Shown here: piece after piece, positions 1 through 64,000 of the stretch
Position numbering within the stretch: the stretch's first letter is position 1
Layout: the number at the start of each line of letters is the position of its first letter
Assembly (NCBI RefSeq): GCF_021869535.1
Contig: NW_026262668.1
Coordinates: 113,832,001 to 113,896,000 of the forward strand
DNA from: Mytilus californianus
Lineage: Eukaryota
Direction: 5' to 3'
DNA length: 64,000 bases
The notes under the pieces: model-generated
Databases searched by the model: none
Told to the model about the DNA's origin: nothing
The model's input: the letters and a program-made list of their open reading frames with translations, nothing else
Program-made: the position numbers and the translations under genes

Positions 1-1444
1 TTATATATTTTTTTTTATTATTCAAAAGAAACTTTCAACACGGGTTCTACAGTGATCCCAAGTTCCAAAGATTTCATTTGATACCAAAACTACCCAAACA
101 GTTCACCTATTGACAAAGATACAGCTATGCGTAGGAACTATTTTGTTTAAAATATGTACTACTTTATTGTATGTTCTTTCCGACTGGGCTGGAATTAGTG
201 GTTCTATACCTTAAATCAAAATTTCAAATTATTTGCTGATAACATATTTGTAAAGAAGGTAAATAGTTATGTAATCTAACAGTTTATCTGTTAAGGCGAA
301 GTGTACGTAATTGCACGCCTCTAGCGGAATTTAGGATAAAAAACGTGCGTCGTTAGTTACGCGGGTTATCTCACCTACTCCAAGAAAGGAAAAATGGGCA
401 CATGAAAGAAAAATGACTTTGTGCGGTCTATCATGAATCCAAACAAGTATTCATGTGCTATCTCAAAACTTCAAAGAAATTATTAGAATGACTCCAATCA
501 GAAATCTGAGTATCCTATTGTGAGTTAGTCTGACTTTATTACCACTGTTTTTGTTTTAGACACGCAGGAGCAGGTACACAATACGACTTTTTTTTCAACA
601 GAAGGTAAAAACGCATAAACAACAAAATTATAACCAAATAAACAAATAAACCAGTGACAATTCTGTTTCTATTCGTATCAAATTCATTAAAATCAAACCA
701 GAATTGACCCCACAATATTTTTTGAAAAACCATAGTTTTGAATGAAATTCACAGTGTAGCGTAAAATTGTAGGTAACGAATAATTATATTGCATGTGAAT
801 TTGTGTGTTGAACAAGAAAGACGTTGGCATGTCCGTTTTTATGCAATTGAAAATTTTATGATGTTTTATATTTTATTATTTATGTAAAAAGTATAAAAGA
901 TACTAAGGGGTAATCGACAACTAGTACAACATAATGAACATTTATAAGCCGAAGGCGAAGAAAAAGCCAACAGCAAAAAAAAAAACCATCAGATTCCGTC
1001 CACAAAACATTACACACTCAGAAACTAAGAATTGAGCACTATTACATTTATCTCAGAATAAGTAAAATATATGTCATCCAAATCTCAGTTTTCAAGGTGC
1101 AGAAAATAAACAGGTGTCTTCTATTCCGTCCGCAATTTTTGGGGAAAGTAAAATCTGAATTTAGAACCATGGTTGAAACTGAAACTACACATGTATGATA
1201 AAAATAGAACGTGTTATTTTTTCTTTATCAAATATCAATTTCGAAGGGATAGCGAAATATGTTTTCTTTTGTTGTGCTTTTGTGTATCATTCAGCAGTAG
1301 TATAAGGTAGGGGAAGAAGGGGTAGGAAGAAAATAAGGTCTACAATGTCGGGGCTTTTTATAACCGACTATACGATATGGATTTTTCTCATTGTTGAAGG
1401 CCGTATGGTTGCCTATAATAATTGCTTACATCCACATCATTTAA

Positions 1445-1938
1445 GGTAGCTGGAGTGTCTAAATGTTGGACGATAAATTTTTCTTAAACTTCTGTAAAAG
1501 ACTTCTGGGTCAATGTAATTTCAAATTTCAATATAAAAACTGGGGATCACGGACCTTGTTTTTTCGTAATAACACATTGAAATTAACGAAATTTGGGTTA
1601 TTTTATATTGTTAATATAGGGGAAACTTAAGTTTTCCTTATTGCGGAAACATTAAACGATAGAAATGGCTAAAATTCGATGAGAAAATTGCTTTTCATTA
1701 ATAACTCCGAAATATCAAATAAAAATAGGGGGTCACGGGCCTTATTTTCTTGAAAAAATCCCCAAAAATTTTAAATATACTTTACGACACTTAATTTTTT
1801 GATAGTTCAATCTTTAAATTTCAAGTTTTAGGTATTTTGTTGTATATTAAATGATACTTGGTAAAATATTTTTAAAACAAAAAAGTATTTTTGCAACATG
1901 ATCAGAACGGACGCTCAGAAAAAGACACCCGATCTACC
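1445..1938. mobile_element. Kolobok-type MITE (494 bp) inserted in a dispersed repeat
   Basis: TTAA-GGTAGCTGGAGTGTCT ... AGACACCCGATCTACC-TTAA (imperfect TIR, TTAA TSD). Removing it rejoins the dispersed repeat (1344-1444 + 1943-1995), matching the intact copy at 21470-21600. Confidence 0.8.
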
Positions 1939-2580
1939 TTAAACTGTGGCAGATAGTTGTCTCATTTGCAATCATACCACATCTCCTTATTTTCATATTA
2001 TATTAACAAAACTGCAATTCATTTGCATTATATACAGGGACAAGTTATATCAAAAACTCCGATCTGTTTTACTTTGCTAAGATTCATATGCGGGTTCTTC
2101 TTTTGACCTTATTACAGCAGATGCAGTTTTCTTATTTTGTGGGAGTCGTGCATGTGGATATTCAACAAATAATGGTACAAGAAATTATTTCCTTTTTTAC
2201 TTAAAATCTCCAGCAAACATTATATTATGCTTTGTCGTGTAGTTAAAGAAAAGGGAAAGCGATCGAGACAGGAAATTTTTAAAATAAAATTGCAGAGTTG
2301 TGTCACGTGCACGTGTGTGAACCTGACAAATAAAATGGGTTTTGTGCGCAATACCTCGAATAGCGCCGGAAATGGTGAGGATGAAAAGATGCAGCAAATT
2401 ATATACACTTTTTTAAAATACAAACATGCAGAAATAAGATTTAAAAAAAGACGTGTATACGCGATCCCAATATTATAACCGATTATTAAAATACGTATAG
2501 AATCATTCTGTCAACGCTGTGTTAACCGGGACAATTTCAAACTTGATATTTGATTCATAATTATTAGAACAATACAATAT

Positions 2581-2714
2581 AAAAATAAGAAGATGTGGTA
2601 TGATTGCCAATGAGACAACTCTCCACAAGAGTCCAAATGACACAGAAATTAACAACTATAGGTCACCGTACGGCCTTCAACAATGATCAAAGCCCATAGT
2701 CAGCTATAAATACA
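2581..2714. repeat. Copy of the abundant AAGATGTGGTATGATTGCCAATGAGACAAC dispersed repeat (about 13 copies in the window)
   Basis: The same terminus recurs near 1950-1995, 10780, 12515, 21470, 23475, 34430, 37390, 41590, 45130, 45488, 54294 and 63480. It also forms the 3' end of the PLE-like RT copies at 10780-11510 and 35911-37435. Confidence 0.85.
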
Positions 2715-2944
2715 AGCATTTCAAAAAAGATGTGGAACCCTGTCTAATTAAGAAAAGATGGAGTTAAAGTCTATACAGTAACTTTCTTTCACTTGCAGTA
2801 TATTTATTTGCCAATTTGCTTTTTTTTGGCAGCAGAATTATCCTTAAAAAATACTCAGTTTATTTCCTTATCAATTGATTACGCTTGAGCATTTGCAATA
2901 ATTAGGAAAATGGGTTATAAATAATTCGTAAATATAAATCAACA

Positions 2945-3806
2945 TGTAGACATCTTATACGTTCAGGTATTTCACATCCAATATTTTTTGGTAATATTCT
3001 TTACAAAGCACAAAAATGTCGGCATTCACCTCAAAAGCTAACCAAAACTTTAAACAGACTTATTTGGAAAGGATATAGTTACGATACTGTTGTCAGGTAA
3101 TTAAGGATTGCATATTTTGGTATTAATATTGATTCACTCATAGGGTCTTTGCATCGGAAATAAACACTATTATTCTAAAACCAGTTGTTGGCATGATACG
3201 GGTTATGTTCTTCTCATATATTTTATGATTGTATGATACTAAACCCCTAACGGGAGGGATTGTACTTGATTTTCATATGATGAAGACATAATCTTTCAAT
3301 CAGTTTAATTGAGGTCTGGAGCTGGCATGTCAATAACTGCTAGTAGTCCTTTGTTAATTTATTCATCATTGTCTTTTTGTTTAGTTTCTTTTGTTACCTA
3401 TTCTGACATCGGACTCGGGCTTCTTTTAAACTGAGTTATACTGTGCGTATTGCTATGTGTTTCTTTATTCTATCATTGTCTAGAGGTATAGGGGGAGGGT
3501 TGAGATCTCACAAAACATGTTTAACCCAAGTCAGGAGCCTCTGGCCTTTGTTAGTCTTGTATATTTTTTTAATTTTAGTTCATTTATATGTTTTGGAGTT
3601 TAGTGTGACGTCCATTTTCACTGAACTAGTACACAATTTTATTTAGGGGCCAGCTGAGGACCACCTCCGCGTGCGGGATTTTCTCACTGCGTTGAAGACC
3701 CATTGGTGGCCTTCGGCTGTTGTCTGCTCTTTGGTCGGGTTGTTGTCTGCTCTTTGGTCGGGTTGTTGTCTCTTTGACATATTCCCCATTTCCATCTCAA
3801 TTTTAT
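2945..3806 (+). mobile_element. 3' fragment of a Penelope-like retroelement (ORF end plus non-coding tail)
   Basis: Translates to LIRSGISHPIFFGNILYKAQKCRHSPQKLTKTLNRLIWKGYSYDTVVR, homologous to the post-RT C-terminus at 36500-36707. The tail shares ACATGTTTAACCC and CCCAAGTCAGGAGCCT with 37120-37180. Confidence 0.6.
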
Positions 3807-5044
3807 ACACACTCACGATTTTGTTTTGACACTGTACGGTATAATAGCGTTATAGAGTTATATCTAGTAGAAATTGTGATGACGTTACAGTAGACATCAA
3901 TAACGTCGCCGAATGTTTTTTATTCTTTCCGCTAAAAATCAAACTTCCACAGGATATAGCTTGAAAACTAGCACGGTTGCTAAGGACTTTCTTTGCACCA
4001 ATTGGTTCGTCGTTCATTTTTGAATCGCATATCGATTTTTAAAAAAATTCTGTGGACCAACGAATTAGAAAATCTTGATAAAGTAAAAATATCTGCCGAT
4101 TTTTATGATTTTCCCTATATATCCTTTGTATTTTTGGCGTATCATGCTGTTAATTTCAACAGCTTGTATCTGAAAAACGAAAACGGTTACCCCTTTTTTT
4201 TATTTTATTGTCTGATGTATTTTTACAAGCAGAATCCACATGTAAAATTAAAAAAAAATCTGTGGAATAGTTAATTACGTACACTTCGCCTTAAGTAATT
4301 TATTCATGCTCCTCGATTCAGGTAACCTTAATTAAAAAAACAGCATGAGATCACACCTGGTTTTTGTGTCTGTCCTCAAGACTGTCATAACAGACACAAT
4401 GTCTATCAAAGTTATTAATCTCATTATGTCCTTAATGCTTAAGAGTACTGTATAACAACAATCATGATTTTCAAACGCAGAACAATGATAACAAATTTGG
4501 CTTTGTAAATAATAATTAACATCTAGTTATCATTCATAATTAACATTTAATAATTAATCATCAAATCACAAAAAAAATATTTTATTTAATAAACTCCCGA
4601 ATTTTTATTAATTAAAATTTCAATATTTTGATAAATATATCTAAAAACATCTAATATTCAACCAGAATTTAAATAAAAATAGGGAGCGAACGAACCCAGG
4701 GTGCAAACGTGTATTGGGAGCAAACAGACCGGGTACCATGCAAAGGCATATTATATATATATAGAACCATAGATATAATAGACTAAGCTATTAAAAATAT
4801 ATTGAATAATTACAATAAAAATGATAAAAGTCAGCATGGTCAGAGGTTTGGGAAGTATCAGGAAAGGCCAACATGAGGTGCATAAGTCTGTGAAGAAGTT
4901 GTGTCAATTTCGACCATGATACGAGAAATATTTATAAATAAAATAGCATCCGAAGAAGTCATATTTTTTTGTTTGTAGTATTGTGTCGTGAATTGATACA
5001 CATTACCCTATCCATTTTTTTCAATTAACAATAGAATTTTGCAC

Positions 5045-5179
5045 CTGTTTGTATCGGGCATACAAATACAATAGATTTTCGCCACTCTGGGAACCGGCAA
5101 CGTGTCGAAGATACTTAGATGCCCCCTCAAATAAATCTTTAATATCTTCTTGCGAACAATCGCCAAATTCGTCTGCCAT
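5045..5179 (-). CDS. ACBD6: Acyl-CoA-binding domain protein 6, coding exon 1 (rest of the gene lies beyond position 1)
   Basis: Minus strand ATG at 5179: MADEFGDCSQEDIKDLFEGASKYLRHVAGSQSGENLLYLYARYKQ, then a GT donor (phase 0). LLYLYARYKQ matches the ACB domain of ACBD6. No exon 2 was found in 1-5044. Confidence 0.85.
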
Positions 5180-7085
5180 GATAGCGATTGTAAAGGACAA
5201 ACCGTTAACGGTTTTTCATTTCCGAAAATTCTAAAACAAATACTACAGTATCCGTAAGGATCCCGATTTAATAGACGACAAAAGTTTAAAAGGTTCATTT
5301 CATATATCAAAATGGAAATATGACAGATAAGACTAGTTCTTCTTCTGCTTCTTCTTCTTGAGAGTATAGTCGTACTGTTTATTTCGATGTTTTATGTGAG
5401 AAAAAATATATGTGCGGATAAGTGCAAATGATCTACAACGGTGTAACTGTACATGTGATCCATTAAAATAAGTATTTGCCCGAAAGCAATATATTAGACG
5501 AATGTCCTAATTATTCTATTATCAATAAGCCTGAGCTTTTCCTTATAGACGTATTTTGACGCTTGACTATGGAGACCAGAAAACAATTGTTCAAAACGTT
5601 GACTCCTTGACTGAGTCACAGAGTTAAGTGCAATTTATTTGTCTTTTAATGTAAATATTTTATGTTGAGTGAAAGGGAAGGCATGGTCTAGAAATTATAA
5701 CTATCGAAAGACATTTTATTTCATACTCTCGAAAAAGAAGGGAAAATATCTGAATTATTTCTCCAAAACCCTTCTTAATTCAACTATCAAATCAGATGCT
5801 TAACTTGAACATTCTCGTTTTACAATTTAAATTCATAATCTGAAAATAGTGTCTAGTCGGAAATCATACACTGTACATAGCTCTAGTTCTCTCACTTTGT
5901 ATTAGAAACTGTGTAGCAGTTTATCTTTTTTGCAAAGCCTTGGCTCAATTCTAAACATTAACGGCAAGTCTGATAATGAGGCTTTTAGACATGCGTTTTT
6001 GATTTTTTTCTTAAAATAAAAGACATTTGAAGCTTTATTGTATAAATGTAATACAGAATTCAAAAATACTTTTATGTTTAAAGAATTTGACAGATTTATA
6101 ACACTTAGATATTCGAATTAAAGGGGCCAAAATTGACTATATCTAGAGTTATCTCGACAAGCAACTAAATATATTTGCCTTTTACAAACGTAATAGTCTT
6201 TTAAACTCGGAAACACTAATATGTTAATCTTCAAACATGGATACAATGTGATGTGGGAATGAGATCATAGTAATCCTGCAACGACACATTAACAAAAAAA
6301 CACGTACAGGTTAATTGTCTTCAATAATTTACAGATGTCTATCTAATATGACCATATTTAACACGGAATTTTTTTAAAAATAAATAAATAAATATGCCAT
6401 TAATATAGAACTTCACTGTTAAAATAGCGAGATCTGTTGCATTCCGATTAGAGTTCTATTAAGTTCTCGAAACTTATCATAGCAACCCTGATAAACGTTT
6501 AGTTCCTTTACACATCACAAGAACTTCCTTTTCACTTTATCAAATGTAAATAATATGGTGAAACCCCATGGTAAACATTTGAGACATAACTCAATTCAAG
6601 GTTTTTTATTTTTGTTTCGATGTAACTTGTTCAACTGCATTTTGATTTTAGTAAAGTACTTGTTAACATCACAGGGCACAAGTTTGATCTAAATCTGTAT
6701 AAATAGAAATTTCAATACCTTCTTTACATATCTTGACAATTGAAAATTCAATTTTTCAATTCGATTTAAAGACCATTCACCGTTGCTATTTACCTTATCA
6801 ACAAACTTTAAAATTTAAAAGAATTCTAATATTCAATATTTATAAGCATCACTTCATTGTATGCCTGTGAAATGAAAAAGTTATTCATTTGGATATTTAA
6901 ATTTTTCACATTAACCGAGCCAACCGTCAAAACGAAATCATTTCCATTCAAAATTTCGTTTATTTCTTTTTGCTTCGAAAGAATACTAGTTTTGTATCAG
7001 TGAGAAGTGAATTCGATATATCTACTTCAGATGTCAAAGATATTTATGTAAAACAACCTATTAAATTCAGCGTAAAATAGTCATT

Positions 7086-9203
7086 ATGTCTAAAACGAAA
7101 GGGACAGACAGTCCATCAAAATCTACAGTCCGATCCAAAACTGTGATTATGGAAAAATCTAGTTTAATCCATCGAAAATATGACGAAACTATCTTGATTT
7201 GTGGAATTTGTTCAAAATGGCTAAACACACCAAGAACTCTGCCGTGTTTGCATTCATACTGCGAAAATTGTTTGGCAACAAACATTAACGAATTCATTAC
7301 ACGAAATAGCGAAAAGAAAGATGAAAGCAGAAAATCTAGAGAGTATGAATGCCATCAGTGTAAAAAGGCCATACCACTAAAAAGTACCCCTACACCAAAC
7401 AAATGGATAGAGGGATTTCCGATCAATTATTTTCTAATGGATTTATTGGATATAGAATTATTGCGAAGAGGCGAGAAAACATGCGGACCGTGTTCTAGAA
7501 ATGGTGAAACATCGGATATATTGTCTTGGTGTAAAGAATGTCGCGATGGCCTCTGTCAGAATTGTGCCAAAGTTCACAAAGGAATGCGCATATCTATGGA
7601 TCATACAGTACTATTAAAAGAAGAGTTTATGAAAGAGATGGAATTGTTAAAAGATCTTCATGAAGAATGCAACAAACATACTGGAAAGACGCTTGATTTG
7701 TTCTGTGTGTTAGATAAAGAACTTTGTTGTCCAAATTGTATTGCAGAGGAACACCGTAGATGTGACAGAGTTATTTCGATTTCTGATGCTGTCAAGAAAA
7801 GCAAATTAGAAAAAGAGCCAGATTTTCTCAACAAAACTTTGGAGCAATACGAAAACCATATAGACGGAATGATTGGTGATCGATCAAACCACCTCATGTA
7901 CTTGGAAGAAGAAAAAACCCGACTTCTTGAAAATTTTGCATCGATACGTATTAATATCATCAATATCCTGGATAAACTTGAAAAAAATCTGAAACGGGAT
8001 ATCAGTCAAATCCACAACGCAGAAGTTAAGAAATTGCAGATAGAGATGGACATAAGTAAACGAATGCTTTTAGCTGTTTCTAACGCCCACAAGTTAATGA
8101 ATGTGGCTGAAGTACATGCTTCCGATTCTAGACTTCTGCATATGATGGAATCCATAAGAACGCAATGTATTTGGTATGAGGACGCCATGGGAAAAATGCG
8201 GTCTCAAGTCCAGGATTGTCAATATTTGTTTGAGGTGGGCCATGCTATAGAAGTTATGCAAACAAAAGTAAAAGAAATTGGTAAAATATCCGTGCGGTAC
8301 TCCCCGTCAAAATTACCGCCATTCCCAAATGTAATTTCTGTTGAACAGAATAATACCCATTCGAATCTTAATAAGTCTACTCTTTCCTTGCGTGGAAAAC
8401 GTTCAGAGATGGTAAAAACTTTCAGTGCGCATGAACATGATGAGGTAAATGATAGTTGGTTCACTGGCGCTGCGTTTCTTTCAGATGGTCGGCTAATTTT
8501 AGTTGACAGACAAAACAGAAAAATTAAGCTGTTTGCAAAGAACTATCGACAGCTTAACAGTATGAAATTCAACTCTAAACCTTGGGATGTGACAACCATT
8601 AGCCCTTCCGAGATTGCAGTGACACTTCCAGAGGAGCGAGCAATCCAAATTCTAAATGTCAGCGACATCGGGTTTTCTCTTGGAGATTATTTCATTACAA
8701 GCGAAGCATGTTATGGATTGACATATGTTCGTGGTAAATTTTTCACTCTAGCCTACGATGGATTACCACCATCACTGAAAATCCTGGATTCTGATGGAAA
8801 AGAACTGGCATCAGTTGCATATGACGACGATGGGTCACAGCTATTTTCCCGTCCAATATATATAACTGCTAACGGGAAAGGTACTATGATTTACGTTGCC
8901 GACGAACGACGTGGATCTGTAACAACACTGATTGAAACAGCAGAGCATTGTTATTCTTACTCAAGTGTAGATTTAGGACACGCAGCGGGTCTTGCTCTTG
9001 ACAATGAAGAAAATTTATATGTTTGTAGAAATCACGCAAAGAGTGTCCAAGTAGTTTCACCGGAAGGTGACAGAGTAAAGACTCTTATATCTCATGACAT
9101 GATATCATATCCTCGTGCAATCGCATTTGATGTTAATGATGAACGATTGCTTATAACACAAGGAGATAAGAGTGAGGTGAAAGTGTTCCAGTTAGTATTA
9201 TAA
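7086..9203 (+). CDS. TRIM-family E3 ligase-like protein (RING, B-box1, B-box2, coiled coil, NHL-like beta-propeller), single-exon CDS, 705 aa
   Basis: C3HC4 RING CGIC..CLHSYCENC..CHQC; B-box CGPC..WCKECRDGLCQNCAKVH..H; B-box CNKH..FC..CCPNC..HRRC; helical coiled coil; C-terminal propeller blades (GRLILVD, PWDV, YVAD, PRAIA). Confidence 0.95.
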   Translation: MSKTKGTDSPSKSTVRSKTVIMEKSSLIHRKYDETILICGICSKWLNTPRTLPCLHSYCENCLATNINEFITRNSEKKDESRKSREYECHQCKKAIPLKSTPTPNKWIEGFPINYFLMDLLDIELLRRGEKTCGPCSRNGETSDILSWCKECRDGLCQNCAKVHKGMRISMDHTVLLKEEFMKEMELLKDLHEECNKHTGKTLDLFCVLDKELCCPNCIAEEHRRCDRVISISDAVKKSKLEKEPDFLNKTLEQYENHIDGMIGDRSNHLMYLEEEKTRLLENFASIRINIINILDKLEKNLKRDISQIHNAEVKKLQIEMDISKRMLLAVSNAHKLMNVAEVHASDSRLLHMMESIRTQCIWYEDAMGKMRSQVQDCQYLFEVGHAIEVMQTKVKEIGKISVRYSPSKLPPFPNVISVEQNNTHSNLNKSTLSLRGKRSEMVKTFSAHEHDEVNDSWFTGAAFLSDGRLILVDRQNRKIKLFAKNYRQLNSMKFNSKPWDVTTISPSEIAVTLPEERAIQILNVSDIGFSLGDYFITSEACYGLTYVRGKFFTLAYDGLPPSLKILDSDGKELASVAYDDDGSQLFSRPIYITANGKGTMIYVADERRGSVTTLIETAEHCYSYSSVDLGHAAGLALDNEENLYVCRNHAKSVQVVSPEGDRVKTLISHDMISYPRAIAFDVNDERLLITQGDKSEVKVFQLVL

Positions 9204-10779
9204 TTAATTAAGTCATGAACTTTTATACTTCATGTAGTAAATATTTTTTTTATAGATATAGAATATACTTGAAAAATAGAAAAATATAATTAGTTGTGAT
9301 GGTCTTAATTACAATAAAAAGAGTCAATTTTATCAACTACACACAATTATGATATAATAACAACCATTTATCTACCCCCTCCCCCCCCTCCACACACACA
9401 TTCACTTAACAGACTCTTAAAACAATACATGTACTACAGCTAAACACATTTACAATTATCACATGCGCGCCTGTAGCACTGAGAGACAAATGTTGGACAA
9501 CAGAAGTAATTCTATCATACATTGTCAACATGAATGTATTTAAAAACTGCTATGGAAAGATTAAAGGGAAATAAGTAATTTTTAAATGAAACTTTGCTAT
9601 CTGATATACTGTCTTTAACATTTAAAACAAATGAATACATTTAAAGTCATTGTATTTATGATTTTGAAAACAAAGAGTGCAGGTTACCATTGAAAATAGT
9701 GGTTATTATAGAACATTTAACATGGGAAACCAAATTAACACATGTGTAAGTAGTATTAACATAATATCATAAATGTTTTAGATATATAAAAGGCCAACAT
9801 TGCCAATTAGTATTAAAACAAATAAATTCATATTCGGAAATAGACCATTCGTGTTTGAAAAATAATTATACAAATTTTTGCATATAATTGAAGTGGTTAA
9901 ACATTGATGACGTATAAAAAGTACAGGTATAATGCAATAGTTTGCTTAATTGGTATTGGTAAAGAATTTTTCATAAAAAGCGATTGAAAGACATACCGTT
10001 GATATACTGGTCCGAAATAATAGAATCCAACTTGTGCGTATTTGATTTAACTTATTTAATATTCGTAAGCAACGAAAAAAACATATTTACTTAATTGTTG
10101 GAAAAGAAAGGATTATGATGTACCTAGTCATGTGATAAAATTCCTACACGTACGTTACAAAATCTATAGTTAAAACAGTGCTATTAATCCCGTTCTTCAT
10201 CTCCAAATAACAGTGATGTCGTCAACACCGAGCAATAGCTTACATCTCAGGTACAGCTTAAAGAAGACCTCTTGCACTGGTTATATATAGATAGATGTGT
10301 ATAGAAGCATATAGATGTTGTGAATTGAGAATAATATTAAATTTTTGAAACTAATGTTGCTATTATATTTTTTTCGGCACCAAAATGTGAAGAAGTTTAC
10401 ATACCGTTTTATCTAAAGGTATTGGAAAATTTAACAGACTGCATTGAATGGGAGATCATGCAGTAATATGAATCAAAAGAGCAATACTAGAATGAGGCAA
10501 ATCTATACAAACAAGACAGTTGCATGTACATACAAAGAAAACGTATATGAAAAGACAGCAGTTTAATCTTTTATTAATAAGAGCTCCTTTCAAAACTAGT
10601 AGTAGAAGCAGGTATTTCCGTGAGTAAGAGTATATCCTACTTTGAACGGTAATCATTATGCCCAGTGGTCAAATTTGTTAAGATCAAAATCTCTGCGACG
10701 TTTAGAATACTCAGGGGATTACTTGTGACATACTCACCTTATAACAATCGACCAAATAAATGAATATTATAAAAAAATA

Positions 10780-11510
10780 ATGAGATGCGGTCTTATTGCC
10801 AATGAAAAACATATTCACCAGAGACCAACGGGCATGGATTTAAGAAACTATACGTCACCGTGCGGCCTTCTAAAATGAGAAAAAAAATCAACATGGTATA
10901 GTAAGCTATAAAAGGTCCCAGCATGACAGAATGTGAATCATACCAAACAAGAAAACCAAACAGCTTGAGTTATGCTTTTCTGAAAAACAAATATGACAGA
11001 CAGCAACCAACAACAACGACGGATATGGGACAGGCACATAGAGAATGTGACGGGGTTGAACATGTTTATGAGCATTCAATCCTCTCTCTAACATTTGAAA
11101 ATTGTGTAACAGTACATCGTAAGAACAAACTAAAAATCATGCAGTTTGAAATGGCCCAACTCAACAGATTGGTACAATGCACTAACAACAACTAACAAAA
11201 AAAAAAAGACACAAAGGACCGATCTAAGAGTACTCGCAGTTAATAAAAGCTAGTTCAAAGCCATTAAACCAATAAATAAATCATGTACCCCAGACTAGAG
11301 TATTAATCAGTACATATCAAACGGATTTAGTGTAAAGACGTCATAACCAGTCTGAAAAAATTATTACCTTGTGCAATGCAAAGTTTATTCAAAGGATTAA
11401 TAAGTTTACATGGATTGTATCTAAATTTACCGACTCTATAAACAACATCACCGTATAAAATGGGATGTGCTTTCACGTTTGTACATATACAGCCAAACTC
11501 AAAGACCAAA
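10780..11510 (-). mobile_element. 3' fragment of a Penelope-like retroelement
   Basis: Minus-strand HPILYGDVVYRVGKFRYNPCKLINPLNKL matches 36530-36620. The reverse complement of 11190-11380 aligns to 36770-36960 and ends in the AGATGTGG-type terminus. Confidence 0.7.
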
Positions 11511-11759
11511 TATGTGTATCTATGAAAGAATTGTGCGAAGTTTTTGATATACTAAAATTGATATAGTGTTGTGTGATCAATGTAACTGTGTGCAGATATA
11601 AGAAACAGGAATGTAACAAATTAAAATTATGTGGATGAATGTAGATGTTATGATCACGGAAAAATTCCTATTTGGAAACTTAAACCACTTTGTTGCATAT
11701 TATCAATCTTTTCACGTTCAAAGATTCCCGTGTTTTGATTGACTACTGTAAGGCGAAAT

Positions 11760-12470
11760 ATGAATAGCGATTCGGACGCATGACATGTATGTGTTATTTT
11801 CATTTACCAGCATTGTGTCTATACCACTGTTGTTGGACTGATAGTCCCAGAGAGTATCATCAGCTCAGTTGCCAGTGCTTCGGTAATGACATGTGTACCA
11901 AACAAAATTTCCTGATGATTATTTCGGAAATTATTAAGAAACTAAGGTTCGAAATCCCTAACGCAAAGTTGACCTTAGATTCATTTTGATATGCTTTTTA
12001 TGTCCCTTTAATTCATATAGTTCCTAACGTTTTTACGTATTTAAACATTCCTCGCTTTCAAATGTTAAGGACTGGGCCTTCCTGGTGAAGGTAAATCCAG
12101 AAAAGTGCTTCGGTCGCACGAACATCATAAAGTATTATTTTCATTTACTAACACTGGATCGATAACAAAGCGGGTAGAGTGTAAGTCCCAGATGGTATCA
12201 TCAGCTCAGTATTCAGTGCTCCGGTACAGACAAATGATTTTTAACATACTATTTTAAAATTTTAAAATTATTAAGAAACTTAGGTTTCCAACTCCCTCAG
12301 TCAAAGCTGACCCTTGGTCCTTTTTTCATATAGCTCCTAACGTTTTAACGTACTAATATAATATACATTCCTCCCTGGATTTCAAATGTCATGTTTGAGC
12401 GTTCCGAGTGGAGGTAAATCTAGAAAATTACTTCGGACGCACACAATTTATAAAGTGTTTTTTTCATTTC
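11760..12470 (+). mobile_element. Degenerate tandem retrozyme-like array: two ~330-bp units bounded by three decayed hammerhead motifs (family C)
   Basis: HHR remnants end at 11779, 12117 (CCTGGTGAAGGTAAATCCAGAAAAGTGCTTCGGTCGC) and 12440, spaced 338 and 323 bp. The intervening units are similar (AGTCCCAGA..GTATCATCAGCTCAGT, ATTATTAAGAAACT). Confidence 0.65.
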
Positions 12471-12973
12471 ATGGATGTCCTTTTGAGTTCCCTATGTTTA
12501 AACATGGTATATACAAATAAGGAGATGTGGTAATTTCCAATAAGACAACTATCCACAAAAGACCAAATCGACGAGTATGTAAACAACAGCAGGTCAGCAT
12601 TTATCATTTAAGAATTAGTAGAATCCATACCGTATAGTAGTCCCAATTTATGTTGAAGAAATTAAAAGAAAATCAATTGAGACAGACGAAAACCAACTAC
12701 AAACACTAAACAAAAGTCATGGCGCAGCACGTAAAGAGCGTGACTGGATTATGTGTTTGTCAACGAAAACTCCCTTTCAGCATGGGAAAATGATGTAACA
12801 GCACAACATAAGAACAAGCTAAAAACTAGTTGAATAATTGTTGTTGTTTATTTCTTTGAAAAAAAAGAACATTTGTACAGAAACATTATGTTGTGAAAAT
12901 ATATGAAAATATTCAAAATTAACTCAAATGCATTTTGATTGTTTTGTAGTTTTCGAAGTTTTGATCTTGAGAA

Positions 12974-13244
12974 ATGGGGAACAAGAACAGTGTATACGTG
13001 GATGTAAATCTGAAAGACGAATTCTTGTCAGATACTTTAAATTCACATAATAAATATAGATCAATCCATAACAGTCCTCCTCTAACACACGCAGAGGATC
13101 TCAGTGAACTAGCTCATAAAATAGCCTTTTATATTTCTACTAGAAACAAAGACCTAAGAGGTCGACTTACTAAGGATAGAATAGAGAATACACCTGGAGA
13201 AAATACAGCTGTAAAAATATTAACAAGAGACCAAGATTACTCAG
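12974..13244 (+). CDS. GLIPR2: GAPR-1/GLIPR2-like CAP protein, gene 1, coding exon 1 of 3 (183 aa total)
   Basis: Acceptor TTTTGTAG at 12949; MGNKNS.. HNKYR..H..PPL.. GEN; donor G|GTAAAC at 13245 (phase 1). No signal peptide. Confidence 0.85.
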
Positions 13245-14654
13245 GTAAACTCCAGAAAAGACAACAAAACATGAATACTTTGAAACATACATGTGTAACA
13301 ACTTCTATCATTGAAGTTAATATACAAAATAATGTTTCAAGAATTTGTAAACCTACATTTTTAAAGCACGGAGTAATTAATTACAATGAACATACGGAAA
13401 TTCGGAAATAGATTTCCAAAAGCAAAATATACAAATAGTTCTAAGATTGTTTGAATTTAACAAAACATCAAGAAATCAAACTTAACTCAACACATTTTTT
13501 CTCATTATATGGAAATATAAAGGTTTGTGAAGTTTGTATATTACACAACGAACAGTGTTTGTACCAAGTCTGTTATCAAATAGTCCGTTTCTATGTATGT
13601 TGGCATTTGTTTTTGTAGCAGTTCAATGTTTATTTTGTTCCGTTGTTTTCCTCTTATAGTTGATGTGTTTCCCTCGGTTTTGGTTTGTGACCCGGATTTG
13701 TTGCAGTTAAATCGATTTATGACTATTTATTTTGACGGTTCGAAAATTGTAACTAAGTATTATAATCTGAAATCCTGAAAATTTTACATTATTCAAACTG
13801 AGCATCATTCGGTAAAAAAGTTAGGCTAAGTTGTGTTATCTAAATATTATTCAAATTGAATACCAACCGAAGTTAGAAGGAAAATGTTGTGAACATTAGG
13901 GAAAAACAATATAAAACAAATGGAACATAATTTTATGTACAAGAACAGGGAAAAAAATACCTACAGACATATGTTTTCGTGACATAACCGAAAGTTCGAA
14001 ACAAATGGCAACATATGCATCCATTATAGGCCAAATATATAGTTCTGCCTCCCTACGTACCCTAAATTTCCATGCCTAACCTACATATAACACATTTTAT
14101 GGACGTTTTTGGTTACCGACCGTTACAGTCCGGACATTGTTGGTAAAGCATCGTTTAAGTCCGAAACATTTCCCTATATAATCTGTGTACAGTATTTTTT
14201 AAAATGAAATCATTTTACCTGTACCTAACCTATTTTTTCTGCCAGGAGAGAAGAATTAAGTATAAGTTATGTTTGGTGTAATAAAAAAAACTACAAAACA
14301 CGATCCAATAAAGATATCAGACTTATAAGTTGAAAACAACTTCATAACGACGCATGTAAAGATATCGCTGATTAGCGTCAAAGTTTTTGTTACTCGGCCT
14401 TGTGAGAAAATTTTCTATAATGATCAAATTCAAGCATCTAGAACATGCAATTGCAAAAAAATATGACCAATGTAACAGACGTTTCACAATTAACAAGTGG
14501 CAATCACTTATTACATTACCTCCCGATGATTGTCGGACGTGCTGGCCCCGAGGGTATTACCAGCCCAATAGTCAGCTCTTCTGTATTGATATGAAATATC
14601 ATTGTTACGTTAATTTTCTGTATATTCACTGTTAATAACATGTTGACCTATTCG

Positions 14655-14870
14655 AAATTCTAAGGGTTTTCTACTCCAGGCACATATAATTTTAGTCGTA
14701 TTTGGCATAAAACTTTCGAATTCTTGGTTTTTAATGCTCTTTAGTTTCGTATTTGATTTGACCTTCCAACTGTTTTGATTCGAGCGCCATGCACGGATTA
14801 ATCTGAAATAGTCGAAACGCGCGTATAGTGTACCAAATTATAAGTCAGGTATCTTTGACGAGTTTTTATT
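14655..14870 (+). mobile_element. Degenerate family-A retrozyme copy in sense orientation in CAP gene 1 intron 1
   Basis: Retains GTCGAAACGCGCGT (14811-14824) and flanks homologous to the reverse complement of 29929-30194, but the CTGATGA core is lost. Confidence 0.6.
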
Positions 14871-14991
14871 TGTATTTTGTGTATTTTGTTTGAAGTTTTC
14901 AGTGATTACTCATCTCAGTATTGAGCACCTTTTCATTTATAAAGTGTTTTACCTTACAGTAGTATTAGAACTCATTTGGTTTATACTGTAG

Positions 14992-15090
14992 GAGAAGAAG
15001 TTACTGGAGACTGGTATGATGAAATTAAGTACTATAGAAATTATTTTGATAAGGAGCCACCATCAGAGCTGAAAAATCCGGATGTTAAAA
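14992..15090 (+). CDS. GLIPR2: CAP gene 1, coding exon 2 of 3
   Basis: TAG|..|GTAAGT, 99 nt, phase 1-1; GEEVTGDWYDEIKYYRNYFDKEPPSELKNPDVK (WY.E motif). Confidence 0.85.
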
Positions 15091-15867
15091 GTAAGTACAA
15101 ACCCTTTATAGGAAATGCACATATGAATAGATGACTATAAAGTGGATACAATCTTTACTAGTGTAGCAGCAACAAAAATGCTCCTGTTTACTCATCGATA
15201 TAACCCCGTTACAAAATCTGAAGTGTTGATCTTGAAAATACAAAAGAGGGGTAAAATAACCGACCTTGAAAGCGGATTCCCGATTCGTTGTTTCTAAAAT
15301 GAGACGGAAGATACCAAGGGATATCCATAACTCATAAGTCGAAAGAAAATGACTTAGGCTTAAGTTAAAGTTAAGCCCATTATACAACAACTACAATTTT
15401 AATCAAACTGTGTTTCTATCTACAAATAAACTAATTCAAAACACAAATAAAAAGTCATAATACCGTGTTGTAAAATTCACAAGATTTACTTTGGCCATTG
15501 CACAAGATCATCTTTTTGCTCTGTTTGTGCATTTAATTGAATTCTCAATATATTCAGTACTAATTTACTTGTTGCTGTGGTTTCGTTGTCCAGTTTCCTT
15601 GTAGTTATTGAATTACGTGCTATTTAAGGTGATTATTATTTTATATTAATATATTTACCTTTTGTCATTCCACTGAAATATATGCAGAAAGGGGGGGGGG
15701 GGGGGGGGGGGGTTGATTATAAACAAGTTTAGCCTTACACTGGGTCATGGGTTGTCCCTTATCATAATCTTAATCAATGGTAACATTCTTTTATATCAAA
15801 GAACTGGATATTGACGATCAAACTTTGGTAGTCTCAACAAAATTTGTAAACGAACTTAGATTAAAGA

Positions 15868-18800
15868 GACAGGATCTAAGATTTTCCCTCAAACATAGGT
15901 TGAGCATGTTTTTTCAAGGATACAGTACATTTCGAATATAAATTACGAGCGACCGATATCTTGTTTCCTACCTTGACACTATTTTCGCGATATTTAATTT
16001 TTATCGGCAAGTTAATTTTTTGGTACAACAACAAATCATTCAAAACCGGCACATATTCATTTAACTCTCAATTGACCTGATAATGCAAAAGTGCACAAAA
16101 TTCTATAGAATTAAACAATGGATCAACTAATACAAAATGAAATCTTTGTAGACCAACAATTGTGATGCAGTCGGCTCTAAAAAGAAATCATATATAAATT
16201 AATGTCATTTTTTAGAAGACCACGAAAATTATTGATAAAGTGATTATATATATGGTAAAGGTACGATCATGTCTTTTGCTGAAAATGGGGTTTGGTTGAC
16301 ATTTTAACATGTCTGTCTTTATTATGTTATTAGATCGCGGCTTATTGACGTATTCAGTGTCGCCTCTAATTCATAAAAACCTTTCTTTGTAAATAACTAC
16401 GACTATTTTGGCATAAAAAACTAAAAAACTGAGAATGATATTAACACAAGGGAGTGATTCATTGACAGCACACTTGCAAGTGTTCAGTAGTGAAATAAAT
16501 CGTAAAAGATTGCTATTCTACATTTACCAGCTTGCCCTTTTCTTAAATATCAAATACTTTATGCAACGGCAAAAGATTCACATATACAGCAACCCTCAAT
16601 GACGTCCATTTGTTAAATGATTGGCTCGGAAAATCTTATCTGACTTATTGAGCTCTAAGTAGACCCCAGAATTTTAAGATTTTGAAGTATTTCCAAAGAC
16701 TATGTTTCTGTTTTCTTCCCTTTTTTAGCCACGACGTCGTTCATTATTCTTCGATTTATAATGCCACTCCGTCTTAAACTTTTAAAATATGTTTGTTAGT
16801 ATAAGCTTCATCTATCACAATAATACGTAAACTGTATTAAACGTAAATTCTGTTAATATTAATCGCTTTATACCCTACATTTTGCTATTTTGCCGCTTAT
16901 GTCGGGCTTCTATATCAACGATTTATTAATTTTAAAGTTAGACTGAAGATTCTCACTCTCTTATTACAAACCAATGGATTAGGCAAAATCTAAGATTTTA
17001 CCTCAAAAATAAGTTGAAGATGTTTTTTTAAGGATACAGTACATTTCGAATTTAAATTACGAACGACCGATATCTTGTTTCCTACCTTGATACTATTTTC
17101 GCGATATTTAATTTTTATCGGCAAGTTAATTTTTTTTGGTACGACAACCATTCGAAACTCGTCATATATTCATTTAACTCTCAATTTGGCTGATAATGCA
17201 AAAGTGCACAAAATTCTGTAGAATTAAATAACGGGTCAACAACAACAAAAATGGAATCTTGTTACACCAATAATTGTGATGAAATCCGCTGGAAAAAGAA
17301 ATCATATATAAATTATAGCCAAATTTGGCAGAACCACGAATATTATTGATAAAATGATTATATATATGGTATAGACAATATCTTGTCTGTTGCTGAAAAC
17401 CGTGTTTTGTTGACCTTTTAAATTATATGTCTTTATTATGTTATTAGGTCGTGGCTTATTGACGTATTCAGTGTCGCCTATAATTCATAAAACCTTTCTT
17501 TACTTCGACTATTTTGGCTTAAAGTACGAAAAACTGAGAATGATATTTACACAAGGGAGTGCTTCATTGACAGCACACTTGCAGTGTTCAGTAGTAAATT
17601 AAATCGCAATAGATTGCTATTCTACATTTACCGGCTTGCCTTTTTTTTCACATATCAAATACATTATGCAACGGCGAAAGATTCACCTATACAGTAATCA
17701 TCAATGACGCCCGGTTATTAATTGATTGGCTCGGAAAAATCTCATTTGTCTCATTCAGCTCTAAGTAGACCCCAGAATTTTACGATTTTAAAGTATTTCC
17801 ATAGACCATTGTTTCTCTTTTCTTCCCTTTTTTAGCCATGATGTTGCTTATTCTTCTTAGATTTTGATTGCCCCTCCGAATTGTCTTACAATTTTAAATT
17901 CTGTTTGTAAGTAAGCTTCATCTATCAGAGTTATACGTTAACTATATTAGATGTAAATTCTGTTAATATAAATCGCTTTATACTCTACATTTTGCTATTT
18001 TTCCGCTGACATCGGTGCTTCTGTATCAACGATTTATTATTTTAAAGTTAGACTGACGATCCTCACTTTCTTATTACAAACTGATGGATGAATAGATTAT
18101 GTCAAAGATGCATGACAACATATTTGTTCCCTTTTTGTAGGCTCAGTTCAGATATAATTCTCGATTTCTTATTACCAACTAATGGCAGGATCTAAGATTT
18201 TCTCACAAAAAAATGTTGAACTTGTTTTTTTCAAGGATACAGTACATTTCGAATATAAATTACGAGCGACCGATATCTTGTTTCCTACCTTGACACTATT
18301 TTCGCGATATTTAATTTTTATCGGCAAGTTAATTTTTTTGGTACAACAATAAATCATTCGGTACATATTCATTTAACTCTCAATTGACCTGATAATGCAA
18401 AACTGCACAAAATTCTATAGAATTAAACAACGGGTCAACAACAAAAAATTGAAATCTTTGTAGACCAACAATTGTGATGAAATCCGCTCGAAAAAGAAAT
18501 CATATATAAATTATAGCCAAATTTGTCAGGACCACGATAATTATTGGTTAATTGACTATATATATGGTATAGACAATATCTTGTCTGTTGCTGAAAACCG
18601 TGTTTGGTTGACCTTTTGAATTATATGGCTTTATTATGTTATTAGGTCGTGGTTTATTGACGTATTAAGTGTCGCCTGTAATTCATAAAAATCTTCCTTT
18701 GTAAAATACTACGATTCTTTTTGCTTAAAGTACGAAAAACTGAGAATGATATTTACGCAAGGGAGTGCTTCATTGACAGCACACTTGCAGTGTTAAGTAG

Positions 18801-19360
18801 TCAACTACATCGTAATAGATTGCAATTCTACATTTACCGGCTTGCCTTTTTTTCATATATCAAATACAGTGTGAAACGGCGAAATATTATCCTATACAGT
18901 AATCATCAATGACGCCCGGTTATCAAATGACTGGCTCGGAAAATCTCATCTGTCTCATTGAGCTCTAAGTTGAGCCCAGAATTTTACGATTTGAAAGTAT
19001 TTCCATAGACCATTGTTTCTGTTTTCTTCCTTTTTTGAGCCATGATGTTGCTTATTCTTCTTAGATTTTGATTGCCCCTTCGAATTGTCTCACAATTATA
19101 AATTCTGTTTGTAAGTAAGCTTCATCTATCACAATAATACTTTAACTGAATTAAATGTAAATTCTATTAATATTAATCGCTTTATACTCTACATTTTGCT
19201 ATTTTGCCGCTTACGTCGGTGCCTCTGTATCAACGATTTATTATTCTAAAGTTAGACTGACGATTCTCACTTTCTTATTACAAACTGATGGATGAATAGA
19301 TTATGTCAAAGATGCATGACAACATATTTGTTCCCTTTTTGTAGGCTCAGTTCAGATATA
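15868..19360. repeat. Three tandem ~1.1-1.2 kb units in CAP gene 1 intron 2
   Basis: Units start near 15868, 16980 and 18182, each with ATCTAAGATTTT..AAGGATACAGTACATTTCGAAT. They are colinear throughout and have no convincing ORF. Confidence 0.9.
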
Positions 19361-21014
19361 TAACTGGTTTTTTTTTCGTAGCGTTTTGTTCCATAACAAT
19401 TATATATGCCAACATTTTTACTTTAAGTTCGTACGTGTTCTAGTGAATGAAAATATAGATCTGATTTGAGGAAAAAATTGGTCAGAAATCGCCTCTCCTC
19501 CTTCTATCATAAATTGTCCCTTTTTCTACACATATAGTATAATATCGTAAACTTTCGACTCGTATGCGTTTGTAGTAATCAATTATTCTATTCGACAATG
19601 TATATTTCTATCGATCATGGTTATCCTATTTTTGTTGGTATTTTTTAGGCTCCGCACTCTTAGTGGATGACGGTATATATTGTGTACGTGAATTATTTCG
19701 TCCATTTGTTCGTTAGGTCATTCATTTGTTCGTTAATTCGTTCGTTCGTTTATTCGTCCATTCATTTCTTTCGTTCCATCATTCTTCCTTCCCATCTCGG
19801 CATCCGCTTCTGCTTCTTAATCACTAGACAGGATGTAGCGAAACTGTCACATAATTATGTAACGGTCGATCATGTTTGCATGGGGTTTACATATTTTCAG
19901 GAGGAGTCAAGAAATGAGGATATTTCTATACTTCTGTCAACATCTAGGGTTTACTTCCTTAGATTTTTCTTTCATATACATGTATATAAATGAAAATGTT
20001 CATGATGAAATGACGGTATGTACAATATTACTTTTGTTGATAGACTTAAGTACTGGGACCTCACATAGCCGTTATGGGTAAACTAGAAAAATGTTGAGCT
20101 CTTTCGTAATATTCTCTTCTTTTTAGGCGAGTTTTAATACAATAGAGGCATCTAGTATCAATTCTAGTCTCAATTTTGCCAGTTTCAAGTTTCCCAAGAG
20201 ATAAAGACCACACAAAATCGAGCAGTAAAACTGGTGTAGATGGAACATCACACAATTAAGAAAACCCGAAGTGTAATGGTCATCCCTGGACTTCTTCTGT
20301 CCGGGAGTAAAAAAATGCTGAAGAGGGCATCCGTTGGTCTTTGTAGGATGAATACATACGCAGCCGCAACCGTTCGGTTTAGGGACGTTAATTTGGACAA
20401 CTCGTGAAGGGTGAGCGCCACTCAATCTGCATGGTAAAGAACCATTGAACAACTATCTTAGCAGTCTGCAGGTGGCCTGTTGCAAGGCTAAATTTCTGCC
20501 TTTTTCCAACATTTCATCATTTTCCAGTGACAGTCCAAATTTCCCTCTCTTCACACCGTCGGCCTATCTTGTCTGGCCTATCAATTATATTTATTGTTAT
20601 TTTGTTTTCGTCCTGAATATGCATAGAAAGTTTTCCACGGGAAGTTAAGCTTACAACAACCCATCAATCAATCAATCTTTTTTTCTCAGGTCTGTTAGTC
20701 CAATTGTTTACAGATTGTGTAAAGTTCAAATAAACCTTATCGACATTTATTACAATCCGGATCAGTTATGAAATTACACAACTTTATCATGACGCCAGAA
20801 AGCAATTGAAGCTAACTGGGCACTGTTTAAAAAATGTATTGTGCATAAAACTCACAAAAAGAGGCTTATTAAGACCATCGTAATCAATTGAAACAAAGCA
20901 TTTTTATTACTTTTGGTCTTTAACCAATTGGTTCATAAACTATCATAATTTCAATATGTTCCCTTTCTTAACTGTTTCCCTCCCTTGGCTCCTTACTAGT
21001 GATCTTTGTTTTAC

Positions 21015-21962
21015 CGGTGCTTTGCTTTTGCGCCAATCGGGATTTCATTTGCACGACAAACTATATTTCATTTGCACGACAAACTATATTTCATTTGCGC
21101 CAAAATAAAACCTTTCATTTGCGCCAATATTACAGGTAAATACAGGTAAATAGTATAAAAATAGTTTTAATAAAAAGAGACTTTTAATAATAACTTTAAA
21201 ACTCAGTTTTAACTCAGTTTTTGATTGCATAATAAAAAATATTCCTCCGAAATCAGTCATCGTAACCAAAATGAAATAATGTTAAAACACAGTTCGGTTA
21301 TAAATTAACGATATCATAAAACCTAAAAGAAAGCACTATACACTGGAGTAAAACCAAAAGTTTGTTCTGACACAAGACTTGTAAGCAACGGCTCGGATGA
21401 GTATATTACACTGGATAACCTATATGTGTGGTCATAAAAAAAAATACAGACTTATTTCCTCTATATACAAATAAGGAAATGTGGTATGATTGCCAATGAG
21501 ACAACTATTCACCAAAGTTCAAATGAAGTGGATGAAAGCCATTATAGACAAGTCAACCGTACGGCCTTCAAAACCCCATACCGTATAGTCGGTTATAAAC
21601 AGCCCCAACATGAAAAATATGAAACAATCCATTTCTGAGAAAATTAACGGCCTGTTTGTCTCAGAATTGACAATGTCCATCTTGACACCTCAAACATGTG
21701 AACACTATACAATTTTAAATTTAAGTGGCTCTCAGTTTTATATTAAAAAATGAGTATGAACTTACTTATTTACCCAGGGGGAATACACTTAAAAAAATCT
21801 TATTCACGATGTAGCAATGAATATTTAAAAATTTTCCGTTATATGTTACCTACAAAATGGCGAAAATGTAGTTTTTATTTTTTGGCGCAAATGAAATATA
21901 ACCTTGTGGCGTAAATGAAAGATTGGATTTTGCAAAAAATGGCACAAATGCAATGCGCCCTG
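21015..21962. mobile_element. Old MITE-like element with subterminal TTTCATTTGCGCC repeats
   Basis: 23-bp tandem TTTCATTTGCACGACAAACTATA units at the left end, inverted GGCGCAAATGAAA copies at the right end, degenerate TIR. Contains a dispersed-repeat insertion at 21470-21655. Confidence 0.45.
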
Positions 21963-23624
21963 TTTTACACCAACAAGACGTTGTCTAAGTTACTGTTTTT
22001 CTTTCGGATTGGACTAAATAGCAATAACGTCAATGGTATTGTTTACAATTTGTGCTTACAAAAGCATACACTGAATAGTGTTGCAGGATTGAAACGCGTA
22101 CGATAGCATTTGTTTTAGTTTTTTTTGAGAAAAAGATAGCTCATCTGAGATTTGCCCTAATTTTCGTAAAGTTTCATTAATTATCACTAAATAATTTACA
22201 TAGAGTTAAACATGTTAATATTTCAGATTTTATTGAAGATAACAATCCTACTTGACATATAAACATAGTTGCTATTTATCGCTATTTTCTTAAATTTTAC
22301 TACCTTGATCTTTCTGCGCGATAATTTTTCATCTTAAGCTGCTAGATTGAGAACATTTTTTTCTCACTCGCGTAGAGTGTGAAATCGATGACGCTATAGT
22401 ATAAGCCAATGTCAGTTACCCTAACCACATTATTTTGGGTTTACAGGCTTTTATAAGTTCAGGGTAGAAAGTTTAATAAGACTAAAATGATGTGATATCA
22501 TGTAATTATTGGTAACAGAAAGTCGCAGACAGAATTCTTGCCAATACAAATACAAGCAGAATAAATCTACCGCTGGTGGATTGCATATTGCATTAGAAAT
22601 AATTGGCTTACTGTATACATGGTATAGTAGTATACTGACGGACTTTAAAAACGCTACAGATATTTTATTGATTAAAATAAATAAGATTAATCTTCATTTA
22701 ATTGATTTTCATGCTTACTATATTCTTTTTCTGATTAAAAAAAATTATCTGAACTAAACAATGTACCTGAGATAATTGGACATACCGGATTATTGACGTT
22801 GCACAAAGGAGAAGGTCCAATAAGGGCTAGTTTTGGCCTAATATTCGAAGTACATCTAATGAAAGATTTTTTGACATTTTTTAATCAATTTAGTGTCTAC
22901 TTCAGTCGATTCAATAAATTTATGTTAAAGATTTAAACTGATTTGGTCATTAGAGAAGCTCAAATTCACACTTAAATATGCAAAATCTATCAAATATGCC
23001 ATAAGATGTAATTTTTCAGATGTTTTTTTTTGTCTAAAATGGAAGTGGCCGCATTCTTGTTCAGTCTCAACCTTTACGTATGTTATGTATTGTCATCAAA
23101 TACAATATATATTTAAATATAAAGACTGAACACAAATGCACTTCCAATTTAGACAAAAACTGTCTTAAAATTAGGACAAATGCTAAAATTGTGAAGATTT
23201 CAGTAATATTGCACGAATTTATGATGCTATTACCTGCTGCATGTGCATTGTATTGTCAAAAACAGACCATATTTATGGAACAGATGTATTCTAGTTTCCA
23301 ATAAATAGCTAAAAGTTTGCATTTTAAGATATTGGTTAAAATGCTATATTTTGGGACCAAAAGGGGTCTTACCGGGCCTACTCCTTTCTTGACGCTAGAT
23401 TTGAAACCATGCGTGATTTTTAAGGTCTTTTTCTTCATGAAACATTCCTTTGAATCCATACCTTAACTTAATATAAGAATAAGAAGATGTGGTAAGATTG
23501 CCAATAAGACAACTCTCCACTAGAGACCAAATGACATAGAAGTTAACCGCCTTCAGCAATGAGCAAAACCCATTAAGATTCAATCAGTAAGAACTTATTG
23601 CGTTTCCATTTTGCCGAGACTGAG

Positions 23625-24040
23625 CATGTTAAATCTGAATCAAGCTATAAGAATGTTGCATGCAGGAATAAGTCAAATTGATGTTGTTGGACAATTTCAA
23701 GTCAGAACTTAGAATAACGGTACAGGCAGACGGGATTTGTAATTGACCACAAATGACCAGTTCAACCTGTAGTTCCATCATCAAATTAATCAAATTTCAT
23801 AACGCAACGCCATTTGCGAAAGAATTTTACGACTGCAAGTCAACTGCAAATCTAATTGCACGATGTCATCGCAGACAGATTCACGTCAGAAAACATTTTC
23901 CATTTAATGAAATTCAACAGAATCCATTGCAGAAAATGATTTTGAGATTAAGAGTTTAAACTGCATAATTGCCAACACAGACTGCAATGGGCGAGATAGA
24001 GGCATAATCTTCATGGACAAAACTGAGCTCAAAACGACTC
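23625..24040 (+). pseudogene. Tc1-like transposase relic (HTH region to first catalytic Asp)
   Basis: LNQAIRMLHAGISQIDVVGQFQV, then frameshifted remnants HRLQWAR and IIFMD, in Tc1 order. Many stops. Confidence 0.55.
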
Positions 24041-24216
24041 CACATAACTGGTCTACGTCTCTGTCAATTATTTAGGCGTTGGTTTCAAGCAGTTATTGCC
24101 TTTTTAAAACTCGTCAGTATATATGATTACAGTAGTACATGTATTCGATGCAGTCGTTGTAAATATATAACAAATTATTTAGTAATTCTTATTTTTTTTT
24201 TTATTTATCAAAATAG

Positions 24217-24398
24217 ATTTCACAAACTTCACACAACTTTTATGGAGGAATAGCAAAGAAGTCGGATTCGGTAAAATTAAAGCTAACAACCGTGTAATAG
24301 TTGTAGGCTGTTACAGACCAGCAGGAAACATAAAAGGGCAATATCAACAAAATGTTTTACCACCAGTCCAAAAATCTGGTTGTTGTTCTTGCTGTTAA
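24217..24398 (+). CDS. GLIPR2: CAP gene 1, coding exon 3 of 3
   Basis: Poly-T tract then TAG acceptor; (N)FTNFTQLLWRNSKEVGFG..VIVVGCYRPAGNIKGQYQQNVLPPVQKSGCCSCC*. The three exons sum to 552 nt, in frame. Confidence 0.85.
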
Positions 24399-25322
24399 CT
24401 GTGTGAGGAATTCTTGAAATTTTATCAAATTTTCAAAATCTCATTTCTTGAAAGGTTCTTATCAACATCAAAAAGTTTTGAACTACATTTGTTGCTTTAG
24501 AATAGTTCAAGAACATGTATCGAACGTATTCAAGAACTTGTTTTGAACTACTTCCTGACCGGTATTTAATTTATGTAAAGACCTGTCGGGATTTGTTTAA
24601 AATTGGCTTATGAAGTAGTCTTAAAATGAACCAGATCTATAAAAATTGCTCAAGTAACTGAGAGTCGAAAATGAATGTAGAAATTCAACTCTTGATCAAA
24701 TACAAAAAAATGATAAACACAACTATGTAACATGCATTTGCCGTATAAAGTTGAACTGTGATAACTTATTTGTATTAAATTAAATTGAAATAAAAACAAA
24801 ACTTCCATTTAATGTTATCATTTTCTCTCCTTCAATAGCAAACGGTGAGTACAACAGGCTTAAAGAGCTTGGTGTAAAGTTGGTTTAAAAAGTTGCTATG
24901 TGAATAAATTCAATATATTTTTACTGGCTGTAAACCTCTTTGGAACATACCAATTATTCGTATATGTTTGCAGCTATATCAGAGAAGTTCAGGGTGGACA
25001 TTCCAAATGAATCGACTGATATGCAGCAGAGATTAACATTTTTTAGATTTCAGATTCACAAGCTTCTAATGCAATTATCTCGATAAATTCTGAACATAAA
25101 ACATCGTGTAATAACACAGTTTAACAAATAAATTCTTTAAAATGTACGAGTGTTATTAAAAAATAACTTTTGATCAGTGTTGTCACCGGTATTGTTTTTT
25201 TTCTTCATTTTCTCGACGTTTTGAACGAAGAGTGAATTTTCTATTGTTCTCGTTCACTAGATTTCCCACTGTATCTCGAAGCAAAAAAGAAACGAATTTC
25301 CATCGAATGCTCCTGAAAGACA

Positions 25323-25950
25323 ATAATATTCCTTCACGATTAAACGGCATAAAAATTGACTTGAACAAAGAAACCAAATTGAAAATTCAGTTAAAAATGA
25401 AGGAATTGATATGTTCACAAACAAGCGTTGGTTGAAAATTACAGAGAGGGTCTGAGAGACGTGCTTAACATTCCTAATCAAAGACTTACGGTTCATGTGG
25501 ATCTTATAGATAAAATGGTTATGTGTTTACACCTGAATGTTTACTCTGAGTACAACAAACATGTGCAGCTGGAATAGTCTTAAGGCATAGCATGACCTAG
25601 ATAAGTAAATTCAAATGCATTTTATGTATTGGAACATAAAAAAAACTTAACTTGATTTCGCTGTCCACTTTTTTTTTCGTTATTTATATTTATATTTATG
25701 TTTATATCAGATGAAATGACGATCGGCAGTCTTCGGAGGACATCTCGAGGTTTAATTAGATAACGTCTATTCTAAAATACGCATGGAATGCTGATACATT
25801 TTAACGAGTCCAGAGATTGTAAATTGTTTCTTTTGTACTTTTTGTACATATATTGACTCCTATGACACAAAAAAGTAACATATCGTATTGGACTGTCTAT
25901 ATCTTTTGTCGCATTCTTGTCTGAGCTTTCTACTTGGCTGCATATTTTTA
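25323..25950 (+). repeat. Left copy of ~630-bp direct repeat flanking the LINE
   Basis: Matches 28103-28742 end to end, with about a dozen substitutions or small indels. Confidence 0.95.
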
Positions 25951-28102
25951 TATATCTGAAAATACGGTGGTAACAGTTTGAGAAATCACATGACAAAGCT
26001 TTTCAACTTAGTTTGTTTCAACTTTTATTCTCCCAAATCTTTGAAATCAAGTTTGATTGTCCCTTTATTTAAAGGAGGAAATAAATGTAAAAGTGATCCA
26101 ATCTCATATCGAGGAATAAGTTTAGCACCGTGTATCGGAAAAGTGTTTGATAAAATCATTGATTTAAAACTTGAATTGAAAAAAGACAACAAATGCTTTC
26201 CAAACCCACAGCAAACGGCATATCAGCAGTGTCTATCGTGTTTACATACATGATTTAATATCCATGAATCCATTTATCACCATCTTGAAAGACTAGGAAA
26301 TGTTATAGTTGTTTTACTTGATTCAACAAAAGCATTTTATACGGTTTGGCACAATGGAATGTTGTATAAACTGCTTGAATATGGAGTAACAGGAAAATTA
26401 TGGTTGCTTATAGCTAATATGTACTCGGACGCTAAAAGTGCAGTTCTTTATAATGGTCAAATCTCACGTTTCTTCCCAGTTTATCGTGGTGTTCGCCAAG
26501 GGAGCAGCTTGTCATCTAAATTGTATCTGTTATACATTAATGACTTGTTAGAAGAGCTCTCCGACTGTAGACGTGGCATACTCGTAACGGACATTCATAT
26601 TTCATCACCCGTTCAAGCAGATGCTATCGCTTTGATCAGTACTAACTGTTGTAACATGCAGACGATGGTACGAAAATTATAGCATTGATTGGAAATTTAA
26701 GTTTAACCCACTGAAATGCATTCAACTTAATTTTTCCAAATCAAAACAACATACGGATATTCTACTGTACAACAGCAGCATACAATTGGAAATTTCCGCA
26801 AGGCACGTAGGAGTGCTATTGAACAGTAACCTTAATTCTATGGACAGAACACTTCAAGCCTGCAGAACATTACGGTCTTCAGCATTAGGGTTAATCAAAT
26901 CAGATTTACATCCTTCTGTTATCAGTATTGACACTTGTAACCGTATAGTTCGTCATGTGTGTTTCACGAAAGCTTTTTTCGGATGTGAATTGTGGACCGA
27001 AATTACCAACACCGAGATTTTATTACTAGAACGTGCACAACGATATTTGTGTAAATCAATACAGGGACTACCAAGGCAAACTAGATCTGATATGGTAAAT
27101 GTGTTGATTGGCTGGAAGTCCGCCGAGTCATACATAGATGAACGGAAATTATTATTTCTTGGAAAGTTAGTGTTAATGAAAGACTCAATGCTTCCGAAGC
27201 AGATATTTCTTACCCGAGCTATGGAATTTAAATATAACTGTGTGAAACACCAGCTTGGGTTTATTCCTGAAATACATAGAGTTTTGATCAATTATAGATT
27301 GTCAGACTTTGATACTTACCTGAGTACAGGTCATTTCCCAACTTACATTCAATGGAAGAAGAAAGTCAAAGTCGCCGTCCAAGAAACCGAGGAATCGTTG
27401 TGGCGTTGCAGGACACAAATAGACAAAGATTTTAAATTCTTCAGTCGTATACATACACTTTCAAAAGGTCTTCATCCTGCTTGGACTTTTAGCTGAAAAC
27501 ATCCATTACTTATAGAACAGTGCCGTTTTATTGTCAATCTATGTACCTTAACCCGTCCATACGAAGAACCATATTTTCTGTGTGACAAATGCGGAAGGTT
27601 TTTCGGTGATATAACTATTCACATCGTACTCTCTTGTGAAACTTTCCAGTCAAAAAGGGACAAGTTTTGGTGTGATTTAATAGATATAGGTCCAATCGAA
27701 TTCAGTGCTTATCTACATAGTTTAACTGACGAAGACTTTTTAGCATGCATCTTATCATGTCATACAGACTTCGATCTAGACGAAGATGAACGGACTATGT
27801 TTCAAAAGGCCTGCATCACAAACATATACTGGATGTGTGCGACTTGAATTGAATGAATGGAACAATTTCTACATATTGGACAATAATTTGTGTAAAAGAT
27901 TTTACTGTGTGAACATTGCTACTTTCGTAGGCTGATAAACATTTAATTTTCTTCTCTGGTTACGCATTCTTCACGTTTATATATTTATGTAAAGGTTAAT
28001 TTTGATATATTGTTTGTAAATATACTGTCCTATCTTCCAACTTTACTTTCACTATCGATCTTACTAATGCTCTTCATTATTGGAGGAAATAAAGATATAT
28101 AT
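25951..28102 (+). mobile_element. 5'-truncated, inactivated non-LTR retrotransposon (RT plus C-terminal CCHC; RTE-X-like by inference)
   Basis: KYGG..LFN, YRGISL, QTAYQ, LLDSTKAF, GVRQGSSLSSKLYLLYIND, QADA (catalytic DD mutated), CDKC..H....C; in-frame stops at 26253 and 27496, a frameshift near 26680, ORF end at 27847; 3' tail AATAAAGA(TA)n. Confidence 0.9.
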
Positions 28103-28742
28103 ATAATATTCCTTCACGACTAAACTGCATAAAAATTTACTTGAACAAAGAAACCAAATTGAAAATTCAGTTAAAAATGAGTCATCAAGGGATTGATATG
28201 TGCACAAACAAGCGTTGGTTGAAAATTACAGAGAGGGTCTGAGAGACGTGCTTAACATTCCTAATCAAAGACTTACGGTTCATGTGGATCTTATAGATAA
28301 AATGGTTATGTGTTTACACCTGAATGTTTACTCTGAGTACAACAAACATGTGCAGCTGGAATAGTCTTAAGGCATAGCATGACCTAGATAAATAAAATTC
28401 AAATGCATTTTATGTATTAGAACATAAACAAAACTTAATTAACTTGATTTCGCTGTCCACTTTTTTTTTCGTCATTTATATTTATATTTATGTTTATATC
28501 AGATGAAATGACGATCGGCAGTCTTCGGAGGACATCTCGAGGTTTAATTAGATAACGTCTATTCTAAAATACGCACGGAATGCTGATACATTTTAACGAG
28601 TCCAGAGATTGTAAATTGTTTCTTTTGTACTTTTTGTACATATATTGACTCCTATGACACAAAAAAGTAACATATCGTATTGGACTGTCTATATCTTTTG
28701 TCGCATTCTTGTCTGAGCTTTCTACTTGGCTGAATATTTTTA
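28103..28742 (+). repeat. Right copy of ~630-bp direct repeat
   Basis: Begins immediately after the LINE (TA)n tail. Confidence 0.95.
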
Positions 28743-29345
28743 ATTTATATTTTATGAACAATATTGGTAGACGTTATATAGTGCTTTGGTGAAGGCTTCG
28801 ACTGAACAGACTCACGAATACTCCTAGATGTGCAGTAACTTTCATATTACAGACTCACGAATACTCCTAGATGTGCAGTAAAATTTCATATTCTCCAAAG
28901 AAACTTTGTCTGCAACGATAGTCCACTAGATCACTGGAATTGAATTGAGCTTACATTGCTTGAAAACTTTATTCATATTCTGTTTATCTGCTGGCTTTGG
29001 TTTTCTCGTTTAACTACTTTTCTCAAAACCTTCAGACTTCTATAGCAATAATGTACACCAAGCCAACTATTATCGTCCGCGACTTCAATGCAAAAGTTTT
29101 GCGATCCTTGATCAGCAAACCACTTACTTTTCAACATTTCTCGATAGATTTATAGAACTTCACATTTACAAACTTTCACATCAGGATTCATTCACATATG
29201 CTAGTCATAGTGTAACGCGCCACCGGTATGTTAGACCAGATATAAATACAATTCACGATCTTCTTAATTCTGCTAAAAGGCCGTTCGTTCAAGATAATCA
29301 TTTATAAAATGTAACTAACGATTATCCCGTTATTTGTTCGACTTA
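28743..29345 (+). pseudogene. Heavily decayed apurinic-endonuclease (APE) remnant of an older LINE
   Basis: KPTIIVRDFNAK (GDFN-like), DSFTYAS and TNDYPVIC (SDH.P-like). An N-terminal MCSWN..VLEHK lies inside the duplicated segment. Confidence 0.45.
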
Positions 29346-29699
29346 GCTAAACCATGTATGCATGCACAATGGTTTAAAGCAATTGATGACTATACTTTTG
29401 CTGTGTCGGAATATTATTGTAAAAAAAAAAGGATAAAAGGAATCGTCAAAAATTCCAGACAGTACAACAGACTAAATGAACCAACAACATCCGACTTCTC
29501 CCTCTTCCTCCCCCAAAAAACAGACATACAAACAACAACGAACAACTTATGGTCCAGACAGACTGACTTGGTACAGGACCACAATGTAACTGAGGTTAAA
29601 AACATTTTAACGTGTGTACAGCCCCCTCCTTTGTCGGTAGAAAACAAAACCATACAAAACCTTCTCAAATACTAAAGAAAAAAAAACGTTTTGCAAATT

Positions 29700-30430
29700 T
29701 CACTTTTAAATATATTGATGATATCCTGTCACTCAATAACCCACATTTCAGTAAGTAAATGTATCTCATATATCCCAGTCAACTTGAGATTAAGGATATC
29801 ATCGAAACTAAAAGGTCTACTTCATATCTTGATGTTTCCTCGATATTGACACACATGGACGACTTCAAAGTAGAAATTAGAATCTATGACAAACGGGATG
29901 ATTTCAACATTCCATTTCTTAGCAGTAAATAAACTCATCATAGATACCATGCAAGTTTTAAATTATGTACGCCAGACGCGCGTTTCGTCTACGAAAGACT
30001 CATCAGTGACGCTTGAATAAAAAACAAAATAAAAAGGCCAAATAAAGTACGAAAGGTTCAGCCAAATACAGCTAAGGTAATATATTCCTGGGGTCGAAAA
30101 TCATTAGTATTTCGTAAAAAAAAATTTGTGTAAACAGTTAATTTATGATTATGACCATATCAATGATAATTCATGTCAACACAAAAGTGCTGATTAACAT
30201 ACCCTCTGCACCATCCTATGGCGGTTACATAATTGATGCGTTACGGTCGTGCATGTTCATACTATACGGACTTCACTTGTGGGGTGTGCTCCTTTCACAA
30301 AAGTTATGAGGACGAGGAAGAGCGACTGACAACGACACTACATAAGTTTAACGGCCACCTCCACGGATTGGTTAAAAGATATATCTGCTTATTAACTCAC
30401 TACCGACATGTTTTCGCAGTTTTAAATTTT
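29700..30430 (+). mobile_element. Penelope-like RT fragment, split by a retrozyme insertion
   Basis: KYIDDILSLNN..IYP..LEIKD, SYLD, IYDKRDDFN, FLSSN | IPSAPSYG, RYGRACSYYTDF. Confidence 0.7.
29969..30012 (-). ncRNA. Minimal type I hammerhead ribozyme, intact (family A), within a 266-bp retrozyme insert (29929-30194)
   Basis: GCGUCA CUGAUGA GUCU-uucgu-AGAC GAA ACGCGCGU C UGGCGU: full core, 4-bp stem II, palindromic stem III, GUC cleavage triplet, 6-bp stem I. Confidence 0.85.
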
Positions 30431-31313
30431 ATAGATACCAGAATAGTGGTTAAATCTATAAGTATACCAATGGTGTCCTATTCCCGATAGTTTGTAAGTT
30501 CTATAAACGACATTACAAAAAAGTTGGATGAAAGCTTTAATGTAATCGCTCGTATTATAATTTTACGAGAACCATTATATTTACGGATAAGATGGTGATA
30601 CCGGCTATAGAATGTTGTGTTTAGCGCTGACAATGCCAACACAATAGCAAGGATTGAAAAAACATAGTGCATTGGGTCTTTTTATCTTGCAACAATGCAC
30701 ATTTCTTTGTTGATTAACTCGAAAGTATATTAAAATATCGAGAAATACTAAATTATTTTCATAATCAAGTGGTCATATTTATCTATTCAATTATTTCCAA
30801 ATAGCGGGTGATGAAAATATTAATATTAAAATGAGAATGGAAGAGCGGAATTTATTTACATCCTTTTTTATTTACACCCTTGATTTTGCAAGCAGTTATA
30901 TTAATGTTATATTATTATTCTCCACGATTAGGTTTAGCTAAACATAAATAACTCTTGCATAAATGATAAGTATAAAGTGTTCATGTTGTTGGATTTATTA
31001 AATGATTTTATGTAACAATATTTTAGTATTAAGTGAATCATATACAAATTAATTTGTTTTTATGATCTTGACATCAGATTGATTAAGACGGCTTTGTAGG
31101 CTCATGTTTACTTTATTGGTCATTTAGCATGAGATTTGATTTATAACTGAATTATTAATATATTTATGAAAGCTGTAGTATTTAATGCACTAGAGTAAAT
31201 ATTAAATTAACTGAGAAAATTTCAGACCTTTTTGTTCATATCCCTTTTAACTTTTAGCTCCTCAAGTATTTATTTAACCTTGGTTTTCAAATTGTTTGGA
31301 TTTGAGTGTTTTA

Positions 31314-31353
31314 GAGCTTCTGATGAAGGTTTCACAGAAAAGGGCTCGGACGC
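31314..31353 (+). ncRNA. Degenerate hammerhead motif (family C)
   Basis: CTGATGAAGGTTTCACAGAAAAGGGCTCGGACGC: core words present, stems broken. Confidence 0.5.
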
Positions 31354-32888
31354 ATCAAATTTATATTATGAAGTGGTATTGTTTTATTCTAGAGAATTAA
31401 CATATTCAATATAATATATTTGCAGAGTTTCGTTACTATTTCTAAACATTTACTGGGCGATATGAGGACTAAATATCAGATGAAATACCTCCAAAAACGT
31501 TTTATGTTTGTACAATTTGAAAAATTAAAACAACCAAAATTGTGTGCATTGTCTTTGATAAATACTATCTCAAGATACTAAGAAGAGATTACAAATTCTA
31601 GTGATTCCTTTACCGAAGAGAAAATTTTAGAAGTAAAAATGACGGATATAAAATCGGCTGCTGAACACAATAAAATATCACTATAGAATTGAGTGTTTCT
31701 TTAATTACACAATACACCTTAGATATCAAATTTAAGATCCCATATTCGGTTATGAGTATGATATATGATATTGAATATTGTCTAATTTGTTAAAGTATAT
31801 TAACCTCACGATGTTTTTGTCTTTTTTTTTTGAAGTCGTCGTGTTACTGTCTCTTTGTATATCCAACATCTCCTTTATTTATGTCTTACGATTTATGTAC
31901 ACTCGATAAAATCTATTTCATACAAGTACATTTACATGTGCATGATGATTTATGTATATACATATTCAAACACATAAACATGTACATATGTATGTATATA
32001 CGGCACACAAACATACAAACACATAAGCATGTCTATGTTTGTATATACTGAACACAAACATACAAACACATAAACATGCACATGTTTGTATATACTGAAC
32101 ACAAACATGTCATTAATGCATCGATCTCTCGATCTTTCTAACATTGATTACTTTACATATAATTGTTTTTTAAATGATATTTGATCTATATATGAAGATT
32201 AGGTAACAAGCGAAATAGTTTCACTTGGACTGTTTTTGACAAAACATGAACATAGACAAAACCTTCATTGGAAACGACTAAATGTTTACCTTACATAGTT
32301 ATAGTTTATATTGTTGCTTCACCGGTAATGTGTAAGGTATGTATATTCCTGTTTCGTAACTTTTTTCAGTTTACATGTAAAACATATAAATGTATTATAT
32401 AAAATGTGTATAAAGCATAAAATATTCATAAATAGATATTTACAGTGGCACTTTCAAATTTCAGTTATAACGTCTTTCACTTTTTTTGAACGTTGAATAT
32501 TTAATAACAATAACATTGCATAACAAACAATCTCAAGTTTTTAATATTCACTGTAATTCATTAATGAAAGAAATAACTATCAATTATGGTTTTAATTTTT
32601 AATTTGTAAACTTTCATATCAAGATTATTTAAATTATTCTATTCAAATTATTTGTATATGTTTATGTTTATTTTTTAAAATCTTTCCTACATTCTTGCAA
32701 GATGCAGTTTGTATGAGTTTTGATTCTTCTTTTGGTATCTTCCGTCTCATTTTGGTATTGAAAAGTTATCTTTTTGTAATATCACACAAGTACTTTGAAA
32801 TAACGACTATAAAGGGAATTTATACGACTTTCTTATACAGACTACACAAAAGTCACAATGGTAATGACTAATATTCCATCATCGAGAT

Positions 32889-33150
32889 ATGGGAGGAAAA
32901 TCAACTGTTCCGGAAATCAAGAAGGATGACTGGAAAGATACTGCTCTGCGTGCTCATAACAAAGTCCGCAAGCTACATAATGCACCACCTTTAAAATATT
33001 CCAAAGATCTCAGTATGTACGCTCAAAATCATGCACTTTATCTAAAAACTAAAACAAAAGTGCATAGAAGTGGTATGTACTGTCAAGGAGAGCATATTGG
33101 TGAAAATATTGCAGAACGTATTTTACCAGCATCCGTCAAAGAATATGGAG
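32889..33150 (+). CDS. GLIPR2: GAPR-1/GLIPR2-like CAP protein, gene 2, coding exon 1 of 3 (192 aa total)
   Basis: Acceptor TTATACAG at 32840; MGGKST..AHNKVRKLHNAPPL..VH..GENIA; donor G|GTATGC (phase 1), the same position as in gene 1. Confidence 0.88.
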
Positions 33151-33499
33151 GTATGCTATAAATAACTTTACAATCCTAATCAATCACTGGGGTCTCCTTT
33201 GGAATTTCAGTCAAGATGAAGAACTGAATCTTCCTTCACTGTACTTGGTATCAAAGTTACTTAAGTGTCCTTACAAACAACGTAATGTTATTAGGACTGA
33301 CAAATGCTCCACGAAACTTTCCACATTATTTTCTAGTTCATCGAAGTCAGTGTTACTGTGTAGGGTCGATGTAATATAAATACCAACAATTCCAATGATC
33401 TGTTAGAGTACATACAATCTAAATCTATTTCCAATAGTATAATAACAGTTGTCTTCTCAACCCTTTACACTACAATCATTCTTTATCAACGAACGAAAG

Positions 33500-33665
33500 T
33501 TTTTTGCCATGTTTTTGTCTTTCTTTCTTCGACTTATGAGTATTGATTGTCCCAGTTTTTTGCCATGTTTTTGTCTTTCTTTCTTCGACTTATGAGTATT
33601 GATTGTCCCAGTTTTTTGCCAAGTTTTTGTCTTTCTTTCTTTGACTTATGAGTATTGATTGTCCC
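33500..33665. repeat. ~52-bp minisatellite, 3 copies
   Basis: TTTTTTGCCATGTTTTTGTCTTTCTTTCTTCGACTTATGAGTATTGATTGTCCC repeated. Confidence 0.85.
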
Positions 33666-35671
33666 TTTGGTATCTTCTGTTCATGTTTTTAACAACGACC
33701 TGTCCATGAAGCAGTTATCACAACTTTACAATTTATCGAAAACATCATTGAATAATAAAACATGTGTCTTTTTCGAGTATTGAGAAAAATGGTCATACAT
33801 ACGTTTGAGTGCGAAAATTAAATACACCGCGTTTCTCATACAATTGAATTTTCATTCAATGATTTAAATTATTTATATAAAAAGATCATACTCACGAGCT
33901 GCCTTCGAGGAAAGATTAAACGAGATTTTAGTTTATAATCTTGACAGTACATAGATCTATCATCAAAATATAGACAATACAGACACATCATTCCTAAAGA
34001 CTTGTCAAAAGAAAATACGATGATCTTAATTAGATAATGAATTTTCTATGGTAATCTTTGTCGTTATGTTAAGTTTTGAAACAAAGACAGTTTATATTGT
34101 ATTTACTACTTTTAACTTGGATATCAGATCAATAAAAGCGAAATTGCAGTTACATTTTTGAAATCAAATTTAGCTTTCATGTTTGGCTGATTTAGATTTG
34201 TTTCCTTATTTGCTTTACCACCATAAATTTTAATGTTTGCCTGAGAAAATTTCTCCATACTACTGTAAACGAAATGTTTTTATTTATTGAAAGTTGCATG
34301 AATATCGTTGAATTTTCAATGATACAGTACAAATAAGAAATTGCTGCTCACCTGCCCAAAGAGACAGCGTCATGCAGCTTTTAGCATATCATTTGGTCCT
34401 GTCCCCACGCCGTGCCATATAAAAATTAAAAAAAATTGTGGTATGATTGCCAATGAGACAACTCGCCACCAGAGACCAAATGACGTATATGTCACCGTAC
34501 GGCCTTCAACAATGAGCAAAACCCATCGCCTGTTCGCTTACTCTTTACATTATCATATTCTTCTTCTAGGCCAGTTTGAACTTTGTTTTGAAGGGATACT
34601 GTATATATAACCCTTCTTTTATGACAAAAACGTTTTCTCTTCTACAATAACAATAACATTTATTTAATTTGACTGTCTAAAAGATTTCTGATTTCATGAC
34701 CGGATGGAATGTATTGCAGCTTGATGACACAATGCCATAAGAAATGATATTTCATTTTCTCTGAAACCCGTTTGAGAATATATACAAATTTGACCGCCCC
34801 AAGACCCGTTCATGAATTTTGTTATATGGTATTTGTCAGATGAAAAAAATGATTCAGAGGCATTTATTTTTATTCTAATCGCTCAATTTAAGTTCTTCTT
34901 TTATCAGACACCACAAAGCCAAATGTGTCAATAATTTCCATATTTTCTTTATAGACCGCGCTCTGACGTCTCACGTCCCCAAGTAAGACAAGCTCGACAA
35001 TCTTAAACTATAGTTTTCTATTATATTGTTTGGATTTGTTGTTTTTGAGTACTTTGTGTATTAAATACGATAAAAACAAAACATTGCGAAAGGATAAATT
35101 CTTCTGATGTGTCCCAATTGAAGCCTTTGATAATATTGCTTTAACCGCCTCACTCGATGTAACAGTAAATGCTTTCAGTGCATTTTAAGTAAAAGATTCG
35201 TTCAAATAATTATGTGAATTTAAGTGAAGTGAATGTAATTCTAATGGTACAAATAAGGTAATAATGAATAAACCAGGTGAGCCATCATTCAGAATCCTAA
35301 GTTAAGCATCTACTTTTTATAAATATAATCACATATAATAAATAATAAAATTATGTATAACGTAACATGTTTGTTGTGGGTGAAATGACCTTCAGTGATC
35401 AATACATTATACTCTTATGTAGGAAATGTCAAACAGGAAGTTATACGATGATTAAAGACTAATTTCATTGGATGATTGGACTGCTGTTCCAAAACGGATA
35501 AAAAAACTCTAAACTAGTTAAATTCCAATATGATTTAAGAGAAAACAGTTAATCATATTTTTCAACGGAAGGACCTCCTTGTTTTGTCAGTTTTTGTTTT
35601 TACATTTCAACTTTCATAGGTGACCGTGTCTATACAAGATAATGCAAATATCTTTATATCTTTTTAAACAG

Positions 35672-35755
35672 GGAAGGATGTGACACAAGACTGGTATAAT
35701 GAAATAGAACAATATAGTTATTACGACAACGACCCTCCAAATCGCACCAAGACAA
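35672..35755 (+). CDS. GLIPR2: CAP gene 2, coding exon 2 of 3
   Basis: CAG|..|GTAAGA, 84 nt, phase 1-1; GKDVTQDWYNEIEQYSYYDNDPPNRTKT. Confidence 0.88.
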
Positions 35756-35910
35756 GTAAGAAAATACATTGAATTGTAAAGGTCATATTCAAAGATTTAC
35801 CAACGATATATTTGTTCATTTTAAAGAGTACTTTGTAAAATTAAAGATAAGTCAAACTAAAAAAAATATTATTGATTTGTTAAAGTATTGACGCTTTTAA
35901 TTTTACCATT

Positions 35911-37435
35911 AAAAGAAAACAAAGTTTATCGACAGGTTGTAGGTATTCCTATGGGCACTAATTGCGCCCCTTTAATAGCAGATTTATTTTTGTACTGTTA
36001 TGAATCACAGTTTATGACCAAACTCAGTAAAGACCCGTCTAAATTGCATTTAATTGATAAATTCAACAACGCTTACCGTTATCTTGATGATATTTTTTCG
36101 TTAAATAATCAAGAATTTTCTCAATATACTGCCGAAATTTACCCAAAGGTAAATCAAATTTAAACGGTAACAACTGTCCTTTCCTAGATTTAGATATTTC
36201 GGTTTTACACGGGAAACTCCACACTAAAATTTACGACAAAAGGGACGATTTTTCGTTCACTATTGTTAATTTTCCCTTTTTGGATGGTGATGTTCCTTTG
36301 GCACCATCTTACGGTGTTTATATTTCACAACTCGTTCGCTATGCCCGTGTCTGTTGTGACGTTTTTGATTTTAACGAACGTAATCTTTGTATTACTGGTA
36401 AATTATTAAGCCAGGGATTTCGTTAACACAAATTACTTAAAACCTTTACTAAATTCTTCCACAGATATAAAGATTTGTTTTGAAGTTTGGTTGTTACACA
36501 GTACCTTTAGAAAACTTATTTCAAACGGGATTGCACATCCTCATTTTTACGGCAATAAAATTTAGAAACGATCCTGGTAAACTTATCGATCCTTTAAATA
36601 AGCTTATTCTAAAAGGTTACCAATTCAACACTGTAATTAGATCATTAAATATTGTTTTTATTGGTACTAATATTGATTTTGTTATCAGTAAATTAAAAGC
36701 AAACTAAATATTATTGTTGTATACATTTACACATTCATTGATCTACAATCTGTCGATACCTGTATCTTGGCATTGCACAAGGTCGTGTTTTTCTCTGACT
36801 GTTTATGACGTCTTTACCCTTAATCCATTGGATGTTGGATGTGTACGGATTGATAATTTAGTCTTAGATGCATGATTTTTTTTATTAGTTGTTAGTGGCT
36901 TTGAACTAGCTGTCAGTAACTGCGAGTACTCTCAGATCTGTACTTAGTGTCTTTTTGTTGTTTGGATGTACAAGTACCCGGCCACGTCCACTTGTATTTT
37001 TATTATTTGTATTTTTATCCATCTGATGAGTTAAGCCTCTTTCAACTGATTTTTATAGTTCGTTCTTATGTTGTACTGTTACACCACTGTCCCAGGTTAG
37101 GGGGAGGGTTGGGATCCCGCTAACATGTTTAACCCCGCCACATTCTGTATGTATGTGCCTGTCCCAAGTCAGGAGCCTGTAATTCAGTGGTTGTCGTTTG
37201 TTTATGTGTTACATATTTGTTATTCGTTCATTTTTTGTACATATATTAGGCCGTTAGTTTTCTCGTTTGAATTGTTTTACATTGTCATTTCGGGGCCTTT
37301 TATAGCTGACTGTGCGGTATGGGTTTTGCTCATTGTTGAAGGCCGTACGGTGACCTATAGTTGTTAATTTCTGTGTCATTTTGACTCTTGTGGAGAGTTG
37401 TCTCATTGGCAATCATACGACATCTTGTTTTTATA
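35911..37435 (+). mobile_element. 5'-truncated Penelope-like retroelement (RT C-terminal half plus 3' tail) in CAP gene 2 intron 2
   Basis: GIPMGTNCAPLIADLFL, YRYLDD, FLDL, IYDKRDDF, PSYGVYISQLVRYARVC; frameshifts; ORF ends at 36707; tail ends in the CATAC(C/G)ACATCTT terminus. Confidence 0.85.
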
Positions 37436-37542
37436 TTAACAAAAGGACGGTCTTTATCAGGAGAAAGAGAGTCTCAGAGATTGTATATTCAGCAGTTTTA
37501 TTACATTATACATCACAATAATGATTTTTTTTAATCTTTCAG

Positions 37543-37775
37543 AATGCCGAAATTTTACACAGCTTATCTGGAAGGACACAAAGGAAGTAGGATTTGGTAT
37601 GACAGTGAAAGGAAGGCGCGTGATTGTAGTGGCATGTTATAAACCTGTTGGTAACATAAAAGGAAAGTATCCTGATAACGTTTTGCCACGTCTCGTTCAG
37701 GAACAATCTGAAAGAAGATTTTCCAAGTGTTTGTCTCCACGTGATAATGAATCAGATGAGGACGATAACATTTGA
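37543..37775 (+). CDS. GLIPR2: CAP gene 2, coding exon 3 of 3
   Basis: TTTCAG acceptor; (K)CRNFTQLIWKDTKEVGFG..VACYKPVGNIKGKYPDNVLP..DNESDEDDNI*. Exons sum to 579 nt. Confidence 0.88.
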
Positions 37776-37815
37776 CATTTGTGTTAGTAATGATATAAAC
37801 AGCACTAATTATACT

Positions 37816-37858
37816 GCACTAGATGCGCATTTCGACAATTAATGTCTCTTCAGTGATG
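37816..37858 (-). ncRNA. Minimal hammerhead ribozyme (family B): core intact, stem I weakened
   Basis: CAUCA CUGAAGA GACA-uuaau-UGUC GAA AUGCGCAU C UAGUGC; palindromic stem III, AUC triplet, one C-A mismatch in stem I. Confidence 0.7.
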
Positions 37859-39059
37859 ATCTAGCAATTAAAAATCTTTAAGGTATCCGTAATGATATAA
37901 AAAAACGTGGTTATCTAAGATTGTTTTAAAAGTAAAACATCTCTAAAATATGTGATTTATTTTAAGAAATGATAATAAACTATTCATTTACATGCTGTTC
38001 CGATGTTTAACGACATTACGTCCGTTATTTTCCTGTAACACCCGTTTTTGTGATCACGATGTCACTAATTGTAAATATTCCCTAATGTCACGTGTAATGA
38101 CGACGTTAAAATATTAATATTTTCTAGTTGATTAAACGCAGAGTGCACGTAATTGGGCGGTACTTCGGATTTTTTATGATTTTTTTATGCATTTAGAACT
38201 CCTTAACTGCATTAAAAGATATATGTAGCATTTATATTTTCAAAGATAAAATCGATTAAAAAATTGCAACACAAATGTTTAAATGTACAGAATGCACGTA
38301 AAAAGCCGAAATATGCAGTTTTAAGCTACTAGAAATGTCTTCAACTGTCTGTGATGGCAGCCTATTCATTAACCGCGCTATCTCTTCCTGAAACTAACGT
38401 TCCTTAAATCGGTTAATGTAATAGTGCACCAATTGTATTCAAATGCTTGCTTGGTTTACATACACCTTCGTGCTCATGGAATAATGCTTATCTATTGTAT
38501 CTTAAACTTGAAATTTTTTATGGTACATACTGTCCATTATCAAAATAGTCACATGTTTTGTTTGACAATAAGATATGATTAAATTGAATTTAAAATACTT
38601 ATCTCAATTTATTAAAATATCCAATTTAGTTTATTTTATTGAATTCAAGACCCCCAAAGATTAAACAACCAACCAACTAACAAACCAAAAAATTAAAAAT
38701 TAACAAACAAAAAAACAAACAACAACACCAACAATAACAACAAATGAACAAAACAAAGCAAAACAGAGGAAGAAGGAAATATATAACAATATAAAGATAA
38801 ATAGCATGAAATATTACATCTAGGAAAACCCAGATGCACAAAAAGCAACTAACAATGATGTTATGGAAATCAATGTTATATGCAATTGGTTTAACAATGA
38901 GTAAAATTTAAGTATTTTTTCTTTGTTGGGTATAAGAATACTCACATTGGTATATATGAAGCTTTAAAGTTGTTGTTTTTGTTGCAGTATTCCCCCTCAT
39001 AGTATGGTTATTTAGTAAGGATCTTAGAGTACTATATATTCAAGACTGCATGTTATTTG

Positions 39060-39290
39060 CTTAAAGGTTAAAGAAAACAACACATTATAAATTTACTGCG
39101 CTTAAAGCGCGTATCTGTATTCAGCTTCATCAGTAACGTTCAAACCCAAATTTTCAAGAACCAAGGATTAATAAAGATTTGAATACGTGCAGAGCTTTAT
39201 GATCAAATATGACTTGTTAAAATGAAATCAAATCCACCTAGGGTCGCCTGAGGAAGTTAGAATCTTAGTTAACTAATCATTTCTATATTT
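39060..39290 (-). mobile_element. Degenerate family-C retrozyme fragment
   Basis: Minus strand GAACGTTACTGATGAAGCTGAATACAGATACGCGCTTTAAGCGC, with a flank similar to the units at 11760-12470. Confidence 0.5.
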
Positions 39291-39597
39291 ATCTACGGAT
39301 AATTGAGGAGGAGTATGTTCTAAACTCGTATCACGAATGAGGAACTGACTGCTGATCTGATGAATACTCTTGGTGACTAACATTCCACCAGCAGAGAAGA
39401 GGTTGTTTTCCTTAATAGTTTTGCTTACAATACATGTATATTGGAGAAGTGAAGCTATTGTTGGTAGAAGTCATTAATCCACGCAGATTTAATCTTATCC
39501 GTTAAACAAAGACTTTTTTTCAAAAACCAAAACCTACAAAGTCGAACCCTATGTGAATCCACCAAAATGAAATACGTCTCTGTCTTCACAAGGCAAA

Positions 39598-39680
39598 AAC
39601 TTTCTCTGAATCTACAAAACAAAATCTTTCTCTGAATCTACAAAACAAAAACTTTCTCTGAATCTACAAAACAAAATCTC
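39598..39680. repeat. ~26-28 bp minisatellite, 3 copies
   Basis: TTTCTCTGAATCTACAAAACAAAA repeated. Confidence 0.85.
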
Positions 39681-40770
39681 TGTATAAATCATAACCACAT
39701 GTGACCATATATTTCTCCCATTAAGTAGAAACCTCTGATTTGTTGAATTTGATAGTTTGATAGTTGTTAAAAATTGCCCAACTGTCAGAATTTAAAAAAA
39801 GATGTTTACCCTTTTTAAGTATGATGATGATAATTTACAGAAGTTTCAAATTTTAGATGTTCAATGATTAAATGAAACATTTACACGAAGAAGCTATGAA
39901 ATAATGGTGGAGATCTAAGAGTTTGTTTATAAGAAATCAATATGGTGTGTTTTGCCATGTTGCTTATTGGATAGTGTTACAAGTCGAATTTGTCAAACAA
40001 GTTACTTTTTGCTTCATACTGACAGACAGGCAGACTAATCGATCGAGATATATATATATGGGTGGATGGATTGATGGAGAGAGAGAGAGAGAGAAAGAGA
40101 GAGCAATAATTCCCAAATGCCAATCAACAAAGACACAGATAAGGTCACATTATATATTTGAACATACAATGACTACGATGGTACACATATGGAGAACATG
40201 TATTCAAAATAATTTAACAGCAATTTACAGTACTAAAAGAATAATGTCACATAAAGTGTCCATTAATCACAGAAGACTGAGAAAATTCTGACAGATTGAT
40301 ATTTTTGCGGTCGATTTCAACAAAATTATAATACATAATATTTATGAATTAGTTTTTTGCCAAGCTGTCGATTTAATTGTTTATCTAATGTATGATTTCT
40401 TTATTCAATGCGAATATGATAATAAATTTTCCAATCATATACCTTTATTTTTTTTTATTATTTATAACTCATGAAAAGGCGATTCTATTCGCATATTTGC
40501 AGGCATTGAATCTAGTATTTTCATTTCAATTATAAGTTACTTGTTTACTATTTCAATATACACTTTCTCAAAGGAAGTGACATTCCCCTTCTTCCTTCGT
40601 CCATCTGTTCTTTAAAAATATAACTGAATGAAGAAATGCATGAAAAGTTTGATTCCCATAGCATACATCTGTTCCAAAATCGCATTATGAACATCCCCGT
40701 AACTTTTACATAAATGTAACTCTCTGTTTATAAAATCTTCCTTCGATTATTTTTCACCAAAGGCGTCTTA

Positions 40771-41004
40771 ATGTTCTATCTTGTTCTGTTATTTGCCGTC
40801 TTACACGATGTGGTATTGAGTAAGCCCAATATTATTTTTATTCTGGTGGATGATTATGGATTTAATGACATTGGATATCACGGTTCAGAGATCCATACCC
40901 CTAACTTAGATAGCTTGGCAAATGATGGAGTTAAATTAGAAAACTATTATGTACAACCAATATGTACACCTACTAGATCCTGTCTGCTGTCTGGAAGATA
41001 TCAG
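40771..41004 (+). CDS. ARSB: Arylsulfatase B-like sulfatase, exon 1 of 8 (487 aa total)
   Basis: Signal peptide [17 protein letters not shown]; LVDDYG metal ligands; formylglycine motif CTPTR..LLSGR; CAG|GTAAGA. Confidence 0.93.
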
Positions 41005-41295
41005 GTAAGAGTAGAACAGAATATGGTACAAGTAAATTGCATCTCAAATAGGTCCTGTCACTGTCTTTTATCTAAGCGACTTGAGATCAGCAAATAATGC
41101 CACGCTCAAGACAGATGAAAGGGCATGCAATTCGGTGTTGGTCGTTAGTTTCTGTCTTTCATATTTGTTTTTTCGTTTATGTTTTTTCAATATTCAGACT
41201 GTATGTTTCCTGGTTTGAATGTTTTACATTTTGTCTTGTTGGGGACTTTTATAGCTTACTATAAGGTATGGGTGTGGTTCATTATTGAAAGCTTA

Positions 41296-41533
41296 GTTTA
41301 AACAATATTTATTCAGATAAATCATCACATAACGATATGATACATTTGAAATAAATATATAGGATTCAGAAACAAGCAAAGTTGCTTTTACAAATCTGTC
41401 TCCTAGTACACAATTAATACACTTAATAGGCAAAACATAAATATAGACATTGGCATGCTCTGCAATAAATATATGAATGAGAAAAAGGTGAAAAGCACAA
41501 TAGAAAAAAAAAGAAGAATAAACAAAAATATGA
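41296..41533 (-). mobile_element. 238-bp 5'-truncated retro-insertion with 12-bp TSD, splitting a dispersed repeat
   Basis: ATTGAAAGCTTA at 41284-41295 and 41534-41545. The minus strand ends AATAAAATATTGTTTAAAC, and the host repeat resumes after the TSD. Confidence 0.7.
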
Positions 41534-41744
41534 ATTGAAAGCTTAATGGTGACCTATAGCTGCCTACATTCATGTCATTTGGTGTCTAGTGAATAGTTGT
41601 CACATTGGCAATCATACCACATCTTATTTTTAAAATATATCATGTTCTATCCTCTTATGCTGAACCATTTCTATTATTTCGATCACAATTCTATTTACGG
41701 GCTCACAGATATAATTATGTCGCCGACTTGTGTCTGTGTATATA

Positions 41745-43731
41745 TGTTACAGTGAATTTGTATAATCAGGGATTCTAAATAATCCCTGAAATTTTCAGGG
41801 ATTATGTAAAATAACTGGTTAGTATAGGGATTATATATAATCACTGAAATTTTCAGGGATTATGTATAATCACTAGAAAAGACGTCAGGGATTATGCATA
41901 ATAACTGAAATGAAGAAACAGTTTTGTGTATGAAGAAAATGAATGTAAGTTAAACTAAATAATTTATAATATCAAATCATAATAAAACTTCATTATAAAC
42001 ATCCTAAAATATTTCCATACACCAAATTTGTAGACCTATTGCATACAGTATAAGAAAAACAGATCATAACAAAAAAACTGAACTATAACCACTGAACCAT
42101 GAAAATGAGGTCAAGGTCAGATGACACCTGCCAGTTGCAAATGTACACCTTACAATCCTTCAATACACCAAATATACTAGTCCTATTGCTTATAGTTACT
42201 AAGATATGGACTTGACCACCAAAACTTAACCTTGTTCACTGATCCATGAAATGAGGCCGAGTTCAGGTGAAAACTGTCTGACGGGCATGAGGACCCTGCA
42301 AGGTACAATGTACGCACATACGAAATATAGTTATCCTATTACTCATAATAAGAGAGAAATTAACATTACAAAAAATATTTCACTTTTTTTCAAGTACTCA
42401 CTGAACCATGAAAATGAGTTCAAGGACAATGGACATGTGACAGACAGAAACTTCTTAAAATAAGGCATCTATATACAAAGTATGAAGCATCCAGGTTTTC
42501 TACCTTCTAAAATATAAAGCTTTTAAGAAGTAAGCTAACGCCGCCGCATCACTATCCCTATGTCGAGCTTTCTGCGACAAAAGTCGCAGGCTCGACAAAA
42601 ATGATAACCTTAAAGTATAATAAAAATGTAAGGCATAATATTTTAAAATGCCACACAAAATTAAAATATTAAGCACTATATATTAAAATGATAACCTCAA
42701 TATATTTTACACAAAATACAAAAATGTTAAGCACAATATATTAAAACATTCATTAAATAAATTTGGATGGCAGAAACTTTTGCACATTTGCCCTGTTTTT
42801 CTACAGGCACATCTACCTGATTCGCATCTGTTTTACTACACTATCCACATTAAAAAAAACCTTGTCTTTCTCATATCGAATCAGATTTTACGGCATGTCT
42901 AAGAGAAATAAAGTTTGTAATACAATCATCTGAAGGTACCCAAAAAAAGGGAATCAGCAGCCGTGAACTGATTGCTGATGCTAGCAGAATTCTGTTGCGT
43001 TATTTCTCTCAGAATTGAATTTCATGTTCTTTATCCCCTCTATGAACAACGCCATCAATTCAACTCGAATCAACCACTGATTTGTTATAAAAACTAGTAT
43101 ACTTATGAGACGTAAATCATATAAATGGTACTTCTGTTTTTGTATATCTAGTTTTGACAAATTTTGCTTTTCACAAAATATATATTTGTTTCGTCAAATA
43201 TTGAAGACTATCTATTTTTAGATCCATGCCCACCAACCCCGTCCCCTCCTATAGTACTGCATAATGCTGTAAAGAGTGTAATATGTATGAAATATATAGG
43301 ATAATAGCAGCCTTAAAACAATTTAAATATATACTTTGTTAGCAGATAGAATTAAGCAGGATTTTAGTCTTTTTTACTTGGTTCTTTTGTCATCAAAGTA
43401 AAAATACCATTTTTTGTTCCTTTTTCCATAGCTTGCATTTTGTATTTTCCTCTGCTATACTTATTTGTTTGTGAAATATTGTGGTTCAACATACAGTTAA
43501 ATAAAATATCACTGGTAAAACCTTTCCCTTATTTTTTTTTTCATTATTGATAATCCCTGAAATCATATTAGGGAATTTGTAAAATAATTAGTAAAATGTT
43601 CAGTGATTATGTAAAATCACTGGTCATTTTCAGGGATTATATATAATCACTAATGAGTTTAGTGATTTTACATAATCCCTGAAAAACCAGGGATTCTACA
43701 TAATCCCTGATTATACAAATTCACTGTAACA
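41745..43731. mobile_element. Foldback-like non-autonomous DNA transposon (~2.0 kb) with TGT..ACA termini
   Basis: Perfect TIR TGTTACAGTGAATTTGTATAATCAGGGA / TCCCTGATTATACAAATTCACTGTAACA, flanked by TATATA on both sides. Subterminal arrays of palindromic CAG(G/T)GATTAT..ATAATC(C/A)CTG. Confidence 0.85.
41995..42600 (-). mobile_element. Helentron-type non-autonomous element (HINE-like) nested in the foldback element
   Basis: Terminal hairpin GTCGAGC..CTGCGAC-AAAA-GTCGCAG..GCTCGAC-AAAA, (GCC)n microsatellite, internal CCATGAAAATGAG tandem units. Confidence 0.6.
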
Positions 43732-44119
43732 TATATACGTAGACAATACTTATCAGACACATACTTCAGAGATCATTCTGTACACGTACTAGCAGAGAGA
43801 TGATCTGCCCAAAACACAAAACTAACATAAAGAGACGAACAAATATTTAAGAAGAATTAAGCTCGTTTATTCCCTAAACTATCCCTATGTATACATGTGC
43901 ATGGCGTCAACACTCGATCCTTTTTACCAAAACCTGCACAGTTACAAATAGTATTCCTTATTTGGGAAAGCAAATGATAAAATGAAAAACTGACAAAATT
44001 TGTTAGGCAGATAGTGATGGTTATTGGGATATAAAACACATAATATGCTCATATATATGCATACATAACTTCGTCTTTAATTTAGCATGTAACATCAGAT
44101 TTGCAATTTATCCTTTTTT

Positions 44120-44210
44120 TCTCTCCTCGTTTAGATTTGAACCTTTGCTTCCGTGACATCACCTTCTGCATTGTTTCAAGTGCCCTAGACCAATCGGCCA
44201 AGTAGGCTAT
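44120..44210 (-). other. tRNA-like (Pol III A/B box) head, probably a SINE remnant
   Basis: Minus strand TGGCCGATTGGTCTAGGGC (A-box-like) and GGTTCAAATC (B-box-like). No complete cloverleaf. Confidence 0.35.
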
Positions 44211-44763
44211 ATAAAAATTTAGCTTTTGTTAGAAGATCAATTCCTCACTTCTTCGACTTGATCTAGGATTGCATCGCAGTACATCATGTATTATCGCATG
44301 TAGATGGAATATCGGCTTGTTGTTTGTTTATTTTTTTATCGTAAAGGATGATACAGCTTAGGGATAGGAATGTGAATTTATGACGAGGTTATTGTTTTTT
44401 TTTTTTTTATCTCAACATCTCTATGTTAATCTAATGTGGCAATCAAATAGTGTTTCCTTTTCTATTTTAAAATATTTCGTCGTTTATTGAAAGATGCTGT
44501 TGATATTATAGCTTAGGTATGTACATTTAAGAATTAAAAAAATAAACTAATACTAACCCAAATGTATTTTCGGTGTTTAAATTCCAAATCTTACCGATGT
44601 TGTGCAAATACTTTCTGCATAAAACTACAAATGAAGGGTTATCAATAAATTAATTTGTGTCATAAACAAATGTAATATCTCACTGGTGAGGATACACAAC
44701 CGACTTCCAAAATCTTACTGCATACTTTAATTTTATGGTTTGAGATTCTTGATATATTTACAG

Positions 44764-44950
44764 ATTCATACTGGATTGCAACATGGGAATATAGCGCCAT
44801 CTATCCCGAATGCCTTGCCAACCGATAGTCTGACTATAGCAGATAAAATTCAACAGGCTGGATACAGTACACACTGTGTTGGGAAATGGCATCTTGGTTT
44901 CTACAAAAAAGAATTTCTTCCAACAAGACGAGGATTCGATACATTTTATG
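44764..44950 (+). CDS. ARSB: Arylsulfatase B-like, exon 2
   Basis: CAG|[23 protein letters not shown]|GTGAGT, 187 nt. Confidence 0.93.
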
Positions 44951-45487
44951 GTGAGTTAAATAATATACAATTCACACAAGTTTAACTATGTTATAATGGC
45001 TAAGGCAATGCCATATCCTAAAGAACAAAGACCTAAAAGTAGCAAAATGGGCTACCATAAACCATAAATATAACAAAGACAGACAGCTGACCAATAGAAG
45101 AACTTCTTTTGTTGTTGTTTTTTTTTTTACTCTAGTAGATAGTTGTCTCATTTGCAACCATACGACATCTCCATAATGTATTATTTAAAAGACAACCCAC
45201 CAAACAAAACGTCACACGAAAAAACAAATAATGAGCAAGTCAAAATCCTCCCTCCCCCCAAAAATAACATGAAAAAATAAATATAAATATAAAATATACC
45301 AATTTGAAGTCTCTGTTATTTAAAGTTTATACAGAATGATGAAAACGGTTTATCTTCCTGGTGAAATTTATACTCTTCTTGCAAAGCATTCCTTAAATGC
45401 GTTAAACACTGTAGAATTGACTCACAGTAAACGAATTGATAAAAAAAACAACAACAAAAAAAACAATTATGATATAATTTTGTCAAT

Positions 45488-45950
45488 AGATATAAGAAGA
45501 TGTGGTATGAGTGCCAATGAGACAATTCTCCATCAAAGTCAAAATTTATAAAAGTAAACCATTATAGGTAAAAGCACGGTCTTCAACACGGAGCCTTGGC
45601 TCACACCGAACAGCAAGCTATAAAGGGTCCCAAAAGTTACTAGTGTAAAACCATTCAAACGGGAAAACCAACGCGGGTCTAATCTATATAAAAAACGAGA
45701 AACGAGAAACACTTATGAACCACAACAACAAACGACAACTACTGAACATCAGATTCCTGACTTAGGACAGGTGCAAACAATTGTAGCGGGTTTAAACGTT
45801 TTAATGGTACCAAACCTTCACCCTTATCTGAAGCAATAGTGTAACATCACAACATAGAAAGACACACTATAAAATATCAATTGAAATTGCTTAACTCAAT
45901 CAAAAGACATATTAACACCCGTGAACATACACTGAACAAATAAATTTGAT
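45488..45950. repeat. Young copy of the dispersed repeat in ARSB intron 2
   Basis: Roughly 90% identical by eye to 54294-54673, same orientation. Confidence 0.85.
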
Positions 45951-46006
45951 CTATGATACAATGCAAATACAAAATAAGTCAATGCATGTTTGTTATTTCT
46001 AAACAG

Positions 46007-46176
46007 GTTTTCTGGTCGGTTCTAAATCCCACTATCAGCACAGACGTTGTCACAAAGGAATGTGCGGGCTTGATTTTAGACAAAATGAACGACAAATACG
46101 AACCAATCGAGAATATTCGACTACTCTGTTTTCACGACGAGCTGTGGATATCATCAATAGTCACCAATCGTCTCAG
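46007..46176 (+). CDS. ARSB: Arylsulfatase B-like, exon 3 (frame not shown in the ORF track)
   Basis: CAG|GFLVGSKSHYQHRRCHKGMCGLDFRQNE..YSTTLFSRRAVDIINSHQSSQ|GT, 170 nt, phase 1-0. Confidence 0.88.
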
Positions 46177-46442
46177 GTATCTTATCCAAAGTCAGCAATT
46201 AAACTTCGGTCCTAAGCGAATACGTTGTGCAGTCTATGTATCCTCCGTTAACCAGTTACAACATTTCCTTTATGCAACAATAAGTTACCTATTTCTCGAT
46301 ATCTCCAATTATTTTGAAAAAAGAGAAATACATTTATAACATGCAGATTAGGCGTTAGCGACGCGGATAAAGGCAATAACTGTTAAAATCAGTAATGCGT
46401 TTATAAAATAAACTTATCATAGATACAAGGATTAAATTTTGT

Positions 46443-46486
46443 ACGTCAGACGCGTGTTTCGTCTTCAAAAGACTCGTCAGTGACGC
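46443..46486 (-). ncRNA. Minimal hammerhead ribozyme (family A), core intact
   Basis: GCGUCA CUGACGA GUCU-uuuga-AGAC GAA ACACGCGU C UGACGU; one substitution in the stem III palindrome. Confidence 0.8.
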
Positions 46487-46614
46487 TCGAATCAACAAAG
46501 TTAAAAAGGCCAAATACAGTACGAAGTTGAAGAGCATTGAGGGTCCAATATTCCGAAAGGTATTGGCAAATACAGTTGTGTTTTATTAATAACATTATCG
46601 ATACCAGTTTTACT

Positions 46615-46658
46615 GCACTAGATGCGCATTTCGACAACTAATGTCCATTCAGTGATGC
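46615..46658 (-). ncRNA. Hammerhead motif (family B) with mutated core
   Basis: GCAUCA CUGAAUG GACA-uuagu-UGUC GAA AUGCGCAU C UAGUGC: CUGANGA is broken. Confidence 0.6.
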
Positions 46659-47210
46659 TCGAAGCCAGAATATTAATAATTAAAACCTAATGCAATAAAG
46701 AAGACCTAATTATATAAAAAAGGGCAGAGGTCTATAGTTCTTTGAAACAGCAATTAACGTTCTGTTTTTGCTTAAGCAAAGGAAAGTTCTGGCGTGAATT
46801 AAACACCACACACCTTTTGGTCTTCGTCAAAACGGAACAATTGTCCTCCACAAAAAATAGTACACCAATACAATGCTTAAAAGAAATAACAACAATGACA
46901 TTGTTTTGTTAAGATGAAATAAAAAAGTATTTTAATGTGTGGTCAAATAGATTTCTTAAATAATGCACTGAAATCCTTTTTATATACAGCAACAATTCGA
47001 AAAAAGAAAGAAAGATGTTATTTACAAAATATATTATATTGAAAAATATCGTAAAATTTTCGTCAATTTTAAAAATGGATGATAACCGTGAGTACAAAAA
47101 GGTTAGTTTTTCCCAGTTTGATGAACATATACATTTCAATCATTAATGGCTATTTTTTATTTACTTCATATATTGTAGATTGATAAAGTATTGTTTACCT
47201 TCATTTGCAG

Positions 47211-47325
47211 CCTTTGTTCGTGTATGTACCATATCAAGCTCCTCATTCTCCTCTACAAGCACCAAAGAGATATATTGATCAATACAAAAATACCATTCCG
47301 GACAAAAATAGACGACAGTATGCAG
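47211..47325 (+). CDS. ARSB: Arylsulfatase B-like, exon 4
   Basis: CAG|PLFVYVPYQAPHSPLQAP..DKNRRQYA|GT, 115 nt. Confidence 0.92.
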
Positions 47326-48330
47326 GTACTTTAGAGAATCTCATGAGATATCCACTAAGATATAATACAGCTACCCCAAACATACTTGTACGAGATATCT
47401 AGATTTTACTGTACACTTCTAAAAAAAAACTCGACATATATTGGCAAATGTATGGAACGATGTATTGAAATTCTCAAGTCTGAAATAAAAGAGTCCATCC
47501 TCTAGATAAACGACAGCTAGTCGATAAAGATTTCTGTTGTCTTTTATGAGTGAACGTATGATGTCCTTGAGTAAAAACACAGTAGTCATCTTGAACTTAC
47601 TAAAATGAAAAGTTTCAGTATCCAAATTTAAACTTAGATTGAGCAACAATTTAAACAGTCATGTCGCGCGGTTAATGTATGTTCAAATACACATTATTTG
47701 TTCTAGAAGATGTGGATGCTCCGAATCTTTATTTATATACATGTTTTTGATACTATTGGAGGGATGACATATTTACAACCTTGTGTAAAACTATTGTCCT
47801 CACGTTTGCTTCATTGCCAATTTAAACATACTTACATAATCGATAAACTTAATTTTCAATTAAAAAAAAAAAGTGAATAGTGAAAACAATTTCAGAACCC
47901 TTCACTTCGTAGCAAAAAAGGGCACGAGTAGCGTTTGAAAAGTTTCAATGTCTCGCGCAACCTCAACGGTCAAGTTGTTATGCATGGCCTATTTTTATTT
48001 TCCACACACTTATAAGTTTCGACATTACCATAAGCAACTGGTCGTTCAAGTAAAACAAACTTTCATACAAAGTGTTATGTTTATTTAGAAAGAAAATATT
48101 GCAACTAATTAAATGTATTATGCTGTGCAAAACACTAATCTAAAAGCCTACTTATAAATACTAACTTCGTTAGAAAAAGGCAGATGAACCTCATCAGCAT
48201 CATGAATGAACGAAACTGAAGAATAAGGACACAATTGAATGTTCGACATGACACACAAAGATTTTAGAATTTTGTTAATTGTGTATTTTCACATACATTT
48301 ACAGTTGACATATTTTGTTTTCTTTGGTAG

Positions 48331-48426
48331 GAATGGTTTCTGCTATCGATGAAGGTGTTGGTAATATAACGAGAGCCCTAAAGAGAAAGGGACTCTGGGA
48401 TAATACCATATTTATCTTTTCAACAG
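48331..48426 (+). CDS. ARSB: Arylsulfatase B-like, exon 5
   Basis: TAG|[32 protein letters not shown]|GTAAGG, 96 nt. Confidence 0.92.
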
Positions 48427-49303
48427 GTAAGGTCATACTGATAAAATATAAAAGTATAAGCTCTCAACAGATAAATTATTCAATTAAAATGAATTTCTAT
48501 CATCTCACAAACAAAGAACTTATTATCCCCTGTTTGCTTTTACAACTGACAACAAACATCACTTACTTTATTATGCCTCTATATTATAGAAATCAAAATG
48601 ACTTTTACAGCACAGTTAATTTACTAAATTTCTTGCAAAAGTACATGTGTGCGAATATTTTTTCCTTGCTCTTGAAGAAAAAAATAGTATTAAACTGATG
48701 AGACCTAACTTTCAATTGCATTGTTTCTGAAATTTAAAATGTCCCAATGTATGTACCATATATGGCTTCATAGTTATCAGAATAGCAGTAGATGAAAATG
48801 AATTTAAGACTTTCAAAGACAAATTACCTAAAATTTTCCACAAACAAAAATGATCAAAAAGATTTCAATATAAGTTACGTAGTCGAATCCACGAATTAAT
48901 CTCGCCGCAATAAAGCCTTTTTGTGCTGAGGGGGCGTAAAGCGAACATCAATCTATCAATCAATTATTAATCGGCCTTTCCATTTTAGTACATGATTTAT
49001 TATAATGATACTATGTTCTTTTATGTTTGGATTTCACTTATTAACATGCATACAAAATTAGTCAATTGACAGCTTTACCACACCATTTGTTTTAGGTTTG
49101 TTTCTGCCATTGGAAAACTATGTTCTTAACATAAATCACAAACTTAGATGTAAAAATTATAGGGAAATACGACACTACATAATATATGTAACAATCATAT
49201 ATCTTCCATGTTATTTAAAACCTAACACCTTCAATATTTGATAATTTTTGTCATGTAGTTGCCTTGTAAAAACCACACTCTATAAAATAATTATTCTTTC
49301 TAG

Positions 49304-49547
49304 ATAATGGTGGTCAAATCAGTAGAGGTGGTAATAATTATCCATTGAGGGGAAATAAAGGAGGTAATTTTGAAGGAGGAATACGTGGAGTAGGATTTGT
49401 GTGTGGCGGACTGGTTAAAAATAAAGGGACAGTATCTCAAGAACTTATGCATGTTACTGACTGGTTTCCAACACTTGTTAATCAGGCTCAAGGAAATTTC
49501 GTAGGGGTAAAACCTCTCGATGGTTTTGATCAGTGGAATTCGATAAG
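49304..49547 (+). CDS. ARSB: Arylsulfatase B-like, exon 6
   Basis: TAG|DNGG..NYPLRGNKG..EGGIRG..HVTDWFPTL..LDGFDQWNSI|GT, 244 nt. Confidence 0.92.
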
Positions 49548-49856
49548 GTTTGTCCACATTCTGTATTTAGCTAAATCATGATAAGAAATAGAACCTTGTT
49601 GTGGAATTCCTTGCCTTTGACTTTAAAAGAAAGTAAAAGTATAAATGTTTTAAAACAAAATGTCAAGCTTGAAATACAAGAAGAGAACTTTTCGCAGTTT
49701 TAATGTCACAATTTTACTATAAATATACTTTTTATTCAAGTCAATGGTATTTGTCTGTCTGTACTATATATGTGCTCTTGTATGCAGTGTAGTATGTTTT
49801 TGCTTTATTACCCTTTTGTTTATGTATTATTATCTTTTATAGATTGTGTTTTCTCA

Positions 49857-50434
49857 CGGTACCCAAATTTAACCTAGTACCGAATTGCGCCTATTTAGCA
49901 AAAATAGCAGCGGAAGTCTTACAAGTTTTCTTAGAGAATAAACGATCTGTATTTTTATGATTTGACATTATGCACGCCTTTCAACATAGCTAGATATATT
50001 GGAATATACACAAAACATTCACAGTATAAATATCAAAGATGAAGTATCCACTGGAAAAAGAAAAATCTACGGAAACGTCGCCATGCGACGTCCATAAAAA
50101 TATGTTGCATGATCCATTTCTTAAAAAATGAATAATAAGCATGGACCATTGTCAAATTGTTCTAATAAAATACTTGGAGAAATAAAACAAAACATCAGTT
50201 ATTCGATTTTTACGGATGTGAATTTAAGCATGGATACAATTTGGGTACTCCTCATAACTGAATCACGGATCGTTTAGAGGTCGGTTCAAACCCATTTTTC
50301 TATGATTCAGTATGAATTCAAGAACTATATAGTAAATAAGGATATAACTACAAAATAAACACAGAATAAACTTTGTCTGGATCATAAATAAACGTAAGTG
50401 AAAAACTGTTAAAATAGGTGCAATTTGGGTACCC
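49857..50434. mobile_element. PIF/Harbinger-type MITE (578 bp)
   Basis: TCA-CGGTACCCAAATT ... AATTTGGGTACCC-TCA: 12/13 TIR and a 3-bp TNA duplication. Confidence 0.6.
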
Positions 50435-51680
50435 TCACGTTATGTAGATTAGAAGGCCACTGGGCGGATTAACTGTTTTGTTAACTGTGTAACCTTCTGA
50501 AAATAAAGAATGTATTATTATTAATTATAGAATATTAAACTTAACTTAATATGTCTATGTGAATATTTATACGAAACCTAACTTAATATGTCTATGTGAA
50601 TATTTATACGAAAATACTTAACATTATTTTTTTTATGTTTTTCATGTAAATATAATTGTTCAGTTCAAATAAATAAATAATTATCAGAACTTAAAAAAAA
50701 ACTATTCCTGCTAAACTTCAAACTCTGTTGCATGGTTATAGCATGTATAGTATAGACAAGAAAACGTTAATTTTTCTCAAAGTACAGAAAATATATTGCT
50801 TCTAGTCGCTTTTTATAGAGTATAGATAATTGCTAATATAAACGTTTTCAATTTATCTACTTTGTTGTTTGTTTACTCCGATTGAAATTGAAAAAAAAAA
50901 TCGGTTAAAGACATGGATCACTCTCGTGATGTATATAACATTCTATTATTTTGACAACAACGGCTTCTGATTGCTTTAATTTAAAATTAAAATCTTACTT
51001 TCAGAATTAATATTAATTCCGTGATTTAAATCACCAAATTGTTCTTATGACAAATAAATTTACGAGCAACTCGACTTTTAGAAAACAACGATCCGTTTGG
51101 TTTCAATACTTGTTCATCAGAAGGAATTTACAAATGTTGCCGTTGTTCACCCCCCCCCCCCTTTAAACACACTTTCCAAAAAAAATGAAGAAAAAAAATC
51201 TTAGGCGCCAAGAAAAGTTTTAAGGCTTAGAAAGAACTGAATAAAAATATTTAAATGCATTATATCTTTCAGAAAAATAGAAAAAAAATCCTTGATTTTG
51301 TGATTCGTTTGGCATAAATTTGGCAACTAGACTAAGTACCCCTTTAAAGTTTACAGTATTCAAAGCCATACACAGGAGGGGTTGCTTGAACGTAAATTAA
51401 CTTTAGACTCCGTAGATTTTTCAAATTGTTAATTAAATCTCATAAGTTTTTTTGGTAATTATACTCCAATGTTTAGGCCAAAGAGTCCTTTGTTCATATC
51501 CTCCCGTCTTCTTTGGGAGTTCTAATGTGTTGACAATCTTTAAGATATATGAAGTTTTTTTGTATATCCAGTTTGAGCGAATATAAAGCTTATATGTCAA
51601 ATGAGCAAGAACGGGTACATGAGTCTAAAGATATTTTCATTAATTTTACTTCTTTATTTTTATTTTTGTTTCTGTTTTAT

Positions 51681-51890
51681 GTTTACTTTCGATATTGTTC
51701 ATTGCGTGTATGTTTACTTTCGATATTGTTCATTACGTGTATGTTTACTTTCGATATTGTTCATTGCGTGTTTGTTTACTTTCGATATTGTTCATTACGT
51801 GTTTGTTTACTTTCGATATTGTTCATTACGTGTTTGTTTACTTTCGATATTGTTCATGTTTGTTTACTTTCGATATTGTTCATTACGTGT
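51681..51890. repeat. 31-bp minisatellite, about 7 copies, ARSB intron 6
   Basis: GTTTACTTTCGATATTGTTCATT(A/G)CGTGT(A/T)T repeated. Confidence 0.95.
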
Positions 51891-51995
51891 TTGATATTGA
51901 ACAAATGTTATGTTACTAAATGTTTTAAATATTATTAAATCTTTTTAAGTTTTGCATAATACATATTTATTTTTGATTTTGATTTAATATATAAG

Positions 51996-52147
51996 TGGAA
52001 GAGAGAAGAGCCCTAGAGAAGTCATACTACATGGCATTGATCCCTTAGCACGACCGCAGGGTAAATCGTTATTAAACAGTAGTTTTGATACGAGGACAAA
52101 AGCTGCTATTCGATATAAAGACTACAAACTTCTGACAGGAAATCCAG
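51996..52147 (+). CDS. ARSB: Arylsulfatase B-like, exon 7
   Basis: AAG|SGREKSPREVILHGIDP..AAIRYKDYKLLTGNP|GTAAAT, 152 nt. Confidence 0.88.
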
Positions 52148-53935
52148 GTAAATATTAACTTTGTTTGCAACATTTATACATGTATATTACCGTATAGCTT
52201 GATCACGAAACTCCGTTTGATTTAATGGCAAAGATTAAGGAATTTACCTGTTTTTTTATTTGTTTTGGAGGGTTTGTTTTTTTTTGCATTTTCGAATGCA
52301 AGGCATTTTTGCAAAAACATTATTCTCTCTCTCATCGAGACTGTCACCAATACATGTTCAGATCTTGTTGGTTATTAATTGCTAGTAAATATCTGTTTTA
52401 AATGCAGATATATATGTTTAAATGCAACCGGTTTAAATGCATACCATTTATAATTTTGTTCGCACAACTTTTACGTTTACATCAGACACTCAAAAGTTAT
52501 ATGAAATATTGTATTTGACAATATACAATTATGGCCCGTTGAAAAGGTGAATATCCAAAATTGTCAACACGAGAAGTTATTACCCAATAGAATTGTTTGA
52601 AACATATGTAAGGTATAATAATACAAATTATTCATCAAAAAGGGATTGAAATTGCATATCAAATTTACAGATAGCCCAATGAGAAAAATATTTTTTGACG
52701 CAAGGCTTTCATCTACATCTTTTAAAGTTTCATATTTTTTTCCTGTTGCAGAAGGTGGTAATGTACATATTTGTTTTGTACTTCCATCTACTAGTTGGCA
52801 CTCCTGGTCTACGGGGTCATGTAAATTTTTGGTATTCTTTTAGAATCCATCGTTCGTAAACTTTTAAATCATCAACTTCTTCTCAGAAAATGTTTGTCCA
52901 ACTTAAACTTGACAGGATTTCCTAACATTTGTTGTTTATACCAATGCATTATTCTTTTGAAAATTCCAAGGTCAAATTTGATATCATTTATATTTGATCC
53001 CTTTTTGCCAATTGGTTTTGACATTAACAGAACTGCGACGATGAGCGGAATAATTACAATCATAATCATCAAACACATACAATAGTTTAAAAATACAATA
53101 ATATAATTGTTTCGAGTTAATTCATATTTTGCCAGATATCAACTGTAACAGGATATATGTTTTTTGTGAATCTATTCGAATAGATATTCCCTCTGTATCT
53201 TCCTACAATATCACATGAAACCAGAACCGTATTACCTTGTTTGCCATAGAAACGAGATCCAAGAGATCAGCGCCTTATGTATGCCCAAACTTTTATTTGA
53301 AACTATTTCTTGTAATTTGTGTATCAGAAAACGTAATATTCTCTGTGTACTTTTGAATTCCTTTTTAAGCGTAATACAGCCACCAAAAATTGTCTTTTTT
53401 GTCAACTATACAAATTTTCTGCATCCACGGTATAATATTTGCCACTTAATACTCCAATAAATAGAGCACTGAACCAGGACAATGGTGCACAGAACGTGGA
53501 CAAAGTCATATTAACCTCAGGAAAATTTCGTTTTGCGTTATTCGTTTGTAATAAAAATCGTTGTAGTATAAGTGGTGAAAAAGTCATCAATAGAATTGTT
53601 GTTTTAATTGTCGTTCTATTACAATGTTATAAAACCCACACCACCGATAAGGACCAATTCACCATCCAGCAAAGAAGATTCTCTCGCAGGACAACGTAAG
53701 TCAACGTGCGTTTGTTAAACTTGAACCATGTACATGTAGATACATAGAGATATCTTTTGGTTTTTGTGTTGCTGGGTTGCTGTCTAATTAATGTATACGC
53801 AGCATTTCCTCTAACTCATACGTTAAAATAAGTTAGATTTGATTAGGTAAGAATTTTAACGTTTACGAAGAATAAGTGGATACTATATTATTACGATTGT
53901 ATGGCATTCAATATCAGAGTATATTTTCATTTAAG

Positions 53936-54201
53936 GGTACAAAACTTATAATCCAAACCCAAGAACAGGTTTGGCAAGAAAAATACCGGAAGAGTCAAGA
54001 AAGAAAAACGTTTGGTTATTTAATATAAAAGACGATCCTTTAGAGACAACTGATTTATCAGCAAGACGTCCACAAATAGTAAAGGAAATGTTAGAGATGC
54101 TAGCTCAGTTTGAAAAATCTTCTGTACCTGTAAGATATCCGCGTAGTGATCCACAGGCAAATCCTGAATTACGTGGTGGATTCTGGGGACCATGGCGTTA
54201 A
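53936..54201 (+). CDS. ARSB: Arylsulfatase B-like, exon 8 (last)
   Basis: AAG|[31 protein letters not shown]. All eight exons sum to 1464 nt, in frame. Confidence 0.9.
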
Positions 54202-54293
54202 CGAATATCATTCTCCACTACGCATGTGCTTTCAAAACTCTCTCTAAGGAAATTAAATTAGAATTAAAATAACATGTATATAACAACATAAGT

Positions 54294-54673
54294 AGATATA
54301 AGAAGATGTGGTATGAGTGCCAATGAGACAACTCTCCATCCAGGTCACAATTTGTAAAAGTAAACCATCATAGGTCAAAGTACGGCCTACAACACGGAGC
54401 CTTGGCTCACACCGAACAGCAAGCTATAAAGGACCCCAAAAATGACGTGTGTAAAACCATTCAAACAGGAAAACCAACGGTCTAATCTATATAAAAAACA
54501 AGAAACGAGAAACACTTATGAACCACATCAACAAACGACAACCACTGAACAACAGGTTCCTGACTTGGGACAGGTGCAAACAAATGCAGCGGGTTTAAAC
54601 GTTTTAATAGTCACCAACCTTCACCCTACCTGAAACAATAGTGTAACATCACAACATAGAAAGACACACTATA
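54294..54673. repeat. Young copy of the dispersed repeat just 3' of the ARSB stop
   Basis: Direct-orientation match to 45488-45872. Confidence 0.85.
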
Positions 54674-55559
54674 AGACTTATTCAGTTACATTATATAGAC
54701 TATGTAACTATGTTTATACAGAACGGCCATCTAGTATTTGAGGGGTATACATGTGGTGATGGTAGCAATATATAATGATTTGAAGTCATTGGGGGATTTT
54801 GTCGGCCACGTTATATTTTGTGATAAAGCATTCTATTGCATTGCTTACTTTGACGACGTTGAATAAATGGGCAAAGTGGTCTAGTTTTACCAACTTTAGA
54901 AATATCAAATCTAGATGGGGTATCTTCAAAGGTACAAGGACAATAAAATAGGGTTAAAAAAAATAATCATATGTAAGTTTTCAATTCATGAGTTTTTAAT
55001 CTCAGAAATAAGGAGTAAGAAGGTTGGTGAATCATACTGATTTCAATCTACGTCCAATCATGGAGTGCTGTGAAATATAGTAAAACTTGATATTGGATCG
55101 AATAAGAAAAATGTAATGTTGACGTGGTAACTGGTGGCTTTTAATAACTTTTTGTTATAAGTCGTCAAATATTCAAGGTCAAAGGTATTTCGAATATAAT
55201 CTAGACAACACTGTAGAACAAGTTTAATTCTAATTTGGGTTTTTTTTTTCCAATTGTTTGTTTGATTTTTATTTATTATTTTGTTGATTTTGTTTATTTT
55301 TTTTTGTTTCTAGTCTTTTGTTGTTTTTTGTCGTTGTTTTTTGGAGTGGGGAAGGACATAACGACATCTGTTTTTTTTGTATATCAATTTGCTGGTTGAC
55401 CTAAGATAGAAAATATGTTTTTGACGTTTTGTTTGTTTGTTTGTTTTATTTTGTTTTGTTTGTTTTGCTTTGTTTTTATGTTTTTTTGCTTTTGCTTTTT
55501 TGGGAAGGGGGCCTGCGGGGATAACAACATTAGTTAATAGATCAATTTACCCATTGAAC

Positions 55560-56150
55560 TTAAGGGACCTAAAAGGAACAGTCAAATGCATATCAACTTT
55601 GCCTGAGGGATTTGGAATCTTAGTTTCCTAGCAATTTCTTACTTCATCAACGAGGAATTTTAGAAAAATATGCTATAAGTCCTGTCAATTTATTAGCACT
55701 GACTAATGAGTTGATGAAACCCTCCGGGACTAACTGTCCACCAACAGTGGAAATTGATTCAGTGCTAGTATATGAAAATAACACTTTATAAATTTCGTGC
55801 GTCCTATGCTCTTTTCTGTATTTAGATTTATCTGCTACGCTTTTCTGGACTTAACTTTATCTGCAACGCTTTTCTGGACTTAACTTTATCTGCAACGCTT
55901 TTCTGGACTTAACTTTATCTGCATCGCTTTTCTGCAAGGCACGAACCCAAACATTTGAAAATCAGGAATGTATAAATACTAAGACGAGTTAAGTCTTAAG
56001 AGTTGTGTATGACATAAAAGGACATAAGAGGAATAGCCATATTCATGTAAGGTTAACTTTGCCCGATGGAGTTAGAACCTTAGTTTCCGAGTAATTTCTT
56101 AATTCATCAAAGGAAAATTAAAGAAAAAAATATGTAATAAATCATATCTA
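55560..56150 (-). mobile_element. Degenerate family-C retrozyme tandem, interrupted by a 29-bp minisatellite (55828-55935)
   Basis: The reverse complement matches the 11760-12470 units (AGTCCC..CATCA.CTCA, AAGAAACTAAG), with HHR 3' half CAGAAAAGAGCATAGGACGCAC. Confidence 0.55.
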
Positions 56151-56284
56151 AATGCTGTGATTGAAATAGAATTTTTTTTATTTGTTTTAATTTTTTGATT
56201 TTTAATTTACATCAACAAACTTTTTTCCACTGCATAACACGAAACGAATAAACTACAGCACAATATAATTTGTCACAGTTGTTG

Positions 56285-59068
56285 GTCGACATCTGTCCAA
56301 ATATTACTGCAAGCTGCTGCTATGACAATGATAATGTAGGTCTACATCTGTCCAAATATTACTGCAAGCTGCTGCTATGACAATGATAATGTAGTTCTTC
56401 ATCTGACTAAATATTACTGCAAGCATCTCTTGTTGTTGTGAAATTGATAATGTAGGTCTATATCTACACAAATATTACTGTAATCATCTCATACTGTTGT
56501 TACAATGATAATGTGGGTCTACATCAGTCCAAATATTACTGCAAGCATCTCATGCTGTAATGACAATGGTTATGAAGGTTATATCTGTCTAAATATTACT
56601 GCAAGCATCTTGTGCTGTTGTTACAATGATAATGTAGGTCGACATCTGTCTAAATATTACTGCAAGCATCTTGTGCTGTTGTTACAATGATAATGTAGGT
56701 CGACATCTGTCCAAATATTACTGCAAGCATCTTATGCTGTTATGACAATGATAATGAAGGTTACATGTATATCTGTCTAACTTTTACTGCAATCATCTCA
56801 TACTGTTGTGACATTGATAATGTATGTCGACATCTGTCCAAATATTACTGCAAGCTTCTCATACTGTTGTGACATTGATAATGTAGGTCGACATCTGTCC
56901 AAATATTACTGCAAGCATCTCATGCTGTTGTGACAATGGTAATGAAGGTTATATCTGTCTAAATATTACTGCAAGCATCTTGTGCTGTTGTTTCAATGAT
57001 AATGTAGGTCGACATCTGTCTAAATATTACTGCAAGCATCTCATGATGTTATGACAATGATAATGAAGGTTAAATGTATATCTGTCCAAATATACCTGCA
57101 AGTATCTCATGCTGTTGTGACAATGATAATGAAGGTTATATCTGTCTAAATATTACTGCAAGCATCTTGTGCTGTTGTTTCAATGATAATGTAGGTCGAC
57201 ATCTGTCCAAATATTACTGCAAGCATCTTATGCTGTTATGACAATGATAATGAAGGTTACATGTATATCTGTCTAACTTTTACTGCAATCATCTCATACT
57301 GTTGTGACATTGATAATGTAGGTCGACATCTGTCCAAATATTACTGCAAGCATCTCATACTGTTGTGACATTGATAATGTAGGTCGACATTTGTCCAAAT
57401 ATTACTGCAAGCATCTAATGCTGTTATGACAATGGTAATGAGGGTTATATCTGTCTAAATATTACTGCAAGCATCTCATGATGTTATGACAATGAAAATG
57501 AAGGTAAATGTATATCTGTCTAAATATTACTGCAATCATCTCATACTGTTGTGACATTGATGATGTAGGTCGACATCTGTCCTAATATTACTGCAATCAT
57601 CTCAAACTGTTGTGACATTGATAATGTAGGTCGACATCTGTCCAAATATTACTGCAAGCATATCATGCTGTAATGACAATGGTTATGAAGGTTATATCTG
57701 TCTAAATATTACTGCAAGCATCTTGTGCTGTTGTTACAATGATAATGTAGGTCGACATCTGTCTAAATATTACTGCAAGCATCTTGTGCTGTTATGACAA
57801 TGATAATGAAGGTTACATGTATATCTGTCTAACTTTTACTGCAATCATCTCATACTGTTGTGACATTGATAATGTAGGTCGACATCTGTCCAAATATCAC
57901 TGCAAGCATCTCATACTGTTGTGACATTGATAATGTAGGTCGACATTTGTCCAAATATTACTGCAAGCATCTAATGCTGTTATGACAATGGTAATGAAGG
58001 TTATATCTGTCTAAATATTACTGCAAGCATCTCATGATGTTATGACAATGAAAATGTAGGTAAATGTATATCTGTCTAAATATTACTGCAATCATCTCAT
58101 ACTGTTGTGACATTGATGATGTAGGTCGACATCTGTCCAAATATTACTGCAAGCATCTCATGCTGTTGTGACAATGGTAATGAAGGTTATATCTGTCTAA
58201 ATATTACTGCAAGCATCTCATGATGTTATGACAATGATAATGAAGGTTAAATGTATATCTGTCCAAATATTACTGGAAGTATCTCATGCTGTTGTGACAA
58301 TGATAATGAAGGTTATATCTGTCTAAATATTACTGCAAGCATCTTGTGCTGTTGTTACAATGATAATGTAGGTCGACATCTGTCCAAATATTACTGCAAG
58401 CATCTTATGCTGTTATGACAATAATAATGAAGGTTACATGTATATCTGTCTAACTTTTACTGCAATCATCTCATACTGTTGTGACATTGATAATGTAGGT
58501 CGACATCTGTCCAAATATTACTGCAAGCATCTCATACTGTTGTGACATTGATAATGTAGGTCGACATCTGTCCAAATATTACTGCAAGCATCTTATGCTG
58601 TTATGACAATGATAATGAAGGTTACATGTATATCTGTCTAACTTTTACTGCAATCATCTCATACTGTTGTGACATTGATAATGTTGGTCGACATCTGTCC
58701 AAATATCACTGCAAGCATCTCATACTGTTGTGACATTGATAATGTAGGTCGACATTTGTCCAAATATTAATTACTGCAAGCATCTAATGCTGTTATGACA
58801 ATGGTAATGAAGGTTATATCTGTCTAAATATTACTGCAAGCATCTCATGATGTTATGACAATGAAAATGTAGGTAAATGTATATCTGTCTAAATATTACT
58901 GCAATCATCTCATACTGTTGTGACATTGATGATGTAGGTCGACATCTGTCCTAATATTACTGCAATCATCTCAAACTGTTGTGACATTGATAATGTAGGT
59001 CAACATCTGTCCAAATATTACTGCAAGCATCTCATGCTGTTATGACAATGATAATGTATGTCGACATC
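56285..59068. repeat. Satellite array, about 45 monomers of 60/61/65/66 bp with higher-order blocks
   Basis: Consensus CATCTGTCCAAATATTACTGCAAGCATCTCATACTGTTGTGACATTGATAATGTAGGTCGA. Two 55-bp edge monomers on the left; one orphan monomer at 59254-59314. Confidence 0.97.
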
Positions 59069-59432
59069 TTTTTTGACTAGAAGATATTTGATAAAGGTTA
59101 TACTTGAAAAACGTATCTAACTAGCTTCGTGAATAAATTACAGATCACTATTGGTAGTTATAATTGAGTGTAAGATACATTTTTTACAATTATCTTTGAG
59201 TGAAATTTTAATAATAACTGTCACATGGCCAGCATTATCATTAAAAAAAATATAATGTAGATCGACATCTGTCCAAGTATTACTGCAAGCATCTCATACT
59301 GTTATGCCAATGATATTTTATTATACTCAGTATGTTGATGACTCAGTCGTTCCTTCGTCTTCAAGCATGTTTGTATTTTTTTTTCTTTTACAGCGACGCA
59401 GCAATTGACACAGCTTCATAATAGCTGTTCAA

Positions 59433-60081
59433 TTTATGCCCCCGCCGCGGCAGAGGGGGCATTAAGTGTTACCCTTGACCGTCCGCCCGTCCGTCCGCCC
59501 GTCAGTTCCATTTTCGTTTCCGCACTCTAACTTAAGTTGTCATCATCCAAAAGGTATGAAACTGATACACAATGCTAAGAACCAAAACTTGCAGACAGAG
59601 TTCGAATTTGGGCAGTGAGTCATTTTCCGTTCCGAAGTTATGCCCCTTTATAACTTGGAACATTGCAAATTTGTTCGTTTCCGTACTCTAGCTTAAGTTT
59701 TCCCCTCCCAAATTTTATAAAACTCATACACAATGATAAAAACCAAAAATCGCAGACAGAGTTCGAATTTGGGCAGTGAGACACTTACCGTTCAAGAGTT
59801 ATGTCCCTTTATAACTTTGAAAATTGCAATTTTTTTCTTTGTGTCATCCAAATTTTACGAAAGTCATACACAATGCTAAGAACCACAACACCCAGACAGA
59901 GTTCAAATGTGGGTTGTGAGTCATTTAACGTTCTAGAGTTATGCACCCTTTTTTAACTTGCAGGGTTCACCACAGAATGAAAATCAAGGGTGGGGGAGAA
60001 AGTTCGATCGATCATCAAATCTTGGAAAATTGCAAAGCTTGAGCGGGGGCATTTGTGTCTTCAGACAGAGTCTTCTTTTTT
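59433..60081 (+). mobile_element. Helentron-type HINE-like element
   Basis: TTTATGCCCCC..GGGGGCAT left inverted pair, (GTCC)n microsatellite, three ~140-160 bp internal repeats, right GGGGGCAT plus TGTCT-TC-AGACA hairpin plus T-run. Confidence 0.75.
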
Positions 60082-60344
60082 GAACATTAATTTTATTAAA
60101 TTATTGTTATTTTACTAGGAACAACTTGATATCCGTTGAAATGTGACTTTATTTCTTACTAATTTCACCCCATTTGGCACCGCGGTATCACCACTAATGC
60201 AGGCATGATTAAGATAAAATAGTTTGACTGTTAAAGCCCAGTTAATAAATCGTGTAATTACAATACCATTAAGCAAAATTGAACTTAGACAATTCTGATT
60301 ATTCAGTTCAAATCCTTTACAATATACATTAGCGTATCTGATGA

Positions 60345-60388
60345 AGTGTATTCCGGAAATAATCCTGTCATGCGCATAGAAATATGTA
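60345..60388 (+). ncRNA. Degenerate hammerhead-like motif
   Basis: GCGTATCTGATGAAGTGTATTCCGGAAATAATCCTGTCATGCGC: CTGATGA and GAAA are present, stems are broken. Confidence 0.35.
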
Positions 60389-60759
60389 TAATTTTTCTTC
60401 GAAAAGAAACAGTTTTATGCTGCGATCAGCTTACTATTGTACTAAAAACAGATATAATAAATAATGCCAATTTCGTATAGTCGGGTTATTACCGTAAAGA
60501 CTATTGTTCGGATGTAAACATACCAACAAACAAAGACAAGCAACACCGAGCAACACACGGTCAAGATAGCCTGACTTGATACAGGCACAACATGTCGGTA
60601 ACACTATTTTCTAACTTTGGGCTAGAAAAAATGTTTCCATTTCAGGTTTGCAATTAGATCATGTATTATGGTTAAAGAATTTAAATCATGTATTAATCTA
60701 AACATGCCTTAGGATAAGACATTAACAGTCTTTTGTGATTAAAAAAGAGGCGGAAATTG

Positions 60760-61520
60760 CGAGGCAAGGGACATTCAAAAGTCGATGAAAAAATGGCAGT
60801 GACATGGCAAAAGAAAAACTACGAAAAGACGGACTAGTCCATAAAACACTATACAGAAAACTAATGACCGAGCAACACAAACCCGAGCCAAGATTCAGGT
60901 TCTCTGGAAGGATAAGCAGTTCCTGTTCCACATGTGGCACCCTTCGTTTGCTCATACAAGTACAAAGCAGGTGAAAAGTCTCATTTGATAATGATCCAAT
61001 AGAGAAAAAGAAGATAGGATTATGGTTACAATAATTGGAACATATCCGTGGTAATCTGTGACACAGATATTACGTAACATTTTACCAGCTTATGATAGCA
61101 TCAGTAAAAGTTTAGAAGGGATGACTTAAACTGCTCTATAGATGAAAGTATGATAAAAAACGCAAGCTCTGTAATATCATATCAACTGGTAGATACATAC
61201 ATGTTCTACATATGCAGGGGTTGCTGGAAGGATGCTACACAGAAATGGAAAGTGTTTATTTGGGAAGCTGAAATCATCCTTTTTGTCGTAAAGTTTTGTT
61301 CTCAACCATGTAGGACCCTCGTTGTCAATTTCTAGATATAAGTCAAGATATGAGGCAGACTGAATTGTATCTGTGTTATCCTTTATTTTAAGTGTGATGG
61401 GATAGATGCGTTCAATATAGTCACTAAACCTTAATTATTTACTGAGAGGACATCATCTATGTAGCAGAATGTAAAGTTAAAGAAGAATACTAGCTGCTTT
61501 TAATTTTTGTTCTGAGAAGC
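60760..61520 (-). mobile_element. Penelope-like RT fragment with tail (second subfamily)
   Basis: Minus strand FTFCYIDDVLS, IYP..LKIKD, SASYLDL, TKLYDKKDDFSF, TPAY. Confidence 0.75.
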
Positions 61521-61579
61521 TCCTGTATGAAGTCTACCTAATATGAATAAAGTAACAAATCGACAAGAAGAGGAGCACA

Positions 61580-61650
61580 GTTGGACAGACGGAAGGACGG
61601 ACAAGGGAAACACTTAATGCCCCCTCCGCCTCGGCGGAGGCATATAAACA
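61580..61650 (-). mobile_element. Isolated left end of the same HINE family as 59433
   Basis: Reverse complement TTTATGCCTCCGCCGAGGCGGAGGGGGCATTAAGTGTTTCCCTTGTCCGTCC. Confidence 0.7.
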
Positions 61651-63139
61651 TTGTAACAGCCATTATAAAGGAATGCCGCTTGTTTGTTGAAAAACACGTC
61701 CTCAAACGATATGTGTCGATAAAATAAATTTATAAACTTTCATCAACCGATTTGAATGGATGGGATTAGTGGAACTGAAGGTGTTGACCCTTCCGGAGAT
61801 GCTCATTTTTACACGGTTTTCGGTGGGGTTTATGGTAACTATGTTGGATGTTCTTTTTTCATTCTTAATCTTGGTCAAGGTGTTGTTTGACCTTCTTTAA
61901 CTTATGATTTTGTGTTGTGTTTTGTGAACGTTTTATCTTTTCGTCTTTGTTCAATTGGCCATGGAGTTGTCATTCTTATTTTTACTTTTAGTTTTTGAGC
62001 CCCCGGTACCTTCTTAATAAATGTATTAGATATATGTTAGAGCTGAAGAAAATTATTAGATTTTCCTTTAATTTTTCCACTCAGCGACAATTTCATTAAT
62101 GACAAATTCGCTTAAAATAGATTACAATCAGCTAGCTACAAACCATTTCTATTAAACTTTATTTTCAGTAATTTCAATTGGAAAGAATTAAGTATGTCAC
62201 ATGCTGAGGACCTTTAAAATGTTATCATAATGTAGAAATCTCGTACAACTTCTATTTCAAGAACCCAATGACAAAAAGCTTGTACTGTTAATTAAGACTG
62301 AAACACGCACGCTATAACATGGAGGAAAGGCTTTTACGCAACACTTTTTGCAAATAAAGTTTATGCACCTAAATATCATTTAGCATTACACAAAAATAAC
62401 AACCTAACTGAAAAGGGATCGCTACATGTTCTGTATTCTCTGCTGTGAAATTTAATTGAAAAAGTATGCTGAACTGCTCTCGATCATTCAGTATCATTTG
62501 TTTAATGCTTTCTAGCATTCCCTATCAATTATCTAAAATAGAGAAATTTCTGAATGTTTTTATGACTTCATTTAAACGTTGAACGGGTGATTGAAAATCA
62601 AACACCGATTAAAAACTCATACACCTTGTGTTACATTTCCTATTATCTCTGGCTTGTACAAGACTGGATATCTTACGCTAAGGTCTCAGATTTCCTGGTA
62701 TTGCACTCTTCCGAGAGAAATATTCTTAATTTCTCTCTCTGTTGCGTGTTAGCTGTCGTGTGATTTCTATAAACTGAGATATCCCTGTCTCGCTCAACTT
62801 CTAGTAGTCTAGACACATCTTACTCGCCTCTCTTGTGAAACTATTAAACTCCAAGCAAGAATGCAATGTAATCGTTTTCAAGAAAAATTTGCTATCATCT
62901 GGGAATCAGAAAAGCACAGTCAGTGAATGGACAAAGACTTGGATAAATACATCTGAAATATAGAAGATATTCAATTTCCAATAATAATGACGGCGTGTCG
63001 GATAGAACTGATGATAAAAAATGAGCATTGCACAAGATCATCTTTATACTAAATTCGTTAGAGGTGCACTTCTTGATATTTTGTGTCATGTCTTTTTGTT
63101 ATTTGTCTTTGTGCCAAGTATCGTTCCAATGAGTCAAAT

Positions 63140-63530
63140 TCTTTCCAACTGATTTTCATAGTTTGTTATTATGTTGTGTTGTTACCATTGTCCCAGGTCA
63201 GGGAAGGATTAAGCCTACAAGCATGTTAAACTCCCACTTTATATGCCTTTCCAAAGCCAACCCTGTATTAGTTGTCGTTGGTCGATGTCTATTATAATGG
63301 TTTTTTGTTCATCGGTGTAGTTTGTATCAGGCTGTTGGTTTTCTCTTTTGATTTGTTTCACATTTTTTCATACCGGGGCCTTTTAAAGCTTACTATACGG
63401 TATGGGTTTTTTCCTCATTATTGAAGTCCATACGGTGACCTGTAATTGTTCATACTTTGTGCTTCGGTCTACTTGGTCTTTATGAATATTGGTCTCAATG
63501 GCAATAATACCATATCTCCTTATTTTATAA
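63140..63530. repeat. Diverged copy of the dispersed repeat / PLE tail
   Basis: TGTCCCAGGTCAGGG, GGGGCCTTTT, CATACGGTGACCT and GGCAATAATACCATATCTCC match 37080-37435. Confidence 0.65.
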
Positions 63531-64000
63531 TACTTTGAAATAAAAAAAAACCAAACAAACAAATTAAGTCTTCTGCAGGATAAAAAAGCAGAGCAGAAAA
63601 TAAAATATAAGGAAGGAAAGTGAAATGAATCAGAAGAAAAGGGAAAACATAATGATGAGAGTTATTTAATAATTCATGCACTAAAAGTTGGTTTCAATGA
63701 AACGAACTGAAAATGATAATAATGTGCTTCAAAATCAAACCAAATACGTCTTGCATTCGGTACTTCTCGGTTTAATTGAGGTACATGAAATCACAGTGAT
63801 GACTTCATTAAGTCGAGCAGTACAGTAAAAGTCTGATACTAGTATTTGAAAAACGTAAAAGAAATTCAAATACTAACAACAGGTACAATATTTTTCCAAC
63901 TAGTTTAGCAATTGCTCTCTATAAAAATTGCCGAATTAAATTCTACATTTGTAAATTTGCAGCATCATATAGCTATATATTTTGTAGACCAGGCTTAGTC

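Follow-up and report, generated by a model that had tools for sequence, protein, structure and literature searches.

The window (the whole 64,000-nucleotide stretch of Mytilus californianus DNA that was analysed) contains a 5′-truncated LINE, putatively of the Proto2 type, bracketed by a direct repeat of approximately 630 bp that starts at the 3′ end of the LINE and ends at its 5′ end, which is the geometry of a target-site duplication (TSD) (Table 1). The repeat claimed in the original prediction was confirmed, and its "about a dozen" differences were counted as 11 substitutions and 3 indels (7, 1, and 4 bp), with 96.4% identity over 640 alignment columns. The prediction had also placed the end of copy 1 exactly where the RT begins (25951) and the start of copy 2 exactly after the tail (28103). 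Both repeat boundaries were correct, but homology to the LINE begins only at 25954, and the first 3 nt of copy 2 (ATA) also belong to the tail, this overlap being the microhomology between target and tail that had been noted. The three extra bases at the 5′ junction could alternatively represent a 1-nt microhomology with a later 4-bp deletion. In a genome-wide comparison, in which 40 of 2,293 candidates were scored, the whole 628 bp was matched at these two places only. The 12-bp TSD cited for comparison at 41284 was found as a repeat (ATTGAAAGCTTA, at 41284 and 41534), and its attribution to a LINE is putative.

Table 1. Positions of the LINE, the repeat copies, and other features in the window
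Feature	Position	Strand	Remarks
Duplicated host DNA, copy 1 (X)	25323..25950		628 bp; continuous with the left flank
Arm of a MITE-like element (~590 bp, long inverted arms)	25486..25675		Inside X; copy 2 equivalent 28273-28467
Second dispersed repeat, fragment	25681..25846		Inside X; copy 2 equivalent 28474-28638
TAT, three extra bases at the 5′ junction	25951..25953	+	Between X and the start of LINE homology
5′-truncated Proto2-type LINE	25954..28105	+	Pfam RVT_1, E 3.6e-12; 96.6-97.8% identical to close relatives
Broken RT and C-terminal region of the LINE	25960-27847	+	
3′ end of the LINE (3′ UTR, AATAAA, (TA)5 tail)	AATAAA 28088-28093; tail 28096-28105	+	
Duplicated host DNA, copy 2 (X′)	28103..28742		640 bp; begins inside the LINE tail
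Decayed APE-endonuclease relic of an older LINE	28727..29340	+	HMM 10.1 bits, E 0.008; tblastn E 2.4e-5 on a 7-kb region
43-bp tandem duplication within the APE relic	28806-28881		
Decayed RT-like relic	~29690-30490		No Pfam match for 30233-30490; possibly Penelope-like, judged by eye
Open frame with CAP (cysteine-rich secretory protein) domain	32868-33161		E 9.6e-9; likely a host exon, 4 kb from the insertion
Three tandem units	15870-19360		About 1.1-1.2 kb each, 85-90% identity
12-bp direct repeat around a 238-bp insert	41284-41545		In a dispersed repeat
Tandem array	56280-59069		About 60-bp units

The duplicated DNA includes approximately 190 bp of the MITE-like arm and approximately 165 bp of another dispersed repeat. 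It had been described as a decayed APE relic that continues after copy 2. Such a relic does lie past copy 2, but it shares only the final ~16 bp with the repeat, its start being close to where the duplication ends on the right. A further ORF1 or APE relic sought inside X did not rise above shuffled sequences (135/300, 160/300, and 185/300).

The RT of the window LINE was recognizable as such in a broken reading frame, and in the near-full-length relative L051 an APE domain lies upstream of it; together with the AATAAA signal, the simple-repeat 3′ tail, and variable 5′ truncation, these are the features of an APE-type LINE. L051 (about 5.6 kb) has a 619-aa ORF1 frame followed by an APE-RT frame with Exo_endo_phos and RVT_1 domains, corresponding to the two-ORF, about 5.7 kb layout of Proto2, for which the published mean length is 5,675 bp (PMC10294476). 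Furthermore, the RT motifs of the related loci L096, L127, L121, and L120/L124 match rows M.edulis_292, 260, 230, and 154 in Table S7 of that study, all labelled Proto2, and the window copy sits in the same 55-row branch of a quick tree as these motif-matched families. By motif match to labelled rows, rather than by a joint tree, the window LINE is thus assigned, as a sequence-based placement, to the Proto2 clade. Proto2 rows often carry RTE-X in the RepeatMasker-type labels in the tables of the same study; the GVRQGENLSP-type RT motif of RTE-X is not that of the window element and marks the control set described below. The named protein relatives of the element were mostly from Mytilus.

A fixed 5′ end at 25954 common to the relatives was rejected as a query artefact; the relatives extend upstream. 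The window copy and L052 are truncated within about 4–13 nt of each other, but with 6 ends such a coincidence has a chance of about 0.10, and it was not used as evidence. Both truncations lie ~30 nt past an internal AATAAA, beside CA (L051 about 5310–5344), and with the same chance in mind they could reflect internal poly(A) cleavage.

The 630 bp might also have belonged to the element itself, whether as its 5′ part, as a pseudo-LTR, or through tandem insertion. Nothing in favour of this was found, and its probability is close to negligible: the segment was absent from all relatives compared, L051 has ORF1 and APE upstream instead, and one animal resembles an empty allele (see below). X is also not element sequence common to copies, as the terminal repeats of LTR, DIRS, or Penelope elements would be.

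Contigs of five sequencing runs (X1–X5) were aligned to the window locus, and the left-flank junction of X was present in contigs of all five. In X3 (study P1), a contig crossed the 5′ junction (25647–25989) and included 39 letters of the LINE; in X1, X3, and X5, the contigs over the tail junction covered 26 letters of the LINE, fewer than the 31-letter bridging rule demands. Run X1 forked exactly at 28103 and 28742 and had a 56-nt tail-junction contig, while X3 had both junctions and, where the repeat starts, carried the same letters that distinguish the copies. Since X5 resembles the reference and may be the animal behind it, it was left out as support; two animals from a study other than that of X5 had LINE/X junctions in contigs. 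Run X2 was unbroken across 28742 and had no depth at 25941 or 28134–28138, which fits an empty allele with a single X and no LINE, as a pattern of depth and continuity with no spanning contig. In the flanks, alleles differed at 13 of 4,918 bp (8 listed contig pieces), compared with 1.75% between copies 1 and 2; therefore, the copies are not simply two present-day alleles. When the other alleles were taken as an outgroup, roughly half of the substitutions appeared to be new in each copy, an estimate derived partly from differences per contig.

These junctions bear on the proposition that the assembly had produced a false duplication at a heterozygous insertion. At two loci of the survey described below (L130 and L137), the repeats are 99.9% identical, as such an artefact would allow, and all 11 of its positive loci are known solely from the assembly. 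At the window locus, the copies differ at the sites counted above, X3 carries both junctions with copy-specific letters, and X1 forks at precisely the predicted positions. Misassembly of the window locus is thus very unlikely.

The contigs also bear on a two-step history, in which the LINE inserted without any duplication and a later tandem duplication of the LINE end and X was followed by crossover with an empty allele (or by inter-allelic rearrangement) to give A-X-LINE-X-B, where A and B are the flanks. Run X4, in which the 5′ junction was implied and no tail junction was visible, would suit this history, as would site 25415, which appears variable among other alleles too. Tandem duplications that hold LINEs do occur in the genome, namely at L054 and in the L102 region, and TSDs are missing in most family members. 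The L054 duplication (G000:C94:4016440-4023716; 3,638 bp, 99.97% identical, holding a truncated family member) is either very recent or an assembly artefact. However, left-flank contigs passed 25323 unforked in X1–X5, so no A-LINE allele was seen, as far as contigs, which show presence rather than absence, can indicate.

To place the window locus among its relatives, 60 of 150 RT matches were picked by eye for long open frames; in a quick tree, 51 of these rows (50 loci) fell in the branch of the element and 9 in a sister branch, a sequence of whose type is labelled Proto2 in Table S7 (PMC10294476). At 11 of the 50 loci, belonging to 7 families, a locus-unique direct repeat extended from the tail to the apparent 5′ end of the element, lying within ~0–24 nt of that end, which at L127 and L120 is not fixed by any sister copy. 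The repeats measured 274 bp (L127), 308 bp (L141), 476 bp (L086), ~600 bp (L110), 1,022 bp (L137), 1,115 bp (L130), 1,206 bp (L139), 1,367 bp (L131), up to 1,442 bp (L096, an upper bound because this locus lies in a 111-bp tandem repeat), 1,616 bp (L129), and ~4,170 bp (L120), with a median of about 1.07 kb when the window locus is included. The elements at L129–L131 have a 5′ end in common, at which three separate repeats end, one per locus. The 11 tested segments had only interspersed-repeat fragments in common with other loci. L102 and L116 were left out of the count as ambiguous, the former (308 bp) lying within nested segmental duplications and the latter (56 bp) in a minisatellite, and a 16-bp repeat at L054 was excluded as lying in low-complexity DNA. 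No long duplication was found among the 9 sister-branch loci; with 6 RT-bearing relatives added, the count becomes 11/56 (95% interval 11–32%), and counting the sister branch in or out gives 11/50, 11/56, 11/59, and 11/65. Long target duplications thus occur at about a fifth (about 17–22%) of the related copies surveyed in the M. californianus genome.

Flanking duplications measured in relatives, as the original prediction had proposed, gave a different outcome in the window copy's own family: 0 of 24 other loci had a long duplication, many of the 5′ ends there being uncertain, and 4 of the 24 were rechecked with 8 kb more upstream sequence. Most relatives had no detectable TSD, and for this reason the short TSD, against which the window duplication had been compared, is the wrong baseline. 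Apart from the long cases, the only tail-anchored exact repeats of 12–60 bp were one in a minisatellite host and one A-rich chance match, in a search whose automatic tail finding was imperfect and missed L137–L141.

The age of the repeat was compared with that of the insertion. The window LINE carries 19 private substitutions over 2,140 bp (0.89%), and twice this divergence predicts 11.2 differences over the 628 sites of X, compared with the 11 observed. Across ten loci (the window locus and L102 included; L086, L120, and L127 not among them), repeat divergence rose with element branch length (Spearman 0.87, p = 0.001). The repeat and the insertion are thus of the same age, as had been predicted. 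The summed repeat differences (73) were fewer than twice the branch-length estimate (136), with the shortfall mostly at L129 and L131. The two-step history can yield the anatomy of one locus, but it predicts neither breakpoints at the common 5′ end of the full-length L129–L131, nor recurrence at 11 loci, nor divergence that tracks element age; we consider it improbable.

As a control, 40 of 150 matches of another clade were examined, 39 of them distinct (L215 and L216 are the same and were counted once). This clade was first labelled CR1-Zenon, a label rejected because its type is labelled RTE-X in Table S7 (PMC10294476). Among the 39 there were no clean and 2 ambiguous cases: L203, with a 291-bp repeat (4358–4648 and 7465–7759) that ends at the 5′ end and starts 237 bp after the tail, possibly representing a 3′ transduction plus a long TSD, and L205, with a 152-bp repeat in a minisatellite. 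The contrast between Proto2 and RTE-X gave Fisher p = 0.002–0.006 for clean cases and 0.03–0.12 when the 2 ambiguous controls were counted, figures to be read with the clustering of loci in families; clade specificity of the long duplications is accordingly suggestive. At G000:C1:75607600-75653868, ten RTE-X-type RT matches follow one another, mostly at intervals of about 4,850 bp; this is possibly a LINE tandem array.

The age match, the junction contigs, the absence of the 630 bp from every relative, and the same geometry at 11 more loci support the view that the duplication was made in the insertion event, and we regard this as very probable. The fuller explanation, that the LINE lies between copies of host DNA duplicated with its insertion and that the same happens at about a fifth of related copies, is only a little less secure. 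Under this explanation, the APE endonuclease would nick the target at the left boundary of X, where a few bases of microhomology with the microsatellite tail would prime reverse transcription. In the absence of a nearby second cut, the upstream end would be lengthened across X by repair or replication synthesis, with the intact strand or the sister chromatid as template, or a distant break might be captured in place of this extension; the end would then be joined to the cDNA by microhomology or with extra bases. At most 3′ junctions a few further bases of the tail unit followed, which is what priming of the nicked target on the tail would produce, and the 5′ junctions showed microhomology of 7 nt at L137, about 4 at L131, and 3 at L086, with extra bases at L129 and L130. 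Of the two mechanisms originally suggested, a second cleavage measured about 630 bp away is unlikely given sizes that range between 274 and about 4,170 bp, while repair-mediated insertion would fit better.

In a variant of this explanation, the Proto2 protein rather than the host would act: the end of the cDNA would jump downstream by hundreds to thousands of bases, and from there the RT would proceed by strand displacement back to the first nick. Both template jumping and strand displacement are known for the RT of the LINE R2, 7 of the 11 cases are in elements of 4.8 kb or more, and the RTE-X control, in the same host, lacked any clean case. However, the broad range of sizes resembles host-repair-dependent outcomes of L1, and the clade contrast weakens once the ambiguous controls are counted. 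We therefore hold the protein-driven variant to be possible but rather unlikely, and lean slightly towards a replication or repair route over strand displacement by the RT.

Once made by the preferred insertion-linked route, the two copies of X would behave like LTRs, and unequal crossover between them would generate X-LINE-X-LINE-X arrays or clean excision. At L086/L087 (G000:C2:64249137-64260284), such an X-LINE-X-LINE-X arrangement is present, with an X of 476 bp and units 99.5% identical, and it is the product expected from unequal crossover between long TSDs; clean excision is the predicted reciprocal product.

The RTE-superfamily element Rte-1 of Caenorhabditis elegans reportedly makes target duplications of ~200 bp, which are shorter than those in the mussel. 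For engineered human L1 in cultured cells, duplication of 100 bp to several kb of target has been reported, with a median of 1,495 bp in NER-deficient cells, and a distant second nick was proposed; such large TSDs made up at most 10% of insertions in HeLa cells and 57–91% when NER was defective (PMC5223499). The mussel duplications likewise bracket the element, but they are natural and inherited, occur at about 17–22% of copies, and belong to a non-L1 clade. The zebrafish element ZfL2-2 gave one 1,228-bp TSD in chicken DT40 cells (1/25 in wild-type cells), short TSDs being dominant (PMC2666801). Its junctions, like those of the mussel LINEs, have microhomology or extra bases, whereas in the mussel, as far as imperfect tail finding can tell, tail-anchored repeats of 12–60 bp are nearly absent. 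Tandem duplications of 1–10 kb in tumours and L1-induced clones have been regarded as large L1 TSDs and attributed to break-induced replication or sister-chromatid bridging (PMC7058536; bioRxiv 10.1101/2024.12.14.628481); these are somatic and rarer than deletions, whereas the mussel case is standing germline variation. Bivalve TSD-(SINE-TSD)n arrays have been attributed to unequal recombination between TSDs (PMC11481361), and the L086/L087 array is similar, but its repeated unit is 476 bp rather than 6–18 bp.

The bivalve Proto2 elements described in PMC10294476 agree with the mussel elements in RT motif, in length (~5.5 kb), and in their tail and 5′ motifs; the main text of that study mentions target sites once, for SINEs, and does not describe long TSDs. 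In the main text of a 2026 preprint on bivalve structural variants, "TSD" and "target site" do not appear. In the literature on the Proto2, RTEX, and RTE families (including PMC1291365 and PMC10294476, with subscription papers and Repbase reports little represented), no report of long TSDs as a routine trait was found. Long TSDs are known as a rare or repair-deficient outcome for L1 and L2; as a regular outcome in a natural family they were not found in the literature covered.

A wild family with kilobase duplications offers a natural sample of how LINE integration is completed (second strand and 5′ joining) and a system in which the contributions of host repair and element enzyme can be tested against each other. 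Annotation pipelines that seek TSDs of tens of bp would miss long ones or call them segmental duplications. Through such insertions, exons or regulatory DNA could also be duplicated locally, LINEs could come to lie in tandem arrays, and insertions could be cleanly lost, all of which matters for structural variation among bivalves. It is tempting, though still doubtful, to see Proto2 as a natural clade whose normal integration copies about 0.3–4 kb of host DNA and gives each insertion private LTR-like ends. If this is true, Proto2 elements would be routine local duplicators whose insertions can be reversed or amplified by recombination, and they would feed the hemizygosity and presence-absence variation of bivalve genomes.
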